Positions 1 to 64,000 of a DNA stretch of 64,000 nt are shown here, piece after piece. Positions within the stretch are counted from its first letter, which is position 1. Every line of letters starts with the position of its first letter. The DNA is from Escherichia coli (lineage in GTDB: Bacteria; Pseudomonadota; Gammaproteobacteria; Enterobacterales; Enterobacteriaceae). The notes below the pieces were generated by a model. It made no database searches and had not been told where the DNA came from. It saw only the letters and a program-made list of their open reading frames with translations. The position numbers and the translations under genes were made by a program. Where the stretch lies: the NCBI RefSeq assembly GCF_003334385.1, contig NZ_QOWN01000022.1, one strand, 5' to 3'.

Positions 1-143
1 AGCAACGCGCGCTGGCGCAGGGGCTGCTCCTGCTGACCTGTGGCGCATACGGCAACGTGATTCGCTTCCTGTATCCGCTGACCATCCCGGATGCGCAATT
101 CGATGCGGCAATGAAAATTTTGCAGGATGCGCTGAGCGATTAA
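1..143 (+). CDS. puuE: 3' end of a class-III aminotransferase gene (GABA/putrescine pathway type), partial at window edge
   Basis: ORF enters from the 5' edge and stops at TAA 141-143; C-terminal peptide ...GAYGNVIRFLYPLTIPDAQFDAAMKILQDALSD; lies immediately upstream of pspF as in K-12. Confidence 0.55.
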   Translation, partial: QRALAQGLLLLTCGAYGNVIRFLYPLTIPDAQFDAAMKILQDALSD

Positions 144-164
144 TAGCCCAACGCAATAATGTCT

Positions 165-245
165 GATGCGCTGCGCTTATCAGGCCTGCAAACGACGTAT
201 TGATTATGTATGCCGAATAAAGCATTCACGCCGCATCCGGCAAGT
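165..245. repeat. REP-like palindromic element in puuE-pspF intergenic region
   Basis: GC-rich imperfect palindromes of REP type (gcctgcaaacgacg ... cacgccgcatccggcaag). Confidence 0.4.
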
Positions 246-262
246 TGTATTGCTCAACTTCG

Positions 263-1240
263 CTAAATCTGGTGCTTTTTCAACAACGCGCGGAACTGAT
301 GATAAGTTAACCCCAGTAATTCAGCCGCGCGCTTCTGGTTATATTTCCCTTGTTGCAAACTGAGTTGCAGCAACTCTTTTTCCTGCTGCATCTGAAACTC
401 ACGTAAATCCAGCGGCAGTGTTGGAAGCGAGGTGGTTTCTGAAACGGCGATAGCGTCTTCAGGCGGACGCCGTTTAAAGGGATCAATAATGATGTCATCA
501 AGCGGATAATCGCTGGTGCCGTGGCGATACACTGAACGTTCCACCACGTTTTTCAATTCACGAATATTTCCCGGCCAACGATAATTCAGCAATGTTTCTC
601 TGGCGCGCTCCGTAAACCCCGGGAACAGAGGCAGCTTGATTTCCCGACACATCTGGATGGCAAAGTATTCTGCCATCAACATTATGTCGCTTTCGCGCTC
701 GCGCAGTGGTGGCAGTTGTACAACATCAAAAGCCAGTCGGTCGAGCAGGTCAGCGCGAAAAGTGCCTTCATTGACCATCGCCGGGAGATCGGCATTCGTC
801 GCGCATACCAACCGCACATTCACCTGCAATGGCTGGCTGCCGCCAACGCGCTCCAGTTCACCGTACTCAATCACGCGCAATAATTTCTCCTGCACCATCA
901 TCGGTGCCGTAGCGAGTTCATCAAGAAATAGCGTACCGCCGTCGGCACGTTCAAATCTCCCTGGATGACGTTTTTGCGCACCGGTAAACGCCCCCGCTTC
1001 GTGACCAAACAGTTCGGAATCCAGCAGATTTTCATTTAACGCCGCGCAGTTAAGGGAAATAAACGGCCCTTGCCAACGGGAGGAGAGATAATGCAGGCGG
1101 CTGGCAATCAGCTCTTTACCGGTGCCGCGTTCGCCGATGATGAGCACCGGTTTGTCCAGCGGTGCGAGATGCGAAACCTGTTCCAGCACTTCGAGAAAGC
1201 TGTTCGCCTCACCAAGTAAATTATCTTTGTATTCTGCCAT
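263..1240 (-). CDS. pspF: sigma54-dependent psp operon transcriptional activator (AAA+ enhancer-binding protein)
   Basis: ORF track 263..1255; recognised PspF sequence starting MAEYKDNLLGEANSF (internal Met 5 codons into ORF); Walker A GERGTGKE; C-terminal HTH. Confidence 0.93.
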   Translation of the reverse strand: MAEYKDNLLGEANSFLEVLEQVSHLAPLDKPVLIIGERGTGKELIASRLHYLSSRWQGPFISLNCAALNENLLDSELFGHEAGAFTGAQKRHPGRFERADGGTLFLDELATAPMMVQEKLLRVIEYGELERVGGSQPLQVNVRLVCATNADLPAMVNEGTFRADLLDRLAFDVVQLPPLRERESDIMLMAEYFAIQMCREIKLPLFPGFTERARETLLNYRWPGNIRELKNVVERSVYRHGTSDYPLDDIIIDPFKRRPPEDAIAVSETTSLPTLPLDLREFQMQQEKELLQLSLQQGKYNQKRAAELLGLTYHQFRALLKKHQI

Positions 1241-1334
1241 GATGAAATTCGCCACTTGTTAGTGTAATTCGCTAACTCATCCTGGCATGTTGCTGTTGAT
1301 TCTTCAATCAGATCTTTATAAATCAAAAAGATAA

Positions 1335-2075
<741 letters not shown>

Positions 2076-2128
2076 TAACATCCAGGCGGCGTCCGAACGC
2101 GCCGCCGCTCATCGTCTAAGGAGTACTT

Positions 2129-2353
2129 ATGAGCGCGCTATTTCTGGCTATTCCGTTAACCATTTTTGTGCTGTTTGTTTTACCGATCTGGTTATGGCTG
2201 CATTACAGCAATCGTTCTGGTCGCAGTGAATTGTCGCAAAGTGAGCAGCAGCGATTAGCGCAACTGGCTGATGAAGCAAAACGGATGCGCGAACGTATTC
2301 AGGCGCTGGAATCTATTCTTGATGCAGAACATCCGAACTGGAGGGATCGCTAA
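2129..2353 (+). CDS. pspB: phage shock protein B (membrane)
   Basis: 74-aa ORF with N-terminal TM helix; operon position. Confidence 0.92.
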   Translation: MSALFLAIPLTIFVLFVLPIWLWLHYSNRSGRSELSQSEQQRLAQLADEAKRMRERIQALESILDAEHPNWRDR

Positions 2354-2712
2354 TGGCGGGCATTAATCTCAATAAAAAATTATGGCGTATTCCACAGCAG
2401 GGCATGGTCCGCGGCGTCTGCGCCGGGATTGCCAACTATTTTGATGTACCGGTAAAACTGGTGCGTATCCTGGTGGTGCTGTCGATTTTCTTCGGTCTGG
2501 CGCTGTTTACCCTGGTTGCTTACATCATTTTGTCATTTGCGCTTGATCCAATGCCGGACAACATGGCCTTTGGTGAGCAGCTACCTTCCAGCAGCGAATT
2601 GCTGGATGAAGTCGACCGTGAACTGGCGGCAAGTGAAACGCGTTTACGCGAGATGGAACGTTATGTCACTTCCGATACTTTCACGTTACGTAGCCGTTTC
2701 CGTCAACTGTGA
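2353..2712 (+). CDS. pspC: phage shock protein C
   Basis: 119-aa ORF overlapping pspB stop (ATGA coupling); TM segment. Confidence 0.92.
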
Positions 2713-2720
2713 GGAAAGTT

Positions 2721-2942
2721 ATGAATACTCGCTGGCAACAGGCCGGGCAAAAGGTAAAGCCTGGTTTCAAATTAGCAGGCAAGCTGGTACTTCTTACCGC
2801 ACTGCGCTATGGCCCGGCGGGTGTGGCGGGCTGGGCGATAAAATCAGTTGCTCGCCGACCGCTGAAAATGTTGCTGGCTGTGGCGCTGGAACCGCTGTTA
2901 AGTCGGGCTGCTAATAAACTGGCACAGCGTTATAAAAGGTGA
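2721..2942 (+). CDS. pspD: phage shock protein D
   Basis: ORF track 2709..2942; recognised PspD begins [11 protein letters not shown] at internal Met. Confidence 0.85.
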
Positions 2943-3016
2943 GGGGAGTTTCGCAAAAATTGTTAAATCTCAGGCGTATAATGGATGGCAATTTTCATCC
3001 ATAGAAGGACGCTTAC

Positions 3017-3331
3017 ATGTTTAAAAAAGGCTTACTTGCTCTGGCACTGGTGTTTTCACTGCCCGTTTTCGCCGCTGAACACTGGATCGATGTTCGTGTT
3101 CCAGAGCAGTATCAGCAAGAGCACGTTCAGGGGGCCATCAATATTCCCCTGAAGGAAGTGAAAGAGCGCATTGCCACCGCCGTTCCGGATAAAAACGACA
3201 CCGTGAAAGTGTATTGCAATGCCGGACGCCAGTCAGGGCAAGCAAAAGAGATCCTTAGCGAGATGGGATATACCCACGTTGAGAACGCCGGTGGCCTGAA
3301 AGACATCGCAATGCCGAAGGTCAAAGGTTAA
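3017..3331 (+). CDS. pspE: periplasmic rhodanese (thiosulfate sulfurtransferase)
   Basis: 104-aa ORF with signal peptide and rhodanese active-site Cys (CNAGRQS). Confidence 0.92.
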   Translation: MFKKGLLALALVFSLPVFAAEHWIDVRVPEQYQQEHVQGAINIPLKEVKERIATAVPDKNDTVKVYCNAGRQSGQAKEILSEMGYTHVENAGGLKDIAMPKVKG

Positions 3332-3344
3332 AAGAATTCACCAT

Positions 3345-3373
3345 GAGCGGCGCTTATGCGCCGTTTTTTTTTC
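3345..3373 (+). terminator. intrinsic terminator after pspE
   Basis: GC hairpin gcggcgc-ttat-gcgccg followed by T9 run. Confidence 0.8.
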
Positions 3374-3543
3374 TGTCACACCTTATTTACATCCCCATAG
3401 ATTATTTGCGTCAGCTCACAAATACGCTTTTTCCCTGGTAAAAAATGATTTCCTGCGTGACTAAAACCCTTGTGCTCAATTGACAGTTTATTTTCTGCGG
3501 AGTAGTCTCTCGTTTCATGGGACCGCTACCACGGAAAGGCAAC

Positions 3544-5223
3544 ATGAAACAGAAAATTACGGATTACCTGGACGAAATCTACGGTGGAACATTTACCGCA
3601 ACTCATTTACAGAAACTTGTAACGCGTCTTGAGAGTGCGAAACGATTAATTACACAGCGACGTAAAAAACACTGGGATGAAAGTGATGTCGTGTTAATTA
3701 CCTATGCCGATCAATTTCACAGCAATGATTTAAAACCATTACCCACATTTAATCAGTTTTACCATCAATGGCTGCAAAGCATTTTTTCACATGTTCATTT
3801 GTTGCCGTTTTATCCATGGTCATCTGATGATGGCTTTTCGGTAATTGATTATCATCAGGTCGCCAGTGAAGCGGGGGAGTGGCAGGATATTCAGCAACTC
3901 GGTGAATGCAGTCATTTAATGTTTGATTTTGTCTGCAACCATATGTCGGCAAAAAGTGAATGGTTTAAAAACTATTTACAACAGCATCCAGGTTTTGAAG
4001 ATTTTTTTATTGCCGTTGACCCGCAAACCGATCTCAGCGCCGTCACTCGCCCGCGTGCGTTACCGTTATTAACGCCATTCCAGATGCGCGATCATTCAAC
4101 GCGCCATTTATGGACCACCTTTAGTGACGATCAAATTGACCTGAATTACCGTAGCCCTGAAGTGTTGCTGGCGATGGTGGATGTTTTACTCTGTTACCTT
4201 GCGAAAGGTGCTGAGTATGTCCGCCTGGATGCCGTTGGCTTTATGTGGAAAGAGCCGGGAACAAGCTGCATCCATCTGGAAAAAACACATCTGATTATCA
4301 AACTGTTACGGTCGATTATTGATAACGTTGCGCCAGGTACAGTGATCATTACCGAGACCAATGTTCCGCATAAAGACAACATTGCTTACTTTGGCGCAGG
4401 CGATGACGAAGCACATATGGTGTACCAGTTCTCGCTGCCGCCACTGGTGCTGCATGCGGTGCAAAAACAGAACGTTGAGGCGCTTTGTGCGTGGGCGCAA
4501 AACCTGACACTACCTTCCAGCAACACCACCTGGTTTAACTTCCTCGCCTCTCACGATGGCATCGGGCTAAACCCGCTACGGGGCTTGTTGCCTGAAAGCG
4601 AAATATTAGAGCTGGTCGAGGCGTTACAGCAGGAAGGTGCATTAGTAAACTGGAAAAATAATCCCGACGGTACACGCAGTCCGTATGAAATAAATGTGAC
4701 CTATATGGATGCGTTAAGCCGCCGTGAGAGTAGCGATGAAGAACGTTGCGCCAGGTTTATCCTTGCCCATGCGATTTTGTTAAGTTTCCCCGGTGTGCCA
4801 GCGATATATATTCAAAGTATTCTTGGCTCGCGTAATGATTACGCAGGTGTCGAAAAACTCGGATATAACCGTGCGATTAACCGTAAAAAATATCACAGTA
4901 AAGAGATAACCCGAGAACTGAACGATGAAGCTACATTAAGGCATGCGGTATATCATGAGTTGTCGCGTTTAATTACACTTCGTCGCAGCCATAACGAGTT
5001 TCATCCGGATAATAATTTTACCATTGATACGATTAATTCATCCGTAATGCGTATTCAAAGAAGTAACGCTGATGGTAATTGTCTGACTGGATTGTTTAAT
5101 GTCAGTAAAAATATTCAGCATGTAAATATTACTAATCTGCATGGTCGGGATCTGATTAGTGAAGTTGATATATTGGGTAATGAAATAACGCTGCGCCCCT
5201 GGCAGGTTATGTGGATTAAATAA
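3544..5223 (+). CDS. ycjM: GH13-family sucrose-phosphorylase-like enzyme (glucosylglycerate phosphorylase)
   Basis: ORF track 3517..5223; start placed at internal ATG 3544 (MKQKITDYL) with GGAAAGG RBS; synteny. Confidence 0.88.
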   Translation: MKQKITDYLDEIYGGTFTATHLQKLVTRLESAKRLITQRRKKHWDESDVVLITYADQFHSNDLKPLPTFNQFYHQWLQSIFSHVHLLPFYPWSSDDGFSVIDYHQVASEAGEWQDIQQLGECSHLMFDFVCNHMSAKSEWFKNYLQQHPGFEDFFIAVDPQTDLSAVTRPRALPLLTPFQMRDHSTRHLWTTFSDDQIDLNYRSPEVLLAMVDVLLCYLAKGAEYVRLDAVGFMWKEPGTSCIHLEKTHLIIKLLRSIIDNVAPGTVIITETNVPHKDNIAYFGAGDDEAHMVYQFSLPPLVLHAVQKQNVEALCAWAQNLTLPSSNTTWFNFLASHDGIGLNPLRGLLPESEILELVEALQQEGALVNWKNNPDGTRSPYEINVTYMDALSRRESSDEERCARFILAHAILLSFPGVPAIYIQSILGSRNDYAGVEKLGYNRAINRKKYHSKEITRELNDEATLRHAVYHELSRLITLRRSHNEFHPDNNFTIDTINSSVMRIQRSNADGNCLTGLFNVSKNIQHVNITNLHGRDLISEVDILGNEITLRPWQVMWIK

Positions 5224-5236
5224 AAAGGAACATCTC

Positions 5237-6529
5237 ATGATTAAATCAAAAATCGTGCTGTTATCAGCACTGGTTTCATGCGCCCTGATTTCAGGCTGTA
5301 AAGAAGAAAATAAAACGAATGTATCCATCGAATTTATGCATTCTTCGGTGGAGCAGGAGCGCCAGGCCGTTATCAGTAAATTGATTGCCCGTTTTGAAAA
5401 AGAAAACCCTGGCATCACCGTTAAGCAAGTGCCCGTGGAAGAAGATGCCTATAACACTAAAGTCATTACTCTTTCACGTAGCGGTTCGCTGCCGGAAGTG
5501 ATCGAAACCAGCCATGACTACGCCAAAGTGATGGACAAAGAGCAGCTTATCGATCGCAAAGCGGTTGCCACAGTCATCAGCAACGTTGGTGAAGGCGCGT
5601 TTTACGATGGCGTACTGCGTATTGTGCGTACCGAAGATGGTAGCGCATGGACCGGTGTTCCTGTCAGCGCCTGGATTGGCGGTATCTGGTATCGCAAAGA
5701 TGTGCTGGCAAAAGCGGGGCTTGAGGAGCCGAAAAACTGGCAACAGCTGCTGGACGTTGCACAGAAACTGAATGACCCGGCGAATAAAAAATACGGCATT
5801 GCGCTGCCTACAGCAGAAAGCGTGTTGACGGAACAATCCTTCTCCCAGTTTGCGTTATCCAACCAGGCTAACGTCTTTAACGCCGAAGGCAAAATCACCC
5901 TTGATACACCAGAGATGATGCAGGCACTGACCTATTACCGCGACCTTGCTGCCAACACTATGCCGGGTTCTAACGACATCATGGAAGTGAAAGACGCCTT
6001 TATGAACGGCACCGCGCCGATGGCGATTTACTCCACCTATATCCTTCCGGCTGTGATTAAAGAAGGCGACCCGAAAAACGTCGGTTTCGTGGTGCCAACC
6101 GAGAAAAACTCTGCGGTCTACGGCATGTTGACCTCGCTGACCATTACCGCCGGGCAAAAGACCGAAGAGACGGAAGCAGCAGAAAAATTTGTCACCTTTA
6201 TGGAGCAGGCAGACAACATTGCCGACTGGGTGATGATGTCGCCAGGTGCTGCGCTGCCGGTGAATAAAGCGGTGGTGACTACCGCCACCTGGAAAGACAA
6301 CGACGTTATTAAGGCGCTGGGTGAACTACTGAATCAGCTAATCGGTGAACTGCCAAATATTCAGGTTTTTGGCGCAGTAGGGGATAAAAACTTTACCCGC
6401 ATGGGTGATGTGACGGGTTCTGGCGTGGTGAGTTCAATGGTGCATAACGTCACCGTGGGTAAAGCCGATCTCTCTACTACGCTGCAAGCGAGCCAGAAAA
6501 AACTGGATGAACTGATCGAACAGCACTAA
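5237..6529 (+). CDS. ycjN: sugar ABC transporter periplasmic binding lipoprotein
   Basis: 430-aa ORF with signal peptide and lipobox (LISGC). Confidence 0.9.
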   Translation: MIKSKIVLLSALVSCALISGCKEENKTNVSIEFMHSSVEQERQAVISKLIARFEKENPGITVKQVPVEEDAYNTKVITLSRSGSLPEVIETSHDYAKVMDKEQLIDRKAVATVISNVGEGAFYDGVLRIVRTEDGSAWTGVPVSAWIGGIWYRKDVLAKAGLEEPKNWQQLLDVAQKLNDPANKKYGIALPTAESVLTEQSFSQFALSNQANVFNAEGKITLDTPEMMQALTYYRDLAANTMPGSNDIMEVKDAFMNGTAPMAIYSTYILPAVIKEGDPKNVGFVVPTEKNSAVYGMLTSLTITAGQKTEETEAAEKFVTFMEQADNIADWVMMSPGAALPVNKAVVTTATWKDNDVIKALGELLNQLIGELPNIQVFGAVGDKNFTRMGDVTGSGVVSSMVHNVTVGKADLSTTLQASQKKLDELIEQH

Positions 6530-6549
6530 ACCCAGGACAGGAATCCGCA

Positions 6550-7431
6550 ATGAACAGGCTTTTTTCAGGTCGTTCCGATATGCCCTTTGCGCTGCTGCTT
6601 CTCGCGCCCAGCTTATTACTGCTGGGCGGTCTGGTGGCGTGGCCGATGGTGTCGAATATCGAAATCAGTTTTTTACGTCTGCCGCTCAATCCCAACATCG
6701 AGTCAACGTTTGTTGGGGTGAGCAACTATGTGCGTATCCTCTCCGATCCCGGCTTCTGGCATTCGCTGTGGATGACGGTCTGGTATACCGCGCTGGTGGT
6801 GGCGGGCAGCACCGTGCTCGGGCTGGCGGTGGCGATGTTTTTCAACCGCGAGTTCCGCCTGCGCAAAACCGCGCGTTCGCTGGTGATCCTCTCCTACGTA
6901 ACGCCGTCCATTTCGCTGGTGTTCGCCTGGAAATACATGTTCAACAACGGCTACGGCATTGTTAACTACCTCGGCGTCGATCTTCTGCATCTCTATGAGC
7001 AGGCACCGCTGTGGTTCGATAATCCGGGCAGTAGCTTTGTGCTGGTGGTGCTGTTCGCCATCTGGCGCTACTTCCCGTATGCCTTTATCTCGTTTCTGGC
7101 GATTTTGCAGACCATCGACAAATCGCTGTACGAAGCGGCAGAGATGGATGGCGCTAATGCCTGGCAACGGTTTCGTATCGTCACGCTGCCCGCAATTATG
7201 CCGGTCCTGGCGACGGTGGTGACACTGCGCACCATCTGGATGTTCTACATGTTCGCGGATGTTTATTTGCTGACGACCAAGGTCGATATTCTCGGTGTAT
7301 ATCTCTACAAAACCGCCTTTGCCTTTAATGATTTAGGAAAAGCGGCGGCGATCTCGGTGGTGCTCTTCATCATTATTTTCGCTGTCATTCTGCTGACCAG
7401 GAAACGGGTGAACCTCAATGGCAACAAATAA
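6550..7431 (+). CDS. ycjO: sugar ABC transporter permease
   Basis: 293-aa multi-TM ORF. Confidence 0.9.
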   Translation: MNRLFSGRSDMPFALLLLAPSLLLLGGLVAWPMVSNIEISFLRLPLNPNIESTFVGVSNYVRILSDPGFWHSLWMTVWYTALVVAGSTVLGLAVAMFFNREFRLRKTARSLVILSYVTPSISLVFAWKYMFNNGYGIVNYLGVDLLHLYEQAPLWFDNPGSSFVLVVLFAIWRYFPYAFISFLAILQTIDKSLYEAAEMDGANAWQRFRIVTLPAIMPVLATVVTLRTIWMFYMFADVYLLTTKVDILGVYLYKTAFAFNDLGKAAAISVVLFIIIFAVILLTRKRVNLNGNK

Positions 7432-8260
7432 ACGCACACTCAGTCGCATCGGTTTTTACTGCGGGCTGGCGCTGTTTCTCATCATCACGCTGTTTCCATT
7501 TTTTGTGATGCTGATGACCTCGTTCAAGGGCGCGAAAGAGGCGATCTCACTGCATCCTACGCTGCTGCCGCAGCAGTGGACGCTGGAGCATTACGTCGAC
7601 ATTTTTAACCCGATGATTTTCCCGTTTGTCGACTACTTCCGTAACAGTCTGGTGGTGTCTGTGGTTTCATCCGTGGTGGCGGTATTCCTCGGCATTCTTG
7701 GGGCTTACGCGCTTTCCCGCCTGCGCTTTAAAGGTCGGATGACCATCAACGCCAGCTTTTACACGGTGTATATGTTCTCTGGCATTTTGCTGGTGGTGCC
7801 GCTTTTCAAAATCATCACCGCGCTTGGCATTTACGACACTGAGATGGCGCTGATCATCACCATGGTGACGCAAACTCTGCCCACCGCCGTGTTTATGCTG
7901 AAAAGCTACTTCGACACCATCCCCGATGAGATCGAAGAAGCGGCGATGATGGATGGCCTCAACCGTCTGCAAATTATCTTCCGCATCACCGTGCCGTTGG
8001 CGATGTCCGGGCTGATATCCGTGTTCGTCTACTGCTTTATGGTGGCGTGGAACGACTATCTGTTTGCGTCGATTTTCCTCTCCAGCGCCAGCAATTTCAC
8101 CTTACCGGTGGGCCTGAACGCGCTGTTCAGTACGCCAGATTACATCTGGGGACGGATGATGGCGGCCTCACTGGTGACCGCATTGCCGGTGGTGATTATG
8201 TATGCGCTTTCGGAACGTTTTATTAAGAGTGGTTTGACCGCCGGTGGCGTGAAGGGCTAA
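7418..8260 (+). CDS. ycjP: sugar ABC transporter permease
   Basis: 280-aa multi-TM ORF overlapping ycjO end. Confidence 0.9.
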   Translation: MATNKRTLSRIGFYCGLALFLIITLFPFFVMLMTSFKGAKEAISLHPTLLPQQWTLEHYVDIFNPMIFPFVDYFRNSLVVSVVSSVVAVFLGILGAYALSRLRFKGRMTINASFYTVYMFSGILLVVPLFKIITALGIYDTEMALIITMVTQTLPTAVFMLKSYFDTIPDEIEEAAMMDGLNRLQIIFRITVPLAMSGLISVFVYCFMVAWNDYLFASIFLSSASNFTLPVGLNALFSTPDYIWGRMMAASLVTALPVVIMYALSERFIKSGLTAGGVKG

Positions 8261-8290
8261 AGCGGCCAGTTTCTTTACAAGGAGTTTTAA

Positions 8291-9343
8291 ATGAAAAAGT
8301 TAGTAGCCACAGCACCGCGTGTTGCTGCGCTGGTTGAGTATGAAGATCGGGCGATTTTAGCTAATGAAGTGAAGATCCGCGTGCGTTTCGGCGCACCGAA
8401 ACACGGAACGGAAGTGGTCGACTTCCGCGCCGCCAGCCCGTTTATTGATGAAGACTTTAACGGCGAATGGCAGATGTTCACTCCGCGTCCGGCAGATGCG
8501 CCGCGCGGCATTGAGTTTGGCAAATTCCAGCTTGGCAACATGGTGGTTGGCGACATTATCGAGTGCGGCAGCGACGTTACCGACTACGCGGTGGGCGACA
8601 GCGTATGCGGCTACGGCCCGCTCTCCGAGACGGTCATCATTAACGCAGTGAATAACTACAAGCTGCGCAAAATGCCGCAAGGCAGCTCCTGGAAAAACGC
8701 CGTCTGCTACGACCCGGCGCAGTTTGCCATGAGCGGCGTGCGCGATGCCAACGTGCGCGTAGGGGATTTTGTGGTGGTGGTAGGGCTTGGCGCAATCGGT
8801 CAAATTGCCATCCAACTGGCTAAACGCGCTGGCGCTTCTGTGGTGATTGGCGTCGATCCTATCGCCCATCGCTGTGATATTGCCCGTCGCCACGGCGCGG
8901 ATTTCTGCCTTAACCCCATCGGCACTGATGTAGGTAAAGAGATCAAAACGCTGACCGGCAAGCAGGGTGCCGATGTGATTATCGAAACCAGCGGCTACGC
9001 CGACGCGCTGCAATCGGCGCTCCGCGGTCTGGCTTATGGCGGCACCATCTCCTATGTCGCGTTTGCCAAGCCGTTTGCCGAAGGTTTTAACCTCGGACGC
9101 GAAGCGCATTTCAATAACGCCAAAATTGTCTTCTCTCGCGCGTGCAGCGAACCGAACCCGGATTATCCGCGCTGGAGCCGCAAGCGTATTGAAGAAACCT
9201 GTTGGGAACTGCTGATGAACGGTTATCTCAATTGCGAAGATTTAATCGACCCGGTGGTGACCTTTGCCAATAGCCCGGAAAGCTATATGCAGTATGTCGA
9301 CCAGCATCCGGAACAGAGCATCAAAATGGGCGTTACGTTTTAA
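8291..9343 (+). CDS. ycjQ: Zn-dependent sugar dehydrogenase (MDR family)
   Basis: 350-aa ORF with Rossmann motif GLGAIG. Confidence 0.88.
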   Translation: MKKLVATAPRVAALVEYEDRAILANEVKIRVRFGAPKHGTEVVDFRAASPFIDEDFNGEWQMFTPRPADAPRGIEFGKFQLGNMVVGDIIECGSDVTDYAVGDSVCGYGPLSETVIINAVNNYKLRKMPQGSSWKNAVCYDPAQFAMSGVRDANVRVGDFVVVVGLGAIGQIAIQLAKRAGASVVIGVDPIAHRCDIARRHGADFCLNPIGTDVGKEIKTLTGKQGADVIIETSGYADALQSALRGLAYGGTISYVAFAKPFAEGFNLGREAHFNNAKIVFSRACSEPNPDYPRWSRKRIEETCWELLMNGYLNCEDLIDPVVTFANSPESYMQYVDQHPEQSIKMGVTF

Positions 9344-9361
9344 TTCAAAGGAATGAAAAAA

Positions 9362-10150
9362 ATGAAAATCGGCACACAGAATCAGGCGTTCTTTCCGGAA
9401 AACATTCTGGAGAAATTTCGTTATATCAAAGAGATGGGCTTCGATGGTTTTGAGATTGACGGCAAACTGCTGGTTAACAACATCGAAGAAGTCAAAGCGG
9501 CGATCAAAGAAACCGGTTTACCGGTGACCACCGCCTGCGGTGGCTATGACGGATGGATTGGCGACTTTATCGAAGAGCGTCGTCTTAATGGCTTAAAGCA
9601 GATCGAGCGCATTCTCGAAGCGCTGGCAGAAGTGGGCGGTAAAGGCATCGTCGTTCCGGCTGCGTGGGGCATGTTTACCTTCCGCTTACCGCCGATGACC
9701 TCGCCGCGTAGCCTGGACGGCGACCGCAAAATGGTGAGTGATTCCCTGCGCGTACTGGAACAGGTCGCCGCGCGTACCGGAACCGTGGTGTATCTCGAAC
9801 CGTTAAACCGCTATCAGGATCATATGATCAACACCCTCGCCGATGCCCGCCGTTACATCGTCGAAAACGATCTTAAACATGTACAGATTATCGGCGATTT
9901 CTATCACATGAATATCGAAGAAGATAACCTGGCGCAGGCGCTGCATGACAACCGCGACCTGCTCGGTCATGTGCATATTGCGGATAACCATCGCTACCAG
10001 CCGGGCAGCGGCACCCTGGATTTCCACGCGCTGTTTGAACAGCTGCGCGCGGATAACTATCAGGGCTATGTAGTGTACGAAGGGCGTATCCGGGCGGAAG
10101 ATCCTGCCCAGGCGTACCGTGATTCGTTGGCCTGGTTGCGTACCTGCTAA
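9362..10150 (+). CDS. ycjR: sugar-phosphate isomerase/epimerase (TIM barrel, xylose isomerase-like)
   Basis: ORF track 9353..10150; start likely MKIGTQNQ. Confidence 0.85.
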   Translation: MKIGTQNQAFFPENILEKFRYIKEMGFDGFEIDGKLLVNNIEEVKAAIKETGLPVTTACGGYDGWIGDFIEERRLNGLKQIERILEALAEVGGKGIVVPAAWGMFTFRLPPMTSPRSLDGDRKMVSDSLRVLEQVAARTGTVVYLEPLNRYQDHMINTLADARRYIVENDLKHVQIIGDFYHMNIEEDNLAQALHDNRDLLGHVHIADNHRYQPGSGTLDFHALFEQLRADNYQGYVVYEGRIRAEDPAQAYRDSLAWLRTC

Positions 10151-10159
10151 GAGGTCTTT

Positions 10160-11215
10160 GTGAAAAGTGCAATGACAAGCTCTCCGCTGCGGGTCGCGAT
10201 AATAGGCGCAGGCCAGGTGGCGGATAAGGTTCATGCTTCGTACTACTGCACCCGCAACGATCTGGAACTGGTGGCTGTCTGTGACAGCCGCCTTTCCCAG
10301 GCGCAGGCGCTGGCAGAAAAATACGGGAATGCATCCGTGTGGGACGATCCGCAGGCCATGCTGCTGGCGGTGAAACCTGATGTGGTTAGCGTCTGCTCAC
10401 CTAACCGTTTTCATTACGAACATACCCTGATGGCACTGGAAGCGGGCTGCCATGTGATGTGCGAAAAACCGCCCGCCATGACGCCAGAACAGGCGCGGGA
10501 AATGTGCGATACCGCGCGCAAACTGGGCAAGGTGCTGGCCTACGACTTTCACCATCGTTTTGCGCTCGATACGCAACAGCTGCGTGAACAGGTGACCAAC
10601 GGCGTTTTGGGAGAGATTTACGTTACCACCGCCCGCGCCCTGCGTCGCTGCGGCGTTCCCGGCTGGGGTGTCTTTACCAATAAAGAACTGCAGGGTGGTG
10701 GCCCGCTGATCGACATCGGCATTCATATGCTGGATGCTGCGATGTATGTGCTGGGCTTTCCGGCGGTGAAAAGCGTGAATGCGCATAGCTTTCAAAAGAT
10801 CGGCACGCAAAAGAGCTGTGGTCAATTTGGTGAGTGGGATCCGGCAACTTACAGCGTCGAAGATTCGCTGTTTGGCACCATTGAATTTCATAACGGCGGC
10901 ATTCTGTGGCTGGAAACGTCATTTGCACTCAACATCCGCGAACAGTCGATTATGAACGTCAGCTTTTGTGGTGATAAAGCTGGTGCGACGCTGTTTCCAG
11001 CACATATCTACACCGATAACAACGGTGAATTAATGACGCTGATGCAACGGGAAATGGCAGACGACAACCGCCATTTGCGCAGCATGGAAGCCTTTATCAA
11101 TCACGTACAGGGCAAGCCCGTGATGATAGCCGACGCCGAGCAGGGGTACATCATCCAGCAACTGGTGGCGGCGTTGTATCAATCCGCAGAAACAGGGACG
11201 CGTGTGGAATTATGA
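10160..11215 (+). CDS. ycjS: Gfo/Idh/MocA-family NAD-dependent oxidoreductase
   Basis: 351-aa ORF, N-terminal Rossmann motif IIGAGQVA; probable GTG start. Confidence 0.85.
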   Translation: MKSAMTSSPLRVAIIGAGQVADKVHASYYCTRNDLELVAVCDSRLSQAQALAEKYGNASVWDDPQAMLLAVKPDVVSVCSPNRFHYEHTLMALEAGCHVMCEKPPAMTPEQAREMCDTARKLGKVLAYDFHHRFALDTQQLREQVTNGVLGEIYVTTARALRRCGVPGWGVFTNKELQGGGPLIDIGIHMLDAAMYVLGFPAVKSVNAHSFQKIGTQKSCGQFGEWDPATYSVEDSLFGTIEFHNGGILWLETSFALNIREQSIMNVSFCGDKAGATLFPAHIYTDNNGELMTLMQREMADDNRHLRSMEAFINHVQGKPVMIADAEQGYIIQQLVAALYQSAETGTRVEL

Positions 11216-13479
11216 CCAGGCCAGTAACGTTATCAGAACCCCATTTCAGCCAGCATACCCTGAACAAGTATGCATCGCTGATGGCGCAGGGGAACGGCTA
11301 TCTTGGGCTTCGCGCCAGCCATGAAGAAGATTACACGCGCCAGACGCGAGGGATGTATCTGGCGGGGCTGTATCATCGGGCGGGAAAAGGTGAAATCAAC
11401 GAACTGGTGAACCTGCCTGATGTCGTGGGGATGGAGATTGCCATAAATGGTGAGGTTTTCTCGTTATCCCACGAAGCCTGGCAGCGTGAGCTTGACTTTG
11501 CCAGTGGCGAATTACGCCGCAATGTTGTCTGGCGTACCAGCAACGGCTCAGGTTACACCATCGCCAGCCGTCGCTTTGTTTCGGCAGACCAACTGCCGCT
11601 CATTGCGCTGGAAATCACTATTACGCCACTGGACGCCGACGCGTCAGTGCTGATTTCAACAGGCATTGACGCCACGCAAACCAATCACGGTCGCCAACAT
11701 CTCGACGAAACCCAGGTGCGGGTGTTTGGTCAGCATCTGATGCAGGGGAGCTACACCACCCAGGATGGACGCAGTGATGTGGCCATCAGCTGTTGCTGTA
11801 AGGTGAGCGGTGATGTGCAGCAATGCTATACCGCCAAAGAGCGCCGTTTACTGCAACATACCAGTGCGCAGCTTCATGCAGGCGAGACAATGACGTTGCA
11901 AAAACTGGTGTGGATCGACTGGCGGGATGACAGGCAAGCTGCTTTAGACGAGTGGGGCAGCGCGTCGCTTCGCCAGCTTGAAATGTGCGCGCAGCAGAGT
12001 TACGACCAACTTCTTGCAGCATCAACAGAAAACTGGCGTCAATGGTGGCAGAAACGTCGTATCACGGTAAATGGCGGCGAAGCGCACGATCAGCAAGCGT
12101 TAGATTATGCGCTTTATCATCTGCGCATCATGACGCCTGCCCACGACGAGCGCAGCAGCATTGCGGCAAAAGGCTTAACCGGCGAAGGCTACAAAGGCCA
12201 CGTTTTCTGGGATACAGAAGTATTTTTGTTACCGTTTCATCTGTTTAGCGATCCGACGGTTGCCCGAAGTTTACTGCGTTATCGCTGGCACAACTTGCCA
12301 GGCGCGCAGGAGAAAGCGCGACGCAACGGCTGGCAGGGCGCGCTATTTCCGTGGGAAAGCGCGCGCAGCGGCGAAGAAGAGACGCCGGAATTTGCCGCCA
12401 TTAACATTCGCACCGGGCTGCGGCAAAAAGTGGCCTCGGCGCAGGCGGAACATCATCTGGTGGCCGATATCGCCTGGGCGGTTATTCAATACTGGCAGAC
12501 CACGGGGGATGAAAGTTTCATTGCGCATGAAGGCATGGCGCTACTTCTGGAGACGGCAAAGTTCTGGATTAGCCGCGCGGTGAGAGTTAACGATCGTCTG
12601 GAAATTCATGATGTTATTGGGCCAGACGAATATACCGAACATGTCAATAATAATGCATACACCAGCTATATGGCCCGCTACAACGTTCAACAGGCGCTGA
12701 ATATTGCCCGCCAGTTCGGCTGTAGCGACGATGCGTTTATCCATCGCGCCGAAATGTTCCTCAAAGAGCTATGGATGCCAGAAATTCAGCCCGACGGCGT
12801 TTTGCCGCAGGATGATTCGTTTATGGCTAAGCCGGCGATTAATCTGGCGAAATACAAAGCGGCGGCGGGGAAGCAAACCATACTGCTGGATTATTCACGC
12901 GCAGAAGTGAACGAGATGCAGATCCTCAAACAAGCTGATGTGGTGATGCTCAATTACATGCTGCCGGAGCAGTTCTCAGCGGCATCGTGTCTTGCCAATC
13001 TGCAATTTTATGAACCGCGCACTATTCACGACTCGTCATTAAGTAAAGCAATCCACGGCATTGTTGCCGCACGCTGTGGCCTGCTGACCCAAAGTTATCA
13101 GTTCTGGCGCGAGGGGACTGAAATCGATCTTGGTGCTGATCCGCATAGTTGTGATGATGGTATCCATGCTGCCGCAACTGGCGCTATCTGGCTGGGGGCG
13201 ATTCAGGGTTTTGCCGGGGTGAGCGTGCGTGACGGTGAATTGCATCTCAATCCGGCGTTACCTGAGCAGTGGCAACAGTTGTCTTTCCCTCTGTTCTGGC
13301 AGGGCTGCGAATTACAGGTCACTCTTGACGCGCAGCGTATTGCGATTCGAACTTCTGCGCCCGTTTCACTGCGTTTGAACGGTCAGCTTATAACCGTGGC
13401 TGAAGAATCTGTTTTCTGTTTGGGTGATTTTATTTTGCCCTTCAATGGGACCGCTACCAAACATCAGGAGGATGAATGA
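11212..13479 (+). CDS. ycjT: GH65-family glycoside phosphorylase (kojibiose phosphorylase)
   Basis: 755-aa ORF overlapping ycjS stop; synteny. Confidence 0.9.
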
Positions 13480-14135
13480 AACTGCAAGGGGTAATTTTCG
13501 ATCTGGATGGTGTAATCACCGATACCGCGCATCTGCATTTCCAGGCGTGGCAGCAGATTGCCGCTGAAATTGGCATCAGCATTGATGCGCAGTTTAACGA
13601 ATCCCTAAAAGGGATCAGCCGCGATGAGTCTCTGCGGCGCATTCTGCAACACGGGGGCAAAGAGGGCGACTTTAACTCGCAGGAGAGGGCGCAACTGGCG
13701 TATCGCAAAAATCTGCTCTATGTCCACTCACTACGCGAGTTGACGGTCAACGCTGTTCTACCCGGCATTCGCTCTTTGCTGGCAGATCTCCGTGCACAGC
13801 AGATCTCGGTTGGGCTGGCTTCTGTCTCCCTGAATGCGCCGACGATTTTAGCGGCGCTGGAGCTGCGCGAGTTTTTCACCTTCTGCGCGGATGCTTCCCA
13901 ACTTAAAAACTCGAAACCGGACCCGGAAATCTTTCTCGCCGCCTGTGCAGGGCTGGGCGTGCCGCCGCAGGCATGTATCGGCATTGAAGATGCGCAGGCG
14001 GGCATTGACGCCATTAACGCCAGCGGTATGCGCTCGGTGGGGATCGGCGCGGGCTTAACCGGGGCGCAATTACTGTTGCCTTCAACGGAATCACTCACCT
14101 GGCCGCGGTTATCGGCCTTCTGGCAAAACGTATAG
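13476..14135 (+). CDS. ycjU: beta-phosphoglucomutase (HAD superfamily)
   Basis: 219-aa ORF with HAD motif [11 protein letters not shown]. Confidence 0.92.
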
Positions 14136-14148
14136 CAAAGGAATCAAC

Positions 14149-15231
14149 ATGGCTCAGCTTTCGTTACAACATATTCAAAAAATCTACGATAACCAGGTGC
14201 ATGTGGTGAAGGACTTCAACCTGGAAATTGCCGATAAAGAGTTCATCGTGTTTGTCGGCCCGTCGGGCTGCGGTAAGTCGACCACCCTGCGCATGATTGC
14301 CGGGCTTGAGGAGATCAGCGGCGGCGATCTGTTGATCGACGGCAAACGAATGAATGACGTTCCAGCCAAAGCACGCAATATAGCGATGGTGTTCCAGAAC
14401 TACGCGTTGTATCCGCATATGACGGTTTACGACAACATGGCGTTTGGTCTGAAGATGCAAAAAATCGCCAAAGAGGTGATTGATGAGCGGGTGAACTGGG
14501 CGGCGCAAATTCTCGGCCTGCGTGAGTACCTGAAACGTAAGCCGGGGGCGCTTTCCGGCGGGCAACGTCAGCGAGTGGCGCTTGGGCGGGCGATTGTACG
14601 CGAAGTGGGCGTGTTTTTAATGGATGAACCGCTCTCTAACCTTGATGCCAAGCTGCGCGTGCAAATGCGCGCAGAGATCAGCAAGCTGCATCAGAAACTG
14701 AACACCACCATGATCTACGTGACCCACGATCAGACCGAAGCGATGACCATGGCGACGCGGATTGTGATTATGAAAGACGGGATTGTTCAGCAAGTAGGTG
14801 CGCCGAAAACCGTTTATAACCAACCCGCGAATATGTTTGTTTCCGGATTTATTGGATCACCAGCGATGAATTTTATTCGCGGCACGATCGATGGCGATAA
14901 ATTCGTTACGGAAACGCTTAAATTAACCATTCCCGAAGAGAAATTAGCGGTTCTGAAAACACAGGAAAGTTTGCATAAGCCCATCGTGATGGGAATACGA
15001 CCGGAAGATATTCATCCGGACGCGCAAGAGGAAAATAACATTTCCGCCAAAATTAGCGTGGCAGAATTAACCGGTGCGGAATTTATGCTCTACACCACGG
15101 TTGGGGGGCACGAGTTAGTGGTCCGTGCTGGTGCGTTAAATGATTATCATGCAGGAGAAAATATCACTATTCATTTTGATATGACGAAATGTCATTTCTT
15201 TGATGCAGAAACGGAAATAGCAATTCGCTAA
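14149..15231 (+). CDS. ycjV: sugar ABC transporter ATP-binding protein (MalK-like), apparently intact
   Basis: 360-aa ORF with Walker A GPSGCGKST, signature LSGGQRQR, Walker B FLMDEPLSNLD. Confidence 0.9.
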   Translation: MAQLSLQHIQKIYDNQVHVVKDFNLEIADKEFIVFVGPSGCGKSTTLRMIAGLEEISGGDLLIDGKRMNDVPAKARNIAMVFQNYALYPHMTVYDNMAFGLKMQKIAKEVIDERVNWAAQILGLREYLKRKPGALSGGQRQRVALGRAIVREVGVFLMDEPLSNLDAKLRVQMRAEISKLHQKLNTTMIYVTHDQTEAMTMATRIVIMKDGIVQQVGAPKTVYNQPANMFVSGFIGSPAMNFIRGTIDGDKFVTETLKLTIPEEKLAVLKTQESLHKPIVMGIRPEDIHPDAQEENNISAKISVAELTGAEFMLYTTVGGHELVVRAGALNDYHAGENITIHFDMTKCHFFDAETEIAIR

Positions 15232-15275
15232 ATACAGGGGGAAGGCATTCCCCCAGGATAATACAAGGAACAATA

Positions 15276-16181
15276 ATGAAAAAGTTATTACCCTGTACCG
15301 CACTGGTGATGTGTGCGGGAATGGCCTGCGCACAGGCCGAGGAAAGGAACGACTGGCACTTTAATATCGGCGCGATGTACGAAATAGAAAACGTCGAGGG
15401 TTATGGCGAAGATATGGATGGGCTGGCGGAGCCTTCAGTCTATTTTAATGCCGCCAACGGGCCGTGGAGAATTGCTCTGGCCTATTATCAGGAAGGGCCG
15501 GTAGATTATAGCGCGGGTAAACGTGGAACGTGGTTTGATCGCCCGGAGCTGGAGGTGCATTATCAGTTCCTCGAAAACGATGATTTCAGTTTCGGCCTGA
15601 CCGGCGGTTTCCGTAATTATGGTTATCACTACGTTGATGAACCGGGTAAAGACACGGCGAATATGCAGCGCTGGAAAATCGCGCCAGACTGGGATGTGAA
15701 ACTGACTGACGATTTACGTTTCAACGGTTGGTTGTCGATGTATAAATTTGCCAACGATCTGAACACTACCGGTTACGCTGATACCCGTGTCGAAACGGAA
15801 ACAGGTCTGCAATATACCTTCAACGAAACGGTTGCCTTGCGAGTGAACTATTATCTCGAGCGCGGCTTCAATATGGACGACAGCCGCAATAACGGTGAGT
15901 TTTCCACGCAAGAAATTCGCGCCTATTTGCCGCTGACGCTCGGCAACCACTCGGTGACGCCGTATACGCGCATTGGGCTGGATCGCTGGAGTAACTGGGA
16001 CTGGCAGGATGATATTGAACGTGAAGGCCATGATTTTAACCGTGTAGGTTTATTTTACGGTTATGATTTCCAGAACGGACTTTCCGTTTCGCTGGAATAC
16101 GCGTTTGAGTGGCAGGATCACGACGAAGGCGACAGTGATAAATTCCATTATGCAGGTGTCGCCGTAAATTACTCGTTCTGA
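15276..16181 (+). CDS. ompG: outer membrane porin OmpG
   Basis: 301-aa ORF with signal peptide, ends in aromatic residue (Phe), sequence recognised. Confidence 0.92.
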   Translation: MKKLLPCTALVMCAGMACAQAEERNDWHFNIGAMYEIENVEGYGEDMDGLAEPSVYFNAANGPWRIALAYYQEGPVDYSAGKRGTWFDRPELEVHYQFLENDDFSFGLTGGFRNYGYHYVDEPGKDTANMQRWKIAPDWDVKLTDDLRFNGWLSMYKFANDLNTTGYADTRVETETGLQYTFNETVALRVNYYLERGFNMDDSRNNGEFSTQEIRAYLPLTLGNHSVTPYTRIGLDRWSNWDWQDDIEREGHDFNRVGLFYGYDFQNGLSVSLEYAFEWQDHDEGDSDKFHYAGVAVNYSF

Positions 16182-16189
16182 TAATGGGC

Positions 16190-16285
16190 TAAATTGCCGG
16201 ATGCGGCGCGAGTACTTTATCCGATCTATAAATGTAGGCCGGATAAGATGCGCTAGCATCGCATCTGGCATTCAGGCAAGGTAGC
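16190..16285. repeat. REP/BIME palindromic repeats
   Basis: gccggatgcggcg ... gtaggccggataagatgcgc ... gcatctggca motifs between convergent ompG and ycjW. Confidence 0.6.
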
Positions 16286-16291
16286 TGGTAT

Positions 16292-17290
16292 TTATTTCAG
16301 CGTCATATGCGTGGCAACGGTAATATTCTGTGGTGACGGTTTTCCAGAAATTAAGCGGAATAATAACTCGCAGCTTTGTTGACCTAACTCCTGCGTCGGA
16401 ACATCGATGCCGCCCGGTGCAGGCGTTAAAATAAATGACAGCGTTTCATTGCTATAACCCACCACCGCTAACTGCTGCGGAATAGCAATATTTTTCTCTG
16501 CTGCCGCACGATAAATGCTCATTAATTTCAGGCTGTCAGTGGCAAACACCGCCTCAGGCAACGGTGACTGGCTTAATAATTGCCGTGCTGCTTTTAATGC
16601 AGTTTCATGGGTATAACCGCCATCAACAATCCATTCATCACGCACTGCAATATTATGCGCAGCCAGGCTCTGCTTATAACCATTAACGCGATCAACCGAA
16701 ACATGGACATCAAGCGGAGCATGCAGGCAGGCAATATTTTGATGCCCACTTTCAATTAATGCATCGGTCAACGCAATGCTGTCGCCAAAATTATCGGTAT
16801 CGACAGAATAAACATGGGCATATTGACCTTCAACTTTGCCAATCACCACCACCGGAATATCATATTTATCGAGTTGGGCAAAAAATGACTCATCCGCTGG
16901 CGAACTGAGCATAATAATGCCTTTAATCATTTTCTGCTTAATTTTGCTTTCGCATTTTTGCAGATCTTCTGCCGGATTGTGCGACGTTTGTAATATCACG
17001 TCGAAACCTTCTTCTTCAGCTTTGGCGGTGATGGCATGCAAAACTTCAGAGAAAAACGGATTACCCGCCGTAGTTTTGGTCGAACGGGTAGAAATCACCA
17101 TAATGGCATCAAAACCCGAAGAGGTCAGCGCGCGGGCCAGCTTGTTTGGCTGATACTGTAATTCTTCAATGGCCCGTAACACTTTTTCGCGCGCTTCCGG
17201 GGAGATATTAGTTTGCTTATTCAGCACGCGTGATACGGTGGATTTTGATACGCCTGCAACCCTGGCAATATCATAAATAGTAGGGGACAT
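16292..17290 (-). CDS. ycjW: LacI-family transcriptional regulator
   Basis: 332-aa ORF; N-terminal HTH ([21 protein letters not shown]). Confidence 0.9.
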
Positions 17291-17445
17291 AGGTCAGGAA
17301 CTCCGTCCGAACGTGAATGCTGCACATCTTATGGAGTTCGCCGGTCGATGACAACACGGGCAGTTGATAATCAATGGCCTGGCCCCCACATTCATATCCT
17401 TACGAATGATTTTTTTTCTGGTCTTCAGAGCAGCACAGGACAGCA

Positions 17446-18843
17446 ATGAAGCGACTTAAAAATGAACTCAATGCGCTGGTGAATCGGGGTGTCGACAGAC
17501 ATCTGCGCCTCGCTGTAACCGGACTTAGCCGCAGCGGCAAAACAGCGTTTATCACCGCGATGGTTAATCAGTTGCTTAATATTCACGCCGGAGCACGTTT
17601 GCCGCTGTTAAGTGCGGTGCGTGAAGAGCGCCTGCTGGGCGTGAAACGCATTCCCCAGCGTGACTTTGGCATTCCGCGCTTCACCTATGACGAAGGGCTG
17701 GCGCAGTTATATGGCGATCCACCCGCCTGGCCAACGCCAACGCGCGGCGTCAGTGAAATCCGCCTGGCGCTACGTTTTAAATCGAATGATTCGCTGCTAC
17801 GCCACTTTAAGGATACCTCCACGCTGTATCTGGAAATTGTGGATTATCCCGGCGAATGGTTGCTCGACCTGCCGATGCTGGCGCAGGACTATTTAAGCTG
17901 GTCGCGCCAGATGACGGGCTTACTCAATGGTCAGCGCGGAGAATGGTCGGCGAAATGGCGAATGATGAGCGAAGGGCTGGACCCGCTAGCGCCTGCCGAC
18001 GAAAACCGGCTGGCGGACATTGCCGCCGCGTGGACCGATTATCTCCACCACTGTAAAGAGCAGGGGCTGCACTTTATTCAGCCTGGGCGCTTTGTCTTGC
18101 CGGGAGATATGGCAGGTGCGCCCGCGCTGCAATTCTTCCCGTGGCCGGATGTCGATACCTGGGGCGAGTCCAAACTGGCGCAGGCCGATAAGCATACCAA
18201 TGCCGGAATGCTGCGCGAGCGCTTTAATTATTACTGCGAGAAGGTGGTGAAGGGGTTCTATAAGAATCATTTTCTGCGCTTTGACCGCCAGATTGTGCTG
18301 GTGGATTGCCTGCAACCTCTCAACAGTGGGCCACAGGCATTTAATGATATGCGTCTGGCACTGACGCAGCTGATGCAAAGTTTTCACTACGGGCAGCGTA
18401 CCCTGTTCCGGCGTTTGTTTTCGCCGGTTATCGATAAGCTATTGTTTGCTGCCACTAAAGCGGACCATGTGACCATCGATCAGCACGCTAATATGGTTTC
18501 ATTACTGCAACAACTGATTCAGGATGCCTGGCAAAATGCGGCGTTCGAAGGGATCAGCATGGACTGCCTGGGGCTGGCGTCAGTTCAGGCGACCACCAGC
18601 GGCATTATTGATGTTAACGGTGAGAAAATCCCGGCGCTGCGTGGTAATCGACTTAGCGATGGCGCACCGCTCACTGTTTATCCTGGCGAAGTTCCCGCAC
18701 GTTTGCCTGGTCAGGCGTTCTGGGATAAGCAAGGCTTCCAGTTTGAGGCATTTCGTCCGCAGGTGATGGATGTCGACAAACCACTACCGCATATTCGTCT
18801 TGATGCTGCGCTGGAATTTTTAATAGGAGATAAATTGCGATGA
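17446..18843 (+). CDS. ycjX: conserved P-loop protein (YcjX family)
   Basis: 465-aa ORF, Walker A GLSRSGKT; synteny. Confidence 0.88.
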
Positions 18844-19901
18844 CCGAACCGTTAAAACCACGTATTGATTTCGACGGTCCTCTGGAGGTCGATCAGAATC
18901 CTAAATTCAGGGCGCAGCAGACCTTTGACGAAAATCAGGCGCAAAATTTTGCCCCGGCCACGCTCGACGAAGCGCAGGAAGAAGAGGGGCAAGTCGAAGC
19001 GGTAATGGACGCAGCGTTACGTCCGAAACGCAGCCTGTGGCGCAAAATGGTGATGGGAGGGCTGGCTCTGTTTGGCGCAAGCGTTGTCGGGCAGGGTGTA
19101 CAGTGGACAATGAATGCCTGGCAAACCCAGGACTGGGTGGCGCTGGGTGGATGTGCCGCTGGGGCATTGATTATCGGCGCTGGCGTAGGTTCTGTGGTAA
19201 CAGAGTGGCGGCGCTTATGGCGCTTGCGACAGCGCGCCCATGAACGCGACGAAGCGCGTGATTTATTGCATAGCCACGGCACGGGCAAAGGCCGCGCATT
19301 TTGCGAAAAACTGGCGCAGCAGGCGGGTATTGATCAGTCGCATCCGGCGCTGCAACGCTGGTATGCCTCAATCCATGAAACGCAAAACGACCGTGAAGTG
19401 GTCAGCCTGTATGCGCATTTGGTCCAGCCAGTTTTAGATGCCCAGGCGCGGCGCGAAATCAGCCGTTCGGCGGCGGAATCAACGTTGATGATTGCGGTCA
19501 GCCCGCTGGCGTTGGTCGATATGGCGTTTATCGCCTGGCGCAATCTGCGTTTAATTAATCGCATCGCCACGCTGTATGGCATTGAACTGGGGTATTACAG
19601 CCGTTTGCGTCTGTTTAAGCTGGTATTGCTGAATATCGCTTTTGCCGGAGCCAGCGAACTGGTGCGCGAAGTGGGGATGGACTGGATGTCGCAAGATCTC
19701 GCTGCTCGTTTGTCTACCCGCGCAGCTCAGGGGATTGGTGCAGGACTTCTGACGGCACGACTCGGGATTAAAGCTATGGAGCTTTGCCGCCCGCTGCCGT
19801 GGATTGACGATGACAAACCTCGCCTCGGGGATTTCCGTCGTCAGCTTATCGGTCAGGTGAAAGAAACGCTGCAAAAAGGCAAAACGCCCAGCGAAAAATA
19901 A
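18840..19901 (+). CDS. ycjF: inner membrane protein (YcjF family)
   Basis: 353-aa ORF overlapping ycjX stop; TM segments. Confidence 0.88.
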
Positions 19902-19960
19902 TGCAATATCGGGTGCTGACCGGATATCTTTACGCCGAAGTGCCCGTTTTTCCGTCTTTG

Positions 19961-19978
19961 TGTCAATGATTGTTGACA
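19961..19978. promoter_or_regulatory. TyrR box-like palindrome in tyrR promoter region
   Basis: TGTCAA-N6-TTGACA, close to TyrR box consensus TGTAAA-N6-TTTACA, about 70 nt upstream of tyrR start. Confidence 0.55.
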
Positions 19979-20048
19979 GAAACCTTCCTGCTATCCAAAT
20001 AGTGTCATATCATCATATTAATTGTTCTTTTTTCAGGTGAAGGTTCCC

Positions 20049-21590
20049 ATGCGTCTGGAAGTCTTTTGTGAAGACCGACTCGGTCTGACCCGCGAATTAC
20101 TCGATCTACTCGTGCTAAGAGGCATTGATTTACGCGGTATTGAGATTGATCCCATTGGGCGAATCTACCTCAATTTTGCTGAACTGGAGTTTGAGAGTTT
20201 CAGCAGTCTGATGGCCGAAATACGCCGTATTGCGGGTGTTACCGATGTGCGTACTGTCCCGTGGATGCCTTCCGAACGTGAGCATCTGGCGTTGAGCGCG
20301 TTACTGGAGGCGTTGCCTGAACCTGTGCTCTCTGTCGATATGAAAAGCAAAGTGGATATGGCGAACCCGGCGAGCTGTCAGCTTTTTGGGCAAAAATTGG
20401 ATCGCCTGCGCAACCATACCGCCGCACAATTGATTAACGGCTTTAATTTTTTACGTTGGCTGGAAAGCGAACCGCAAGATTCGCATAACGAGCATGTCGT
20501 TATTAATGGGCAGAATTTCCTGATGGAGATTACGCCTGTTTATCTTCAGGATGAAAATGATCAACACGTCCTGACCGGTGCGGTGGTGATGTTGCGATCA
20601 ACGATTCGTATGGGCCGCCAGTTGCAAAATGTCGCCGCCCAGGACGTCAGCGCCTTCAGTCAAATTGTCGCCGTCAGCCCGAAAATGAAGCATGTTGTCG
20701 AACAGGCGCAGAAACTGGCGATGCTAAGCGCGCCGCTGCTGATTACGGGTGACACAGGTACAGGTAAAGATCTCTTTGCCTACGCCTGCCATCAGGCAAG
20801 CCCCAGAGCGGGCAAACCTTACCTGGCGCTGAACTGTGCGTCTATACCGGAAGATGCGGTCGAGAGTGAACTGTTTGGTCATGCTCCGGAAGGGAAGAAA
20901 GGATTCTTTGAGCAGGCGAACGGTGGTTCGGTGCTGTTGGATGAAATAGGGGAAATGTCACCACGGATGCAGGCGAAATTACTGCGTTTCCTTAATGATG
21001 GCACTTTCCGTCGGGTTGGCGAAGACCATGAGGTGCATGTCGATGTGCGGGTGATTTGCGCTACGCAGAAGAATCTGGTCGAACTGGTGCAAAAAGGCAT
21101 GTTCCGTGAAGATCTCTATTATCGTCTGAACGTGTTGACGCTCAATCTGCCGCCGCTACGTGACTGTCCGCAGGACATCATGCCGTTAACTGAGCTGTTC
21201 GTCGCCCGCTTTGCCGACGAGCAGGGCGTGCCGCGTCCGAAACTGGCCGCTGACCTGAATACTGTACTTACGCGTTATGCGTGGCCGGGAAATGTGCGGC
21301 AGTTAAAGAACGCTATCTATCGCGCACTGACACAACTGGACGGTTATGAGCTGCGTCCACAGGATATTTTGTTGCCGGATTATGACGCCGCAACGGTAGC
21401 CGTGGGCGAAGATGCGATGGAAGGTTCGCTGGACGAAATCACCAGCCGTTTTGAACGCTCGGTATTAACCCAGCTTTATCGCAATTATCCCAGCACGCGC
21501 AAACTGGCAAAACGTCTCGGCGTTTCACATACCGCGATTGCCAATAAGTTGCGGGAATATGGTCTGAGTCAGAAGAAGAACGAAGAGTAA
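20049..21590 (+). CDS. tyrR: aromatic amino acid regulon regulator TyrR (sigma54-type AAA+ fold, HTH)
   Basis: ORF track 20022..21590; recognised TyrR start MRLEVFCEDRLGL at ATG 20049. Confidence 0.93.
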   Translation: MRLEVFCEDRLGLTRELLDLLVLRGIDLRGIEIDPIGRIYLNFAELEFESFSSLMAEIRRIAGVTDVRTVPWMPSEREHLALSALLEALPEPVLSVDMKSKVDMANPASCQLFGQKLDRLRNHTAAQLINGFNFLRWLESEPQDSHNEHVVINGQNFLMEITPVYLQDENDQHVLTGAVVMLRSTIRMGRQLQNVAAQDVSAFSQIVAVSPKMKHVVEQAQKLAMLSAPLLITGDTGTGKDLFAYACHQASPRAGKPYLALNCASIPEDAVESELFGHAPEGKKGFFEQANGGSVLLDEIGEMSPRMQAKLLRFLNDGTFRRVGEDHEVHVDVRVICATQKNLVELVQKGMFREDLYYRLNVLTLNLPPLRDCPQDIMPLTELFVARFADEQGVPRPKLAADLNTVLTRYAWPGNVRQLKNAIYRALTQLDGYELRPQDILLPDYDAATVAVGEDAMEGSLDEITSRFERSVLTQLYRNYPSTRKLAKRLGVSHTAIANKLREYGLSQKKNEE

Positions 21591-21595
21591 GCGCG

Positions 21596-21630
21596 AATAT
21601 GCCTGATGGTGCAACACCATCAGGCATATT
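21596..21630. terminator. bidirectional intrinsic terminator between convergent tyrR and tpx
   Basis: near-perfect hairpin aatatgcctgatggtg-caa-caccatcaggcatatt. Confidence 0.8.
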
Positions 21631-21633
21631 AAA

Positions 21634-22140
21634 TTATGCTTTCAGTACAGCCAGAGCTGCTTCGTAATCCGGCTCGGTGGTGATTTCATCCACCAGCTGG
21701 CTGAAAATCACATTGTCATTTTCGTCAATAACCACAACGGCACGCGCTGCCAGACCTTTCAGTGGGCCATCAGCAATTGCCACACCGTAAGCTTGCAGAA
21801 ATTCAGCGTTACGGAAAGTGGAGAGGGTGATAACGTTGTTCAGACCTTCTGCGCCGCAGAAACGAGACTGGGCGAACGGCAGATCGGCAGAGATACACAG
21901 CACAACGGTGTTGTCGATCTCAGTTGCCAGTTGGTTAAACTTACGTACTGATGCGGCGCAAACACCGGTATCAATACTCGGGAAAATGTTCAGCACTTTG
22001 CGTTTACCCGCAAACTGACCGAGGGTGACGTCAGACAGATCTTTTGCCACGAGAGTAAAAGTCTGCGCTTTGCTACCCGCCTGCGGGATGGAATTGGCGA
22101 CTGTAACCGGGTTGCCCTGGAAATGAACGGTTTGTGACAT
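21634..22140 (-). CDS. tpx: thiol peroxidase
   Basis: 168-aa ORF, sequence recognised. Confidence 0.93.
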
Positions 22141-22248
22141 GATTATCTTTCCTGTTTACATATAGTTAACGTCACACCTAGTTTATGCTAACTGTCAATA
22201 ACACAGCAAACGCTATTTGCGCTTAATCCGCAGACCACCGCGACAACA

Positions 22249-23198
<950 letters not shown>

Positions 23199-23224
<26 letters not shown>

Positions 23225-23927
23225 GATGCCAGCGCAGCAAGTTTGCCATCGCAAAGAGATATTTTTCGCTGGCTTCGTCGGAGGAGATGGGCGGAAACTC
23301 TGCGGTGATGCAATGCAAGTTCAGATCTGCACACCAACTGCCGAAAGAGCCAGGCGTTTCATAACCGACGCTGGTTACCAGAGGCAATTCAAACGCCTGA
23401 GCCAGCCATTCGCCTAATTCGCTGTGTCTGGGATCTTCAATACAGGCCAGTGGATCGTGGAATGAGACCACCCAGGCAGGTTGAATGCGGTGTATAAGCT
23501 GGCACAGCGCCTGGGTTTCAGGTTCGGAGCCAGGTTTGTCACCTGTCAGTAATACGACATCGCGTTCTTCAGCGGCGCTGTTCCAGCGATAAACGGTTTC
23601 ACCTTCCTTCCAGTTCGCCGCCGGAAAGTTTCTGTTTAAATCCACACCATTAGCATTGGCCCGTAACCCCAACTGGCAGCCGTCAGGATTCACACACAGC
23701 ACCACATGATGACGGCGCAAAGAAGGTGTCAACGTCCGCAGAGCACAGGAGAGCGTGACGACCGAAGAGTTTTCATCACCGTGAGTGCCAGCCAGAATCA
23801 AACCACTTTCGCGGCTGGCTGCAGGGGCAGGAAACCAGATTAACGGCGCGCCCAATAATGAACGTCCGTAATGTTCTGTTCCGGGCGGAAATGCGCCGCG
23901 TTCGGCGCGTGGGCGGGTTACGGTCAT
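23199..23927 (-). CDS. mpaA: murein tripeptide amidase (zinc carboxypeptidase family)
   Basis: ORF track 23199..23987; recognised start MTVTRPRAERG at internal Met. Confidence 0.88.
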
Positions 23928-24008
23928 GATCGTCTCTGGTTCAGGAAGTATTACAGGCAGTGTTGTGCAAATTTTGCGGATTATCAAATCCTTTTCTTCA
24001 ACGCTATG

Positions 24009-24191
24009 TCATCGATCTTGTATCACTTTTTTGCCGGAAGTTGTTTGCATTTTATTAGTTGGATAGGGTTTGTGGATTTTTGCTGGCTGACGGGCAAATA
24101 AAGTTTGTTTAATGGTTTGCTTATCTGCCAGTTGATTAATCACATGGCGGGCTATCTGACCGCCAGCACCAAGAATCAGTACATTTTTCAT
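24009..24191 (-). CDS. ymjC: small NAD-binding-fold fragment protein
   Basis: 60-aa ORF with Rossmann-like MKNVLILGAGGQIARHV; position between ycjY and mpaA. Confidence 0.6.
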   Translation of the reverse strand: MKNVLILGAGGQIARHVINQLADKQTIKQTLFARQPAKIHKPYPTNKMQTTSGKKVIQDR

Positions 24192-24261
24192 GAAAATTAT
24201 CCCAGATTATTGGCAGCAATATGCCAGTCCATATCACTATTGCGGATTTGAATATGTTTCA

Positions 24262-25182
24262 TTACAGAGTTTCCTCAAAGAACGGAGCTAATACTGAAAT
24301 TGCTTCAGCCACATAGGCTTTGCCGTCATAAAGATCCATATGGTTTGCGCCTTCAACAATGTGATAGCGTTTATCCTGGCTTGATGCTCGATCGTACAGG
24401 TCGTCACTCATCCATTTGCTCCCTGCCTGGCTGCCCGCCACAATCTGCGTCGGCTGAGTCAGGTACACTTCCGCCATATGGTAAGCATCATAGGTAATAA
24501 TCTGGTTAAGGCTGCGCAAAGTAGCGTAACCCGGTGCTGTTGGATACTGCGCGCGAGGGGGGTGGTAATACTCCCAGGCCTGACGCAGTTCTTCGTTCGG
24601 CGCATCGGACTCCTTCATTGGTGCCAGTGGCATAATGGCGTATTCTCCGCTGCTAATATCGCTGGTTCTGGCGTTTGAACCCGCTTCAACGTATGGCAGG
24701 GCATCAATAGATTTCACATTGTTTTCCCAACCATTACGGAATATCGAACCAATATTGACCGCACTAACGGTACCGATGGCCTTGATGCGGCGATCCTGAA
24801 TTGCAGCATTGGCTGTATATCCTGCACCGGCACAAATTCCCATCGCACCAATTCGGGTATTGTCGACATAAGAAAGCGTTGTCAGGTAATCAATCACGGC
24901 ACTGATGTCTTCAGTACGAATGTATGGGTTTTCTAACTGACGCGGCTCGCCGCCACTTTCACCTTGATAAGATGCGTCATAAGCAATAGTGACAAATCCC
25001 TTTTCCGCCAGTTTTTTGGCATAGGTTCCGGCCGTTTGTTCTTTAACGCCCCCACCTGGGTGAGATAACACAATTGCCTGATACTGACGGGTTTCATCAA
25101 ATTTTGGAGGGAAATAGATCACTGCAGACAAAGAGATGGTTGGATTATTGCTGTTAGTGAAGCTGACTTTATTATTCATCAT
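24262..25182 (-). CDS. ycjY: alpha/beta hydrolase
   Basis: ORF track 24262..25194; start may be Met 1 or Met 5 of ORF. Confidence 0.85.
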   Translation of the reverse strand: MMNNKVSFTNSNNPTISLSAVIYFPPKFDETRQYQAIVLSHPGGGVKEQTAGTYAKKLAEKGFVTIAYDASYQGESGGEPRQLENPYIRTEDISAVIDYLTTLSYVDNTRIGAMGICAGAGYTANAAIQDRRIKAIGTVSAVNIGSIFRNGWENNVKSIDALPYVEAGSNARTSDISSGEYAIMPLAPMKESDAPNEELRQAWEYYHPPRAQYPTAPGYATLRSLNQIITYDAYHMAEVYLTQPTQIVAGSQAGSKWMSDDLYDRASSQDKRYHIVEGANHMDLYDGKAYVAEAISVLAPFFEETL

Positions 25183-25249
25183 TCCGTTCCTCATGGAGTT
25201 GTCGGTTCGTTTTAACGGTTGGTGATATCACTATAGATATTGATCATTA

Positions 25250-25280
25250 AGTTGATTAGACCCAAAATCATGATTAGACC
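25250..25280. promoter_or_regulatory. direct repeats in divergent ycjY/pgrR promoter region (candidate LysR-type operator)
   Basis: tgattagacc repeated twice about 15 bp apart (25254-25278). Confidence 0.4.
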
Positions 25281-25319
25281 TATCATTTAAATGATTAATA
25301 GATTGCATGGAGATACTGA

Positions 25320-26219
25320 ATGAAGCGTGAAGAAATCGCTGATCTGATGGCGTTTGTCGTCGTTGCAGAGGAGCGTAGCTTCACTCGTGCAGCAGCCCGC
25401 CTGAGCATGGCGCAGTCAGCTTTAAGCCAGATAGTGCGTCGTATAGAAGAACGATTGGGATTGCGGCTTCTGACGCGAACCACGCGCAGCGTTGTTCCAA
25501 CTGAAGCGGGCGAGCATCTTTTGTCTGTTCTTGGCCCTATGTTGCATGACATAGATTCAGCCATGGCATCCCTGAGCGATCTGCAGAACCGCCCATCCAG
25601 GACAATACGTATTACTACTGTAGAACATGCAGCAAAAACGATATTGTTACCAGCAATGCGCACATTCCTGAAATCGCATCCTGAAATTGATATTCAGCTC
25701 ACCATTGATTATGGTTTGACCGATGTCGTTTCTGAACGTTTTGATGCAGGCGTCCGTCTGGGTGGGGAGATGGATAAAGATATGATCGCCATTCGAATCG
25801 GGCCAGATATACCAATGGCTATTGTTGGCTCACCGGATTATTTTTCTCGCCGAAGTGTTCCAACGTCAGTGTCACAATTAATAGATCATCAGGCAATTAA
25901 TTTGTATCTTCCCACATCGGGTACAGCAAATCGCTGGAGATTAATACGCGGTGGACGTGAAGTTCGTGTTCGCATGGAAGGTCAGCTTTTACTGAATACG
26001 ATAGACCTGATCATTGATGCTGCAATTGATGGGCATGGATTGGCGTATCTACCTTATGATCAGGTTGAGCGGGCTATTAAAGAAAAAAAACTGATACGTG
26101 TTTTGGATAAATTCACACCAGATTTACCCGGTTATCACCTGTACTATCCACACCGTCGACATGCTGGCTCGGCATTCTCATTATTTATAGATAGGCTGAA
26201 GTATAAAGGTGCTGTTTAG
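25320..26219 (+). CDS. pgrR: LysR-family regulator of peptidoglycan recycling
   Basis: 299-aa ORF, N-terminal LysR HTH; divergent from ycjY. Confidence 0.9.
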   Translation: MKREEIADLMAFVVVAEERSFTRAAARLSMAQSALSQIVRRIEERLGLRLLTRTTRSVVPTEAGEHLLSVLGPMLHDIDSAMASLSDLQNRPSRTIRITTVEHAAKTILLPAMRTFLKSHPEIDIQLTIDYGLTDVVSERFDAGVRLGGEMDKDMIAIRIGPDIPMAIVGSPDYFSRRSVPTSVSQLIDHQAINLYLPTSGTANRWRLIRGGREVRVRMEGQLLLNTIDLIIDAAIDGHGLAYLPYDQVERAIKEKKLIRVLDKFTPDLPGYHLYYPHRRHAGSAFSLFIDRLKYKGAV

Positions 26220-26555
26220 CACTACTTGCTGATACATTAATTTAATTCTTCTCTTAACGTATTCTCAGTTCCTTTCAACGTTTTGGTCATTTTTTATTCT
26301 TCGTACAATGGCGACAGATGCTGATTATGATACCGAAAACGGGTTTGAACGTGCGAAGCCCGAACGTAGTGTTCGGAGTTCTATGTGCTTTACCGCATTT
26401 TGGAGACTATTATTTACACTAAATCTGATTTGATATATTGATACTTAAAACATTTGATGCTTCCTTTGTCACTTTTTTGATGGAAGTTGTTTGCATTTCT
26501 TTAAGGCGAAACAAATAATTACGCATCAATTTTAATGTCGGTTAGAGGGAAACTT

Positions 26556-28169
26556 ATGAAGCACTCTGTTTCAGTCACGTGTTGTGCGCTGTTGGTCAGC
26601 AGCATTTCTCTTTCGTATGCTGCAGAAGTTCCGAGCGGCACAGTACTGGCAGAGAAGCAGGAGCTGGTGCGCCACATTAAAGATGAGCCTGCGTCGCTGG
26701 ATCCCGCTAAAGCCGTGGGCCTGCCAGAGATTCAGGTCATTCGCGATCTGTTTGAAGGTCTGGTGAATCAGAACGAAAAAGGGGAGATTGTCCCCGGCGT
26801 TGCGACTCAGTGGAAAAGTAATGACAACCGTATCTGGACTTTTACCCTGCGCGATAACGCAAAATGGGCGGATGGCACACCGGTAACGGCGCAAGATTTT
26901 GTCTACAGCTGGCAACGTCTGGTGGACCCAAAAACATTGTCGCCATTTGCATGGTTTGCCGCGCTGGCGGGAATCAACAACGCACAGGCGATTATTGATG
27001 GTAAAGCTACGCCTGACCAGCTTGGCGTCACCGCAGTTGATGCCCATACTTTGAAAATTCAGCTTGATAAACCGTTGCCGTGGTTTGTGAATTTAACCGC
27101 TAACTTTGCCTTCTTCCCGGTGCAAAAAGCCAACGTAGAAAGCGGTAAAGAGTGGACGAAACCCGGAAATCTGATCGGCAATGGCGCTTATGTTCTTAAA
27201 GAGCGCGTAGTCAATGAAAAACTGGTCGTGGTACCGAATACCCATTATTGGGATAACGCCAAAACGGTACTGCAAAAAGTGACCTTCCTGCCAATTAATC
27301 AGGAATCCGCAGCCACTAAGCGTTACCTCGCGGGGGATATTGATATCACCGAATCCTTCCCGAAAAATATGTATCAGAAGCTGTTGAAGGATATTCCGGG
27401 GCAGGTTTATACGCCGCCGCAGCTCGGGACCTATTATTATGCGTTTAACACGCAAAAAGGGCCGACGGCAGATCAGCGCGTTCGTCTGGCATTAAGTATG
27501 ACGATAGATCGCCGCCTGATGACCGAAAAAGTATTAGGGACGGGCGAAAAGCCAGCGTGGCATTTTACACCAGATGTTACCGCGGGATTTACGCCGGAAC
27601 CTTCGCCGTTTGAACAAATGAGTCAGGAAGAACTGAATGCGCAGGCAAAAACTTTGTTGAGCGCAGCTGGTTATGGTCCGCAAAAACCGCTGAAGCTGAC
27701 GCTTTTGTATAACACTTCAGAAAACCATCAAAAAATTGCGATTGCTGTAGCATCGATGTGGAAAAAGAACCTTGGCGTAGATGTTAAATTGCAAAATCAG
27801 GAATGGAAAACCTATATCGATAGCCGTAACACCGGCAATTTTGATGTTATCCGCGCCTCGTGGGTGGGGGATTATAATGAACCCTCCACTTTCCTGACAT
27901 TATTAACGTCAACGCATTCAGGAAATATTTCACGCTTTAACAATCCGGCATATGACAAAGTTCTGGCCCAGGCATCGACGGAAAATACCGTTAAAGCGCG
28001 TAATGCCGATTACAACGCGGCAGAAAAAATCCTCATGGAGCAAGCACCGATTGCACCAATTTATCAATATACCAATGGACGATTAATCAAGCCGTGGCTG
28101 AAAGGTTATCCCATTAATAATCCTGAAGATGTGGCGTACAGTCGGACTATGTATATTGTGAAGCATTGA
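26556..28169 (+). CDS. mppA: periplasmic murein tripeptide-binding protein (OppA paralogue)
   Basis: ORF track 26535..28169; start MKHSVSVTCCALL with signal peptide. Confidence 0.92.
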   Translation: MKHSVSVTCCALLVSSISLSYAAEVPSGTVLAEKQELVRHIKDEPASLDPAKAVGLPEIQVIRDLFEGLVNQNEKGEIVPGVATQWKSNDNRIWTFTLRDNAKWADGTPVTAQDFVYSWQRLVDPKTLSPFAWFAALAGINNAQAIIDGKATPDQLGVTAVDAHTLKIQLDKPLPWFVNLTANFAFFPVQKANVESGKEWTKPGNLIGNGAYVLKERVVNEKLVVVPNTHYWDNAKTVLQKVTFLPINQESAATKRYLAGDIDITESFPKNMYQKLLKDIPGQVYTPPQLGTYYYAFNTQKGPTADQRVRLALSMTIDRRLMTEKVLGTGEKPAWHFTPDVTAGFTPEPSPFEQMSQEELNAQAKTLLSAAGYGPQKPLKLTLLYNTSENHQKIAIAVASMWKKNLGVDVKLQNQEWKTYIDSRNTGNFDVIRASWVGDYNEPSTFLTLLTSTHSGNISRFNNPAYDKVLAQASTENTVKARNADYNAAEKILMEQAPIAPIYQYTNGRLIKPWLKGYPINNPEDVAYSRTMYIVKH

Positions 28170-28219
28170 TGTGATGGGAACTGGCGTTACCCTTGTGCAT
28201 AACGCCAGTGATGTCTGAT

Positions 28220-29251
28220 TTAGCGACCCTGTTCCGGCGGTGTAATGTTATCCATATACAGCGTCTGGCTGGGGAAGGCAAAGTCCGCGCCGTGTGACTG
28301 TACAATATCGATAATCTTCAAATAAACGTCTTGCTGTGCAGCAAGCCATTCAGCCCATACCGTGGTTTTGGTAAAGCAATAAACCATAATATTCAATGAA
28401 GAGTCAGCAAACTGGTTGAAATAAACCAGTAAGGTTTGTCGCTGGTCGATGGCCGGGTGATTTTTCAGCATCTCACGTACAGCTTCGACAATAACGCCCA
28501 CTTTTGCCGCATCCTCATAACGTAAACCAATGGTCGTGGTAATGCGGCGGTTGGTCATTCGTCCTGGGTTTTCTACGCTGATCGACGAAAACAGCGAGTT
28601 CGGTACGTACAATGGACGATTATCAAAGGTCGTAATTTTGGTAATTCGCCAGCCAATTTCCGCTACTGTACCTTCGATATTTCTGTCCGGTGAACGGATC
28701 CAGTCGCCAATACTGAAAGGACGGTCGAAATAGAGCATAATCCCGGAAAAGAAGTTACTCAGAATATCTTTACCGGCCATACCGACAGCCAGACCACCAA
28801 TACCACCAAAGGTCAGCAAGCCAGAAAGGCTCATGCCGAAATGTTCGCCATAAAGCAGAACAAGCACCACAATAATGGTGATTTTGATGATACGCGACAT
28901 AATCCGCGCACTGGTGATATCGCGACCTTTTTTAATCTGCTGTTTTTCAAACTGATTAATCAGCAGAAATAGCTTAATCGTCAGAATAACCGCAATCAGG
29001 GACGTACAGATAAAATCGATAACGCCTGGGGTGATAAATTTGAGTTTATAGTTTTCTATAACATAATTAATAATGCTACCAACAGCACTGATAATTATGG
29101 TGTAGATTAAAAATTGCACCGCATGGAATAAAAATCCTTTTCTTTTACGATTTCCACGGCGAAACCAAAAGCTCATCAGAATCAATGCTGCGCAGCTACC
29201 GAAAATAATGACCAGATTAAGCGCATTATTTGTAAACAGTTCAGCGATCAT
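28220..29251 (-). CDS. ynaI: MscS-family mechanosensitive channel
   Basis: 343-aa multi-TM ORF; synteny. Confidence 0.9.
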
Positions 29252-29494
29252 TGTTTTATCAGGCTCCTCCAGATAATTGTCGTCATGCCGGAAACCCCTG
29301 GCGGGGCTATTTTACCGCGACAATTCATTCAGATCATCAATAGTCAGGGAAGGAAGTAGCAACATTAGCTAACTAATCAATGCGTTGATTGTAAATCCAG
29401 CTAAGAGGTGAGGTTTTCAGAGCAGACAACGGTGAAATGTCATGGTATTGTTACGTTTAGGTAACAAGAAATTTGTCTGCACAAGGATTACATC

Positions 29495-29752
29495 ATGATT
29501 ATGGCGAAACTGAAGTCAGCGAAAGGGAAGAAATTTCTCTTTGGTTTGTTGGCGGTTTTCATTATTGCGGCGTCGGTTGTGACTCGCGCGACCATCGGCG
29601 GCGTTATAGAACAGTACAATATTCCGCTGTCTGAGTGGACGACATCAATGTATGTGATTCAGTCATCGATGATTTTTGTTTATAGCCTGGTCTTTACTGT
29701 GTTGCTGGCAATCCCGTTGGGAATTTATTTCCTTGGCGGCGAAGAGCAGTAA
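29495..29752 (+). CDS. ynaJ: small inner membrane protein
   Basis: 85-aa ORF with two TM helices. Confidence 0.85.
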   Translation: MIMAKLKSAKGKKFLFGLLAVFIIAASVVTRATIGGVIEQYNIPLSEWTTSMYVIQSSMIFVYSLVFTVLLAIPLGIYFLGGEEQ

Positions 29753-29785
29753 GTAAAAAATAGGCCCGATAACTCGGGCCTTGTC
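29752..29785. terminator. bidirectional terminator between convergent ynaJ and uspE
   Basis: A-run then hairpin aggcccg-ataact-cgggcct. Confidence 0.7.
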
Positions 29786-29801
29786 AGTTATTGAAGAGTC
29801 G

Positions 29802-30752
29802 TTAATCGTCTTCTTCGTCATCCAGTTCAACGGGTGTCTGATACTGGTCAGGTTTAATGACCAGCAGGTCGCAGCGAAGATGATCAATCACCTGTTCCGC
29901 CGTGTTGCCGAGGAATGCTGCTGAAATACCGGTGCGTCCTACCGTGCCCAGAACCACAATCCCCGCCTGTAAGTGCTCCGCCAAATCAGGAATCACCTCT
30001 TCTGGCAGACCTTTTTCTACGTGCGTCATGTTTTCATTAATGCCGAATTTCTGCCGCAGGGCTTTCATTGCCAGCAAATGTTGCCCACGAATGGCATCGT
30101 TATAAACGCTCGGGTCAAATTCCGGCAGTTCAATCGCGATATTAATTGGCGTTACCGGATAAGCGCCAACCAGATGAACTTCGGTATGGTTGACTTGTTC
30201 TGCCAGTTCGATCGTCTCTTTGACCAGTTTTTCATTGAGCGCATTATGATACGGCTCTTCACTGGCGAGATTCACCGCCACCAGCGCCTTGCCTCCTTCC
30301 GGCCACGGCTGGTCTTTCACCATCCACACCGGGCTTGGGCATTTGCGTAACAGATGCCAGTCCGTTGGCGTAAAAATCACCGCTTCCAGACGGTCATGTT
30401 GGTGCGCCATTTTTAGCACCAAATCGTGTCCGCCGCTGATCACTTCCTGAATGATGGCTTCGAAAGGACGGTTATGCCAGACCACTTTAATTTCAATGGG
30501 AACGCCAGCATTGAGATAATATTTTGCCTGCTCGTGGATCCAGGCTGTACGCTGGCTGATGACGCCCTGACGCATAGCGGTACGTTCGTCCGGGGAGAGC
30601 AGGGTGGTCATTTCGTATGAGAAGTCATAGATCGGCAAAAAGGCTTTAATTTTGCCACCAATCCGTTGATGTAAATAAACAGCTCGCCGCAATGCTGGTT
30701 GGTCGTCCTGGTTAGGATCGATAACAACGAGCATGTTCTGATACATAGCCAT
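29802..30752 (-). CDS. uspE: universal stress protein E (tandem Usp domains)
   Basis: ORF track 29802..30779; recognised start [13 protein letters not shown]. Confidence 0.92.
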
Positions 30753-30903
30753 ACAGGGTCTCCTTACAACAACTGTCAACGCAGTTTGTAATTAAAAGAT
30801 TAACCCATATCTGGTGAATGAAACAGTGATGAACCTTCTGCCAGATCAATAAATCAGAAAAATTTAATGATATGACAGAAGGATAGTGAGTTATGCGGAA
30901 AAA

Positions 30904-31656
30904 TCAGGCAACGTTACGCGTATGACCAGCAAGCTGGGCCAGCGCATCGTTATTTTCGATGGTGATGTATTTACCTTTGACTGCCAGCATGCCGCTTTTC
31001 TGGAAGCGACCCAGCAGACGGCTGATGGTTTCTACCGTCAGGCCCAGATAGTTACCGATATCGCCACGAGTCATCGTCAGGCGGAATTCACGAGGGGAGA
31101 AGCCGCGTTGGGCAAAACGACGGGACAGGTTGTAGATGAATGCAGCCAGACGTTCCTCGGCATTTTTCTTCGACAACAGCAGGATCATGTCCTGATCGCC
31201 TTTGATTTCACCGCTCATCAGACGCATCATCTGCTGACGCAGATTCGGCATTTTACCGGACAAATCGTCCAGCGTTTCGAACGGGATTTCACATACCATC
31301 GAGGTTTCCAGCGCCTGCGCGAAGCTCGGGTGATGGCCGCTGCCGATGGCGTCAAATCCCACCAGGTCGCCTGCTAAATGGAAACCAGTGATTTGCTCGT
31401 CGCCTTGCTCAGTGATGGTATAACTTTTAATCGTACCGGAGCGGATGGCATAAAGCGATTTAAGTTCATCACCAGCCTTAAACAGCGTCTGGCCTTTCTG
31501 AATAGGCTTCTTCCGCTCAATGATATTATCAAGCTGATCAAGCTCATGTTCGTTGAGTGTGAACGGGATGCAAAGCTGGCTGATGCTGCAATCCTGGCAA
31601 TGGATAGCACAACCGCCAGACTGAATGCGCCGTATAATTCGCTTTTCCGGGATCAT
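30904..31656 (-). CDS. fnr: global anaerobic regulator FNR (CRP family, 4Fe-4S)
   Basis: ORF track 30904..31713; FNR start [23 protein letters not shown] with N-terminal Cys cluster. Confidence 0.95.
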
Positions 31657-31850
31657 AGGTCTGCTCAAGCCGTAATTGATATTTGTCAATTTTAACATCT
31701 TTTTAGGGAGCAAGTAAGTCTAAGCAAACCTTAACAGCAGAGAATTCCGATATTAGATGTAAATATATGTCTATCTATTTGAAAACCCTTAAGTTGTTAA
31801 GGGTAACTTTACATAAAAGTGTGAACAAGCTGGCACAAATTGTTTAATGT

Positions 31851-32366
31851 TTACAGCAAAAGATAACCTTCATGGCGCAATAACCACTCTTTTCGCTGAA
31901 CTCCGCCTGCATATCCGGTCATGGTGCCGTTTCGGCCAATAACCCGATGGCAAGGTACGACGATGCTGATGGGATTCGATCCGTTTGCCGCACCAACGGC
32001 ACGCGCCGCGCCAGGACGGCCCAATTGCTCAGCCAGTTGGCCGTAATGCATTACCTGCCCGCAGGGGATAGTGCGTAGTGTTTTCCAGACTTCGCGCTGA
32101 AATGGCGTCCCCCCCGTAGCAGTGGGAAGCGTATCAATAATGCTAAGATTACCGGCAAAATATTCACGAAGCTTGTCGCTTAAACCGCCTGGATTGGTGG
32201 CAGAAATGCGCTCATAGCCTTCTTTGCGATAATGGATGTCCAGCAGCTGCACCATGCGTTCGCTGTACTCTTCCCATTCAACCGCCCGCAGGCGAAATTG
32301 CTCATCGCAAATCACCCACAGTGGACCCAGTGGCGTGGCAATTTTTTCTTCAAGTAATCTCAGCAT
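31851..32366 (-). CDS. ogt: O6-methylguanine-DNA methyltransferase
   Basis: 171-aa ORF with active site PCHRV. Confidence 0.93.
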
Positions 32367-32376
32367 CCGTTCTCTC

Positions 32377-33903
32377 TTAAGACAAACGTGGGTAAATACC
32401 CGGACCTATCGGCAGACCGACAAGATACCACGCCAGCAACATCAGCAGCCATACCACCAAAAAGATAAGTGGATAGGGCAAGACTAACGAATAGTAAGTA
32501 CCCAGTTTCGCGTCTGGTTTGTAGCGTTGCAGGAATCCAAGAAACAGTGGAACAAAAGGAGATACCGGCGCTAAAGGCAATACGGATGAGTCGGCAATAC
32601 GAAAGAGGATTTGCGCAAATGCCGGGTGAAAGCCAAGTAGCATAAACATTGGTACGAAAATGGGGGCAAGAATCGACCAGATTGCGGAACCGCTGGCAAT
32701 AAACATGCATAAGAAAGAGGAAAGCAACGCCAGACCGACAAACGCCGGGATGCCGCTAAGCCCTGAACTTTCCAGTATATCGGTCAGCCCCACGGCGATG
32801 AATTTCCCCATGTTGCTCCAGTTAAACATGGCGACAAATTGGGCGAGGGGAAAAACCATCACGATAAATCCCGCCATCTCTTTCATCGGTTCAATCATTA
32901 AATGCGGTAAATCCGCCTGACGTCGAATTGTGCGGGTAGCGATGCCATAAGCCAGCGAGACAACAAAGAAAAAAAGAATGATCAGTGGCACGATACCTTT
33001 AATAAAGGGTGATGGCATCACGGTGTGATTAATCGGATCGCGCAATATCCCGTTTTGCGGGATCACCATCAGCGCAATCGCAGCAATAAAAAGTAGCGAT
33101 ACGACACCTGCTATGCGTAAACCAAAACGCTGACTTTCGGTCAATGTCTGCAGTTTCTCATCGCTGTTTCCCTGCCATTGACCTAACCGTGGCTCGATGA
33201 TTTTGTCGGTTATCAGGCCGCCAACAATCGTCAGTACGACTACGGAGCTGGCCATAAAATACCAGTTATCAATTACACTGACGTGCATTTGCGGATTGAA
33301 CGCAGCTGCCGCTTCCGTGCTGATCCCCGACAGCAACACGTCGGTTGTGACAATCAGTAAATTAGCCGTAAAGCCGCAACCTACGCCTGCAATGGCAGCC
33401 AGTAAACCTGCAACTGGATGCCTGCCCACCGCCAGAAAAATCAGCGCACCCATCGGTGGCATGATCACTAACGCCGCATCGGAAGAAATGTGGCTGAAAA
33501 AAGCAATAAACAGCACCATATAACTGGCGTAGCGGGCATTAACATGCGATGCCATTTTAACCATTAGTGCTGGCAGTAAGCCGACGCGCTCCGCCAGACC
33601 GGCACCTAAAACCAGCGCCAGGATCGCACCAAGTGGAGCAAAACCGCTAAAGTTTTTAATAACATTGGGTAAAAACCAGTGTAATCCTTCCACACTGAGC
33701 AGGTTTTTCACCACGACCGGCGTACCATCGGTCGGGTTTTTCGCACTGACGCCAAAGGCCGACAAAATTGCCGTCGTCACCATGAGTACGATAATCAAAT
33801 AGATAAAGAGCAGAAAAGGATGGGGAACCTTGTTACCAATTCTTTCGACCCAGCCATAGAGCTTCCCGGATTGGGAGGACGACGGTATGGATGACATACT
33901 CAT
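32377..33903 (-). CDS. abgT: p-aminobenzoyl-glutamate transporter
   Basis: about 508-aa polytopic membrane ORF; exact start among first three Met codons uncertain. Confidence 0.9.
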
Positions 33904-33939
33904 GGGCATTCCTCGGTTGTTGTGTTTGCGTTGTTGTTG

Positions 33940-35385
33940 TTATTTTAAAGGTGACGGTGTCACGTTTTTCGGGATAGGGCAGTGATACGGTTGCGTGTCC
34001 GTTACTTGCTGATGCTCTTGTTGGCATTCTTGCAATAGCCCTGAATCAAGGAAGAGATTGACTGTGGTTGCTGCCATAGTTTTCGCCGCCAGCAGCATTC
34101 CTTTATGAGCAATAGATGTTCGCCCCTGGCTAACCAGTTGCCACGTATGTAGCGGTGTACCGACGGCAAAACAGGGGCTGAAACACTGGGCAACAGGCAG
34201 TTTCCAACTGACGTCGCCGACATCAGTCGATGCCGCAAGCACGTTATCGGTGGCGGCATATGGAGCGACTTCATTCGCCAGTACCGTTTCACGATGACGT
34301 AGTGCAAAAACCTTGCCGTTTTCGCCACCGGTTGCGGCGATATTATTCAGACTGTTTTGCCGATCGTTGGAGGTGAGCGTAGCCTGAATTTGTTTCGCAA
34401 AAGCCAGTTCTTCGGAGTTCCATTCCGGGGTACCAAAATGGGATAGGGCCTGGTACATGGCATTTTCTAAGGTGCGATTCGGGAGATAACTGGAACAGGC
34501 TTTGTCGAAGCGGCATTCAACCGTGGTTTCGGTCATCAATGCCGCACCTTCGGCGATTTTGGCGACCCGATCATAAATATGCTGCACGTCGGTCATTTCG
34601 GGGGCGCGGATAAGATAAAGCACTTCTGCCTGCGCCTGGACCACGTTGGGCGAGATCCCGCCGCTATTTGTGATGGCATAGTGTACGCGCGCTTTTTCAA
34701 TAATATGTTCGTTGAGGAAGTTGGTGCCAGTGGTCATCAACGTTACGGCATCAAGGGCGCTGCGTCCCAAATGAGGGGAATTCGCGGCATGTGCTGCGAT
34801 CCCTTTAAAGCGCCATGATGCCTGAATGTTTGCCAGCGTGCGGGTATTGAACATACCGGCAAAGGCTTCCGGGTGCCAGGTGAGTGCCGCATCCACATCA
34901 TCAAATACCCCCTCGCGAACCATGAACGTTTTACCCGAGCCGCCTTCTTCGCCAGGACAACCATAAAAGCGCACCGTGCCGCCTTGCCCATATTGTTCCA
35001 GCCATTTCTTGACGGCTATTGCAGCGGCAAAGGCGGCGGTTCCCAGCAAATTGTGTCCGCAACCGTGACCATTTTCACCGGGCGTCACGGATGTAGGTTG
35101 CGCGCAACCTGCTTGCTGACTTAAACCTGCCAGGGCGTCATATTCTCCCAGCAGGGCGATAACCGGTTTGCCTTGACCAAACGAAGCAATAAAGGCATTT
35201 GGGATATTGCCTACGTTGCGGGTAACGGTGAAGCCTGCAGATTCCAGCGCCGAAGCCAGATGCTCCGCTGACCAGAACTCTTCAAAACGTGTTTCTGGAT
35301 GATCCCAGATTTGATCGGCAATATCGGTATAACGTTGGCGATCGGCTTCAATCGCATCGTCGATAAAACGATAGATTTCCTGCAT
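33940..35385 (-). CDS. abgB: p-aminobenzoyl-glutamate hydrolase subunit B (M20 peptidase)
   Basis: 481-aa ORF; synteny. Confidence 0.9.
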   Translation of the reverse strand: MQEIYRFIDDAIEADRQRYTDIADQIWDHPETRFEEFWSAEHLASALESAGFTVTRNVGNIPNAFIASFGQGKPVIALLGEYDALAGLSQQAGCAQPTSVTPGENGHGCGHNLLGTAAFAAAIAVKKWLEQYGQGGTVRFYGCPGEEGGSGKTFMVREGVFDDVDAALTWHPEAFAGMFNTRTLANIQASWRFKGIAAHAANSPHLGRSALDAVTLMTTGTNFLNEHIIEKARVHYAITNSGGISPNVVQAQAEVLYLIRAPEMTDVQHIYDRVAKIAEGAALMTETTVECRFDKACSSYLPNRTLENAMYQALSHFGTPEWNSEELAFAKQIQATLTSNDRQNSLNNIAATGGENGKVFALRHRETVLANEVAPYAATDNVLAASTDVGDVSWKLPVAQCFSPCFAVGTPLHTWQLVSQGRTSIAHKGMLLAAKTMAATTVNLFLDSGLLQECQQEHQQVTDTQPYHCPIPKNVTPSPLK

Positions 35386-36695
35386 CAGATACCTCGCGTC
35401 CAGGGAAAATTGAGCGCGGTGCGCGCCAGCGTTTCGACGGCAATAGCGAGAACCTGCTCGTCAAAATCGAATTTTTCGTTGTGATGACCTGCCGCCAGCT
35501 GTGTGCCAAACACCACGTAGGAGGCTTGCCCTTGATGTTGCTGCACGCGGGCCATCATTAATGTGGCATCTTCGGAACCCGCAGGCGCTTCAACACGTTC
35601 AATGGCCTGATTGACCCCCGCGACCTGAGCCGCCTGACTTTGCAACCATGCGACCCATTGCGGCGAAGGAGAACTGGCGGTAGCTGCACCCATCAGACGA
35701 GTTTCAACGCCGACACCATACATGGTTGCTGCGCCCTGAATCGCTTGTTGTGCACGGTCAAAAACATATTGATTAATGACGTCGCTGGCCCCGCGTGTTT
35801 CCACTTTCAGCAACGCCGAGGCAGGAACAACGTTACGACCGCTTCCTGCCTGCATAACGCCCACGTTTACTCTGGAAGCTCCTTCGCTGTGCGGGGCGAT
35901 TGCATGCAGTGCAAGAGTGGCTTGTGCTGCCGCCAACAAGGCATTGTGACCGTCTTCTGGTTTTGCGCCTGCGTGAGCGGCGGTACCGGTGAAGTGCGCG
36001 TCAAATTTGGTGGTTGCCATAAAATTATCACTGCCGCACACCACGGTGCCCGCAGGTACGCCAGTGCCAATGTGCACGGCAGTAAAATAATCAACATCAT
36101 CTACGACACCTGCATCGACCATCGCCCGCGCGCCACGCGTACCTTCCTCTGCAGGCTGAAAAATCAGTTTGATGACGCCATGTAGTCCGGACTCGAACTG
36201 TTTAAGGGTATGCGCCAGCCCAAGCCCAATGGCGGTATGTCCATCATGACCACAGGCATGCATCATTCCGGCGTTACATGACGCAAAACCGTCGCGGTAG
36301 GGGCGATGGCTGACATCCTGCTCTTCACTGAGATCCAGCGCGTCCATATCGACACGGAAAGCCATCACCGGACCGGGGCGACCGGTATCCAGGGTGGCGA
36401 CGATACCAGTGAAACCACCTTCAAAAGCCGCAATCCATTGTGCTAGCGCACCCTGTTGACGAGCGCGCTCGAATTCGCGTTGTAGAGTGAATTCATCAGG
36501 TAATCCCATCCGGCTACTTTCATTAACTACTTCGCGACCCAGCGCCAGTGAATAGCCGAGCTGGTGCAATTCTTCCGCAACAAGGGTGGCAGTGCGGAAT
36601 TCCACCCAGCCAGACTCTGCATAGTGATGAAAATCACGTCGCCAGTGCGATAATTTTGGGGCAAGCGAATTAACAAATTGATTCAAAGACTCCAT
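35385..36695 (-). CDS. abgA: p-aminobenzoyl-glutamate hydrolase subunit A (M20 peptidase)
   Basis: ORF track 35385..36710; start MESLNQFVNSLAPK. Confidence 0.9.
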   Translation of the reverse strand: MESLNQFVNSLAPKLSHWRRDFHHYAESGWVEFRTATLVAEELHQLGYSLALGREVVNESSRMGLPDEFTLQREFERARQQGALAQWIAAFEGGFTGIVATLDTGRPGPVMAFRVDMDALDLSEEQDVSHRPYRDGFASCNAGMMHACGHDGHTAIGLGLAHTLKQFESGLHGVIKLIFQPAEEGTRGARAMVDAGVVDDVDYFTAVHIGTGVPAGTVVCGSDNFMATTKFDAHFTGTAAHAGAKPEDGHNALLAAAQATLALHAIAPHSEGASRVNVGVMQAGSGRNVVPASALLKVETRGASDVINQYVFDRAQQAIQGAATMYGVGVETRLMGAATASSPSPQWVAWLQSQAAQVAGVNQAIERVEAPAGSEDATLMMARVQQHQGQASYVVFGTQLAAGHHNEKFDFDEQVLAIAVETLARTALNFPWTRGI

Positions 36696-36870
36696 AACCT
36701 TTCCCGTCATCAGTAAAAAGTGTGACCCGGTTCACGTAGCGATAGTTTTTACTTATCACTAACTGATTTTTCACAGTTTTAACCGTTCATAAATTACCCT
36801 GACACAATCATCTGCATTAAAGTAGATGCCAGTTTCTTTGGTCTGATAAATAACGGTTATCGGTGGCGTC

Positions 36871-37779
36871 ATGGCTTTTCAGGTAAAAATTCATCAAATT
36901 CGGGCTTTTGTTGAAGTGGCTCGTCAGGGCAGCATTCGCGGAGCGAGCCGAATGTTGAATATGTCGCAACCGGCACTGAGTAAATCTATTCAGGAGCTAG
37001 AAGAAGGGTTAGCGGCGCAACTCTTTTTTCGCCGTAGTAAAGGCGTGACGTTAACTGATGCCGGTGAAAGTTTTTATCAGCACGCCAGTCTAATTCTTGA
37101 AGAGCTGCGCGCAGCCCAAGAGGATATTCGCCAACGACAAGGGCAACTGGCAGGGCAGATTAATATCGGCATGGGGGCCAGTATTTCCCGCAGTCTGATG
37201 CCAGCTGTCATATCTCGTTTTCATCAGCAGCATCCGCAGGTAAAAGTACGCATTATGGAAGGGCAACTGGTGTCGATGATTAATGAATTGCGTCAGGGAG
37301 AATTGGATTTCACCATCAATACCTATTATCAGGGACCGTACGACCACGAATTTACTTTTGAGAAATTACTGGAAAAGCAATTCGCGATCTTTTGCCGCCC
37401 GGGACACCCCGCCATTGGTGCCCGTTCGATCAAACAGTTACTGGATTACAGCTGGACAATGCCGACGCCACACGGCAGCTACTACAAACAGTTGAGTGAA
37501 TTGCTTGACGATCAGGCGCAAACGCCACAGGTCGGTGTAGTCTGCGAGACGTTCTCAGCCTGTATCAGTCTGGTGGCAAAAAGCGATTTTCTCAGCATAC
37601 TGCCTGAAGAAATGGGCTGCGATCCCTTGCACGGACAGGAGCTGGTGATGTTGCCGGTTAGCGAAATTTTACCGAAAGCGGCCTATTATTTGATTCAGCG
37701 GCGTGATAGTCGCCAGACACCACTGACCGCGTCATTAATCACGCAATTCCGGCGAGAATGCGGCTATCTGCAAAGTTAA
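36871..37779 (+). CDS. abgR: LysR-family regulator
   Basis: 302-aa ORF divergent from abgA, LysR HTH. Confidence 0.9.
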   Translation: MAFQVKIHQIRAFVEVARQGSIRGASRMLNMSQPALSKSIQELEEGLAAQLFFRRSKGVTLTDAGESFYQHASLILEELRAAQEDIRQRQGQLAGQINIGMGASISRSLMPAVISRFHQQHPQVKVRIMEGQLVSMINELRQGELDFTINTYYQGPYDHEFTFEKLLEKQFAIFCRPGHPAIGARSIKQLLDYSWTMPTPHGSYYKQLSELLDDQAQTPQVGVVCETFSACISLVAKSDFLSILPEEMGCDPLHGQELVMLPVSEILPKAAYYLIQRRDSRQTPLTASLITQFRRECGYLQS

Positions 37780-37785
37780 AACTGC

Positions 37786-37881
37786 ATAAAAAAATAGAGT
37801 CTGTCGACATCCGCCAGACTCTACAGTACACACAGCAGTGCATCCGCGTCTTAAATCCGGCATTGTCTCCTCTGCGCCGGT
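37786..37881 (-). ncRNA. mcaS: Hfq-dependent small RNA McaS (IsrA)
   Basis: minus-strand sequence ACCGGCGCAGAGGAGACAATGCCGGATTTAAGACGCGGATGCACTG...GTCGACAGACTCTATTTTTTT matches recalled McaS, ends in hairpin plus U-run; located between abgR and smrA. Confidence 0.8.
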
Positions 37882-38108
37882 GACTGTGTTATAACGGTTT
37901 TAACCTTTAGTTGCCAATTTTCTTCAGTGACAGATTTCACGAAAATATAAGTTACATTATTAATATCGTGAATGAATAATCATGCATAAGTATTTTGCTT
38001 AAAATATCGGCAATATTTGGAACTTATTACTGGAAATTTGGGTAATACGTTGTTGGACCGACCCGGTCTGGTTATCATATCGCGCTCTTAATTGCGGGAG
38101 GATGTAAC

Positions 38109-38672
38109 ATGAACCTTGACGACAAATCGCTGTTTCTTGACGCCATGGAAGATGTCCAGCCGCTGAAACGTGCTACCGATGTCCACTGGCATCCAACGCG
38201 TAACCAACGTGCGCCGCAGCGTATCGACACGCTGCAGCTTGATAATTTCCTCACCACCGGATTTCTCGACATCATCCCACTAAGTCAGCCGCTGGAGTTT
38301 CGGCGGGAAGGGTTGCAACATGGGGTGCTGGATAAGCTGCGCAGTGGTAAATATCCGCAACAGGCGAGCCTGAATCTTTTGCGCCAGCCGGTGGAAGAGT
38401 GCCGCAAAATGGTGTTCAGTTTTATTCAACAAGCCCTGGCGGATGGTTTGCGTAACGTGCTGATTATTCATGGTAAAGGGCGGGATGATAAATCGCATGC
38501 CAATATTGTCCGCAGCTATGTGGCGCGCTGGCTGACCGAATTTGATGATGTTCAGGCATATTGCACCGCGCTACCGCATCATGGCGGCAGCGGGGCGTGT
38601 TACGTCGCACTACGTAAAACGGCGCAGGCGAAGCAAGAAAACTGGGAGCGCCACGCTAAGCGCAGTCGTTGA
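38109..38672 (+). CDS. smrA: Smr-domain DNA endonuclease
   Basis: 187-aa ORF; synteny. Confidence 0.88.
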   Translation: MNLDDKSLFLDAMEDVQPLKRATDVHWHPTRNQRAPQRIDTLQLDNFLTTGFLDIIPLSQPLEFRREGLQHGVLDKLRSGKYPQQASLNLLRQPVEECRKMVFSFIQQALADGLRNVLIIHGKGRDDKSHANIVRSYVARWLTEFDDVQAYCTALPHHGGSGACYVALRKTAQAKQENWERHAKRSR

Positions 38673-38692
38673 TCTCGAGACGCATCCGCGGC

Positions 38693-39925
38693 TTATGCCG
38701 CCAGCACGCGGTTGCGTCCATCATTTTTCGCCCGATACAAAGCATCATCAACGCGTTTAAACAGTTCATCGATGCTTTCATTTCCTTCGTGATGCGCCAC
38801 ACCAATGCTGACGGTAAAGCGTGGTAAGCCCGAAATACTCACTTTTGCCACGCTTACGCGGATAGTTTCAGCCAGCGAAAGCGCGGTATCCAGTGGGGTT
38901 CTTGGTAGCAATAAGACAAACTCTTCGCCTCCCCAACGAAACACCAAATCGCCTTTGCGAGCGCAACTTTCGAGGGTGCGGGCGAGGGCGCATAACACCT
39001 CATCACCTTTAGAATGCCCATAGAGATCGTTAATGTGTTTAAAACGATCGGTGTCGATGAGCAACAAGCTGTAATCCTGAGCGATGGCGAGATGCTGCAT
39101 TTGGCCTGGTTCCGTAATGTGATAAAACTGTCGCCGATTCAGTAATCCGGTCATCGCGTCATGGTGAGCAGCATGTTCCAGCTGCTCCTCCAGCCGTTTT
39201 TGCTCAGTAATATCATGCACAATACATAACATGAGCTTGTCGCCATAAATTTCAATCGGTCCGGCATAGGTCTGCACATGACGAGTCGAACCATCCGCCA
39301 GTTTATGAACAAAATTCAAAGGTTTATGACCACCGGGTAAATGCGAGATTTCATGCATGATAGGCATGACGCGACGCCCGAGCATATTTATTTCCCAGGT
39401 ATGTTTCTGGCACATCGTTTCATGGTTATAACCATAGAAATTGAGCGCGGCGAGGTTAGCATCGACGATTTGTCCATCTCGTGACGGGTCAATCAACAAC
39501 ATTGGTGCAGAGTTAGTCAGAAAAAAGCGCGCATAAAAACCTTGTTTTTTGCGCTGATAATTTGCCGAGCGACTGGCTTTTAAACCCAGCGTTGCCGGCG
39601 CTTCGATACCTTCGAAAATAATCACCGGTTCTGTTTCTGTCAGCTTTCGCAAAACAAGCCGACAGCTCAATGCTGTTTCCTCTTCTTTACGCTGAACAGT
39701 GAGGATTTCGATAATATCGTGTTGGTTTTGCAGATCGGAGAGGTATTTCGGCAGTTCTTTTTGTGAGGAGACGGAATAGGGTCCGGTTCGTAGCTGACTA
39801 AACGTGAGGTCTTGCATCAACAGTTTCGCCGCGCTATTGGCATAAATTAACTGTTCCTCAAAGGGCGAAACGATCCAGACAGGACTGGTGAGTAAGTCCA
39901 GGGTATTGAAGTTGTGCGTAATCAT
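38693..39925 (-). CDS. dgcM: diguanylate cyclase with PAS domains (GGDEF)
   Basis: ORF track 38693..39985; GGEEF motif (RWGGEEF); start MITHNFNTLD. Confidence 0.9.
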   Translation of the reverse strand: MITHNFNTLDLLTSPVWIVSPFEEQLIYANSAAKLLMQDLTFSQLRTGPYSVSSQKELPKYLSDLQNQHDIIEILTVQRKEEETALSCRLVLRKLTETEPVIIFEGIEAPATLGLKASRSANYQRKKQGFYARFFLTNSAPMLLIDPSRDGQIVDANLAALNFYGYNHETMCQKHTWEINMLGRRVMPIMHEISHLPGGHKPLNFVHKLADGSTRHVQTYAGPIEIYGDKLMLCIVHDITEQKRLEEQLEHAAHHDAMTGLLNRRQFYHITEPGQMQHLAIAQDYSLLLIDTDRFKHINDLYGHSKGDEVLCALARTLESCARKGDLVFRWGGEEFVLLLPRTPLDTALSLAETIRVSVAKVSISGLPRFTVSIGVAHHEGNESIDELFKRVDDALYRAKNDGRNRVLAA

Positions 39926-40158
39926 TGAGATCCCGTTATTTTTATCAATTTTTGTTGCTATCCGATCGCAAAAAAGCCACGTCATATGATCAGATAATTC
40001 TGATAATGATAGACGCTATTTAACACTTCACACGGTTTGTATACGGAAAAGCATTTTGCTTTTTGTATTCAATTTAGACAGAATTTTATTAATCATTTCA
40101 GGGTAATGGGGTGATGAGATGTTGCGTAACAGGGCCAGAAGGCTAGACTACAAAATAA

Positions 40159-41163
<1,005 letters not shown>

Positions 41164-41208
41164 CAAAAGCAATTTTTCCGGCTGTCTGTATACAAAAACG
41201 CCGCAAAG

Positions 41209-41222
41209 TTTGAGCGAAGTCA
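41209..41222. promoter_or_regulatory. FNR-binding site for fnrS promoter
   Basis: TTGAG-N4-GTCAA (consensus TTGAT-N4-ATCAA) centred about 43 nt upstream of FnrS 5' end. Confidence 0.6.
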
Positions 41223-41258
41223 ATAAACTCTCTACCCATTCAGGGCAATATCTCTCTT

Positions 41259-41380
41259 GCAGGTGAATGCAACGTCAAGCGATGGGCGTTGCGCTCCATA
41301 TTGTCTTACTTCCTTTTTTGAATTACTGCATAGCACAATTGATTCGTACGACGCCGACTTTGATGAGTCGGCTTTTTTTT
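41259..41380 (+). ncRNA. fnrS: FNR-activated small RNA FnrS
   Basis: GCAGGTGAATGCAACGTCAAGCGATGGGCGTTGCGCTCC...GACTTTGATGAGTCGGCTTTTTTTT matches recalled FnrS; terminal hairpin plus U8; between zntB and dbpA. Confidence 0.8.
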
Positions 41381-41437
41381 GCCTGTTATTTATCAGCGTC
41401 TACCCTTTAAGAGTCCACCCAATGACCAGAGGGAAAT

Positions 41438-41611
41438 ATGACGACACTTATTTATTTGCAAATTCCTGTCCCTGAACCGATTCCTGGCGATCCTGTTCCA
41501 GTGCCCGATCCGATCCCTCGCCCGCAACCCATGCCTGACCCACCACCCGATGAAGAACCGATTAAATTGTCGCATCGTGAGCGTAGATCTGCGAGGATAC
41601 GCGCCTGCTAA
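41438..41611 (+). CDS. small proline-rich ORF (57 aa) downstream of FnrS
   Basis: ATG 41438 preceded by AGAGGGAAAT RBS; MTTLIYLQIPVPEPIPGDPVPVPDPIPRPQPMPDPPPDEEP...; below the 60-aa ORF-track cutoff. Confidence 0.4.
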   Translation: MTTLIYLQIPVPEPIPGDPVPVPDPIPRPQPMPDPPPDEEPIKLSHRERRSARIRAC

Positions 41612-41640
41612 CTTTGCGTCGATGACCACGAGAATAGATT

Positions 41641-43014
41641 GTGACCGCTTTTTCTACCCTGAATGTTTTGCCTCCCGCCCAACTCACGAACCTTAATGAG
41701 TTGGGTTATTTAACCATGACGCCGGTGCAGGCCGCCGCGCTTCCGGCGATCCTTGCCGGAAAAGATGTTCGCGTGCAGGCGAAAACCGGCAGCGGCAAAA
41801 CGGCGGCTTTTGGCCTCGGCTTGTTACAGCAAATTGATGCGTCGCTATTTCAAACCCAGGCTTTAGTGCTGTGTCCTACGCGTGAACTGGCGGATCAGGT
41901 GGCAGGTGAATTGCGTCGGCTGGCGCGTTTTCTGCCAAATACCAAAATTTTGACGTTGTGCGGTGGTCAACCGTTCGGTATGCAGCGTGATTCGTTGCAA
42001 CATGCGCCGCATATTATCGTGGCAACGCCGGGGCGTTTGCTGGATCACCTGCAAAAAGGCACGGTATCACTGGATGCGTTGAATACGCTGGTGATGGATG
42101 AGGCCGACCGCATGCTGGATATGGGATTTAGCGATGCCATTGATGATGTCATCCGTTTTGCGCCTGCATCTCGACAGACGCTTCTGTTTTCGGCAACCTG
42201 GCCGGAAGCCATCGCTGCAATCAGCGGACGAGTGCAACGCGATCCTTTGGCGATTGAAATTGACTCAACAGATGCTTTGCCACCCATTGAACAACAATTT
42301 TATGAGACATCCAGCAAAGGCAAAATTCCTCTGTTGCAACGGTTATTAAGCTTGCATCAGCCATCCTCTTGCGTGGTGTTTTGCAATACCAAAAAAGATT
42401 GCCAGGCTGTCTGCGACGCGCTGAATGAAGTAGGGCAAAGTGCATTGTCATTACACGGCGATTTGGAGCAACGCGATCGCGATCAGACCCTGGTACGTTT
42501 TGCTAACGGTAGCGCCCGTGTACTGGTCGCGACTGATGTTGCTGCGCGTGGTCTGGATATTAAATCGCTTGAGCTGGTGGTGAACTTTGAGCTGGCGTGG
42601 GACCCTGAAGTTCATGTACATCGCATCGGTCGTACAGCTCGTGCAGGAAATAGCGGTCTGGCGATCAGTTTCTGTGCTCCGGAAGAAGCACAGCGGGCCA
42701 ATATCATTTCTGACATGTTGCAGATAAAACTTAACTGGCAAACGCCGCCAGCTAATAGTTCCATTGCGACGCTGGAAGCAGAAATGGCAACGTTGTGTAT
42801 CGATGGCGGGAAAAAAGCCAAAATGCGCCCGGGTGATGTATTAGGTGCACTGACAGGAGATATCGGGCTTGATGGCGCAGATATTGGCAAAATCGCCGTG
42901 CATCCGGCGCATGTCTATGTCGCGGTCCGTCAGGCTGTTGCTCATAAAGCATGGAAACAGTTACAGGGCGGGAAGATTAAAGGAAAAACGTGCCGGGTGC
43001 GGTTATTAAAATAA
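41641..43014 (+). CDS. dbpA: ATP-dependent DEAD-box RNA helicase DbpA
   Basis: 457-aa ORF (GTG start) with Walker A AKTGSGKT, DEAD box MDEAD, SAT motif. Confidence 0.93.
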   Translation: MTAFSTLNVLPPAQLTNLNELGYLTMTPVQAAALPAILAGKDVRVQAKTGSGKTAAFGLGLLQQIDASLFQTQALVLCPTRELADQVAGELRRLARFLPNTKILTLCGGQPFGMQRDSLQHAPHIIVATPGRLLDHLQKGTVSLDALNTLVMDEADRMLDMGFSDAIDDVIRFAPASRQTLLFSATWPEAIAAISGRVQRDPLAIEIDSTDALPPIEQQFYETSSKGKIPLLQRLLSLHQPSSCVVFCNTKKDCQAVCDALNEVGQSALSLHGDLEQRDRDQTLVRFANGSARVLVATDVAARGLDIKSLELVVNFELAWDPEVHVHRIGRTARAGNSGLAISFCAPEEAQRANIISDMLQIKLNWQTPPANSSIATLEAEMATLCIDGGKKAKMRPGDVLGALTGDIGLDGADIGKIAVHPAHVYVAVRQAVAHKAWKQLQGGKIKGKTCRVRLLK

Positions 43015-43039
43015 TGAAATGTTGAATTGCCGGGTGCAA

Positions 43040-43140
43040 GAGTAAACATCTTATTCGGGATTGCCGGATGCGACGCTGGCCGCGTCTTATCCGGCCTCCA
43101 TAAGAGTAGCCCGATACGCTTGCGCATCGGGCGCTATCCT
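43040..43140. repeat. REP-like palindromic element
   Basis: gccggatgcgacgctggccgcgtcttatccggcc between convergent dbpA and ttcA. Confidence 0.55.
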
Positions 43141-43142
43141 GG

Positions 43143-44078
43143 TTATTTCACTTCAACCACATTCAGCCGTAACTCATCCAACTGATTTTCATCTTCTTCT
43201 GGCTGCCAGCACGCCGGTTGTAGTGGGATCTCTTCGCGATCAAACGCCAGATCACCCCCGTTAACCACTTCAGAACCGTGGGTGATGCCTTTGAAATCGA
43301 ACAGGTTGGTATCGCACAGATGCGACGGCACCACATTCTGCATCGCGCTGAACATCGTCTCGATACGCCCTGGATAACGTTTATCCCAGTCACGCAACAT
43401 GTCAGCAATCACCTGACGTTGCAGGTTAGGCTGTGAACCGCACAGGTTGCACGGAATAATCGGGAACGCTTTTGCATCGGCAAATCGCTGAATATCTTTC
43501 TCGCGGCAGTAGGCCAGCGGACGAATAACGATATGTTTGCCATCATCGCTCATCAGTTTCGGAGGCATACCTTTCATCTTACCGCCGTAGAACATATTTA
43601 AGAACAACGTTTGCAGGATATCGTCACGATGGTGACCCAACGCGATCTTCGTCGCCCCCAGTTCCGTTGCGGTACGATAAAGGATACCGCGACGAAGGCG
43701 AGAACACAGTGAGCAAGTGGTTTTGCCCTCTGGAATCTTCTCTTTCACGATACCGTAAGTATTCTCTTCAACAATCTTGTACTCAACGCCCAGCTTTTCA
43801 AGATACTCGGGCAGAACGTGTTCCGGGAAGCCCGGTTGCTTTTGATCGAGGTTAACAGCCACCAGCGAAAAATTGATTGGCGCGCTTTGCTGCAAATTGC
43901 GCAGAATCTCCAGCATGGTATAGCTGTCTTTACCCCCGGAGAGGCAAACCATGATGCGATCGCCTTCTTCAATCATATTGAAGTCAGCAATGGCTTCGCC
44001 CACGTTACGACGCAGACGTTTTTGTAATTTGTTCAGGTTGTATTGTTCTTTCTTTGTAATTTGTTGATTTTCTTGCAT
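43143..44078 (-). CDS. ttcA: tRNA 2-thiocytidine(32) synthetase
   Basis: 311-aa ORF with PP-loop SGGKDS and Cys motifs; 5' end adjoins prophage integrase as in K-12 Rac. Confidence 0.92.
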
Positions 44079-44129
44079 TATTTCAGTTCTCTGGTACTAA
44101 ATGGGGCAAATTGGGGGCAAACTTTGCAA

Positions 44130-45365
44130 CTACGATAACCGCGCATTCAACATGGCTATCTGTTCGTCGTTCATGTCATCAATCCACATACCGTAAATTT
44201 CATACACCATCTGCGCAGTTTCATGCCCCATTTGGCTGGCTATAAATGCCGGGTTCGCTCCTGCCGTCAACAGCCAGCAGGCAAAAGTATGCCGCGTATG
44301 GTACGGATTACGGCGGCGAATACCAGCACGTTTTACTGCTGCATTCCACCTTGCCCCCAAACTGCTTACCGAGTAATAAGGTTTTTGTTTTCCGTTACAC
44401 ACCCTGGGCATGAAAACAAAATGCAGTTTTTGCTTTTCGGTTCTGCCGTACTCCCGATGATAAAAGGTGATTTCGCTTTTGCGATGATGCCCGGTCAGTT
44501 TGTATTGCTCCTTCAGTGCTTCAAGAGCAGGCTGCAGTAGTGTTACTGTTCGGATCCCGGCATTTGTTTTTGGGGGACCGAACATATCAAGTATCGTCAG
44601 GTTTCTTCTGACATTCACTATTCCCTTTTCGAGATCCACATCCTCCCACGCCAGAGCTGCCAGTTCCCCGTGACGAAGTCCTGAGTAAACGGCAAATTTC
44701 CACAAGTTCTGGCTCTGTCCTTTTTCACTTTCCATTAATGCATTGAATTCTGTTTTAGATAACGGATCAGGCTTTATTCTGTTTCGCTGTAATTTTTTTA
44801 CTCCTTCAAATGGTTTGGTTGATATAAATCCCGACTGATACGCAAAACGCAACAGCGAACAGAGCAGGGCGATATAGTTATCAACTGTGCGCACGGTTCT
44901 TCCTTTTTTGTTGGATCTTGGATTATCCAGGTAAAGCGTTTCTCCATGCAGCAGTTCATTCCGGTAGTTTAAGATATCGCTATAACGAATATGTGATATC
45001 GGGGTACTTTCACAAATTATTATTCTGAGTGTTTTTAATTGTGATTTCGTTTTCTTCATTGTGTTTGTTGTTAACTCTGTCTCTTTAATTTTTGTCCAGA
45101 TATCACAAAGCTCTCCGAACGTTTTTATGACTCTCGTTGTCACCATTTTTGCCCCAGTGCTGGACTGGGGAAAACGTCTTAAATACTCAAATTCACCGGA
45201 GTTTATTTCATGAACTATCAGCGCTCTTAAATTTCCGGCCTTTTTAATATTACTGTTTGTAATCTCCCAGCCTTTTAATGTTTCCCGACATCGTTTTCCT
45301 CGAAACATGAACCAGATGCGAATGTATCTACCTCTAATCTCGACACCTGTTGGTAATTTAGACAT
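44130..45365 (-). CDS. intR: prophage tyrosine integrase
   Basis: 411-aa ORF with C-terminal recombinase motifs (HTRHTFA ... Y). Confidence 0.9.
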   Translation of the reverse strand: MSKLPTGVEIRGRYIRIWFMFRGKRCRETLKGWEITNSNIKKAGNLRALIVHEINSGEFEYLRRFPQSSTGAKMVTTRVIKTFGELCDIWTKIKETELTTNTMKKTKSQLKTLRIIICESTPISHIRYSDILNYRNELLHGETLYLDNPRSNKKGRTVRTVDNYIALLCSLLRFAYQSGFISTKPFEGVKKLQRNRIKPDPLSKTEFNALMESEKGQSQNLWKFAVYSGLRHGELAALAWEDVDLEKGIVNVRRNLTILDMFGPPKTNAGIRTVTLLQPALEALKEQYKLTGHHRKSEITFYHREYGRTEKQKLHFVFMPRVCNGKQKPYYSVSSLGARWNAAVKRAGIRRRNPYHTRHTFACWLLTAGANPAFIASQMGHETAQMVYEIYGMWIDDMNDEQIAMLNARLS

Positions 45366-45366
45366 A

Positions 45367-45582
45367 TCATGAGTCTTTGATAAACTGATTTATCTTTGGA
45401 TAGTTGTACCAGATAATCCCTCGTTTGCTGTCTGGCTTACCTAAAGGAGATACTCGTTTGAAGTGGAAGCCCTCCACCCAACAGTTCTGGCGGTATGCTT
45501 CAATTTGTCTGGCCCCCAGACCAGTGCGAAGCATCAGGCCGTATTCAACCATCCACTCTTCATTAAAGATTACTTGTGCCAT
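45367..45582 (-). CDS. xisR: prophage excisionase-like protein
   Basis: small ORF directly upstream of int (ORF track 45367..45606). Confidence 0.65.
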
Positions 45583-45660
45583 CGCATCACCTCTGGCAGG
45601 CGCCAATGTTAGACTGAAATTGACGCCCGATGTTGATTATTAATAATCAGCTATGAAGTT

Positions 45661-45870
45661 TTAATTTGAATACAATGCAATTCTCGAGGACTGAAGTTTC
45701 TCGCAATTAAAATTTATCAGTTTTACTTTCTGCTCTCTGGAAACGCCTGCTTCTTTTTTACCTGAGAGCATTTTTTCGCATTCTGATTTCGTTAGTTTAG
45801 ATTTTGAATATCTTGTCCAGTTAGTAGGAGTGCCACCTTCCTTTTCAATAGTGGCGGTAATTTTATACAT
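45661..45870 (-). CDS. ydaC: Rac prophage small protein
   Basis: 69-aa reading from internal Met MYKITATIEKEGG of ORF 45661..45942. Confidence 0.6.
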   Translation of the reverse strand: MYKITATIEKEGGTPTNWTRYSKSKLTKSECEKMLSGKKEAGVSREQKVKLINFNCEKLQSSRIALYSN

Positions 45871-46057
45871 GAACACCTCCATTATTATTTCCAGTGGTTC
45901 GTTTATTCCATCTTTCGAGTGCTTCTTTTTCACTTCCACCATAACCGGTTCGGGATTCGCATCCGTTACACTTCGCTCGGTAATATCCTGAAATGGCTTT
46001 CACCGTTACTGATGGACAACCACAAAATGGACATGGTTTAACATTGTCATATCTCAT
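45863..46057 (-). CDS. ralR: restriction alleviation protein Lar/RalR
   Basis: ORF track 45863..46069; Cys-rich MRYDNVKPCPFCGC...CNGC. Confidence 0.7.
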   Translation of the reverse strand: MRYDNVKPCPFCGCPSVTVKAISGYYRAKCNGCESRTGYGGSEKEALERWNKRTTGNNNGGVHV

Positions 46058-46112
46058 AATTTTTCTCATAAAAATATTTCAAGTTGGCGGTGCATTACAC
46101 CGCCAGGCTGAA

Positions 46113-46922
46113 TTATTCCTCTGAATTATCGATTACACTGTATTCCCCGGTTAATACAGAGGAATCTGCAGGATCGATTGTCAGTGGTTCCTTTTCATCC
46201 ATTGATACTGCACGCTGGATCTCAATTGATACGGGCAGATATTTGAACAGGCGACGAATAGCCGTTTTCTTTGCCATTTCTTCCCAGTGAGTTACCCACG
46301 GCCCGTTATTACCAGCTTTACTCAGGCTGCGCACCAGCTCAATCTGTTTGCGCGTCATAACTTCAAACTGAGTACCTCCGTCTTTCAGTCTTGCGACAGC
46401 ATAGACGTGGGTAACCGGGGCATCTTCGTTTTCTCCCGGGCGGTGTATTAACTTTTCATCAAGGCCAAATTCGAAGCTAAACTCGTCACCTTCACGGACA
46501 ACACGGGCTGACAGGCTGGCGATTTGACCAGAACGGCGAGCCAGATCAATCATGCCGCGATAGCCAATGATTAGCTGAACGTTCTTTTTACCGCTCTTTT
46601 CGTTTTTATTACCAAAAGGCAGTAAATATGCATGACCGAGGGCGCTACCTGGCTCAAGTCCGAGCTGTGAACACTGTACGATCGCACTGACAAAACTCAT
46701 AGTGTCACAGTTTCCTAACGCCGGAACTTTACGAATTTCTGTGGTGGCGATACGGATCATACGTTCAGCCGTCATATGGCGTGGAAGAGCTGCTGCCAGT
46801 TGCTCTTTCATTGATGGCTGGTTAATAAAACTAATCACGTCGCTATTTTTAACTGCTGCTGGTGCACGGTTTCCCTGAGTTTTTTGCAGATCGGCTTTTG
46901 CGATTGGTGGTTGCTTAGTCAT
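46113..46922 (-). CDS. recT: RecT single-strand annealing recombinase
   Basis: ORF track 46113..46979; recognised RecT start [13 protein letters not shown]. Confidence 0.92.
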
Positions 46923-49515
46923 TTGCATATTCCTTAGCCCAGCGGGGCAGTGATAATGTCTTAATAGCTGGCCATTCATCGGTATTCAGGCAGTCAGACA
47001 GGGTTCGCAGATTGCGGTGATATTCCTGTTGACCTGCCAGTTTTGCTTCTTCGCCCATCATGAAAATTTCAACCGGATAACGTCCGCATTCAATAGTTGT
47101 GCTGGCAACCAGAAAAACGAAAGTTGGCTGCACTCCAAACTGTGCTTCATAACCGTCACTGTAGAATGCATCCTGAACGTGATAGCGGTAGTCGTAATAA
47201 GCGGTTTTGAATCGTTGAATATCCGCCGTAGTTTTCACGTCCATGATCCAGTGAAATTCAGGGATAATTTTGTCCGGACGGCACCGACACAAAATTCCTG
47301 TTTCAGGATCTTCCCAGTAAATTGATGATTCAGCGTGTCCGGCGCTTTCAACAAGCCATTGCCCCAGCGGCAAAGCCATAACGCTTTGATACATGAGTTC
47401 AATTTTCCGGCCTTCTTCCGCAGTGATAACCGTTTTTCCTGTGCTTGCGCATTCCATCAGAAACGCTTTCTCTTCTTCTTTTCCGGCGTTTGTACGGCGG
47501 TTAAATTCAGGTGCTACGATAAAGCGGTTACTGAATTCTTCCGGTTCAAGTACCCGGCAGTGGAAAGCAGTTCCTAAATCGAGCGTTTTTGTCTTTGTGG
47601 TGTTCACGGGGGCATTTTTACGCCACAAATATAGTGCCGGAGTATCAGCAATGTCATCGAGCTGAGACTTACTGATACCGGGACCCGCGTGGTAATTCTC
47701 ATTCGAAATTCCGTAATAAATACCTGGCTCTATGTCTTCTACGATTACGGGATCTGCGACTTCGCCAGTTTCATCACTGCAATCGCGATGCGGATCGCTG
47801 CCAGCATTCTCATTGTGCGGATGTTCAGCGCCTTCCATTTCCTCCGGATCATTTTCCTTAGCTTCAACCTGACTCTCTTCATCGAATGTTTCCTGGTATG
47901 TTGCGTCGCCCATCACCGCACCACAGTCAGGGCCGTTATCCCCGCCAGTCTGGCCGCAGGCATTGCAGGCTATTTCCGGTTCCTGTTGCACTACTGGCTC
48001 AGGTTGATTCATATCTGGGCTGGTTTTTTCCGTTTCTGGCTGGTTCTGGTACACACAATCGCGAGTCTGGATCCCCTTTACCCATTTCGGATCGTTCGGG
48101 TCGCTAATTCCGTCAACAAATTCACCACGTGATGCAGCAAGCAATTTATCGGCATCGACAGGATTTTTTGATGGAATGTTTTTCCGGGCTTCATGGAGTT
48201 CTGCCCGCAGTTCCTGATATTTCGCATCAACAGAATTTACCTGTGACTGAGCATCCAGCGGCTGCGTGTCCTGATGATGTTCAGTTGCGTCCGGTTCCAT
48301 TGTTTCAGCCTCTCCCTGTTCAACTGCCGTTGTTCCAGATGGTTGCGGTTTTTCTTCATCATCCTGTTTTCCTTCTTCTGTTACTCGCTGCGGCATCGGG
48401 GCAGAGGAGCGACCGCAGGCAATATCCACGATTTCCGGATCAGGGTTGGCATGATCGGTTTCAGTCAGTACTTTGTTCAGATATTCAGTGACGTGCGCGG
48501 GGATGACCTCGATCCCAATTGGTGCTTCTTTTACGGACGCAACCACGATGGCGCGCGAATAATCCAGCCCGCCAGGCATGGTGATGAATTTGTCGCGGAA
48601 AACAGAAAAGGGCGGTTTATTTTCAGCGATAATTTCCTCAATGCGTTTAGCGTGTGCCGGATGAAGGTTATAGATGTCCAGATCCATTGAACGGGCCAGT
48701 ACGCCAGTGGCTACGTCGCGCGCCAGTGACGTCAGATCGTGTACGAAACCTTCGCCGCGATCGGTGAGGTTTCCGCCGCCAGCATTAGCACCGGAAGCCG
48801 TGCGAGTGATGTGTGAAACACGATTACCCTTCATCCACTCTTTTGTCAGCAGTCCTCGATCGGTGTAGTCAGCGTTCAGGTATGCTTCGAAAAAAGCAGT
48901 TATCAGTCCCAGGTTTGAATTACCAGGATTAGGGAAAACTTTGTCAGTGTCACGAACCAGTTTGTGGAGTTCGCGAATTTCCAGCGGGTCGAGCAGGCTG
49001 GTTTTGTGGGAAACAGCCAGGGCAGTAACAGCCGGTAGTTCTTCAGCCCGAGCAATGTGTAATGCCTGGAGTCCGTCGCGTGAAACGTGCGTTACCGGTT
49101 TTTCGCTGCCGTGTTGAGCAAGCCAACGAATGGGCAGTTCCTGGCCAGAAATTGGGAGTAGCATATTCTCCTCAATCTCAGTCATGTCTTCGCCGTTGAC
49201 GTTGGTATTGCCTTGATAGTGAGCGTTGTCTGGTGCTGCTCCCGGTTTTAGTTCCCATGTCATGGAGTCTTTGCTGAGTTGATAGCGTTCACTCCAGGTA
49301 AAATCGATCTCACCTTCAGCGGGCAGGTCATTAACGACAGGAAAATTCGTGGCAACAGCTTTAAAATAGCTGCTCAGTTTTTTACCTGACTTAACGATCA
49401 GGTAGTCCAGAGTGGCACAGGTCGATTCAAAATCGTTGCTTGCCCACAGGACGACGTCAGGTTCACCGGATGATTTTTTCGCTTTCCGTAACAGGAAGAG
49501 TGGTTTTGTGCTCAT
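46915..49515 (-). CDS. recE: exonuclease VIII (RecE)
   Basis: 866-aa ORF overlapping recT start; acidic low-complexity middle region; C-terminal nuclease. Confidence 0.92.
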
Positions 49516-49616
49516 TGTTTTTTAACCTCAACTCAGATTAAAATTCGTTTTGTTCAGTGAATGATCTTGCCGGATACACACTGTTCATAGCCTGCGCCAT
49601 ACGCAGGCTATTTCTT

Positions 49617-49892
49617 TCAGATTTCACCTTTTAATTTCATTGCAATTAGAGTTGCCAGAAATTCGGCTTTTTTTTCTGCGGGCAGATTCTTTCCGATATG
49701 CACCAGGCACATTTTTTTGACACCTTCATCAAGTGTTTTTACGTTGCCTGATGGACCATCGATATCAACCACAGTGAATGGGGTTTCTTTATTTTCTGTT
49801 TTAATTACGTAGCCAATGCGCTTTCCTTCCAGATTCACCTCGTGAACAATGTCATCGGTAGTTACAACAGTGGCTTCATAATTGGTAATCAT
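49617..49892 (-). CDS. racC: Rac prophage protein RacC
   Basis: ORF track 49617..49940; start MITNYEATVVTTDD. Confidence 0.8.
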   Translation of the reverse strand: MITNYEATVVTTDDIVHEVNLEGKRIGYVIKTENKETPFTVVDIDGPSGNVKTLDEGVKKMCLVHIGKNLPAEKKAEFLATLIAMKLKGEI

Positions 49893-49966
49893 GTTTTTCT
49901 CCTTAATTAAGGTTGAGCGAATACCTGCCATTTCTGGCATAAATTCAGTTTCGAATAGTCAATTAA

Positions 49967-50137
49967 TTAAAGTTCATGTGCCATCTGGTCTTTTTCGGCA
50001 CAAGCTTCACTGCAATATTTTCTCGGTTCGTCTTTTGATAAAATCCCGTGCATGAAGTGAAGCATTCTTTCAATAGCTTTGCTTTTTTCAACGTCTTTTT
50101 TGCAAAGGTGGTAAGCACATTTTATTTTCTTAGTCAT
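49967..50137 (-). CDS. ydaE: small Cys-rich zinc-binding protein (56 aa)
   Basis: minus-strand [59 protein letters not shown], below ORF-track cutoff. Confidence 0.7.
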   Translation of the reverse strand: MTKKIKCAYHLCKKDVEKSKAIERMLHFMHGILSKDEPRKYCSEACAEKDQMAHEL

Positions 50138-50358
50138 CACCATGACTCCGCCTTTACAGGTAAACCATCACGACCGAGGAAGACTTTAATCATGCGGTCA
50201 GTAATGCATGTTTTTGTGGTCAGGTTACGAATATATAGTTTTCGCTTTTTAATATTGTTTGCCGAGGCAATATATGTCCGGCCTTCATGAAGAACATAAT
50301 CGCCAGGAGTCACACACTGACGTGGTATTTCATCAGTTCCGAAGTGATGTGCAATCAT
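50137..50358 (-). CDS. kilR: FtsZ-targeting killing protein KilR
   Basis: ORF track 50137..50370; start [14 protein letters not shown]. Confidence 0.85.
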
Positions 50359-50799
50359 AATTATCTCCATTTTTACAAATGAACTTTGTTGATGCGGTGC
50401 CTGGTGCCTCCAGGTGACTGCAACCAGTTAACAATTACAGTCGGCTTTCCCACCCAAACCAATAAGGACTAACATGACTTTTAACTGTGCCACGTGCGCT
50501 TAGCCGCATTCACCGCATCACAAAATTCACTTTAAAAAGGGCGGACATCAGCCGAACTTCAAGAAAAAAACTGATGCCGCCAGGACTACACACAGCAATG
50601 TCGTTATTTACAACCGGAGGCGCACTCCCACCATTTAAATTTAACAGACAAGACCGACTCTTTATGGATATCGGAAATGCGCCTTCGTGTTGTGCCCGGT
50701 TTTATTTCACCACCTCCGGGCTTCGGTGGTCTCGGCTATACCCCTACAGCGAGAGCTTGTGTTAACATTTCAATACCCTTACAGTTGAGAGTTATTGAT

Positions 50800-51288
50800 A
50801 TGTTGGATGTATTTACTCCATTGTTGAAACTTTTTGCTAACGAGCCACTCGAAAGACTTATGTATACGATTATCATTTTTGGTCTCACTCTCTGGCTGAT
50901 ACCGAAAGAGTTTACTGTCGCATTCAATGCTTATACTGAAATACCTTGGCTCTTTCAGATTATCGTTTTTGCCTTTTCTTTCGTGGTCGCCATTTCCTTC
51001 TCAAGATTGCGAGCACATATTCAAAAGCATTATTCATTACTACCAGAGCAACGAGTATTGCTTCGTTTATCTGAGAAAGAAATCGCTGTATTTAAAGATT
51101 TCCTTAAAACAGGAAATCTTATTATCACTTCTCCTTGCCGTAACCCGGTTATGAAAAAATTAGAACGGAAGGGCATCATTCAACATCAGAGTGATAGCGC
51201 AAACTGTTCTTATTATCTCGTCACCGAAAAATACTCCCATTTTATGAAGTTATTCTGGAACAGCAGGAGTAGACGTTTTAATCGTTAG
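50800..51288 (+). CDS. sieB: superinfection exclusion protein SieB
   Basis: ORF track 50677..51288; start at internal Met MLDVFTPLLK; TM segments. Confidence 0.8.
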   Translation: MLDVFTPLLKLFANEPLERLMYTIIIFGLTLWLIPKEFTVAFNAYTEIPWLFQIIVFAFSFVVAISFSRLRAHIQKHYSLLPEQRVLLRLSEKEIAVFKDFLKTGNLIITSPCRNPVMKKLERKGIIQHQSDSANCSYYLVTEKYSHFMKLFWNSRSRRFNR

Positions 51289-51440
51289 CTTACTGTGTGC
51301 TTCTCCAACCATCGGCGCGCACCAGTTTCGGTTTTAAATATTTTGCTTTTTGTATACGTCATCGCGGTGAACGTTCCATCCTGGTTGGGGAACACGCCGC
51401 ACACCAGGGATTCGTTATTGCGGAGGTCGATTTTTTGCAT
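51285..51440 (-). CDS. ydaF: Rac prophage small protein (51 aa)
   Basis: minus-strand ORF MQKIDLRNNESLVCGVFPNQDGTFTAMTYTKSKIFKTETGARRWLEKHTVS. Confidence 0.65.
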   Translation of the reverse strand: MQKIDLRNNESLVCGVFPNQDGTFTAMTYTKSKIFKTETGARRWLEKHTVS

Positions 51441-51450
51441 TTTTCGCACC

Positions 51451-51585
51451 TCACATTTTGTTGTTGCGGATAGAGGCTTCTGCCTGCCAGAGATCCCAGT
51501 CGTTGCTGCGTAAAGCCTGCACAGCCTGGTTGTAAGTGATGCCGCAACAATCCATCAAATACTGAACTACTTCGTAATGCACCAT
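51451..51585 (-). CDS. ydaG: Rac prophage small protein (44 aa)
   Basis: minus-strand ORF MVHYEVVQYLMDCCGITYNQAVQALRSNDWDLWQAEASIRNNKM. Confidence 0.65.
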   Translation of the reverse strand: MVHYEVVQYLMDCCGITYNQAVQALRSNDWDLWQAEASIRNNKM

Positions 51586-51764
51586 CTTATCTCTCCCCTT
51601 AACGCCGGGTGGCGGAACTAACTGCTGCACTGCAAAATTTGAATCCCGCCGTCATGTTCATACGCCTCGGGCTGGCTACTTAACCCCTTACCACTGCCTG
51701 GTAACTCGAAGTATTGCCCGGCGTTCTGTGGGGCGGGGTGGGTGGTATGCTGGAACTATAGGTA

Positions 51765-51820
51765 ATGCCTAATTGATTGTCAATAGGTTATGCCTAATGT
51801 TTTGAGCGTAACCTAATAGG
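51765..51820. promoter_or_regulatory. operator-like repeat set on the 3' side of racR (OL-like)
   Basis: TAGG/CCTA-arm dyads; 24-nt block (51777-51800) is the inverted copy, 23/24 identical, of 52421-52444. Confidence 0.5.
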
Positions 51821-51893
51821 TGATGGCGACAGCAGAAAGTGATGGGGGGGTTAAATAACGGAATCCAGGAGTTTTCCGTCAGACCATATAAGT

Positions 51894-52370
51894 TTAAGTT
51901 CCAGTTTTTGTGATGTTCTGGCTTTTCCGTTCAGATTCTAGAGCTTTCAGATACTTACCCACTTTCATTTCCATCGCTGCTATGTAGGCGCGAACATCGT
52001 GGTCAACCCAATCTGGTTCTGTAGCATTTCCAGATAACAGGAAAGCTACAATCGCTCTTATTTCATCAGAGGCTGCTTGATAAAGGTTGTTTATATCTAA
52101 AAGTTCACTTTTTGTATCTGAATTGGTGGGGGTTGGTATGGGGTATTCGTTAAGCCCCCAATGCTCTGGACCAACAACATCAGAAAAGAAACGCCATAAT
52201 TCTGGAAGTTTATCTTTACTTATAGAGCCTTTCTTAATCCAGTCATAAATTGATGGTGGTTGGACTTTGAAGTGGCGTGCGACCTCCGCCTTTGATTTGA
52301 CGGATCCCGATGCGATTTTTTTGTTAATGGCCTGCTCTATCGCTCGGCCTAAGTCTTTACCACTAAGCAT
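51894..52370 (-). CDS. racR: prophage repressor RacR
   Basis: 158-aa ORF with N-terminal HTH, divergent from ydaS. Confidence 0.88.
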   Translation of the reverse strand: MLSGKDLGRAIEQAINKKIASGSVKSKAEVARHFKVQPPSIYDWIKKGSISKDKLPELWRFFSDVVGPEHWGLNEYPIPTPTNSDTKSELLDINNLYQAASDEIRAIVAFLLSGNATEPDWVDHDVRAYIAAMEMKVGKYLKALESERKSQNITKTGT

Positions 52371-52390
52371 TGCTTAATATTCTCCTATGC

Positions 52391-52465
52391 GCATTACATT
52401 AGGCAATCCCTACCCTTATCGCATTAGGCATAGCCTATTGACAATTGCGTTAGGCGTAGCCTAAT
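52391..52465. promoter_or_regulatory. racR/ydaS divergent promoter-operator region (OR-like)
   Basis: dyads TAGGC-N3-GCCTA (52424-52436) and TTAGGC-N2-AGCCTAA (52449-52463), half-site cattacattaggca, embedded TTGACA. Confidence 0.6.
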
Positions 52466-52493
52466 ATTTCTGTGTGTTTTTGGAGTTCATTCG

Positions 52494-52790
52494 ATGAAAA
52501 AAGAGAACTATTCATTCAAGCAAGCTTGTGCTGTTGTCGGTGGGCAATCAGCAATGGCTAGGCTTTTAGGTGTATCACCTCCAAGCGTAAATCAATGGAT
52601 CAAAGGGGTACGTCAATTGCCTGCCGAGAGATGTCCAGCAATTGAACGTGCAACAAGAGGTGAGGTTCTGTGCGAAGAACTTCGTCCTGATATTGACTGG
52701 TCATATTTACGACGTTCGGCATGTTGTTCGCAGAATATGTCAGTGAAGCAACTAAATGACAGTAACAAATCCTCATTTGATCATACCTGA
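52494..52790 (+). CDS. ydaS: Cro-like HTH protein
   Basis: 98-aa ORF immediately rightward of racR operators. Confidence 0.85.
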   Translation: MKKENYSFKQACAVVGGQSAMARLLGVSPPSVNQWIKGVRQLPAERCPAIERATRGEVLCEELRPDIDWSYLRRSACCSQNMSVKQLNDSNKSSFDHT

Positions 52791-52812
52791 AACATCAAGA
52801 GGCAAATGATTC

Positions 52813-53235
52813 ATGAAAATCAAGCATGAGCACATCGAATCAGTGTTGTTTGCCCTGGCAGCCGAAAAAGGGCAGGCATGGGTAGCCAATGCAATTACTG
52901 AAGAATATCTGCGCCAGGGGGGCGGCGAATTGCCCCTGGTTCCAGGCAAGGACTGGAACAATCAGCAGAATATCTATCACCGTTGGTTGAAAGGTGAAAC
53001 GAAAACGCAAAGAGAAAAAATTCAGAAGCTGATCCCAGCAATTCTGGCAATCCTTCCGCGCGAGCTGCGTCACCGATTCTGCATCTTCGATACCCTGGAA
53101 CGCCGTGCATTACTGGCGGCGCAGGAAGCGTTAAGTACGGCAATTGATGCGCATGATGATGCAGTCCAAGCCGTTTACCGGAAAGCGCATTTCAGCGGCG
53201 GCGGGTCTTCCGACGATTCTGTCATTGTTCATTAA
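52813..53235 (+). CDS. ydaT: Rac prophage protein YdaT
   Basis: 140-aa ORF; synteny. Confidence 0.85.
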   Translation: MKIKHEHIESVLFALAAEKGQAWVANAITEEYLRQGGGELPLVPGKDWNNQQNIYHRWLKGETKTQREKIQKLIPAILAILPRELRHRFCIFDTLERRALLAAQEALSTAIDAHDDAVQAVYRKAHFSGGGSSDDSVIVH

Positions 53236-53247
53236 GCAAAAGTTTCC

Positions 53248-54105
53248 ATGCTGTTTGTGCTTATTCTAAGCAACCGGGCAGCATCATACGGGGCAATTAT
53301 GGCCGCATTACCATACATGCAACTGTACATAGCTGATTACCTGGCTGACACCATGCATTTGTCAGCAGAGGAGCACGGTGCGTATTTGTTGCTGATGTTC
53401 AATTACTGGCAAACAGGAAAGCCAATACCCAAAAACAGGCTGGTAAAAATTGCCCGCCTGACTAACGAGCGATGGGCTGATGTTGAACCATCCTTGCGGG
53501 AGTTTTTTTGCGATAACGGCGAGGAATGGGTGCATCTTCGGATTGAGGAAGATCTGGCATCAGTCAGGGAAAAATTAACCAAAAAATCAGCCGCAGGAAA
53601 AGCATCGGTTCAGGCCAGAAGAAGCAGAAAGGAAGCAGATGTTCAAACAAAACAAGAGAGAAATTTAACAGGTGTTCAAACAGATGTTGAAGTGGTGTTT
53701 GAACATGATGTCAACACAAAGGCAACTAATAAAGATACAGATAAAGATCTAAAAACAGATCCCCCCCTAAATCCCCCCCGGGGGAATCGAGGTGTTAAAA
53801 AGTTTGACCCTCTGGATATTGCTTTGCCGAACTGGATTTCTGTCTCGCTTTGGCGTGAGTGGGTTGAATTTCGCCAGGCATTGCGTAAACCGATTCGAAC
53901 GGAGCAGGGCGCTAACGGGGCGATACGGGAGCTGGAAAAATTCCGCCAGCAGGGTTTTTCACCTGAGCAGGTGATTAGACACAGCATTGCCCATGAATAC
54001 CAGGGCTTGTTTGCGCCGAAAGGCGTTCGGCCTGAGACGTTGCTTCGACAGGTTAACACCGTCTCGTTTCCGGACAGTGCGATCCCACCAGGCTTCAGGG
54101 GGTAA
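53248..54105 (+). CDS. ydaU: replication-module protein (O-like position)
   Basis: 285-aa ORF; synteny. Confidence 0.8.
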   Translation: MLFVLILSNRAASYGAIMAALPYMQLYIADYLADTMHLSAEEHGAYLLLMFNYWQTGKPIPKNRLVKIARLTNERWADVEPSLREFFCDNGEEWVHLRIEEDLASVREKLTKKSAAGKASVQARRSRKEADVQTKQERNLTGVQTDVEVVFEHDVNTKATNKDTDKDLKTDPPLNPPRGNRGVKKFDPLDIALPNWISVSLWREWVEFRQALRKPIRTEQGANGAIRELEKFRQQGFSPEQVIRHSIAHEYQGLFAPKGVRPETLLRQVNTVSFPDSAIPPGFRG

Positions 54106-54111
54106 CGAAGC

Positions 54112-54858
54112 ATGAAAAATATTGCGACAGGCGGCGTTCTGGAACGTATCCGCAGACTGGCCCCGCCACATGTAACCGCGCCATTCAGGACGGTGGCGGA
54201 GTGGCGCGAGTGGCAACTTGCAGAAGGCCAGAAACGTTGTGAGGAGATCAACCGTCAGAATCGTCAGTTGCGGGTGGAAAAAATCCTGAATCGCTCCGGC
54301 ATCCAGTCGTTGCACCGCAAATGCTCGTTTTCGAATTACCAGGTGCAGAACGAAGGGCAGCGATACGCGTTGAGTCAGGCGAAATCCATCGCTGATGAAC
54401 TGATGACCGGGTGTACAAATTTTGCGTTCAGCGGAAAACCTGGTACCGGAAAAAACCATCTGGCGGCGGCTATCGGGAATCGCCTGCTGAAAGATGGCCA
54501 GACAGTGATTGTGGTTACCGTGGCTGATGTCATGAGTGCCCTACACGCCAGCTATGACGACGGGCAATCAGGCGAAAAATTTTTGCGGGAACTGTGCCAA
54601 GTGGATCTGCTGGTTCTTGATGAAATTGGCATTCAGCGCGAGACAAAAAACGAGCAGGTGGTGCTGCACCAGATTGTTGATCGCCGGACAGCGTCGATGC
54701 GCAGCGTGGGGATGCTGACAAACCTGAATTATGAGGCCATGAAAACATTGCTCGGCGAGAGGATTATGGATCGCATGACCATGAACGGCGGGCGATGGGT
54801 GAATTTTAACTGGGAGAGCTGGCGTCCGAATGTCGTCCAGCCAGGAATTGCGAAGTAA
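54112..54858 (+). CDS. ydaV: DnaC-like helicase loader (AAA+)
   Basis: 248-aa ORF with Walker [11 protein letters not shown] and Walker B LLVLDEIG. Confidence 0.88.
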
Positions 54859-54880
54859 TTTTTACCGGGAGAAAAATTTA

Positions 54881-55642
54881 ATGGAGACTGTTTTTGACGC
54901 ACTGAAAGCAATGGGAAAAGCTACATCCATAGAACTTGCTGCGCGACTTGATATCAGCCGTGAAGAAGTGCTGAACGAACTATGGGAACTGAAAAAGGCT
55001 GGTTTCGTTGATAAAAGCGCGTACACCTGGCGTGTGGCTGATAACAACGTTCAGCAGGAACAGCCAGCGCCGGCAGAACTGCCGGAAGAAACTACCACGG
55101 CAACAGTCGCGAAAATTTCAGAGAGCGATTTAACTGCGACGATTGAACAACGTGGTCCACTAACTGCGGATGAACTGGCTACGTTGTTCGGTACCACATC
55201 CCGCAAAGTGGCTTCAACGCTGGCAATGGCAATCAGCAAAGCTCGTCTGATTCGCGTTAATCAGAACGGTAAATTTCGTTACTGCATGCCGGGCGGTAAT
55301 TTACCAGCAGAGCCGAAAGCTGCATCGGTAGCGGAAACAGATGGTAAAGCCTTTCCTCAGCTAGCCGGTGTTGCGTTACCAGTACAGGAAGCTGCAACAC
55401 AGGAAGATATTAAAACAGAAACTGTGGCGGACATTGTGCAGTCGTTGCCATCGTTTACTGAAACGCAAGCGGATAACCTGATTTTACCATCGCTGCATAT
55501 GGCAAACCGTGAACTGCGTCGGGCGAAAAATCATGTCCAGAAGTGGGAGCGAGTCTGCGCCGCGCTGCGGGAGCTGAACAAGCACCGGGATATTGTTCGA
55601 CAGATTACTGATTCTTCCCGCCGTGTTGTATCGGAAAAGTGA
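54881..55642 (+). CDS. ydaW: prophage protein with N-terminal winged-helix-like region, full length
   Basis: ORF track 54830..55642; start at ATG 54881 ([13 protein letters not shown]) avoids overlap with ydaV. Confidence 0.6.
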
Positions 55643-55657
55643 TTGCCGAAGGCGCTT

Positions 55658-56089
55658 ATGGCAAAAGTATTTACACAAGAAGAGCGAGAAAAAATTAAAG
55701 GGCAGGTTGTTGAGCTAGTACGCCGGAGTGGGCGCGAGACGTTACGGCAACTGGAAGCCAAGACAGGTGCGACAAGATATCTGATGAGCGTTCTCGCCAG
55801 AGAGCTGGTTGCCAGTGGCGATGTATACAACTCTGGTTACGGGTTATTCCCGTCTGAACAGGCTCGTAAGGACTGGCAAAATGCCCGCAAAAAACTATCT
55901 AGGGCAAAGGTGAAGAAACCATCTGTGGTTGATCCGGACCTTATCTGGTCATTACCAGACGGAGAAATACGCCGCTACGACAGGCGTCTGAACATAATCT
56001 GTCGCGAGTGCCGGAAGAGCGAAGTTATGCAGCGTGTGCTGGCGTTTTATCAGAATGGTTTTCGAGAGAGGCTTGGAGATCAGGGATGA
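55658..56089 (+). CDS. hypothetical prophage protein (about 143 aa)
   Basis: ORF track 55643..56089; GC-typical codon usage, abuts ydaW stop; no recognisable motif except basic stretch and CRECRK. Confidence 0.5.
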   Translation: MAKVFTQEEREKIKGQVVELVRRSGRETLRQLEAKTGATRYLMSVLARELVASGDVYNSGYGLFPSEQARKDWQNARKKLSRAKVKKPSVVDPDLIWSLPDGEIRRYDRRLNIICRECRKSEVMQRVLAFYQNGFRERLGDQG

Positions 56090-56282
56090 ATAGAACGATG
56101 AAGGATGGAAGCTACATATTCTCGGTACTAAGATTTATTTTTCTGACACAAAATGACCATTTGGCGTTACATAATCCCAAAAAAACGTATCAAAAATCTC
56201 AAAATGCGTTACGATTAGAGAGTATTTTGATTCTGCGTGCTCATTTTTTGATTGCTGTGGCTTTTTGTTGTGGGAGTGTTGA

Positions 56283-57437
56283 ATGGATTATTTATCAGAA
56301 GTGTTAAAAATCATTGAAGGTGCAACAAAGGCAAATGCTTCGATGGCTAGTAATTATGCTGGGTTGCTGGCAGATAAGCTCGAACAAAAAGGGGAGGTCA
56401 AGCAAGCCAGAATGATAAGAGAAAGGTTGCTTAGAGCTCCCCAGGCGTTGGCAGGAGCTCAAAGGGCTGGAGGTGGGATATCTCTGGGCTCATTACCGGT
56501 AGATATTGATAGTCGACTCAACACTGTTGATGTCAGTTATCCTAAATTAGACAGTTCAGAGATTTTTCTGCCTGCAGCAATCAGTACCCGTGTTGAAGAG
56601 TTTATCACTAATGTTCAACGTTATGATGAGTTTGTTAAAGCTGATGCAGCATTGCCGAGTCGTATGCTCGTGTATGGAAAGCCAGGAACAGGTAAGACTA
56701 TGTTATCTAAGTACATCGCTACCCGCTTAGATTTTCCACTTCTTACAGTGCGTTGCGATACTTTGATTAGTAGTTTATTGGGACAAACCAGCAAAAATCT
56801 TAGACAGGTTTTCGATTATGTAATGCAGAGGCCATCAGTGCTTTTTTTAGACGAATTTGATGCTTTAGCTGGAGCAAGAGGTAATGAGAGAGATATAGGT
56901 GAGCTTCAGCGAGTTGTCATTTCACTATTGCAGAATATGGATGCGGCATCAGAGGATACGGTAATTATTGCCTCAACTAACCATGAGCAACTTCTGGATC
57001 CTGCAATCTGGAGGCGATTTAGCTTCAGAATTCCAATGCCTCTGCCTGACATACATCAGAGAGAGTTAATTTGGAAAAATCGTTTAAAGAATATGATATG
57101 TAGCGATCTAGATTTAAGTGATTTATCAAGAAAATCGGAAGGATTATCCGGAGCAATAATTGAACAGGTGAGCTTGGATGCACGTAGGGATGCAGTTATT
57201 GAAGGTGCAAGTGTGATAAATCACCACAAATTGTATAGGCGTTTGTATCTTGCTCAATCGCTTATGGAAGGTGTAAATTTAAGCACTTACGAAGATGAAA
57301 TTCGTTGGTTACGTTCTAAAGATAAAAAATTATTTTCTATCAGAGTTCTTGCTAATTTGTACAAACTTACATCAAGAGTAATTTCAAACATTCTGAAGGA
57401 GTCAGGAGCATATGAGCAGAAGGGGTACACAGTTTAG
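56283..57437 (+). CDS. AAA+ ATPase (classic AAA clade), first gene of cargo cassette
   Basis: 384-aa ORF; Walker A GKPGTGKT (56676-56699), Walker B VLFLDEFD (about 56841-56861), sensor-1 IASTN, Arg finger region PAIWRRF; AT-rich. Confidence 0.85.
   Translation: MDYLSEVLKIIEGATKANASMASNYAGLLADKLEQKGEVKQARMIRERLLRAPQALAGAQRAGGGISLGSLPVDIDSRLNTVDVSYPKLDSSEIFLPAAISTRVEEFITNVQRYDEFVKADAALPSRMLVYGKPGTGKTMLSKYIATRLDFPLLTVRCDTLISSLLGQTSKNLRQVFDYVMQRPSVLFLDEFDALAGARGNERDIGELQRVVISLLQNMDAASEDTVIIASTNHEQLLDPAIWRRFSFRIPMPLPDIHQRELIWKNRLKNMICSDLDLSDLSRKSEGLSGAIIEQVSLDARRDAVIEGASVINHHKLYRRLYLAQSLMEGVNLSTYEDEIRWLRSKDKKLFSIRVLANLYKLTSRVISNILKESGAYEQKGYTV

Positions 57438-64000: not shown

Follow-up and report, generated by a model that had tools for sequence, protein, structure and literature searches.

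An intact ycjV transporter ATPase gene in Escherichia coli and its single-G frameshift in K-12

The gene ycjV, which encodes the ATP-binding subunit of a sugar-type ABC importer, is intact in the stretch of Escherichia coli DNA analyzed here (64,000 nucleotides of contig NZ_QOWN01000022.1, assembly GCF_003334385.1, hereafter called the window). The intact state is the norm for the species, and it is K-12 that is unusual rather than the window strain. Both the K-12 pseudogene and the presence of an intact allele elsewhere in E. coli are already known, so the feature is real and ordinary. We consider it very probable that the ycjV of the window is an ordinary functional allele, encoding the predicted ATPase of a CUT1/MalK-type importer made up of YcjN and YcjO/YcjP. 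The features on which the argument draws are the following, in coordinates of the window.

3544 to 14135, + strand: ycjM, N, O, P, Q, R, S, T and U/pgmB, which precede ycjV in the putative operon and serve catabolism and transport, full length against MG1655
5237 to 8260, + strand: ycjN (lipoprotein substrate-binding protein) with ycjO and ycjP (permeases), whose products are the predicted partners of YcjV, intact against MG1655 and the LR-33 annotation
14149 to 15231, + strand: ycjV, ABC-transporter ATP-binding subunit (nucleotide-binding domain, NBD, plus MalK-type regulatory domain), an ATG-started open reading frame of 360 amino acids
14606, + strand: T for C, a rare allele that causes YcjV A153V, two residues ahead of the Walker B strand
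15103 to 15108, + strand: run of six G (G6) at codons 317-320, which by alignment with MG1655 is a run of five (G5) in K-12
15237 to 15254, + strand: GC-rich hairpin with a 7-bp stem in the 44 nt that separate ycjV from ompG, found by a pattern scan (folding -13.6 kcal/mol, z -2.6)
15276 to 16181, + strand: ompG, monomeric porin of the outer membrane and last gene of the putative operon, intact, 301 amino acids
16292 to 17290, - strand: ycjW, LacI-type repressor of the ycj operon, identical to MG1655

The reading frame of ycjV has the signals and motifs expected of an expressed ABC ATPase. Its ATG is preceded at 8 nt by an AAGGA Shine-Dalgarno sequence and lies 13 nt beyond the stop codon of ycjU/pgmB, and the frame closes 44 nt ahead of ompG. 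The RefSeq annotation of LR-33, a near-identical strain, places an intact ycjV coding sequence at the equivalent coordinates. The NBD carries all of its hallmark elements in canonical order: Walker A (GPSGCGKS, residues 37-44), the Q-loop (Q83), the LSGGQ signature (residues 135-139), Walker B with its catalytic glutamate (VFLMDEP, 155-161), the D-loop (SNLD, 163-166), and the H-loop (H193). In Pfam, this region corresponds to ABC_tran (PF00005; residues 21-162, E 7.7e-31), and it is followed by OB_MalK (236-288, E 6.5e-14) and TOBE_2 (282-351, E 9.8e-10). ATPases of the CUT1/MalK-UgpC-MsmX type were defined by an NBD followed by OB_MalK and TOBE domains, in a total of about 360-380 amino acids, and YcjV has this arrangement, with both domains C-terminal to the NBD. 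The best NCBIfam model is NF008653, the UgpC subfamily, to which YcjV scores 482 bits, above the cutoff of 432 (E 1e-144); for the MalK equivalog NF008233 the score is 428 bits, short of the 568 required. Among solved structures, that of Bacillus subtilis MsmX (PDB 6yir) is the closest and aligns end to end at 64% identity (E 4.5e-148), and the structures of the CUT1 ATPases MalK, AlgS, and SugC also align with YcjV over its full length. The open reading frame and its homology are far above chance, and at the level of sequence comparison the 64%-identical solved homologue and the curated family models settle the family assignment. A preliminary description, made from the DNA letters, had proposed a 360-aa MalK-like ATPase with all nucleotide-binding motifs, and this was accurate in its exact reading frame, its motifs, and its matches in Pfam, NCBIfam, and the PDB.

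The corresponding locus of MG1655 (NC_000913.3) is annotated as two pseudogenes, ycjV b1318 (1380821..1381789) and ymjB b4524 (1381789..1381902), which together span 1082 bp compared with 1083 bp in the window. When the two are aligned there are only two differences, a 1-bp deletion of G in K-12 and a C/T polymorphism at 14606. The deletion shifts the K-12 frame after residue 320, and the product ends in TTVGGTS and a stop codon at 322 amino acids, without residues 321-360 (the last 40), which account for about the latter half of TOBE_2. The ymjB pseudogene of K-12 is the out-of-frame remainder of ycjV. The two pseudogene annotations thus follow from the loss of one G from G6, with the resulting frameshift and loss of TOBE residues; in the window, G6 is present at codons 317-320 and the frame is open to residue 360. 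The earlier statement that the MG1655 copy is an interrupted pseudogene is borne out by both the annotation and the aligned deletion, and the K-12 allele does not have the same uninterrupted length, the result that had been named as fatal to the idea. The TOBE barrel of MalK is part of the dimer interface. With about half of this barrel gone, the truncated YcjV of K-12 would by analogy be non-functional, and it is possible that MalK or UgpC may cross-energize the ycj importer in K-12.

The distribution of the two alleles was assessed by searching 5426 complete E. coli genomes with a 40-mer (G6) and a 39-mer (G5) centered on the G-run. Each query finds its own allele only, because every 28-base megablast seed must span the run. 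The G6 allele was found in 4609 of these genomes and G5 in 371, a sum of 4980 that compares with 4981 genomes holding at least 80% of ycjV, so that run lengths besides five or six are essentially absent. A ycjV match was absent in 424 of the 5426. The intact state is therefore found in about 92.5% of the E. coli genomes that carry ycjV, and in nearly all of those that are not K-12. Carriers of G5 are overwhelmingly K-12 and its laboratory derivatives, including MG1655, W3110, WG1, C600, MC4100, BW2952, XL1-Blue, J53, NCM3722, and others; the K-12-derivative genomes measure 4.5-4.7 Mb, and about 93% of the G5 genomes among the matches listed are laboratory derivatives of this size. An error in the K-12 reference was considered and rejected, as the 371 G5 genomes were sequenced independently and include WG1, W3110, C600, MC4100, and BW2952. 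Outside K-12, G5 occurs in strain 95-3192 (5.39 Mb), whose ycjV has 15 nucleotide mismatches to MG1655, and in the bovine isolates OkiPb01703 and OkiPb01710 (5.30 Mb), all of which are annotated as 'frameshifted'; PJ-T13 is a further G5 genome outside K-12. Either slippage occurred independently in these genomes or their assemblies contain homopolymer errors.

Lesions of other kinds are found in a few further genomes. In PSS-13, ycjV is interrupted by an IS1A insertion, and DXMF6-3R retains only the last 22% of the gene. In O157:H7 ATCC 35150, ycjV is intact, while the annotation gives a frameshift in ycjM and an internal stop in ycjN (598-3582; one genome). Which genes of the ycj cluster have been inactivated therefore varies with the lineage. 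This dispensable cluster is eroding in several lineages, and as a result an intact ycjV is no proof of use. Compared with O157:H7, the ycjV of the window has 21 nucleotide differences and 4 amino acid differences, one of which is the window's private change, and sequence divergence points clearly to purifying selection on the gene across phylogroups. Since breakage by the one-base deletion is limited to the K-12 lineage and a few other strains, the finding of an intact ycjV is correct but ordinary.

The surrounding cluster is also complete. In eleven neighbors (ycjM, N, O, P, Q, R, S, T, U, ompG, and ycjW), start and stop codons are in order, the length equals that in MG1655, and no stop codon falls inside the frame; the earlier claim of a complete ycjMNOPQRSTUV-ompG cluster was correct, with every gene full length and uninterrupted. 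Intergenic gaps range from -14 to +30 nt between ycjM and ycjU and from -14 to +44 nt when the series is extended to ompG, which is consistent with a single operon from ycjM to ompG. The hairpin in the ycjV-ompG spacer reads GGGGGAA-GGCA-TTCCCCC, and no run of T accompanies it on the + strand. Possible roles are those of a weak attenuator or of an element in mRNA processing or stability. The products encoded next to YcjV are those of a CUT1 importer. Both permeases contain an EAA coupling loop (EAAEMDG at 195 in YcjO, EAAMMDG at 174 in YcjP), and the N-terminus of YcjN has a lipobox and lipoprotein signal, so that YcjV is co-encoded with two EAA-loop permeases and an extracytoplasmic binding protein.

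Positions 1-25000 of the window, which contain the cluster, differ from LR-33 by 4 mismatches and are nearly identical to E. coli C and many other phylogroup-A-like genomes. The window differs from both LR-33 and MG1655 at 14606, at 16162 (ompG G296A), and at 24561 in the ycjY region. Between ycjM and ompG, window and MG1655 are separated by six nucleotide differences (5057, 5948, 6330, 11056, 14606, and 16162), all of them nonsynonymous. With O157:H7 as outgroup, ycjM Q505P, ycjN A238T, and ycjS M299I are derived in K-12; ycjN P365L (shared with LR-33), ycjV A153V, and ompG G296A are derived on the side of the window. Relaxed selection was considered as an explanation of these six differences and set aside, as six events split 3/3 between the lineages are not significant.

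The A153V substitution is the sole local peculiarity of the window's ycjV. A 40-mer carrying V153 has no match in the 5426 complete E. coli genomes, and the corresponding 40-mer with the C allele (A153) is found in 4880 of them; these counts dispose of the reverse notion, that V153 is common and the A153 of K-12 the oddity. The O157:H7 outgroup identifies V153 as the derived state. Draft E. coli assemblies do contain the exact V153 protein, on 7 contigs (EFT6993867.1 among others), which indicates a rare natural allele rather than a sequencing error. It could be argued that A153V impairs the full-length protein and that the window holds a cryptic loss-of-function allele. The rarity and derived state of V153 would fit such a view, as would its location, since residue 153 adjoins the equivalent of MsmX K154, which has been implicated in NBD function and which was aligned with S153 of MalK (PMC7658222). 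However, the substitution is conservative and leaves all catalytic motifs untouched, and the 7 draft contigs imply that the allele persists in a lineage. The position also varies within the family, its equivalent being Ala in MsmX and presumably Pro in MalK. Impairment by A153V thus seems improbable to us.

The G-run itself invites a second reading, in which G6 is a contingency site that toggles the ycj importer in the manner of phase variation and the window has been caught in the ON phase. The presence of G5 on at least one clearly non-K-12 haplotype, that of 95-3192, and in OkiPb01703 and OkiPb01710 is what such switching would produce. A run of six G is short for such a site, however, and a slipping tract is hard to reconcile with the near absence of lengths other than five and six (4980 of 4981 accounted for) or with a G5 class in which some 93% of the genomes among the matches listed are K-12-sized laboratory derivatives. 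The few outliers could themselves be homopolymer assembly errors, and we regard a phase-variable site as highly improbable. Homopolymer runs are prone to indels and a single G separates the intact gene from the pseudogene, but the reading of the window's G6 as a sequencing or assembly error, an extra G in a true G5 run, is effectively refuted by the presence of G6 in 4609 complete genomes, LR-33 and E. coli C among them, and by differences from K-12 in IS5, in prophage content, and at further sites, which show that the window is not from a K-12 strain.

What is known of the cluster is for the most part compatible with the reading of ycjV as an ordinary functional allele. YcjW represses ycjMNOPQRSTUV-ompG, and kojibiose frees it from DNA in vitro (PMC6599011). 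The enzymes include phosphorylases for kojibiose (YcjT) and glucosylglycerate (YcjM), a beta-phosphoglucomutase (YcjU), and YcjQRS, whose substrates are gulosides and glucosides (PMC11543891; MG1655 annotation). Counting against this reading, the binding protein YcjN bound none of the sugars with which it was screened, kojibiose included (PMC11543891). Full-length YcjV WP_000057985.1, a regular RefSeq entry with A153, has been purified and was found to be stable and ATPase-active (Leisico et al. 2020, PMC7658222). By analogy with related importers, YcjV would assemble with YcjNOP, and YcjNOPV would take up a sugar.

The mechanism of MalFGK2 is well established among type I ABC importers, and a similar cycle can be proposed for the ycj system. 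Substrate would cross the outer membrane via OmpG and then bind YcjN, while a homodimer of YcjV would sit under the YcjO/YcjP permease. Docking of YcjN on YcjOP would cause the YcjV dimer to close around two ATP, each held between the Walker A/B motifs of one subunit and the LSGGQ motif of the other. The groove formed at the Q-loop of YcjV would grip the EAA coupling helices in the two permease subunits, YcjO and YcjP, and flip the permease outward, and hydrolysis, with E160 as the catalytic base together with H193, would reset the cycle. The C-terminal OB/TOBE domain would keep the YcjV dimer together and might receive regulatory input. One transcript, controlled by the repressor YcjW, would encode the importer, OmpG, and the enzymes YcjM, Q, R, S, T, and U. 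The window strain, on this account, would never have undergone the G deletion of K-12.

The K-12 lesion in ycjV is listed in resequencing tables (PMC4786092), and the K-12 locus has been exploited as a neutral integration site (PMC10380740 and several others). An intact ycjV-like ABC transporter gene that is missing from MG1655 has been reported in K-12-like isolates, in a study that cites signature-tagged mutagenesis hits for bovine gut colonization by EHEC (PMC8009128). Kojibiose as the only carbon source does not support growth of MG1655, according to a passage in PMC6599011 that cites Mukherjee 2018. It is conceivable, although we hold it to be rather doubtful, that the frameshift in ycjV and not a lack of enzymes lies behind this failure to grow and behind the elusive substrate of the ycj system in K-12 studies; our literature search found no paper that tested the single-G deletion as the cause of the kojibiose or glucoside defect of K-12. 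If this were true, the natural substrate, be it kojibiose, glucosylglycerate, or a guloside or glucoside, would be taken up by strains whose cluster is intact and would support their growth, and repair of one G in K-12 would restore growth. Care must be taken in any case with ycj physiology worked out in K-12, including the catabolism of kojibiose, glucosylglycerate, and gulosides, the ligands of YcjN, and the induction of YcjW, as this background has a truncated importer ATPase. The proper background for work on ycj is a wild-type-like strain such as that of the window, or K-12 repaired by one G.

Elsewhere in the window, several further observations were made. The IS5F element that MG1655 has between ynaI and ynaJ is missing (~29369-29372). 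The window is otherwise collinear with MG1655 over the interval pspE to ydaW; identity is 99.96% outside the Rac prophage and 99.5% over the segment that includes the prophage. Between mpaA and ycjY, at 24054-24191 on the - strand, lies a partial remnant that LR-33 annotates as a 'NAD-dependent dehydratase' pseudogene; at this site O157:H7 and UPEC 26-1 have a full SDR-family oxidoreductase gene, and MG1655 annotates ymjC/ymjD. The Rac-like prophage diverges from the Rac of K-12 after about 55330 and encodes an IetA/IetS anti-phage defense pair (56283-59676, + strand), made up of two genes.

56283 to 57437, + strand: IetA, PADLOC E 9e-143
57412 to 59676, + strand: IetS, PADLOC E 2e-300

Upstream of this pair is a Ren-like exclusion gene (55643-56089), and downstream are NinB, an HNH-like gene, and antiterminator Q (60093-61521). 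The late region of the prophage contains two adjacent paralogous open reading frames on the + strand (62566-62994 and 63145-63540), both of which match phrog_5772.

Among known systems, the closest relative of the window protein is YcjV WP_000057985.1, the LR-33 protein. Both have 360 amino acids, of which 359 of 360 are identical with A153V as the only difference, and both genes occupy the same position between ycjU/pgmB and ompG. The ycjV/ymjB locus of K-12 MG1655 is orthologous, and its DNA is the same save at two positions, one of them the G-run that is G5 in K-12 and G6 in the window. B. subtilis MsmX (6yir), a multitask ATPase that serves several CUT1 importers, shares 64% identity and the same NBD plus OB/TOBE architecture, but msmX is an orphan gene, whereas ycjV lies inside its own transporter operon. 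The residues that mark multitask ATPases in MsmX, D77/R104/E110/K154, are N77/Q104/V110/G154 in the YcjV of the window. On these signature residues, and on the inability of YcjV to replace MsmX in B. subtilis (PMC7658222), an MsmX-type multitask role was rejected. The gene context, which is ycj and not ugpBAE, argues against orthology with UgpC. Orthology with MalK was rejected on the NCBIfam cutoff, and because its score falls under the MalK equivalog threshold (428 vs 568 bits), YcjV is best regarded as a MalK paralogue; to our knowledge, no partner regulation of the EIIAGlc or MalT kind is known for it. YcjV and E. coli MalK (PDB 1q12, 2r6g; MalFGK2) belong to the same fold family (E 2e-99) and have the nucleotide-binding motifs and the C-terminal regulatory domain in common.

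Follow-up and report, generated by a model that had tools for sequence, protein, structure and literature searches.

A 31-nt direct repeat beside mpaA and mppA in Escherichia coli very probably marks the two junctions of a foreign islet inserted into a divergent promoter region

The window that we analysed, a 64,000-nt stretch of Escherichia coli DNA, has the MG1655 gene order tyrR-tpx-ycjG-mpaA-ymjC-ymjD-ycjY-pgrR-mppA, in agreement with the gene context given in the original prediction. Two closely related 31-mers lie in this region on the plus strand, in direct orientation, copy 1 near mpaA (TCACTTTTTTGCCGGAAGTTGTTTGCATTTT) and copy 2 near mppA (TCACTTTTTTGATGGAAGTTGTTTGCATTTC). We find that the two are identical at 28 of 31 positions, so that both the placement and the identity claimed for them earlier are borne out. 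Copy 1 falls within the final ymjC codons and lies 96-126 nt upstream of the mpaA ATG (23927), while the distance from the end of copy 2 to the mppA ATG (26556) is 56 nt. The coordinates of the repeats, the genes and the promoter elements are collected in Table 1.

Table 1. Repeats, genes and promoter elements in the mpaA-mppA region (positions are those of the window)
Feature	Position	Strand	Description
Repeat copy 1, left islet junction	24023..24053	+	Certain duplicated segment 24023-24052 (TCAC...GCATTT)
Repeat copy 2, right islet junction	26469..26499	+	GAT at 26479-26481 where copy 1 and the compared outgroups have GCC
Possible 7-nt leftward extension of the duplication	24016..24022		TCTTGTA, compared with TCCTTTG at 26462-26468
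K-12 islet form	24054..26468		ymjC remnant, ymjD remnant, ycjY, pgrR and ∼250 bp with a queH scrap
mpaA	23199..23927	-	Native gene left of the insertion
mpaA transcription start	24010	-	Published mapping; coordinate conversion checked against the listed 51-nt sequence
ymjC	24009..24191	-	N-terminal remnant of a 212-aa NmrA-like SDR
Orphan mppA -35 hexamer TTGCAT in copy 1	24045..24050	+	No -10 after it in K-12
ymjD	24197..24262	-	21-codon ORF where the second alpha/beta-hydrolase gene is missing
ycjY (alpha/beta hydrolase)	24262..25182	-	Islet cargo
pgrR (LysR-type regulator)	25320..26219	+	Islet cargo
Predicted mppA sigma-70 promoter	26491..26519	+	-35 TTGCAT (26491-26496), 17-bp spacer, -10 AATAAT (26514-26519)
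mppA	26556..28169	+	Native gene right of the insertion

Both copies lie in AT-rich sequence of intergenic type, and their similarity might be attributed to chance or to the convergence of two AT-rich promoter regions. The probability of this explanation is negligible, and we regard it as already refuted: no pair with ≤3 mismatches was obtained in any of 100 dinucleotide-preserving shuffles of the window, the two copies in Escherichia sp. E1V33 are identical at 29 of 31 positions, and each copy lines up collinearly with one half of the spacer of outgroups, which have a single copy. A repeat finder lengthens the pair to 42 nt with 83% identity (24016-24057 and 26462-26503). The seven additional nucleotides on the left match at just 4-5 of 7 positions, which may be chance; their counterpart is TCCTGTG in O157 and CCCTGTG in E1V33. 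Alignment of the two copies with 150-nt flanks detected no homology beyond the 42-nt pair and no wider duplication. Extensive flank homology had been named with the original prediction as a sign of duplication that would speak against a regulatory site, but its absence from these flanks does not save a purely regulatory reading, because the comparison across genomes shows that the repeats are the junctions of an indel.

The motif is confined to the two loci. Among 5,419 E. coli genomes, a 38-nt version occurs at a median of two places per genome (10,656 in all), and thus the mpaA-side and mppA-side loci are its sole copies; a genome-wide search, as originally proposed, yields only these two, with a third copy absent across this set. 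The median of two places per genome rules out a dispersed repeat family (REP, BIME or MITE), and an Rfam scan of 23800-26700 returned no family match, merely two sub-threshold chance hits.

Outside E. coli, 78 of the genome loci examined have both genes, and in 75 of these mpaA and mppA diverge directly; the sample includes E. albertii, E. whittamii, cryptic Escherichia, Citrobacter, Enterobacter, Leclercia, Kluyvera and Klebsiella. The uninterrupted spacers in these 75 non-E. coli species are mostly 182-190 bp long. The whole 31-mer is present at the same spacer position, with ≤6 mismatches, in all Escherichia, most Citrobacter and some other genera, and only conserved sub-blocks of it are recognisable in the remaining genera. 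A footprint across the spacers shows conservation at the ends of the motif (ATCA... and TTTGCATTT) and in the -10 block, and the central 10 nt are variable outside Escherichia and Citrobacter. Judging from these spacers, a single 31-mer copy in a back-to-back spacer of ∼182 bp is the ancestral arrangement in the Enterobacteriaceae.

In most E. coli, an islet of 2.4-4 kb lies within the mpaA-mppA spacer, between the two 31-mer copies, and carries an SDR gene (ymjC), hydrolase genes, ycjY, pgrR and a queH scrap. K-12, strain 300033, O157 and Escherichia sp. E1V33 each have one copy at each junction, with flanks that are otherwise unlike; each junction sequence matches one half of the single-copy spacer and diverges sharply at the repeat edge. 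Copy 2 of E1V33 keeps GCC, and thus the GAT in copy 2 of E. coli is derived. The second alpha/beta-hydrolase gene, missing at ymjD in the window, is present but frameshifted in O157. Altogether the locus occurs in four states: with the full islet, with an islet lacking the hydrolase, with an islet lacking the SDR 3' end, and empty. The ymjC fragment is due to a separate 665-bp deletion, with ATT microhomology and an end point 1-4 nt beside copy 1, and it is because of this deletion that the ymjC reading frame runs into copy 1. The original prediction had offered as an alternative that the ymjC fragment arose from a local duplication of which the repeats are a remnant; a duplication is indeed real, but it consists of ∼30-38 bp of ancestral spacer at the islet junctions, and the ymjC fragment is not its product.

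The cargo has relatives elsewhere in the family. A 5.84-kb module of six genes occurs in Raoultella and Klebsiella aerogenes in four different contexts, among them a conjugative element and a site beside an ars operon, and its inner part has 79% DNA identity to positions 1298-4915 of an islet-bearing locus (L003). Stretches of ∼93 bp and ∼250 bp of the islet, the queH scrap among them, have no counterpart in the module. We looked for the 31-mer near this module in six Raoultella/Klebsiella loci (L091-L096), and it was absent from all flanks at ≤9 mismatches. The islet is thus foreign, a truncated copy of a Klebsiella/Raoultella cassette. No gene for an integrase, transposase or other recombinase is found in or beside the islet among the annotated genes of all islet forms (SDR, hydrolases, pgrR and queH scrap). 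Salmonella arizonae and diarizonae also have an islet in the same spacer, in which flanking repeats were looked for and none found.

Each 31-mer is part of the mapped (mpaA) or predicted (mppA) promoter of the native gene on its side. The mpaA start site has been mapped experimentally to NC_000913.2 1388705, with 20 reads (Kim et al. 2012, PMC3415461, Table S1), and the -50 to +1 sequence listed for it is the reverse complement of window 24010-24060. Copy 1 corresponds to positions -13 to -43 of this minus-strand promoter, which has an extended -10 (TGATACAAG) with TG at 24024-24025 (-15/-14) and the -10 hexamer TACAAG at -12 to -7 (24017-24022 on the minus strand); no -35 element is recognisable upstream of the mapped start. 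Escherichia and Citrobacter keep the extended -10 well, and its conservation is not obvious in more distant genera. Copy 2 corresponds to positions -30 to -60 of the predicted mppA promoter, including the -35. In 75 of 75 spacers, the hexamer upstream of mppA is TTGCAT, TTGCAA or TTGCTT, an invariant AATAAT follows after exactly 17 bp, and the mppA promoter presumably fires as predicted. Table S1 of Kim et al. (PMC3415461) lists no proximal mppA start and has a weak start inside pgrR (window 26067).

We conclude that the 31-mers are very probably the left and right junctions of a foreign islet inserted in the mpaA-mppA spacer, that they represent a duplicated promoter core, and that they are not a PgrR site. 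In the E. coli lineage, a foreign block made up of an NmrA-like SDR gene, one or two alpha/beta-hydrolase genes including ycjY, pgrR and ∼340 bp of other DNA would have entered the spacer, and a target segment of ∼30 bp, or perhaps as much as 38 bp, would have been duplicated to leave one copy at each end of the islet. The duplication presumably arose at the moment of insertion. The duplicated segment would be the overlapping core of two divergent promoters, that of mpaA on the minus strand and that of mppA on the plus strand, and because of the duplication both genes would have kept a complete promoter on their own side of the islet, while the opposite-strand half-promoter in each copy would be left without its partner element. 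The repeat would likewise explain why mpaA retains its own mapped promoter within the ymjC reading frame. Finally, the repeats would serve as recombination substrates, such that the islet is cleanly excised by a crossover between the two copies and one hybrid copy stays behind.

Natural variants of the locus have the structures expected of such crossovers. Between 166 and 173 of the 5,419 E. coli genomes (∼3%) have a 182-bp spacer with one 31-mer copy. A GCC...TTTC single-copy haplotype is found in ∼132 genomes, mostly ST648-like, and a GAT single-copy haplotype with the mpaA-side flank is found in 14 genomes, as two sub-haplotypes; both haplotypes have K-12-like flanks. The MpaA protein of the GAT single-copy strains, WP_000219122.1, is also that of O157 strain 86-24, which bears the islet. 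These single-copy haplotypes would be the expected products of crossovers at different points within the repeat, and the GCC and GAT junction types indicate at least two losses of the islet through recombination between the repeats. A cryptic-clade locus (L005) has a sequence identical to the ST648-type single copy, which thus may be an ancestral allele that was kept or imported again instead of a product of excision; the GAT type alone argues firmly for excision.

The original prediction was that the motif may be a regulatory site shared by mpaA and mppA, with PgrR as the candidate protein. The first part of this proposal stands to the extent that both copies are promoter DNA (mapped for mpaA, predicted for mppA), but PgrR as the binding protein is unsupported. 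If the 31-mer were a PgrR operator, it would be present twice because PgrR co-regulates mpaA and mppA, and the location of the pgrR gene between the copies would fit this idea, as would the reported control of mpaA by PgrR, whose regulon is given in PMC5934670 as ycjG, ycjXF-tyrR and ycjY-ymjDC-mpaA. However, the published genomic-SELEX targets, as compiled there, are the ycjY/ycjZ spacer and ten other loci, a list that includes neither the mppA upstream region nor ymjC/mpaA, and other PgrR targets carry no further copies of the motif. Moreover, the motif is kept at the same position in genera without pgrR at the locus, and the two copies occupy unlike promoter positions (-13/-43 versus -30/-60) and, since they share an absolute orientation, face opposite ways relative to mpaA and mppA. 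As with LysR operators in regulator/target spacers, there is a LysR gene in the same neighbourhood that is reported to affect mpaA expression, but the site reported for PgrR lies in the ycjY/pgrR spacer (window ∼25183-25319) rather than in the 31-mers, and the motif predates pgrR here. We therefore hold a PgrR operator to be highly improbable, and neither 31-mer should be entered as a PgrR site in annotation. A different protein is conceivable, although on balance unlikely: in the ancestral spacer the conserved segment may also bind a widely conserved regulator of both genes, and the duplication would then have given each gene a copy of the operator. The block on the left of the motif, (T)ATCA(A/C)TTTT, is no core hexamer of mppA, lying at about -47 to -57 of its predicted promoter, but shows conservation across genera, the lack of a recognisable -35 at mpaA is common in activator-dependent or extended -10 promoters, and mpaA and mppA serve one pathway. 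On the other hand, no transcription factor is assigned to the segment in the literature examined, the centre of the motif varies between genera as described above, and the left block could itself be a UP element or the mpaA -10 region. Matches to the CRP, FNR and PhoP consensus sequences in the motif, assessed by eye, were all partial and unconvincing, and a paper on ymjC and trimethoprim, checked for a link to PhoP, reports just a twofold change in trimethoprim MIC. Binding of a conserved regulator and an origin of the repeats as insertion junctions are compatible with each other.

The insertion itself could have been site-specific, with the repeats as attL/attR-like sequences and the islet as an integrase-less mobilisable element that uses a 30-bp target and a recombinase supplied in trans. 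The length of the repeat is within the range of att cores, both repeat edges are sharp, clean single-copy 'empty sites' occur, the parent module is carried on conjugative elements, and the 665-bp deletion in K-12 terminates 1-4 nt from the repeat edge. We nevertheless consider such a mechanism improbable, as the islet neither contains nor adjoins a recombinase gene, the motif is absent beside the module at its other locations, the E. coli islet has only the inner part of the module and not its ends, and there is a single locus per genome. In addition, the two single-copy junction types imply differing crossover points, as in homologous recombination, and not a fixed cleavage site.

The arrangement that we favour, an insertion that splits a divergent promoter pair and duplicates its core, has parallels in known systems. 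Like the direct repeats that flank genomic islets (of the attL/attR type or long target duplications), the 31-mers are same-orientation junction copies around acquired DNA, are reduced to a single copy where there is no insert, and permit loss by recombination between the copies; unlike them, they have no associated integrase or transposase, and the target is a divergent promoter core rather than a tRNA gene. The 30-38 bp duplicated here are much longer than the target duplications of IS elements and transposons. In the ancestral spacer, the starts of mpaA (mapped) and mppA (predicted) would be ∼70 bp apart with -35 regions that abut inside the 31-mer, as in the compact divergent sigma-70 promoter pairs of enterobacteria, whereas in E. 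coli an insertion appears to have separated the two, and a duplication of the core that they share keeps both promoters complete. No principle is overturned by this; the locus is a worked example of a promoter-preserving insertion, an ordinary kind of genome scar.

Nonetheless, the genes at this locus take on a different standing. The regulator pgrR, named for peptidoglycan recycling, is together with ycjY and ymjC horizontally acquired cargo that splits the native divergent mpaA/mppA promoter, and many E. coli lack the pgrR islet or have it in a differently decayed form. Similarly, the 'ycjY-ymjD-ymjC-mpaA operon' of K-12 probably exists only because the 665-bp deletion took away the terminator of the SDR gene. 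This terminator, at 1325-1349 of a locus that keeps it (L002), is retained in about half of the sampled E. coli, and thus control of mpaA by PgrR through read-through may be limited to strains with the deletion.

A more speculative possibility, which we consider doubtful, is that the pgrR islet is a reversible insert, in which an excised circle with one repeat copy can re-enter the empty mpaA-mppA spacer of another strain. If this were true, gain and loss of the islet would toggle mpaA and mppA between coupled promoters (overlapping, ∼70 bp apart) and uncoupled ones, each with its own copy of the core, and the uncoupled mpaA would additionally be fed by PgrR-controlled read-through in K-12-type strains. 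Escherichia sp. E1V33, which has an E. coli-type islet and mpaA side next to a native-type mppA side, would then be an example of islet transfer.

The window follows the gene order of the E. coli K-12 tyrR-tpx-ycjG-mpaA-ymjC-ymjD-ycjY-pgrR-mppA region, and the near-identical motifs that had been predicted beside mpaA and mppA are indeed present there, while none of 100 shuffles of the window (0/100) contained a match. Their flanks, in which more extensive homology was proposed as a mark of duplication, show little of it: the pair can be extended to 42 nt at 83%, and similarity ends there. Searched against 5,419 complete E. coli genomes, a 38-nt version of the repeat gave a median of 2 sites per genome, solely at these two loci, and the repeat is therefore neither a dispersed repeat nor a regulon-wide motif.

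To define the states of the locus, we searched all complete E. coli genomes with window positions 23850-26650, and roughly estimated the shares of states bearing DNA between the repeats (the islet) in 40 evenly spaced sample rows. Four structural states were found. The K-12 type, identical in structure to the window, accounts for 17/40 rows; a state with 665 bp more than K-12, in which a 212-aa SDR is complete (strain 300033), for 11/40; and the O157 type, with ∼1.54 kb more than K-12, encoding the full-length SDR and a second, frameshifted alpha/beta-hydrolase (O157:H7 86-24), for 10/40. In the fourth state, seen in 166-173 of the 5,419 genomes, mpaA directly adjoins mppA (strain 201609), and the 182-bp spacer holds one repeat copy, TCACTTTTTTGCCGGAAGTTGTTTGCATTTC. 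The locus thus has an insertion/deletion polymorphism of 2.4-4 kb, and the 31-mers form its two junctions. IS elements (ISVsa5, IS1, IS5) sit inside the islet in several strains (search hits H1, H6, H21 and H34), and six matches to the locus fall on records labelled plasmid.

To polarize this difference, we took mpaA loci from 80 species-representative genomes, 78 of which hold both mpaA and mppA. In 75 of these, the two genes are directly divergent across spacers that mostly measure 182-190 bp; this set includes E. albertii, E. whittamii and three cryptic Escherichia lineages, as well as Citrobacter, Enterobacter, Leclercia, Kluyvera, Kosakonia and Klebsiella. One recognisable 31-mer lies at the same spacer position in Escherichia, Citrobacter and some other genera, and each E. 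coli junction aligns collinearly to one half of a single-copy spacer until it diverges sharply at TCAC (left) or GCATTT (right). These alignments make the single copy ancestral and the islet an insertion, at which ∼30 bp of target sequence would have been duplicated. Since 4-5 of the 7 nt to the left of the repeat also match, as many as 38 bp may have been duplicated. Among the species representatives fetched, an E. coli-type islet was found outside E. coli only in Escherichia sp. E1V33, where the copies are 29/31 identical; copy 2 there still has GCC, which makes GAT in copy 2 of E. coli a later change. The duplication could have arisen by a staggered break and fill-in, by Campbell-type entry of a circle bearing the segment, or through an integrase since lost; no recombinase gene lies near the 30-38 bp duplication.

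The duplicated segment is promoter DNA. The mpaA start site was mapped to NC_000913.2 1388705, minus strand, with 20 reads (Kim et al. 2012, PMC3415461, Table S1), and the -50..+1 sequence reported with it, AACTAATAAAATGCAAACAACTTCCGGCAAAAAAGTGATACAAGATCGATG, is the reverse complement of window 24010-24060. This match fixes the start and the -10 element, and copy 1 therefore spans -13 to -43 of the mpaA promoter. On the mppA side, all 75 uninterrupted spacers have TTGCAT, TTGCAA or TTGCTT exactly 17 bp before an invariant AATAAT, and in a conservation profile both motif ends and this -10 block are among the most strongly conserved stretches of the spacer. The proximal mppA promoter ranks as a comparative prediction, because no mapped start for it was found in Table S1, in which a weak start (6 reads) in the 3' part of pgrR, at window 26067 (+), is assigned to mppA with a 489-nt leader (PMC3415461). 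We conclude that two back-to-back promoters, the mppA one being predicted, share the 31-mer as their overlapping core, their starts ancestrally lying ∼70 bp apart, and that after the insertion mpaA and, by the same prediction, mppA each have a complete promoter on their own side. Copy 1 retains an orphan mppA -35, while copy 2 retains the mpaA promoter core with its -10 degraded or absent (CAAAGG or CACAGG). In O157:H7, copy 1 (L003, the 86-24 locus, 1174-1204) has TTGTAT in place of TTGCAT, affecting the orphan -35, and copy 2 (5166-5195) has lost 1 nt and carries a T-to-C change within the T-run. The locus is one more islet with duplicated target at both ends, a kind already known, and its distinguishing feature is that this target forms the common core of two divergent promoters.

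Repeat copies and promoter elements in the window
Feature	Position	Strand	Detail
31-mer copy 1	24023-24053	+	28/31 identity to copy 2
31-mer copy 2	26469-26499	+	28/31 identity to copy 1
mpaA start	24010	-	converted from the PMC3415461 start by sequence match
mpaA -10	24017-24022	-	TACAAG; upstream TG at 24024-24025
Predicted mppA promoter	26491-26519	+	TTGCAT at copy 2 right end, 17 bp, AATAAT

Thus the original prediction of a shared regulatory site holds in that the promoter DNA is common to mpaA and mppA, but not in its choice of PgrR as the binding protein. In PMC5934670, the PgrR regulon comprises ycjG, ycjXF-tyrR and ycjY-ymjDC-mpaA, and neither 31-mer is among the targets described there. 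Moreover, the 31-mer is kept in genera without pgrR at the mpaA-mppA locus, the two copies point opposite ways relative to their genes, and there is no third copy; on these grounds we rejected the idea that the repeat exists as a PgrR site. It is also very unlikely that the repeats are att sites, because natural excision products differ in their crossover point and the motif is unused by the related gene module elsewhere.

The differing crossover points come from the single-copy E. coli genomes, which are more than one clone. About 132, largely ST648-like, have GCC...TTTC and K-12-like flanks; 14, isolated from pigs, pigeons, a frog and humans, have GAT, the copy-2 state, fused to the mpaA-side flank in two sub-haplotypes; and the remainder have divergent alleles, some like a cryptic-clade Escherichia (L005) on the mppA side. 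The MpaA protein is identical in the GAT strains and the islet-bearing O157 strain. GCC-type junctions are as would be expected from a crossover to the right of repeat positions 12-13, and GAT-type junctions from one to the left. The two junction types and the shared MpaA indicate clean excision mediated by the repeats at least twice, although the ST648 type could instead be an ancestral or re-imported allele.

The repeat is a duplication, as proposed, but ymjC was not created by it. Compared with full-length-SDR strains, K-12 has a 665-bp deletion, with ATT microhomology, running from 1-4 nt past copy 1 to codon ∼47 of the SDR gene (window 24053-24056; L002, the strain 300033 locus, 1205-1868), and E1V33 has it too. 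Comparison of these alleles identifies ymjC as a 212-aa NmrA-like SDR truncated by this deletion, because of which its frame reads through copy 1. The deletion also removed a terminator-like hairpin with an 11-bp stem 3' of the intact SDR gene (L002 1349-1325), a loss that probably enabled the reported ycjY-ymjD-ymjC-mpaA co-transcription; transcription reading through from ycjY into mpaA under PgrR control may therefore be confined to strains with the deletion. The 21-codon ymjD (window 24197-24262) occupies the site of the second hydrolase gene of O157-type strains, which is of the 310-aa class and frameshifted (L003 2028-2958); both hydrolases are intact in the homologous Klebsiella/Raoultella module.

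PgrR homologues are 87-88% identical in Klebsiella, Raoultella, Enterobacter, Citrobacter, Kluyvera and Salmonella, and in Raoultella ornithinolytica and Klebsiella aerogenes the gene belongs to a 5.84-kb module of six genes (OYE reductase, short-chain dehydrogenase [adh_short], NmrA-like SDR, two alpha/beta hydrolases and the divergent LysR gene). The module borders are identical in four unrelated genomic contexts (L091, L094, L095 and L096, ∼1133-6983), one within a conjugative element and one next to an ars operon; in L095 the module lies between nested inverted repeats, e.g. GTGTATTAGCTCAGA at 1081 with its complement at ∼7043. Its inner 3.6 kb matches the O157-form islet at 79% DNA identity (L003 1298-4915), and the islet ends, ∼93 bp on the left and ∼250 bp on the right, are unrelated to it. 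None of the other contexts of the module in Klebsiella/Raoultella contains the 31-mer; the repeat is native spacer DNA, not mobile cargo.

A different ∼3 kb islet occupies the same spacer in Salmonella enterica subsp. arizonae and diarizonae (L025 3848-7000; L027 3561-7000); from their translations, we take three of its proteins to resemble cytolethal distending toxin CdtA, CdtB and CdtC. No flanking repeat was found around it, and the 31-mer and mppA -10 block are unrecognisable at that locus. Downstream of pgrR in E. coli lies what RefSeq records as 75 bp from the interior of a gene for the epoxyqueuosine reductase QueH (window ∼26300-26375; L003 5013-5087); the stretch is also present in K-12, falls in the islet part not common to the Klebsiella/Raoultella module, and offers a clue to the islet's donor genome. 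Finally, the mpaA 5' untranslated region (window 23955-23990, minus) has two blocks, GGCAGTGTTGTGCAAA and ATTATCAAAT, between the mapped start and the ATG, which are 90-96% conserved in 75 species, above the repeat itself, and could act as a second promoter (TTGATA-17-AACACT, minus), as a site for a protein or as an element of a leader RNA.

Follow-up and report, generated by a model that had tools for sequence, protein, structure and literature searches.

The stretch of DNA between the small RNA gene fnrS and the helicase gene dbpA of Escherichia coli raises the question of whether a 57-codon, proline-rich ORF located there is a genuine small-protein gene and, if so, how it is transcribed and what is selected in it. 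The window, i.e., the whole stretch of DNA that was analyzed (64,000 nucleotides), had been the subject of an earlier note, which described a PxP-rich peptide with a basic tail that starts at an ATG (41438) behind a GAGGG Shine-Dalgarno (SD) sequence. Both the ribosome-binding site and the 57-aa peptide between FnrS and dbpA were found as described in the sequence and in the ORF list (Table 1). Proline accounts for 16 of the 57 residues, and the net charge was −6 over residues 13–41, +5 over residues 42–57 and −1 over the whole peptide.

The peptide showed a 100% match to YP_009518775.1 (K-12 b4743), and K-12 ynaL (NC_000913.3, 1409308–1409481) mapped exactly onto window positions 41438–41611 with an offset of 1,367,870. 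In MG1655 the genes are arranged in the order zntB, fnrS (b4699, 1409129–1409250), ynaL (b4743) and dbpA (1409511–1410884); the K-12 annotation also contains a tiny protein gene, ynaN (b4773), just upstream of zntB. A 551-nt stretch around the ORF was found to have a match in 5,393 of 5,426 complete RefSeq E. coli genomes (95–100% identity), and in the matching genomes the ORF is labeled "ynaL: proline-rich small protein YnaL" or "protein YnaL" and is flanked by zntB and dbpA. Besides, the Pfam family PF23677 ("Protein YnaL-like") matched residues 1–57 at model positions 1–57 (E 2.2e-40, 136.8 bits). The ORF does not differ from YnaL of K-12 (b4743; PF23677; formerly the ncRNA candidate C0343; sORF IVP7 in ribosome profiling), with which it shares sequence, mapped coordinates and the fnrS and dbpA neighbors; it is the same gene. 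The ORF is therefore ynaL, annotated and experimentally confirmed, and finding it again from the sequence is a rediscovery of a known gene. We put the probability that the ORF is ynaL, that ynaL is a real gene and that it is independent of FnrS, taken jointly, at about 85%.

Table 1. Positions in the window of ynaL, its parts and its neighbors
Feature	Position	Strand	Description
FNR box of the fnrS promoter	41211..41224	+	TTGAGCGAAGTCAA; center lies about 41.5 bp before position 41259, where FnrS has its 5′ end
fnrS sRNA including terminator	41259..41380	+	K-12 annotation b4699
Candidate ynaL promoter	41379..41406	+	by eye: −35 TTGCCT (41379–84), 16-nt spacer, −10 TACCCT (41401–06)
ynaL Shine-Dalgarno region	41428..41437	+	AGAGGGAAAT; GAGG core 5 nt from ATG
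ynaL (b4743) CDS	41438..41611	+	57 aa, MTTLIYLQIPVPEPIPGDPVPVPDPIPRPQPMPDPPPDEEPIKLSHRERRSARIRAC; ATG 41438, TAA 41609–41611
Acidic PxP core, codons 13–40	41474..41557	+	protein-constrained; includes DPPPD motif (41537–41551)
Block A, codons 41–46	41558..41575	+	CCGATTAAATTGTCGCAT; conserved as nucleotide and as protein
Variable 9-nt spacer, codons 47–49	41576..41584	+	constant length; site of premature stops
Block B, codons 50–56	41585..41605	+	AGATCTGCGAGGATACGCGCC; 21-nt conserved element overlapping the basic tail
dbpA (b1343)	41641..43014	+	GTG start, 457-aa ORF; DEAD-box helicase specific for 23S rRNA

Published data had already established translation. In tetracycline ribosome profiling (TetRP), the ATG of ynaL was reported as a start site (Nakahigashi et al., 2016; PMC4909307). 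The entry P_ECK1339_1340_1407332 in supplementary table 5 of that study (57 aa) is identical to the window ORF in both DNA and peptide, and the sORF, named IVP7, was among five picked for genomic Venus fusions. VanOrsdel et al. (2018; PMC6001520) tagged the chromosomal gene with SPA at its 3′ end and obtained an immunoblot band from LB cultures; the name YnaL was given in that study, in which the adjacency to dbpA and a possible operon with dbpA were also noted. In addition, RIBOseq of EHEC gave a ribosome coverage value (RCV) of 2.49 for the 57-aa ORF (Neuhaus et al., 2017; PMC5331693). Thus, ynaL is shown to be translated from its own SD and ATG. The suggestion in the earlier note that the ORF encodes a genuine small protein was correct and had been settled before, and two of the checks proposed there, ribosome profiling and epitope tagging at the native locus, had published outcomes in its favor (the TetRP start site and the SPA band, respectively). 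No function, partner or phenotype of YnaL was reported in the literature searched.

The ORF could nevertheless be read as a chance reading frame within an ncRNA or within the 5′ UTR of dbpA, since the region was originally reported as ncRNA C0343 (Neuhaus et al., 2017; PMC5331693) and since two short blocks near its 3′ end (Blocks A and B) are indeed conserved as nucleic acid. As cited in the same paper, however, RNAcode (Washietl et al., 2011) showed that C0343 encodes a 57-aa protein, and the C0343 family was taken out of Rfam. It is absent from Rfam 15, and a search of positions 41381–41640 against Rfam 15 gave no match even at E ≤ 1. Further evidence against this reading came from the comparison with other species.

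A protein search gave 164 homologue clusters, and all 120 homologues listed carry PF23677. Among the matches listed all were from Enterobacteriaceae, to which ynaL appears to be restricted within these matches, and the genera included Escherichia, Salmonella, Citrobacter, Enterobacter, Klebsiella and Raoultella as well as Kosakonia, Leclercia, Lelliottia, Superficieibacter, Pseudocitrobacter and Intestinirhabdus. An alignment of 32 homologues showed the last ~42 residues to be near-invariant, whereas the first ~15 varied in sequence and length. A degenerate DNA pattern for PDPPPDxxPIK was also run against a collection with one genome per species and found 87 loci, 86 of which were enterobacterial; the exception, from Acidobacteria (L015), was a chance match with an in-frame stop. 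The motif DPPPD was likewise invariant or nearly so in orthologues found without the motif search. In nearly all evaluable Enterobacteriaceae loci the fnrS core was located 231–312 nt upstream of the motif, and ynaL was followed by the N-terminus of DbpA in at least 78 of the 84 loci that could be evaluated, which confirmed that the order fnrS-ynaL-dbpA is conserved.

Codon statistics were obtained from 77 distinct orthologous Enterobacteriaceae sequences. The ATG was kept in 76 of the 77, and the GAGG core of the SD showed 80–90% conservation. Over the acidic core (codons 13–40) the entropy was about 0 bits at codon positions 1 and 2 and 0.7–1.9 bits at position 3; codons 13–32 lie outside the search pattern, yet they had the same entropy profile. 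Pooled Nei-Gojobori estimates for the core, in which synonymous sites were saturated, were pS 0.62, pN 0.12 and pN/pS 0.19, compared to a pN/pS of 0.15 for codons 2–25 of dbpA and 0.79 for codons 2–12 of ynaL. Residues other than proline (D, I, R, Q, M) were conserved as well. The 3-nt periodicity of the core and its pN/pS therefore identify ynaL as protein-coding and subject to purifying selection, and the third check proposed in the earlier note, conservation by dN/dS, came out in favor of selection at the protein level. These codon patterns show residues about 13–46 to be the part of YnaL that is selected as protein; they also show that the first ~12 residues can vary freely and that the stop codon is not fixed in place. 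The published evidence of translation and the pattern across codon positions have already refuted the reading as a chance ORF, and we consider its probability close to nil. It is near-certain that ynaL is translated and that an acidic PxP rod is what is selected in its product.

Since ynaL already has an annotation, a name and a Pfam family, and since three experimental methods have confirmed it, the value of its recovery is mainly that of a positive control, in which a true small-protein gene was picked out from raw sequence alone. What is added at the codon level is that only residues about 13–46 behave like protein, that several lineages can dispense with the basic tail and that the gene overlaps, at its 3′ end, an element conserved as nucleotides just before dbpA. 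The last point bears on the control of dbpA, which encodes a ribosome-assembly helicase about which little is understood.

Conservation at the 3′ end of ynaL followed a different pattern from that of the core, with pS dropping from 0.62 in the core to 0.076 (Block A) and 0.005 (Block B). In Block A, ATT and the TCG of S45 were present in 77 of 77 sequences and CCG in 73 of 77. Within Block B, TCT (S51) and CGC (R55) were found in all 77 sequences, and even rare codons were retained, namely ATA (76/77), AGG (75/77) and AGA (69/77). In 14 of the 77 sequences an in-frame TAG, TAA or TGA was detected at codon 47 or 48 of ynaL (equivalent to 41576–41581), that is, before Block B (loci L005, L013, L016, L018, L020, L031, L032, L037, L050, L063, L066, L069, L071, and L079). 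These truncated genes belong to the E. cloacae/hormaechei group, Lelliottia, Huaxiibacter, part of Kosakonia and relatives, and one MAG, and they represent at least four independent events. In other species the ORF was 2–5 codons longer or ran into dbpA, the latter including loci of the K. oxytoca group (L022, L029, and L049). The C-terminus of YnaL is evolutionarily plastic, with a basic tail that is dispensable in several lineages. Block B was unchanged after the premature stops, with a pi of 0.044 vs. 0.44–0.47 at third positions of the core in the 14 species. Since Block B is frozen even when it is untranslated, the basic tail is not conserved as peptide, and this comparison shows that Block B is conserved as nucleic acid.

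Blocks A and B are probably a non-coding element tied to the expression of dbpA. Block B ends 31–40 nt before the dbpA start, and a layout of two blocks at fixed spacing, followed by a variable stretch and then by the SD of dbpA, would fit either a promoter/operator of dbpA or a recognition site in its 5′ UTR. The nucleotide-level conserved element at the 3′ end of ynaL is apparently undescribed and represents a modest new lead.

Several candidates for the nature of this element were rejected or found no support. A repeated genomic motif was ruled out, as Blocks A and B are single-copy in E. coli, with a single location in each of the 5,393 genomes. Mimicry of, or complementarity to, 23S rRNA by positions 41558–41640, as might serve autoregulation by DbpA, gave alignment scores of 19 and 16, which were within those of dinucleotide shuffles (means of 19.3 and 18.5). 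A conserved RNA structure was unsupported. Although GUCGCA of Block A (41569–74) can pair with UGUGAC (41639–44), which covers the GTG of dbpA, RNAalifold kept only this 6-bp helix, with a consensus of −3.7 kcal/mol and a covariation term of 0.02, the lack of covariation being due to the invariance of both sides; the partners of Block B in the E. coli minimum free energy fold lie in non-conserved sequence. No sigma-70 promoter was detected at the blocks by consensus scan, and an extended −10-like TGcGAGGAT in Block B was judged by eye to be weak and to have a GC-rich discriminator. A CsrA-type GGA hairpin (GCG-AGGAUA-CGC) in Block B was not supported either, the stem being broken in Kosakonia-type sequences (GAG for GCG); no E. 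coli paper that connects CsrA with dbpA came up in the literature search.

A second overlapping reading frame, either the +1 frame (MKNRLNCRI..DLRGYAP) or an antisense frame in codon register, might also explain why third positions in the blocks are frozen. Over 41549–41611, 74 of the 77 sequences had an open +1 frame and 75 had an open antisense frame, but open frames are expected here anyway because the blocks are invariant. Moreover, neither frame had a conserved start codon; the +1 frame had an ATG in only 53 of 77 sequences and its C-terminus falls in the length-variable region, and the antisense frame would be unconstrained across the proline core, since its first codon positions correspond to the freely varying third positions of ynaL. 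We regard a second coding frame as extremely unlikely.

The earlier note had further suggested that ynaL may be co-expressed anaerobically by read-through from FnrS, and this part of it was not supported. Transcription of fnrS requires active FNR, and the fnrS promoter is off aerobically. The YnaL-SPA band and the TetRP start signal, on the contrary, were seen in aerobic cultures. FnrS itself was recognized by Rfam RF01796 (41259–41376; 134.8 bits, E 2.4e-25), and its intrinsic terminator, with a GC-rich 8-bp stem at 41353–41372 (−13.8 kcal/mol) followed by a T8 (U8) run, is canonical and strong. In Shigella flexneri RNA-seq, in which dbpA and not ynaL was measured, dbpA had a log2 value of −1.86 without O2 vs. 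with O2, i.e., it was ~3.6-fold lower, and showed no significant change in an fnr mutant (PMC4229854). The canonical FNR site noted in the dbpA promoter region in that study is the FNR box of fnrS. A promoterless ynaL that is expressed and anaerobically co-induced through the FnrS terminator would agree with the 57 nt that separate this terminator from the ynaL ATG, with the adjacency of fnrS and ynaL in nearly all loci and with a sigma-70 consensus scan of 41100–41750 in which no promoter was reported. Set against the aerobic signals, the strength of the terminator and the oxygen response of dbpA, as well as the conserved hexamers at promoter-like spacing in the spacer between fnrS and ynaL, these points leave read-through very unlikely as the main source of ynaL mRNA, although a low level of it may occur.

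Instead, ynaL would be transcribed independently of the FNR-activated fnrS promoter, probably driven by a weak promoter overlapping the FnrS terminator and the spacer. The TTGCCT and TACCCT hexamers of the candidate promoter, which overlaps the end of the FnrS terminator, were 80–100% conserved, whereas the 16-nt sequence between them varied. The heptamer TCTACCC recurs in the fnrS promoter (41231–41237), where it showed no conservation. The supplements of PMC7815308, PMC4161252, PMC4782308, and PMC6131387 contained no transcription start or 3′-end data for the locus. On the downstream side, the stop codon of ynaL and the GTG of dbpA on the same strand are separated by 29 nt, and the terminator scan found no terminator-like site after 41372, including this gap. 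Because the gap is so short and has no terminator inside, ynaL is likely to be co-transcribed with dbpA, which is the probable downstream partner in the ynaL transcription unit.

A possible pairing between FnrS and ynaL was also noted, in which the C/U-rich single-stranded linker of FnrS (41296–41322) pairs with the SD and start of ynaL (41427–41445) at −13.2 kcal/mol. If true, ynaL would be repressed by its neighbor under anaerobiosis, the opposite of co-expression. The pairing was not significant, as 4% of random 40-nt windows scored as well.

As to the function of the product, we tentatively prefer a role in trans, though at somewhat less than even odds. As a short ligand or spacer of the polyproline type, YnaL would bind a protein or a partner in ribosome assembly that has a functional link to DbpA or to 50S assembly. 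The cis element formed by Blocks A and B would be separate from this role and belong to dbpA expression, its overlap with the ORF being a coincidence. This preference is based on the conservation at the amino-acid level and on the stable accumulation of the tagged protein, both of which also fit a role in cis.

The main rival is that ynaL acts chiefly in cis and is a proline-rich leader of dbpA, conserved as nascent chain and not as free protein. Translation of the PxP/DPPPD stretch and of Block A would then block Rho and/or open the weak helix over the GTG of dbpA, and the output of dbpA would consequently follow the capacity of the cell for forming Pro-Pro bonds. Precedents are known in the proline-codon leaders mgtL and mgtP and in tnaC with its rut site. 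Moreover, PPP, DPP and PPD are stalling motifs that need EF-P, and the conserved DPPPD should make translation of ynaL EF-P-dependent. Like mgtL and mgtP of Salmonella and the tnaC-rut-tnaA arrangement, ynaL is a short ORF directly 5′ of a longer gene, co-oriented with it as is expected of a leader peptide, and it combines proline codons and an EF-P-sensitive motif with C-rich RNA that may load Rho. The gap to dbpA without a terminator and the near-invariance of DPPPD are consistent with this reading. So is the composition of the core, which is rut-like (42–47% C, 18–19% G) and ranks 8th by C/G among 12,785 windows of 78 nt. The pairing of Block A over the dbpA start, the sole helix kept by RNAalifold, points in the same direction. 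Block A is, in addition, always translated, because the stop in all 14 truncated species falls just after it. With an EF-P-dependent, rut-like core and a translated Block A, translation of ynaL could therefore shield the RNA from Rho or unmask the dbpA start.

Both DPPPD and the rut-like composition, however, follow from the proline-rich coding sequence itself, C-richness being automatic from CCN codons. The helix is merely 6 bp, with the low consensus energy and the lack of covariation given above. Unlike mgtL, mgtP and tnaC, ynaL has no conserved alternative stem-loops and no attenuator, since neither alternative structures nor an attenuator terminator were found by the terminator scan and RNAalifold. 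Across species, the spacing between the stop of ynaL and the start of dbpA ranged from about 60 nt to overlap, so coupling by termination and reinitiation is not conserved. With 57 codons ynaL is also long for a leader, its tagged product accumulates detectably, as a pure leader peptide seldom does, and the non-proline residues are conserved too. We consider a role mainly in cis unlikely, although it comes next to the preferred role in trans. More doubtful still is a third proposal, in which the end of ynaL and the leader of dbpA form one regulatory module that consists of the ~48-nt two-block element and an EF-P-dependent, C-rich proline ORF. If true, it would couple the synthesis of DbpA, a helicase that remodels 23S rRNA in its peptidyl-transferase region, to the efficiency with which ribosomes form Pro-Pro bonds, and YnaL would be a "peptidyl-transfer sensor" leader besides, or in place of, a free protein.

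Structure prediction is in line with a rod-like product. AlphaFold2, run with the alignment of 32 sequences, gave an extended chain with no secondary structure past residue 8, a pLDDT of about 90 at residues 21–40 and a pTM of 0.22, which fits a core that forms an extended polyproline-type rod without a globular fold. Among known proteins, the proline-rich spacer of TonB (PF16031 TonB_N; NF008084) resembles YnaL in having alternating X-Pro with an acidic and then a basic stretch, and both it and the YnaL core would be expected to form a rigid polyproline-II rod. The compositional similarity to YnaL residues 9–43 was weak (NCBIfam E 2.9e-4), and YnaL differs from TonB in having neither the transmembrane anchor nor the C-terminal domain. 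Homology to TonB was rejected, as NF008084 gave 20.8 bits compared to a cutoff of 315 and PF16031 gave E 0.75, in agreement with low-complexity similarity.

The proline-rich antimicrobial peptides oncocin, Bac7 and apidaecin bind the ribosomal exit tunnel. YnaL is similarly short and contains a PRP-type motif (IPRPQPMP), and its gene adjoins that of a factor that acts on the peptidyl-transferase region; the resemblance is a lead only. YnaL showed no sequence match to oncocin, Bac7 or apidaecin. These peptides are strongly cationic, in contrast to the conserved core of YnaL, and the net charge of −6 over residues 13–41 does not fit a cationic antimicrobial peptide of this type.

Some further observations were made in the window. 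The PxP core (41462–41560) was found to be the most C-rich stretch of the 64 kb (47% C and 18% G in 78 nt). GATC (Dam) sites at 41489, 41507, 41512, and 41586 amount to about 23/kb in the 174 nt of ynaL vs. 3.7/kb in the window; three of them arise from GAT-CCN (Asp-Pro) codon pairs and one is located inside Block B. Just past the dbpA stop (43058–43096), a sub-threshold match to Rfam naRNA4 (CssrE) was obtained on both strands (29.1 bits compared to a gathering threshold of 59.5), and this element is a GC-rich palindrome resembling a REP element. From about position 44029 to 64000 (K-12 1411899 onward), coordinate mapping to MG1655 shows the window passing from ttcA to the Rac cryptic prophage, which begins with intR, and roughly its last 20 kb is prophage DNA.

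Follow-up and report, generated by a model that had tools for sequence, protein, structure and literature searches.

The DNA analysed here (hereafter the window) is a stretch of 64,000 nt from the Escherichia coli contig NZ_QOWN01000022.1. We transferred the curated features of the K-12 MG1655 record NC_000913.3 to the window by BLAST. The results placed the int-proximal arm of the E. coli prophage Rac, which is inserted next to ttcA, at about 43.1-53.3 kb of the window. The minus strand carries intR (44130-45365), the excisionase gene xisR (45367-45582, also assigned by PHROG), rcbA or ydaC (45661-45870), which encodes a 69-aa DUF1187 protein, and ralR or lar (45863-46057), which encodes a 64-aa Lar-family protein reported to be a DNase toxin. 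These are followed by recT (46113-46922), recE (46915-49515), racC (49617-49892), ydaE for a 56-aa member of a zinc-binding protein family (49967-50137), kilR for a 73-aa FtsZ inhibitor (50137-50358) and kilS, an sRNA with a DicF-like 3' hairpin in the kilR 5' UTR (50534-50631). Further along the same strand lie ydaF for a 51-aa DUF1391 protein (51285-51440), ydaG for a 44-aa protein (51451-51585) and racR (51894-52370). The plus strand carries ralA, a 179-nt antitoxin sRNA (45686-45864), and sieB (50800-51288). The order of the array is thus ydaG-ydaF...kilS-kilR-ydaE-racC-recE-recT-ralR-rcbA-xisR-intR, next to ttcA.

From ttcA to ralR, every gene was 100% identical to K-12 MG1655, and the remaining Rac genes were 94.8-100% identical with no stops; recT differed by a single synonymous change, and kilS was 100% identical to b4833. 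For intR, xisR, rcbA (b1347), ralA (b4714) and ralR (b1348), identity was 100% and the gene order the same as in NC_000913.3. The ralR-rcbA-ralA locus (K-12 1413531-1413927) has the same position in both genomes, between recT and xisR-intR next to ttcA, and is the same base for base, including the gene overlap, the antisense RalA and its 16-nt complementarity to ralR, with no difference at the junction. Judged by sequence, the locus is the K-12 Rac ralR/rcbA/ralA locus itself and is already known, and the gene identities given in the initial annotation were right. The strain is not K-12, because the complete genome closest to the window is that of SCU-104 (99.9%).

Differences from K-12 lie elsewhere and consist of a T run at 46070 that is one base shorter, a few substitutions and a patch of 16 substitutions in ydaF and ydaG. 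The T run is in the ralR leader just upstream of the gene, beside an in-frame ATG at 46069, and its change is the sole indel in the 11.7-kb alignment to K-12. The patch (51340-51541) extends across ydaF and ydaG with about 8% divergence, compared with less than 0.4% in the neighbouring genes. It was present at an identity of at least 99% in one of 5,426 complete E. coli genomes (SCU-104, 100%), the runner-up reaching 95.8%, and has the appearance of a short tract exchanged by recombination. Further right, beyond ydaT, at 53270-55320 (ydaU/ydaV), divergence from K-12 climbs to several percent while SCU-104 stays near-identical, suggesting that the Rac replication region contains a mosaic boundary. 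The Rac copy of SCU-104 has a frameshift in intR and internal stops in recE and ydaV; all three genes are intact in the window, whose Rac copy is therefore the less decayed one. Between dbpA and ttcA (43058-43096), weak palindromic matches to naRNA4, a REP-derived family, were found on both strands (25-29 bits; gathering score 59.5), and this site is probably a REP element.

Direct reading of the minus strand at 45863-45870 (ATGTATAA) showed that the end of ralR overlaps the start of rcbA by exactly 8 nt, with the ralR TAA at 45865-45863 and the rcbA ATG at 45870-45868. The minus strand from 45890 to 45850 is AAATAATAATGGAGGTGTTCATGTATAAAATTACCGCCACT, and the junction reads ...AATAATAATGGAGGTGTTCATGTATAAAATT... 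in context. The curated K-12 record contains the identical overlap (rcbA 1413531-1413740, ralR 1413733-1413927), which confirmed the initial claim that ralR and ydaC share 8 nt. A GGAGG Shine-Dalgarno sequence for rcbA lies within the final ralR codons (45876-45880, minus strand), 5 nt 5' of the ATG. We compared this junction with homologous loci, comprising E. coli alleles (L010-L013, 91-95% DNA identity) and Klebsiella and metagenome loci (L003-L009, 62-67% protein identity). The 8-nt overlap was kept in all four E. coli variants, and the Shine-Dalgarno sequence was GGAGG in L011-L013 and GGAAG in L010. In three related loci (L004, L005 and L007), the Lar and DUF1187 genes are separated by an 18-nt gap, and in three others (L003, L008 and L009) the DUF1187 gene overlaps an unrelated upstream gene by 13 nt, so that the DUF1187 family does not depend on the 8-nt overlap. 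These findings indicate that the ralR/rcbA overlap is real but ordinary, well known and correctly annotated in E. coli. Upstream of ralR, the 55-nt recT-ralR spacer contains a perfect 7-bp GC-rich hairpin (46085-46103, GGCGGTG-TAATG-CACCGCC), which has no T run alongside and was not called by the terminator scan.

At the kilR/ydaE junction (minus strand, GGCGGAGTCATGGTGATGACTAAG), the kilR TGA (50139-50137) and the ydaE ATG (50137-50135) share a single base, 50137, in the motif TGATG, so that the kilR stop does abut the ydaE start at 50137 as previously noted, with a one-base overlap. The ydaE Shine-Dalgarno sequence GGAG lies 8 nt upstream. The recE stop and the recT start overlap by 8 nt (46915-46922, ATGACTAA), and recT has the Shine-Dalgarno sequence AAGGA. 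Between the ydaG stop (51451) and the ydaF start (51440) there is a 10-nt spacer with a GAGGTG Shine-Dalgarno sequence, and the 3' end of ydaF overlaps only the convergent sieB, by 4 nt (51285-51288). Ten junctions between genes of the same strand lie in the interval from intR to ydaG. Three of them are overlaps (ralR/rcbA by 8 nt, recE/recT by 8 nt and kilR/ydaE by 1 nt), two others have a spacer of no more than 10 nt (xisR/intR with 1 nt, ydaG/ydaF with 10 nt), and the remaining gaps measure 55-101 nt, and 926 nt across sieB. The description of the genes as packed with short overlaps is overstated for ydaG and ydaF, which are separated. In the operons of bacteria and phages, neighbouring genes are usually spaced by such short stop/start overlaps (1, 4 or 8 nt). 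The short overlaps found here are a normal property of operons and no statistical anomaly.

The proteins encoded by the six small genes were compared with family models. RalR matched the NCBIfam equivalog NF007260 with 166 bits (cut-off 113) and TIGR03655 with 55.3 bits (cut-off 39.6), and its translation carries the Cys-rich motif CPFCG...CxxC. RcbA matched NF007283 with 141.6 bits (cut-off 92), and its homologues carry PF06688 (DUF1187); KilR matched NF008465 with 161.5 bits (cut-off 92), and YdaE matched NF041288 with 85 bits (cut-off 35). No NCBIfam model was found for YdaF and YdaG, which matched phrog_751 (E 3e-32) and phrog_14709 (E 3e-36), respectively. All eight proteins queried, including those of all six small genes, matched PHROG families. 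Against diverged alleles, dN/dS was 0.06-0.14 for ralR, 0.10-0.44 for ydaE, 0-0.17 for kilR, 0.05-0.12 for ydaF and 0.12-0.15 for ydaG, and 0.03-0.25 for rcbA wherever it could be computed. Relative to K-12, RalR and RcbA are identical, YdaE has E18K, KilR has F51C, YdaF has G7R and T34I, and YdaG has V37A, A38S and S41N. The check for frameshifts or stops relative to the K-12 proteins therefore found none in the six small genes, with 0-3 amino-acid changes in each. On these comparisons, all six small reading frames are intact, under purifying selection and real genes. Longer in-frame starts at ATG 46069 for ralR, ATG 45942 for rcbA and ATG 50143 for ydaE were rejected, as the homologues and the family profiles begin at the curated starts.

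The initial annotation stated that several of these genes fall below 60 aa, and that automated annotation of this strain could miss them. The first statement applies to YdaE (56 aa), YdaF (51 aa) and YdaG (44 aa), but RalR (64 aa), RcbA (69 aa) and KilR (73 aa) exceed that length. The second was not borne out. In the PGAP annotation of SCU-104, rcbA, ralR, ydaE, kilR, ydaF and the 44-aa ydaG (as 'hypothetical protein') are all present. We also sampled genomes evenly down the rankings of E. coli matches, with 1,924 genomes matching ralR-rcbA, 4,201 matching ydaF-ydaG and 1,993 matching kilR-ydaE. Every sampled PGAP-annotated genome that covers the genes lists them, with the exception of O157 Sakai, the only full-length match without ralR. 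We rejected an annotation miss in Sakai, since its ralR was not overlooked but has a genuine premature stop (W50*). The view that the small genes are real but at risk of omission could draw on the length of three of them, only 44-56 aa, on the lack of an NCBIfam model for YdaF and YdaG, and on some metagenome gene callers, which choose a wrong 93-aa start for rcbA. We consider it unlikely, given that PGAP finds all six in SCU-104 as well as in the sampled genomes with full coverage, and that the sole exception is a real nonsense mutation. What PGAP does omit in SCU-104 are the ncRNAs ralA and kilS, both present in the curated K-12 record and not mentioned in the initial annotation. The 93-aa rcbA calls (ENA metagenome predictions P0002, P0004 and P0005) start from the upstream ATG at 45942 and would extend 80 nt into ralR. 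Because the diverged homologues all start at MYKITA, the correct form is the one of 69 aa, and the longer call is a start-site error, not a missed gene.

On the opposite strand, RalA matched Rfam RF02694 over its full length (1-179) with 225.1 bits (gathering score 170). It runs antisense to rcbA from codon 3 to codon 62, over 179 nt of the 210-nt rcbA ORF, and with the predicted 3' end its last two bases fall within the 8-nt ralR/rcbA overlap. Guo et al. (2014; PMC4041452) described RalR as a toxin with non-specific DNase activity and reported that ydaC DNA neutralises RalR through RalA, which acts with Hfq; they provided mutational evidence that neutralisation uses a 16-nt complementarity to ralR. 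In the window, the complementary segment is RalA nt 63-78 (45748-45763, plus strand), a position that agrees with the transcription start in PMC4041452, 62 nt upstream of the repeat. It pairs with the 16-nt ralR segment AAGTGAAAAAGAAGCA (45920-45935, minus strand; ralR nt 123-138), which matches rcbA nt 108-123, and 14 of the 16 bases pair, 11 of them contiguously. The pairing was judged by counting 16-mer repeats in place of full-length duplex prediction; the latter, applied to full-length ralR mRNA and the RalA equivalents, gave long duplexes that were no better than those of codon shuffles. The level of 14/16 was reached by 2 of 100 codon shuffles. The complementarity was 13/16 in other E. 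coli alleles and was not found in L005, L007 and L010, where the match was 11/16, the chance level.

At the distant loci examined, the RalA model scored 30-37 bits against the gathering score of 170, with many broken pairs. Pair counting in nine homologous sequences revealed no RalA covariation above slid controls, and the folding energy of RalA was ordinary (z = -0.26). Because of these two results, there is no evidence for a conserved RalA structure past the E. coli lineage. As far as the comparison of the loci examined goes, only the E. coli Rac lineage has RalA structure and ralR pairing.

The predicted 3' hairpin of RalA is weak (5-6 bp stem, 14-nt loop, GGUAAUUUU tail) and falls below the criteria of the terminator scan, which called no canonical terminator in either orientation between 45300 and 46200. 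In PMC4041452, the 3' end was likewise predicted from a weak hairpin and not mapped. The RalA end at 45864, inside the overlap, is uncertain because this hairpin is weak and was not called by the scan. At the other end, a promoter-like sequence (45620-45647, plus strand; TTGACG-16 nt-AATAAT, 10/12 matches) precedes the published 5' end of RalA by about 30 nt and is conserved among the E. coli variants. The sequence nearer the mapped start offers only a -10-like TACAAT (45671-45676; TATAAT in L012 and L013) and no good -35, so that a 5'-extended RalA is possible.

The coding status of ydaC is disputed in print, a point absent from the initial annotation. Guo et al. concluded that ydaC is not a protein gene, and under this explanation the open frame would be an accident of the opposite-strand ralA and the overlap an annotation artefact. 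In their study (PMC4041452), N-terminally His-tagged YdaC was undetected by western blot, and ydaC mutants in the start codon (T189C) or with a stop at codon 9 (C161A) still neutralised RalR; the extent of RalA over the rcbA ORF is compatible with it as well. These mutants show only that the RcbA protein is dispensable for antitoxin activity, and protein synthesis is not thereby excluded. The His tag may have been harmful where it was placed, because MYKITA at the N-terminus is the best-conserved stretch of the protein. Against the explanation stands the purifying selection in the rcbA frame. Besides the dN/dS values given above, the third codon position has an excess of differences (counts at positions one, two and three are, for example, 3/1/10 and 5/9/27), and no frame-breaking indels were found in aligned rcbA homologues with amino-acid identities as low as 59-63%. 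Synonymous sites are saturated in the pairs that have diverged most, where the ratio is undefined but the protein is still recognisable. An exhaustive search returned 84 DUF1187 cluster representatives at the 50% identity level. In an alignment of 52 sequences, the ORF and its MYKITA start are retained at identities of 38-63%, W18 is invariant and Y2, I4, K10, G12, P15, C31, G42, F54 and C56 are nearly so, a conservation specific to residues that include Trp, Cys, Gly and Pro.

The distribution of the family also argues against an accidental frame. A Lar/RalR gene lies upstream of the DUF1187 gene in the Rac type (8-nt overlap) and in L004, L005 and L007 (18-nt gap), whereas DUF1187 genes without a Lar gene upstream were found in L003, L008, L009 and L017-L020, the last four being stand-alone genes. 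The family has thus been kept even where a ralR gene to be neutralised is absent. As described above, the folding energy of RalA is ordinary and covariation does not exceed that of slid controls, and at the distant loci examined the RalA score is low and the 16-nt complementarity is at chance level. In addition, rcbA has a canonical GGAGG 5 nt before its ATG, and the AlphaFold2 model of RcbA predicts a beta-beta-alpha-beta fold with confidence (mean pLDDT 81.3). Taken together, selection, family membership, the ribosome-binding site and the predicted fold indicate that rcbA is a real DUF1187 protein gene and not just the back side of ralA. We regard the contrary explanation as very improbable, and the comparative sequence evidence contradicts the claim of PMC4041452 that ydaC encodes no protein. 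A DUF1187 profile search against PDB sequences gave only chance zinc-finger matches (E above 0.18), and no significant PDB match to the RcbA model was obtained with Foldseek; the top hit was the phage p56 uracil-DNA glycosylase inhibitor (E 0.37, TM 0.44-0.60), and we do not claim a fold relationship.

We consider it highly likely, taking all parts together, that the overlap is the ralR/rcbA junction of the leftward Rac array, that rcbA is a real DUF1187 gene, and that coupling and RacR control, as inferred here, apply to it. According to this reading, ralR and rcbA would be made from one transcript, and ribosomes that end ralR would re-initiate or pass on at the rcbA start, as the anatomy of the junction suggests (termination-reinitiation or translational coupling). 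The same coupling may link recT to recE and ydaE to kilR, whose overlaps also come with internal Shine-Dalgarno sequences; a same-strand stop/start overlap with the Shine-Dalgarno sequence inside the upstream gene was found for rcbA, ydaE and recT. A literature search found no measurement of translational coupling or co-transcription of ralR and rcbA. The RacR repressor would silence the whole array, and a fall in RacR would switch it on jointly. It has been reported that a drop in RacR expression raises ydaC, kilR and ralA more than 70-fold and ydaF, ydaG, ydaE and racC about 40-fold (PMC6765115), which fits a leftward early transcription unit under RacR control.

Alternatively, the overlaps may be neutral compact packing, with each small gene translated independently from its own ribosome-binding site. 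Each downstream gene does have its own Shine-Dalgarno sequence (GGAGG for rcbA, GGAG for ydaE and AAGGA for recT), an 18-nt gap or a 13-nt overlap replaces the 8-nt overlap in related loci that keep DUF1187, and distant DUF1187 members are stand-alone genes. However, overlap and Shine-Dalgarno sequence are invariant across the Rac-type alleles examined despite divergence at the silent sites of both genes (dS 0.2-1.4), and overlaps of 1, 4 and 8 nt between stop and start are the classic context for termination-reinitiation. Neutral packing is possible but, in our assessment, rather doubtful, and we favour coupled translation. Well-known cases of translationally coupled overlapping operon pairs are trpE/trpD and trpB/trpA, with the motif TGATG. 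The trp and the Rac pairs are alike in lying on the same strand, overlapping by 1 or 8 nt and having the downstream Shine-Dalgarno sequence inside the upstream gene; for the Rac pairs, coupling is suggested by this anatomy.

According to the literature (PMC4041452), RalA limits RalR by the 16-nt pairing with ralR mRNA, and it may also act in cis on any ralR-rcbA transcript. Pairing of RalA with a bicistronic ralR-rcbA mRNA is expected because RalA is fully complementary to rcbA over 179 nt, and native ralR mRNA thus probably carries a 179-nt perfect RalA target. A more far-reaching reading, which we offer tentatively and hold to be less probable than its negation, is that RcbA is a translated, folded product, ancestral and conserved at this locus and translationally coupled to RalR, that RalA is chiefly a full-length cis-antisense RNA to rcbA, and that the 16-nt trans pairing is a recent addition in E. 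coli Rac, so that nuclease, small protein and antisense RNA would together form a three-part module. If so, the locus would not be a simple two-part type I toxin-antitoxin pair, and the protein could account for part of the reported 'reduction of chromosome breaks'.

The locus is the same as that of the RalR/RalA type I toxin-antitoxin system (PMC4041452), and in the window RalA passes the Rfam threshold and RalR the NCBIfam equivalog cut-off. That study treats ydaC as non-coding and RalA as purely trans-acting, whereas the comparative data presented here show ydaC to be a conserved protein gene. Mutating or deleting ralA consequently also alters a conserved protein gene, rcbA, on the opposite strand, which matters for studies of RalR/RalA. 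The curated K-12 annotation, EcoCyc-derived RefSeq records and NCBI automated annotations of more than 1,000 genomes already contain the arrangement, so that finding it again matters little; the purifying selection on the ydaC frame, despite the 2014 claim of no protein, is a modest addition.

The distal part of the array has a parallel in the dicBF operon of the Qin prophage, which has the order ydfA-ydfB-ydfC-dicF-dicB. In Rac, a DUF1391 gene likewise comes first, followed by the DicF-like sRNA KilS and then by a small division inhibitor gene, kilR. ydaF matches Qin ydfA at about 85% DNA identity, and the ydaF...kilS-kilR layout parallels ydfA...dicF-dicB because ydaF is the DUF1391 homologue of ydfA. 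The two differ in that KilS falls below the DicF gathering threshold and that sieB is inserted on the opposite strand in Rac; KilR and DicB are not treated as homologues. KilS is a northern-verified sRNA in the kilR 5' UTR (PMC8175672). Its 3' 56 nt matched Rfam DicF (RF00039) with 39.1 bits (E 3e-7), below the gathering score of 48; the terminal hairpin of DicF is conserved and the 5' single-stranded part differs. KilS therefore resembles DicF but, with a score under the gathering threshold, is not filed as a DicF member. The rest of the kilR 5' UTR (50351-50537, minus strand) gave an STnc100 match of 35.5 bits, below 47.

Finally, two proteins from related E. coli genomes (P0037 and P0083) are natural RalR::RcbA fusion ORFs, and P0083 joins exactly at the 16-nt RalA/ralR repeat. 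The fusions look like deletions between short EKE-coding direct repeats of ralR and rcbA. The stop at W50 of O157 Sakai ralR lies within L016 6764-6958. Both the fusions and the Sakai stop would be predicted to inactivate the toxin.

Follow-up and report, generated by a model that had tools for sequence, protein, structure and literature searches.

A putative left operator and promoter (OL/PL) beside racR in a Rac-type lambdoid prophage of Escherichia coli

The DNA that lies just downstream of racR in the prophage analysed here probably represents the left operator and promoter (OL/PL) of a Rac-type lambdoid phage, a site at which RacR would bind and repress a promoter that is directed away from its own gene. 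What the DNA itself displays, namely the repeats and how they are laid out, the match to a promoter, the conservation of the whole and its joint replacement in heteroimmune relatives, is set out below before the regulatory consequences suggested by it.

Few prophages are used more in molecular genetics than Rac, which is the source of RecET recombineering, of the KilR block of cell division and of a paradigm for silencing by Rho, and RacR is an essential repressor. An operator-controlled left promoter therefore bears on what drives kilR, recET and xis-int, on whether RacR represses these genes directly, and on the site at which Rho acts. Such a site is apparently undescribed for Rac so far: the literature searched contains no description of a Rac OL/PL, no mention of sites downstream of racR, and neither a RacR ChIP, SELEX or DAP data set nor a mapping of sbcA, although older papers lay outside the search and an earlier description is possible. 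Conceptually its existence comes as no surprise, an OL/PL being expected of lambdoid phages.

The window, by which we mean the whole 64 kb stretch of DNA that was analysed, carries this region in a form that over 1.5 kb is 99.9% identical to SCU-104 and 98.7% identical to K-12. Gene names were obtained by transferring the RefSeq annotation of SCU-104 by offset, in conjunction with a list of open reading frames. The genes with which the analysis is concerned are the following, each placed in this way.

52813-53235, plus strand: ydaT
52494-52790, plus strand: ydaS
51894..52370, minus strand: racR, repressor, 158 aa
44131..51585, minus strand: early-left operon downstream of PL
51451-51585, minus strand: ydaG, 44 aa
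51285-51440, minus strand: ydaF, 51 aa
50800-51288, strand opposite to the early-left operon: sieB
50137-50358, minus strand: kilR
49967-50137, minus strand: ydaE
49617-49892, minus strand: racC
46915-49515, minus strand: recE
46113-46922, minus strand: recT
within 44131..51585, minus strand: ralR, rcbA/ydaC, xisR and intR, after recT

Operator-like sites on both sides of racR

The 24-nt sequence CATTAGGCATAGCCTATTGACAAT is found as an exact match at 52422-52445 on the plus strand and, as its reverse complement with one mismatch, at 51776-51799 on the minus strand, the two copies being 646 bp apart from start to start with racR in between. These are the only matches in the 64 kb when up to three mismatches are allowed, and in 100 dinucleotide-preserving shuffles no match to the block was obtained at all. 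The similarity between left and right can be followed to 35 nt at 83%. The block contains one RacR dyad (TAGGC-n3-GCCTA) together with a TTGACA -35 hexamer, and on either side of racR it belongs to a cluster of such dyads: with at most one mismatch, TAGGYNNNGCCTA has two left-hand sites (51759 and 51784) and three right-hand ones (52400, 52425 and 52451). The pattern gives 12 strand-hits where 3.9 are expected, a count that was reached in none of 100 shuffles. Adjacent dyads are spaced by 25 bp on the left (OL1 to OL2) and by 25 and 26 bp on the right, a spacing that suits pairwise cooperative binding (about 23-25 bp centre to centre), and the two clusters, one on each side of racR, lie 616-650 bp apart. 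A further match at 63817 (CAGGCATTGCCTA) is isolated, carries one mismatch and falls within chance expectation, and it was not considered part of the system.

The inverted block and the dyad clusters are non-random. An earlier note on this DNA had drawn attention to a 24-nt inverted repeat around racR, which is real, although both positions given for it were off by one base; it had also placed the two copies within clusters of TAGGC/GCCTA dyads, and this agrees with the two dyads on the left and three on the right, which exceed shuffle expectation.

Read away from racR, the left cassette runs in the order dyad, TTGACA, dyad, TATAGT. Its parts, and those of its surroundings, are listed here in that direction.

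51858..51879, minus strand: hairpin ACGGAA / TTCCGT after the racR stop codon, between racR and OL/PL (read from the sequence)
51810..51817, no strand assigned: OL3 remnant, one half-site, ATTAGGTT in the PL sense (alignment with OR)
51776..51799, minus strand: left copy of the 24-nt block, made up of OL2, the -35 and flanks, 1 mismatch
51784..51796, no strand assigned: OL2 dyad, TAGGCATAACCTA in the PL sense, adjoining the -35 (matrix score 16.9)
51778..51783, minus strand: putative PL -35 hexamer TTGACA, within the 24-nt block and kept in relatives (promoter scan)
51759..51771, no strand assigned: OL1 dyad, TAGGCATTACCTA in the PL sense, in the PL spacer and overlapping the -10 (pattern search, matrix score 14.2)
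51755..51760, minus strand: putative PL -10 hexamer TATAGT, whose first two bases are the last two of OL1 (promoter scan)
51586..51748, minus strand: predicted untranslated PL leader with a C-rich 5' end (start inferred from the -10; extends to the ydaG start codon)

The leftward promoter, TTGACA-17-TATAGT from 51783 to 51755, agrees with the sigma-70 consensus at 11 of 12 positions, a figure that expresses consensus match alone, and is the only strong promoter-like site on the minus strand in 49500-51900, i.e. between racC and racR. Both left dyads are imperfect in that they have ACCTA half-sites; in other genomes OL2 reads TAGGCATAGCCTA. They nevertheless fit the published RacR operator consensus, (T/A)TAGGC-n3-GCCTA(T/A), which was derived from footprints and from cross-species comparison of the racR-ydaS region (PMC9638921). 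A position weight matrix for which the training set comprised only the three dyads of the racR-ydaS intergenic region has its top two other sites in the 64 kb at 51782-51798 (16.9) and 51757-51773 (14.2), and these are the two left dyads, both of which outscore the published O3 operator (12.2). It was a motif scan of this kind, reaching beyond the racR-ydaS region, that the earlier note had proposed, and the left dyads rank best in it. Farther upstream, at a distance of 25 bp from OL2, there is a single half-site (ATTAGG) that is the counterpart of the third right-hand dyad and of which the other half is absent; CATCACCTATTAGGT is kept at this position in nearly all of the 26 variants considered below. 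A third full dyad at 51809-51821 was tried and does not fit, the alignment with OR giving one half-site only.

On the right, the corresponding elements are as follows.

52364..52376, no strand assigned: O3 operator, TAAGCATTGCTTA, over the racR start codon (published, PMC9638921; matrix score 12.2)
52400..52412, no strand assigned: right dyad TAGGCAATCCCTA, farthest from the ydaS promoter (pattern search)
52425..52437, no strand assigned: right dyad TAGGCATAGCCTA, adjoining the -35 of the ydaS promoter (pattern search; PMC9638921)
52438..52467, plus strand: ydaS promoter (PR equivalent), TTGACA-18-TAATAT (promoter scan; mapped in K-12)
52451..52463, no strand assigned: right dyad TAGGCGTAGCCTA, the published O1, in the spacer and -10 of the ydaS promoter (PMC9638921)

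When OL/PL and OR/PR from the window, K-12 and an O157:H7 relative are aligned, each in its own sense of transcription, they remain in register over about 75 nt, and the invariant columns are the half-sites and the -35. The ydaS promoter has been mapped experimentally in K-12 (PMC9638921, PMC11879457), and binding of RacR to the racR-ydaS region has been documented by EMSA, DNase I footprinting and ChIP-qPCR (PMC5700373, PMC9638921). The fragments used in those assays represent the racR-ydaS region only, and the left sites lie outside all of them (PMC5700373, PMC9638921).

The proteins encoded on either side of these sites suggest a familiar arrangement as well. Residues 18-46 of RacR share 41% identity over 29 residues with the helix-turn-helix of YdaS, a likeness that fits a CI/Cro-like pair that would share operators, and searches of Pfam, PHROG and PDB with RacR returned no informative family or structure. 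The earlier note had described ydaS-ydaT as a toxin operon, a label that is contested; the two genes are better seen as Cro- and CII-like regulators (PMC5917428), with YdaT acting as a CII-like activator (PMC11879457). The PHROG hits of YdaS and YdaT obtained here agree with that view.

Conservation and replacement of the left cassette

Of 80 IMG/VR loci that encode RacR, 79 have kept the left cassette. The changes found among 26 distinct variants fall in the 3-nt spacers and between sites, and the half-sites are nearly invariant: at OL the mean variability is 0.012 in half-site cores as against 0.071 elsewhere, and at OR the corresponding values are 0.005 and 0.103. This contrast has p = 1.6e-6 on the right and amounts to a trend only on the left (Fisher p = 0.07). 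No RefSeq annotation is present at the left site in the 12 records listed out of 580 matched genomes.

More distant relatives were sought by scanning with an alignment of the RacR family against one genome per species. A cassette of the form dyad-TTGACA-N7-dyad-(TA)ATAT, with the pair of dyads 24-25 bp apart and the whole directed away from the repressor gene, sits beyond the repressor gene or its operon in Mixta, Morganella, Proteus, Erwinia, Nitrosomonas, Achromobacter, Sphaerotilus and Rhodoferax. It is present downstream in eight of 18 non-E. coli loci where shuffles lead one to expect 0.02, and in the other ten no downstream pair was found within the 1.1-2 kb of sequence examined. Open reading frames on the PL strand come next after the cassette in several of the distant loci, and a -10-like element occupies the position of the PL -10 in all RacR-family relatives as well as in the heteroimmune phages. 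Across Gamma- and Betaproteobacteria, the RacR DNA-binding domain travels with its operator-promoter cassette.

Six heteroimmune sequences were available for comparison, namely the prophage of strain 2013C-3513, the phages Tritos, Evi, 640R1 and 606R7, and Actinobacillus pPE4. In the prophage of 2013C-3513 the same ydaG-ydaF and ydaT flanks enclose a different repressor, on either side of which there are other repeats (GTAC-rich dyads), and homology to the window stops just beside the -10; this prophage, too, has a -35 and -10 of its own just upstream of the junction. The remaining five have the 160-nt leader in common with Rac, the TTGAC-type -35, the -10 and the repeats immediately upstream of it being peculiar to each of them. 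In all six, homology to the window picks up again a few bases at most from the predicted start of PL, such that the mosaic junction coincides with that predicted start near 51748. Replacement of both operator sets together is what one expects of an immunity cassette that is bounded by OL/PL.

The one mismatch within the repeated block is at 51788, where the window has T and C is found elsewhere, and it turns an OL2 half-site from TAGGC into TAGGT (plus strand, last base). None of 79 IMG/VR loci has this T, the near-identical SCU-104 has C, and among 580 complete E. coli genomes with the region none is identical over the 75 nt; the substitution is private to the analysed sequence. Over 19.5 kb the window differs from SCU-104 by twelve substitutions and one single-base indel, and with so few differences a change in one of the 20 OL core positions was a priori unlikely (about 1%). 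Its effect may be small, since OL1 and the third right-hand dyad also depart from consensus at the matching position.

Control of the early-left genes

From the arrangement described above we infer the occupancy of OL by RacR, the activity of PL and the position at which PL starts. RacR dimers would bind OL2 (51784-51796) and OL1 (51759-51771), the centres of which are 25 bp apart, and the third upstream half-site may help this binding. Within a near-consensus sigma-70 promoter, OL2 adjoins the -35, and OL1 occupies the 17-nt spacer and reaches into the -10; because the dyads overlap the promoter elements in this manner, RacR bound to OL would be expected to exclude RNA polymerase, as at the mirror-image cassette over the ydaS promoter. 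Upon loss of RacR, PL would fire leftward from about 51748 and transcribe ydaG-ydaF, and beyond ydaF, as termination permits, the transcript would continue into kilR-ydaE-racC-recE-recT-ralR-ydaC-xis-int. Through an OL/PL switch of this kind, kilR, recET and the remaining early-left genes would be held silent.

The promoter does point into genes with kil, recombination and integration/excision functions (ydaG-ydaF-kilR-ydaE-racC-recE-recT-ralR-rcbA-xisR-intR), of which the first two encode products that hit PHROG families without known function. A hairpin of the intrinsic-terminator type at 50541-50585, between ydaF and kilR, may limit how far its transcript reaches toward kilR. Thousands of E. 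coli genomes, and several phages as well, conserve the PL leader of about 160 nt at 85-89%. An RNA element in it was considered and set aside: a scan of 51586-51748 against Rfam at a permissive threshold matched no family, the single-sequence fold has z = -1.7, and in RNAalifold with seven leader homologues the covariation term was positive (unfavourable) with few compensatory pairs, so that no convincing covariation is seen. A small open reading frame in the leader (MNMTAGFKFC...) was rejected as a coding sequence, as indels of 3 and 1 bases break its frame in the O157 homologue.

Published expression data bear directly upon the proposed switch. [quoted passage not shown] The genes recE and recT are not individually named as induced in that study, but genes on both sides of them (racC, ralA and ydaC) are (PMC6765115). 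A RacR-repressed promoter downstream of racR explains the derepression of the left genes directly, though YdaS, YdaT, excision or copy number could account indirectly for part of the response. The lambda-like layout of OL and OR that the earlier note had put forward is thus supported by consensus sites, by an overlapping leftward promoter, by conservation across genera, by exchange as a unit and by this published derepression.

A more ambitious form of the proposal is that kilR and recET owe most of their transcripts to PL/OL and not to read-through that begins at the racR promoter, with the conserved, untranslated leader serving as the place where Rho and NusG load and silence leaky PL transcription; we regard this as less likely than not. 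A loop of the 0.65-kb segment that carries racR, formed by RacR at both operators, may be a further part of it. Were it true, the substitution at 51788 would be a mild operator-down allele, and sbcA-type activation of recET, the lethality of Rho inhibition via kilR and the OxyS/NusG-dependent induction of KilR would be joined in a single scheme.

Other accounts of the left genes and of the left dyads must be weighed against a repressed PL. Expression from ydaG to kilR might arise by read-through from the racR promoter when Rho fails, or indirectly via YdaS/YdaT, excision or replication, the left dyads not being the point of control. A Rho-dependent terminator inside racR has been reported to protect cells from kil expression, and expression of kilR has been ascribed to read-through past it from the racR promoter (PMC4150792), which makes that promoter the chief rival source of leftward transcripts; silencing of kilR by Rho and NusG is cited in a further paper (PMC12482147), and an indirect route is provided for by the CII-like activator YdaT (PMC11879457). 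Simple read-through is hard to reconcile with a fall in racR transcripts accompanied by a rise of 40- to 70-fold in the genes downstream (PMC6765115). It also leaves aside the near-consensus promoter and the two operator dyads that are placed exactly between racR and ydaG, and the hairpin that separates racR from that promoter, in the stem of which the O157 relative has a compensatory change of A-T to G-C; having no T-run, this hairpin is not a canonical terminator. On balance we consider it improbable that this explanation replaces control at PL, but leaky PL transcripts could also be subject to Rho within the C-rich leader, and both routes could therefore coexist.

We hold it to be similarly improbable that the left dyads are mainly auxiliary operators, through which a RacR loop of about 650 bp would tighten repression of the ydaS promoter and autoregulation of racR, in the way of lambda CI between OL and OR, and at which the promoter hexamers would matter little. 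Clusters of like sites 616-650 bp apart do flank the repressor gene, a geometry that permits looping; octamer formation and looping are known for lambda CI and for PaaR2 of CP-933P (PMC8630535); and the distance between clusters stays within 616-661 bp in Enterobacterales relatives. Those same distances have no common phase, however, which speaks against a conserved helical phasing between OL and OR. The -10 hexamer, moreover, is outside the duplicated 24-nt block and yet conserved in every relative, and heteroimmune phages carry their own -35 and -10 at this place, followed by the shared leader and early-left genes. Since looping and promoter control are compatible, a loop would be an addition to control at PL and not a replacement for it. 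We think it very unlikely that the left block survives without function from an ancient duplication of the operator-promoter region on the right: six positions of the block outside the half-sites and the -35 also match, and hint at common descent or gene conversion, but the half-sites and hexamers are conserved amid variable spacers and flanks, and the cassette persists across bacterial orders.

Comparison with known operator-promoter systems

One point of reference for the putative OL is provided by RacR's own operators. The left sites have the same motif, the same spacing and the same relation of dyad to -35 and -10 as the published O1-O3; the latter are experimentally bound by RacR (PMC5700373, PMC9638921), whereas the left sites are predicted from sequence.

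Among other prophages, the cryptic CP-933P of O157:H7, with repressor PaaR2, has an immunity region that is a lambdoid sibling of this one and includes genes of the ydaS and ydaT types (PMC8630535). As with the left site of Rac, a second promoter (PL933P) lies beyond its repressor operon and is provided with operators OL1-OL3 resembling those of PR/PRM; the -35 and -10 of PL933P are identical to those of its PR (PMC8630535). PL933P has been shown by experiment to be repressed about 100-fold by PaaR2 and YdaS (PMC8630535), so that this left promoter is established experimentally, its Rac counterpart being a predicted one. The CP-933P repressor belongs to another family, its operators are 18-bp palindromes with the half-site consensus GTTTAGTAA, and the repressor operon includes a toxin-antitoxin pair (PMC8630535). 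In the cryptic prophage Qin, dicBp is likewise a PL-like promoter beside a repressor gene, has three operators resembling those between dicA and dicC, and drives an operon that includes a cell-division inhibitor (PMC10448788). The repressor (DicA) and operators of Qin differ from those of Rac; several phages, however, have ydfA-dicF-dicB operons of the Qin type with a leader homologous to that of the Rac PL, K-12 Qin itself retaining only the 3' part of what is shared with Rac.

Relative to lambda there are several differences. Between RacR and CI no sequence relationship can be detected apart from a weak helix-turn-helix signal (PMC5700373), and RacR is without an S24 self-cleavage domain; the Rac dyads are of 13 bp (5-3-5) and those of lambda of 17 bp; and OL and OR are separated by about 0.65 kb in Rac as opposed to 2.4 kb in lambda, the distance being short because there are no rexAB genes. 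The Rac OL would comprise two full sites and one half-site, and after PL no N gene or nut site is evident, ydaG and ydaF coming first behind the 160-nt leader. In its plan, however, the region conforms to that of lambda: the repressor gene is flanked left and right by tandem dyad operators that belong to a single sequence family and in which neighbouring sites are about 24-25 bp apart, each set overlaps a strong promoter directed away from that gene (in Rac, PL by consensus match), functions in kil, recombination, xis and int are encoded by the left operon, and the whole unit is an immunity cassette that is exchanged between heteroimmune phages.

A conserved DNA-reading head joined to exchangeable C-terminal regions

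Conservation of RacR is very high over the N-terminal approximately 75 residues, as seen in its relatives (proteins P0103, P0105, P0114 and P0117, and the racR-family loci L090-L103). In other bacteria this segment is fused to a peptidase domain of the S24 (LexA/CI-type) class or has a different C-terminal region, with total lengths of 139-362 aa. Upstream of the racR-family gene, the TAGGC-n3-GCCTA operator arrangement is likewise preserved, even in Betaproteobacteria. Taken together, the constant N-terminus, the varied C-termini and the persistence of the operator layout argue that the operators move together with the DNA-binding domain as one module, and that it is the C-terminal domain that is swapped. 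The repressor RacR (racR, 51894-52370) and the Cro-like protein YdaS (ydaS, 52494-52790) may also possess related DNA-reading heads, as residues 18-46 of the former are 41% identical to residues 9-37 of the latter over the helix-turn-helix, and RacR itself gives a weak match to the Pfam YdaS_toxin family.

Relatives of racR were also encountered on contigs filed under metagenome bins of Candidatus Nanosynbacter, Lachnospiraceae and Alistipes (loci L084, L085 and L092). L084 and L085 display 100% and 92% identity to E. coli racR and have flanks of the E. coli type. The L092 homologue is more distantly related (63% identity over the N-terminal 87 residues). All three contigs are probably misbinned proteobacterial DNA.

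Sequence variation in a predicted operator and elsewhere in the prophage

One half-site of OL2, a predicted RacR operator dyad at the predicted leftward promoter PL, carries a private C-to-T substitution at position 51788. None of 580 complete E. coli genomes or 79 IMG/VR loci shares it, and neither does strain SCU-104, to which the window is 99.9% identical. The substitution may represent a mild operator-down allele. Remote from the immunity region, one further dyad-like site was noted, and its occurrence is no more than that expected by chance:

63817-63829: isolated dyad-like site, CAGGCATTGCCTA

The YdaT box (ATGATTCATGAAAATCAA; PMC11879457) is unchanged in the window, where it lies over the ydaT start codon (52806-52823). 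Neither the intR frameshift of SCU-104 nor the internal stops in its recE and ydaV genes are present in the window. By annotation transferred from SCU-104, the prophage has iteA and iteS, anti-phage genes that lie downstream of its replication genes, at about 56283-59676.

Candidate RNA structures and the predicted PL leader

The following stretches of the minus strand were noted:

50539-50594 and 50351-50537, minus strand: sub-threshold Rfam matches between sieB and kilR
51858-51879, minus strand: hairpin 15 nt 3' of the racR stop codon, its stem bearing a compensatory change
51586-51748, minus strand: unannotated, untranslated leader following the predicted PL start

The matches between sieB and kilR resemble DicF (39.1 bits against a gathering score of 48) and STnc100 (35.5 bits against 47). 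The DicF-like portion comprises a GC-rich hairpin followed by CTTTTT, and so constitutes an intrinsic-terminator-type structure within the left operon, upstream of kilR. In the O157 relative an A-T pair in the stem of the hairpin near racR is replaced by G-C, a compensatory change that supports the stem; lacking a T-run, this element may be a weak terminator or may serve to stabilise RNA.

An Rfam scan of the predicted PL leader returned no match, and no convincing covariation was observed along its length. The leader is 85-89% conserved across thousands of E. coli genomes, and is also present in several phages with differing immunity regions, including those with Qin-type ydfA-dicF-dicB operons; an Actinobacillus phage matches it at 76%. 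Its initial 30 or so nucleotides are strongly C-rich and G-poor, a composition that would liken the start of the leader to a Rho loading site.

Follow-up and report, generated by a model that had tools for sequence, protein, structure and literature searches.

The open reading frame (ORF) directly upstream of the ietAS genes is very probably the prophage's own Ren-family gene. IetAS would be a moron in the adjoining slot, and the spacer between the two would be composite, with a cassette-own leader that likely holds a weak promoter. This reading, obtained by comparing sequences, concerns a 64,000-nt stretch of Escherichia coli DNA (the window, to whose positions all coordinates refer unless stated otherwise). 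The ORF itself is ordinary; a cargo hotspot next to it and phased repeats in the ietA leader are mildly interesting side results.

The ORF closes the replication module of a Rac-type prophage

Between 51.9 and 61.5 kb, the window holds the early right arm of a lambdoid prophage of the Rac type. First come a racR-like repressor gene (minus strand), then ydaS/cro-like, ydaT, the O-like ydaU, the DnaC-like ydaV and the gene of a DUF1627 protein of 270 aa. The DUF977 ORF and a 193-bp spacer follow, then the AAA+ ATPase and S8 protease genes, and after these a NinB-like gene, ybcO and Q. The genes relevant here are:

54830-55642, plus strand: DUF1627 protein, 270 aa (PHROG 630, E 9e-128; RefSeq 'DUF1627 domain-containing protein' in the identical locus)
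55658-56089, plus strand: DUF977/Ren-like ORF, 143 aa from the ATG (Pfam PF06163, PHROG 142)
56283-57437, plus strand: ietA (iteA), AAA+ ATPase (NF042959, PADLOC IetA, Pfam AAA at residues 128-253)
57412-59676, plus strand: ietS (iteS), S8 subtilase (NF042956, PADLOC IetS, Pfam Peptidase_S8 at residues 268-544)
60093-60692, plus strand: NinB-like (DUF1367) gene, first of the nin region and right-hand backbone (PHROG 319 NinB/Orf, E 2.2e-69)

The DUF977 gene is the last of the replication module ydaS-ydaT-ydaU-ydaV-DUF1627-DUF977 and lies ahead of the ninB-like gene, at whose position LY180 has a 'DUF1367 family protein'. The induced phage vB_EcoS-683R6 (GenBank ON470595) shows the same gene order across this region, and its DUF977 and IetA proteins are identical to those studied here. 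Otherwise collinear with the window, this phage has a tRNA-Thr and a tRNA-Gly ~350 nt past Q (positions 13215-13365 of our locus L005). ARAGORN returned zero tRNAs for window positions 50000-64000, and the two sequences thus differ downstream of Q (window 61521-64000).

The penultimate gene of the module had been labelled ydaW in the preliminary description of this region. We correct this label to a full-length DUF1627 protein, a relative of K-12 YdaW, as the K-12 ydaW gene is a truncated copy. K-12 Rac matches the window at 97.5% up to 55330, from where a deletion fuses the truncated ydaW to rzpR. With this deletion, the remark that the DUF977 ORF has no counterpart in K-12 Rac is correct in a trivial sense. 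In the DUF1627 protein (54830-55642) itself, weak signals at residues 18-65 and 100-151 were Ren-like (PHROG 142, 7e-5) and ArsR/MarR-like HTH. This protein might be paralogous to the DUF977/Ren family, with winged helices in tandem.

The ORF belongs to the DUF977/lambda Ren family

The ORF abuts the upstream stop codon (TGA, 55640-55642), as had been described, and is a real gene. Directly 3' of this stop, a TTG at 55643 offers an alternative start yielding 148 aa, while the ATG at 55658, which has GAAGG before it, yields 143 aa; the ORF ends with the stop at 56087-56089. The ATG form is the one annotated by RefSeq in an identical locus, and homologues begin with MAKVFT. In comparison to five E. 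coli alleles, we obtained a dN/dS of 0.04-0.10, i.e., strong purifying selection.

The DUF977 model (PF06163) matches the ORF over its full length (i-Evalue 3.7e-28; residues 6-140 versus model positions 1-133 of 134), and the identical protein is listed as 'DUF977 family protein' in RefSeq. Furthermore, the ORF matches PHROG 142, 'Ren-like exclusion protein', with an E-value of 2.6e-46 over profile positions 1-113 of 116. Lambda Ren matches PHROG 142 with 1.6e-41 and hence falls into the same profile family. Pairwise identity of the two proteins is limited to ~20 residues, where the C-terminal NIICRECRKSEVMQRVLAFY of the ORF aligns to NLVFKECRQSAAMKRVLAVY of lambda Ren (Ren residues 73-92; E 2e-6). 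The conserved C-terminal motif of the DUF977 ORF reads ECRxSxxMQRVLAFY; lambda Ren shares it in the form ECRxSxxM+RVLA+Y, together with a putative N-terminal winged-helix-like region. The proteins differ in length, with 96 aa for lambda Ren and 143 aa for the DUF977 ORF, which has a ~45-residue insert (G-FPSEQA...W...YDR). Both genes occupy the same position, as the lambda map order O-P-ren-ninB compares to ydaU-ydaV-DUF1627-DUF977-[cargo]-ninB-like in the window, although lambda employs an O/P replication module and the window Rac-type YdaU/YdaV/DUF1627.

Homologous ORFs appear in phage records under the names LygF, 'Ren-like exclusion protein' and 'DUF977 family protein', the first of which goes back to a Salmonella Enteritidis difference region (PMC4490851). 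The DUF977/'LygF' protein of Salmonella Enteritidis Sdr I and Rac-like phages matches the ORF over its full length and shows no difference of substance, except for the cassette-specific C-terminal tail of the ORF. With 104 clusters when 1.84 billion proteins are grouped at 50% identity, the family is narrow. Judging from the profile matches, the ORF encodes an ordinary representative of a known prophage family, DUF977/lambda Ren.

To model the protein, we employed AF2 with an alignment of 23 sequences, as the prediction from the single sequence was poor (pLDDT 64). Residues 7-84 reached a pLDDT of ~88 and residues 136-143 one below 50. The N-terminus is modelled as helices 7-24, 29-36 and 40-53 and strands 57-59 and 62-64, i.e., helix-helix-helix-hairpin. 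In a Foldseek search against the PDB, the top matches were all wHTH regulators, but weak ones (E ~0.03, TM ~0.35), and a profile search against the PDB gave E-values of 0.002 or weaker. The N-terminus is thus predicted to be a winged-helix domain whose matches to known wHTH structures are weak. The homology and structure searches that the preliminary description had proposed for the ORF returned a DUF977/PHROG 142 match and this winged-helix model.

Lambda Ren mediates escape from Rex exclusion and interacts with Rex proteins (bioRxiv 10.1101/2021.04.19.439022), a function known for lambda itself. By homology, the DUF977 protein would serve as a lambda Ren-like accessory of replication or exclusion escape rather than in IetAS function. 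As its gene sits in the pR operon, the product would be expected only during lytic growth.

The neighbouring genes form a two-gene IetAS cassette

IetAS (IteA/IteS) was reportedly described as an anti-phage system by Gao et al. in 2020. The ietA product of the window scored 526.6 bits against NCBIfam NF042959 (cutoff 510) and an E-value of 8.9e-143 with PADLOC IetA; the ietS product reached 1042.8 bits against NF042956 (cutoff 900) and 1.7e-300 with PADLOC IetS. Like other IetAS systems, the pair is an operon of two genes in which the ATPase precedes the S8 protease, here with an overlap of 26 nt. Both the PADLOC and the NCBIfam models define IetAS as two genes, and the DUF977 ORF stands outside the system. 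The two-gene ietAS of ECOR52, placed under pBAD, acts alone when cloned (bioRxiv 10.1101/2022.08.21.504612). The IetAS homologue sgiAT of SGI1 also consists of two genes and shows toxin-antitoxin behaviour (PMC5006074), and ietAS of pTiC58 goes back to Yamamoto 2009, as cited in PMC5006074. Neither IetA nor IetS contains a recognisable DNA-binding Pfam domain, the first ~100 residues of IetA being without Pfam assignment, and we found no solved structure for either protein. In strain F2_81 (NZ_CP043542.1, equivalent of window 56090-59900), an IS3-family element interrupts an otherwise identical cassette.

The GC content differs along the locus, amounting to 50.3% in the DUF977 ORF, 35.2% in the spacer and 40% in ietA/ietS. 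The backbone-like composition attributed earlier to the ORF is thereby confirmed.

DUF977 and IetAS are distributed separately

Of 5426 complete E. coli genomes, 4147 contain DUF977 DNA, at 7229 places in total, and ~4070 genomes carry it without IetAS. The match extends beyond DUF977 into the spacer in only 78 genomes, which is also the count for the cassette and for the junction piece 56054-56175. Within E. coli, this ietAS allele adjoins DUF977 in all of its 78 genomes. A DUF977 homologue was absent near IetAS at the thrW (tRNA-Thr) island of E. coli CT282, on plasmids from Acidovorax, Dongshaea, Enterococcus faecium and Rhizobium, and at the viral loci L037-L044 (IMG/VR contigs). Co-occurrence with the pair across independent loci, as expected of a component, was therefore not seen. 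The preliminary description had offered two possible roles for the ORF, one within the ATPase-protease module (regulator or third component) and one as phage backbone, to which it inclined for its GC composition. Against the module role, it had named its presence in prophages lacking the cassette and its absence from other loci with the pair. Both were observed. Its occurrence in thousands of cassette-less prophages (4147 genomes with DUF977 versus 78 with the cassette) and its absence at the CT282 and plasmid IetAS loci mark the ORF as phage backbone and leave the component role unsupported.

The only other genus in which we found a close cassette is represented by a metagenome-assembled genome of Citrobacter freundii (L007), whose IetA is 91% identical. 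Here, the gene directly upstream of the cassette encodes a distant Ren-family protein (PHROG 2391, 4e-42; weak PHROG 142 match; hhalign probability 97.5%). As DNA homology of the two loci begins only at 56161, we read the Citrobacter locus as the same positional slot in a different phage. We attribute the recurrence of a Ren-like neighbour, twice independently, to a slot common to different lambdoid phages, and a functional link may exist as well. A scan of genome contigs with one IetA protein returned a single locus, and a scan of viral contigs for leader words returned E. coli-type copies only.

IetAS occupies a cargo slot between the DUF977 gene and the nin region

Homology to cassette-less prophages stops at 56053 (56069 in one of them) and resumes at 59692 (LY180). 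The left joint thus lies inside the last 12 codons of the ORF, after the conserved ...RVLAFYQ, so that these codons and the stop belong to the cargo. The two ends are marked by the following features:

56054-56089, plus strand: final 12 codons of the ORF with its stop, contributed by the cargo and ending in the tail NGFRERLGDQG* (from the end of homology at 56053)
59684-59717, no strand assigned: terminator-like hairpin with a 15-bp stem, 8 nt past the ietS stop and straddling 59692 (terminator scan)

The C-terminal tails of DUF977 differ among alleles, and the tail is disordered in the AF2 model. An exact 10-nt repeat, TTTATCAGAA, is present at the left breakpoint (56046-56055) and again in ietA codons 4-6 (56291-56300); it could be microhomology or chance, the chance expectation being roughly estimated at 0.05-0.1. 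At the right end, an Rfam scan of 55400-60200 at E<=1 gave just a sub-threshold Leu-leader match, which is the terminator hairpin. The AT-rich segment that follows ietS (59677-60092; 34% GC) starts with this hairpin and is conserved backbone in ~750 E. coli genomes, including K-12 derivatives, where it is unannotated. In other prophages, hokD directly precedes this segment; the window is without hokD.

Loci with the cassette vary by up to 7% in the backbone upstream and are nearly invariant over 56021-56497. Moreover, the cassette occurs in at least two prophage backbones with different immunity and nin modules. A variable upstream backbone next to an invariant segment, and the occurrence in more than one backbone, indicate that the cassette has spread by homologous recombination through its flanks. 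IetAS would have entered as a 3.64-kb moron (56054-59691) into a slot between the DUF977 gene and the terminator/nin region. The boundaries for cloning are thereby fixed at 56054-59691, with a core of 56161-59676.

The same slot holds NsnABC (Menshen) in LY180 (L002, 5622-8825), an RmrA (Rosmer) pair in FMU073332 (L008, 6945-8670) and a PD-Lambda-2_C/cll pair in O111 strain 1056-1 (L011, 5791-7426). Further cargos comprise QueH, an alpha/beta hydrolase and small hypothetical genes, and hokD usually comes next after the cargo. In this small sample of ten loci, we counted about nine different cargos, and four of the ten loci had matches to known or candidate defence systems. By its conserved flanks and variable cargo in these loci, the slot is a defence/moron hotspot. 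It resembles the P2/P4 hotspots (Rousset 2022, PMC9122126; Vassallo 2022, PMC9519451) in having conserved phage flanks around a short variable defence slot. Unlike these, it lies in Rac-type or lambdoid prophages, the latter of which the two studies mention in passing only (PMC9122126, PMC9519451), and has a ren-like 3' end as left anchor and a terminator or hokD before the nin region as right anchor. With ~7000 instances in complete E. coli genomes, the ren-like 3' end as a recombination anchor provides a cheap place to seek new defence genes.

The spacer is composite and would carry the promoter of the cassette

The spacer between the ORF and ietA (56090-56282) was confirmed as AT-rich, with 193 bp and 35.2% GC for the ~190 bp described before. 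It is composed of 71 distal bp of junction DNA and 122 proximal bp of cassette leader, with the following elements:

56054-56160, plus strand: junction segment made up of the ORF tail and 71 distal bp of spacer (exclusive to the 78 E. coli genomes with ietAS)
56161-56282, plus strand: cassette-intrinsic ietA leader that can be read as ~five head-to-tail 21-nt units (Citrobacter L007 homology begins exactly at 56161)
56178-56217, plus strand: conserved 40-nt block with an A7 tract and candidate -35/-10 (local alignment with the CT282 leader, PWM scan)
56273-56277, plus strand: strong Shine-Dalgarno sequence, GGGAG, 5 nt ahead of the ietA start codon ATG (read from the sequence)

The junction segment is not shared with the Citrobacter cassette and shows no significant lag-21 periodicity when taken alone. 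The leader, in turn, is 82% identical between the window and Citrobacter, versus just 65% for ietA third codon positions. Local alignment with the CT282 leader, where the ietA DNA is 65% identical, recovered the 40-nt block with a score of 31 (shuffles 17.6 +/- 2.5; 0 of 500 reach 31). A global MAFFT alignment of the three leaders missed this block, due to the ~24 nt shorter 5' UTR of CT282. Within the block we identified a candidate promoter with GTATCA as -35 (56187-56192; 3/6 positions), a 17-nt spacer and TACGAT as -10 (56210-56215; 4/6), for which CT282 has GCTACA-17-TACAAT in the same register. The PWM scan also gave an overlapping alternative, TCAAAA-18-TATTTT. A scan for consensus sigma-70 promoters returned zero sites in the spacer. 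On the plus strand, no terminator was found between the ORF and ietA, so that read-through from pR would also be possible. The presumed 5' UTR folds no better than its shuffles (z = 0.07), which argues against a riboswitch- or attenuator-like structure.

Taken together, 56161-56282 is probably a promoter/operator. The earlier expectation that the spacer holds the promoter of the cassette is plausible for its proximal 122 bp, where the conserved block and the weak -35/-10 reside; it does not extend to the distal 71 bp, which are junction DNA, or to a promoter of consensus sigma-70 type. The leader would supply a weak, probably autoregulated promoter and make ietAS expression in the lysogen independent of pR.

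Several other explanations of the locus deserve consideration. The DUF977 protein could be a dedicated regulator or third component of IetAS, e.g., a winged-helix protein that represses or activates at the ietA leader, as its predicted winged-helix N-terminus, its co-oriented position directly upstream of ietA with no terminator between, its adjacency in 78/78 E. coli genomes and the distant Ren-like gene upstream of the Citrobacter cassette might suggest. We consider this very improbable, since the gene outnumbers the cassette by 7229 places to 78 and lies beside many unrelated cargos, IetAS exists at a tRNA island and on plasmids without a homologue, and CT282, without DUF977, retains both the leader block and its repeats. 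Moreover, GC content and breakpoints show separate histories, for a system that PADLOC and NCBIfam define by two genes. This negative outcome guards against listing a backbone gene as the third component of IetAS.

With the ORF read as the prophage's own Ren-family gene, the spacer might still be devoid of a functional promoter, in which case ietAS would be transcribed via pR read-through or an external activator only and be silent in the repressed lysogen. The missing consensus promoter and terminator are compatible with such a scenario, as is the report that the putative promoter of sgiAT itself did not suffice for post-segregational killing, for which positive activation was proposed (PMC5006074). 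We regard it as quite unlikely, because conservation of the leader block exceeds neutral expectation in CT282, a non-phage context without pR, and because the leader has diverged less from Citrobacter than the third positions of ietA (82% versus 65% identity). On general grounds, a prophage defence gene is also useful only when expressed in the lysogen. Finally, the spacer could encode a 73-aa protein (56086-56307), whose start would overlap the DUF977 stop in ATGA. The frame is open across the whole spacer, bears the annotation 'kinase (fragment)' in ON470595, and its first ~40 codons of the shared part are open in Citrobacter. It is scarcely credible as a gene, given that RefSeq does not call it, that its N-terminal third is missing at the Citrobacter locus, where a 1-nt indel shifts the frame and ~17/30 shared codons are identical at the protein level, and that all three frames are full of stops in CT282. 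We rejected this ORF, unconserved as a protein in Citrobacter and CT282, as probably spurious.

Most ietA leaders appear to contain repeats in a 20-21-nt phase

Written in rows of 21, the window leader aligns the cores CGTTAC/CGTATC/CGTTAC/TGATTC/TGATTG in register. Its self-match at lag 21 amounts to 43.6%, compared to 27.1 +/- 4.3% in dinucleotide shuffles (P<0.0005); if any lag from 6 to 45 is allowed, P is 0.01 for the leader and <0.002 for the whole spacer. Leaders phased at 20-21 nt were found in the window, in Citrobacter (L007, 4684-4805) and at L032, L037-L040, L042, L044, L006, L033, L034 and L085/L086. The L037 leader, for instance, contains TTTGAAAC/TTTGATAC four times at 20-21-nt spacing, and that of L040 contains ATCGTCCA. 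Over 13 lineages, the mean max(z20,z21) was 2.11, versus 0.67 in 72 natural upstream controls (P=6e-5), and 12 of the 13 reached at least 1.2; against AT-rich controls, P was 7e-4. The IetAS leaders showed no matching peak at lags 10-11 and 31-32. The repeat motif varies between IetAS lineages, and its phasing would extend from Enterobacteriaceae as far as Rhizobium and Enterococcus.

The lag of 20/21 was picked after seeing the data, and of the leaders fetched later, the L085/L086 lineage is phased and L084 is not. A repeat statistic based on copy number and word counts only was not significant for most leaders, unlike the lag autocorrelation. The phasing might thus be a by-product of AT-rich composition or promoter architecture and not reflect protein-binding sites, a view to which the post hoc lag, the word counts, the unphased one of two later lineages and the degenerate motifs all lend weight. 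It appears unlikely to us, as the window leader and spacer exceed dinucleotide shuffles even when any lag from 6 to 45 is allowed, as 12 of 13 lineages reach a max(z20,z21) of at least 1.2, and as the leaders score above natural and AT-rich controls alike, without peaks at lags 10-11 or 31-32. In view of the post hoc lag and the split among the later leaders, we treat the leader phasing as a lead rather than a result.

Tentatively, the ietA leader might represent about five direct repeats 20-21 bp apart, i.e., two helical turns on one DNA face, bound by oligomeric IetA or IetS at their own promoter. The toxin-antitoxin behaviour of IetAS in the literature makes autoregulation through such an operator array a natural hypothesis. 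In the IetAS studies consulted here, we found no description of 21-nt phased repeats. If true, an obscure ATPase-protease defence/TA system would gain an autoregulatory or DNA-tethered sensing step, of which we found no description either. The phased repeats are a concrete and testable handle on the control of the system.

One of the phased loci, the E. faecium plasmid L034, carries TIR-domain genes on both sides of its IetAS-like pair (3113-3898 and 7974-8375). The pair and these genes may constitute a composite defence locus.
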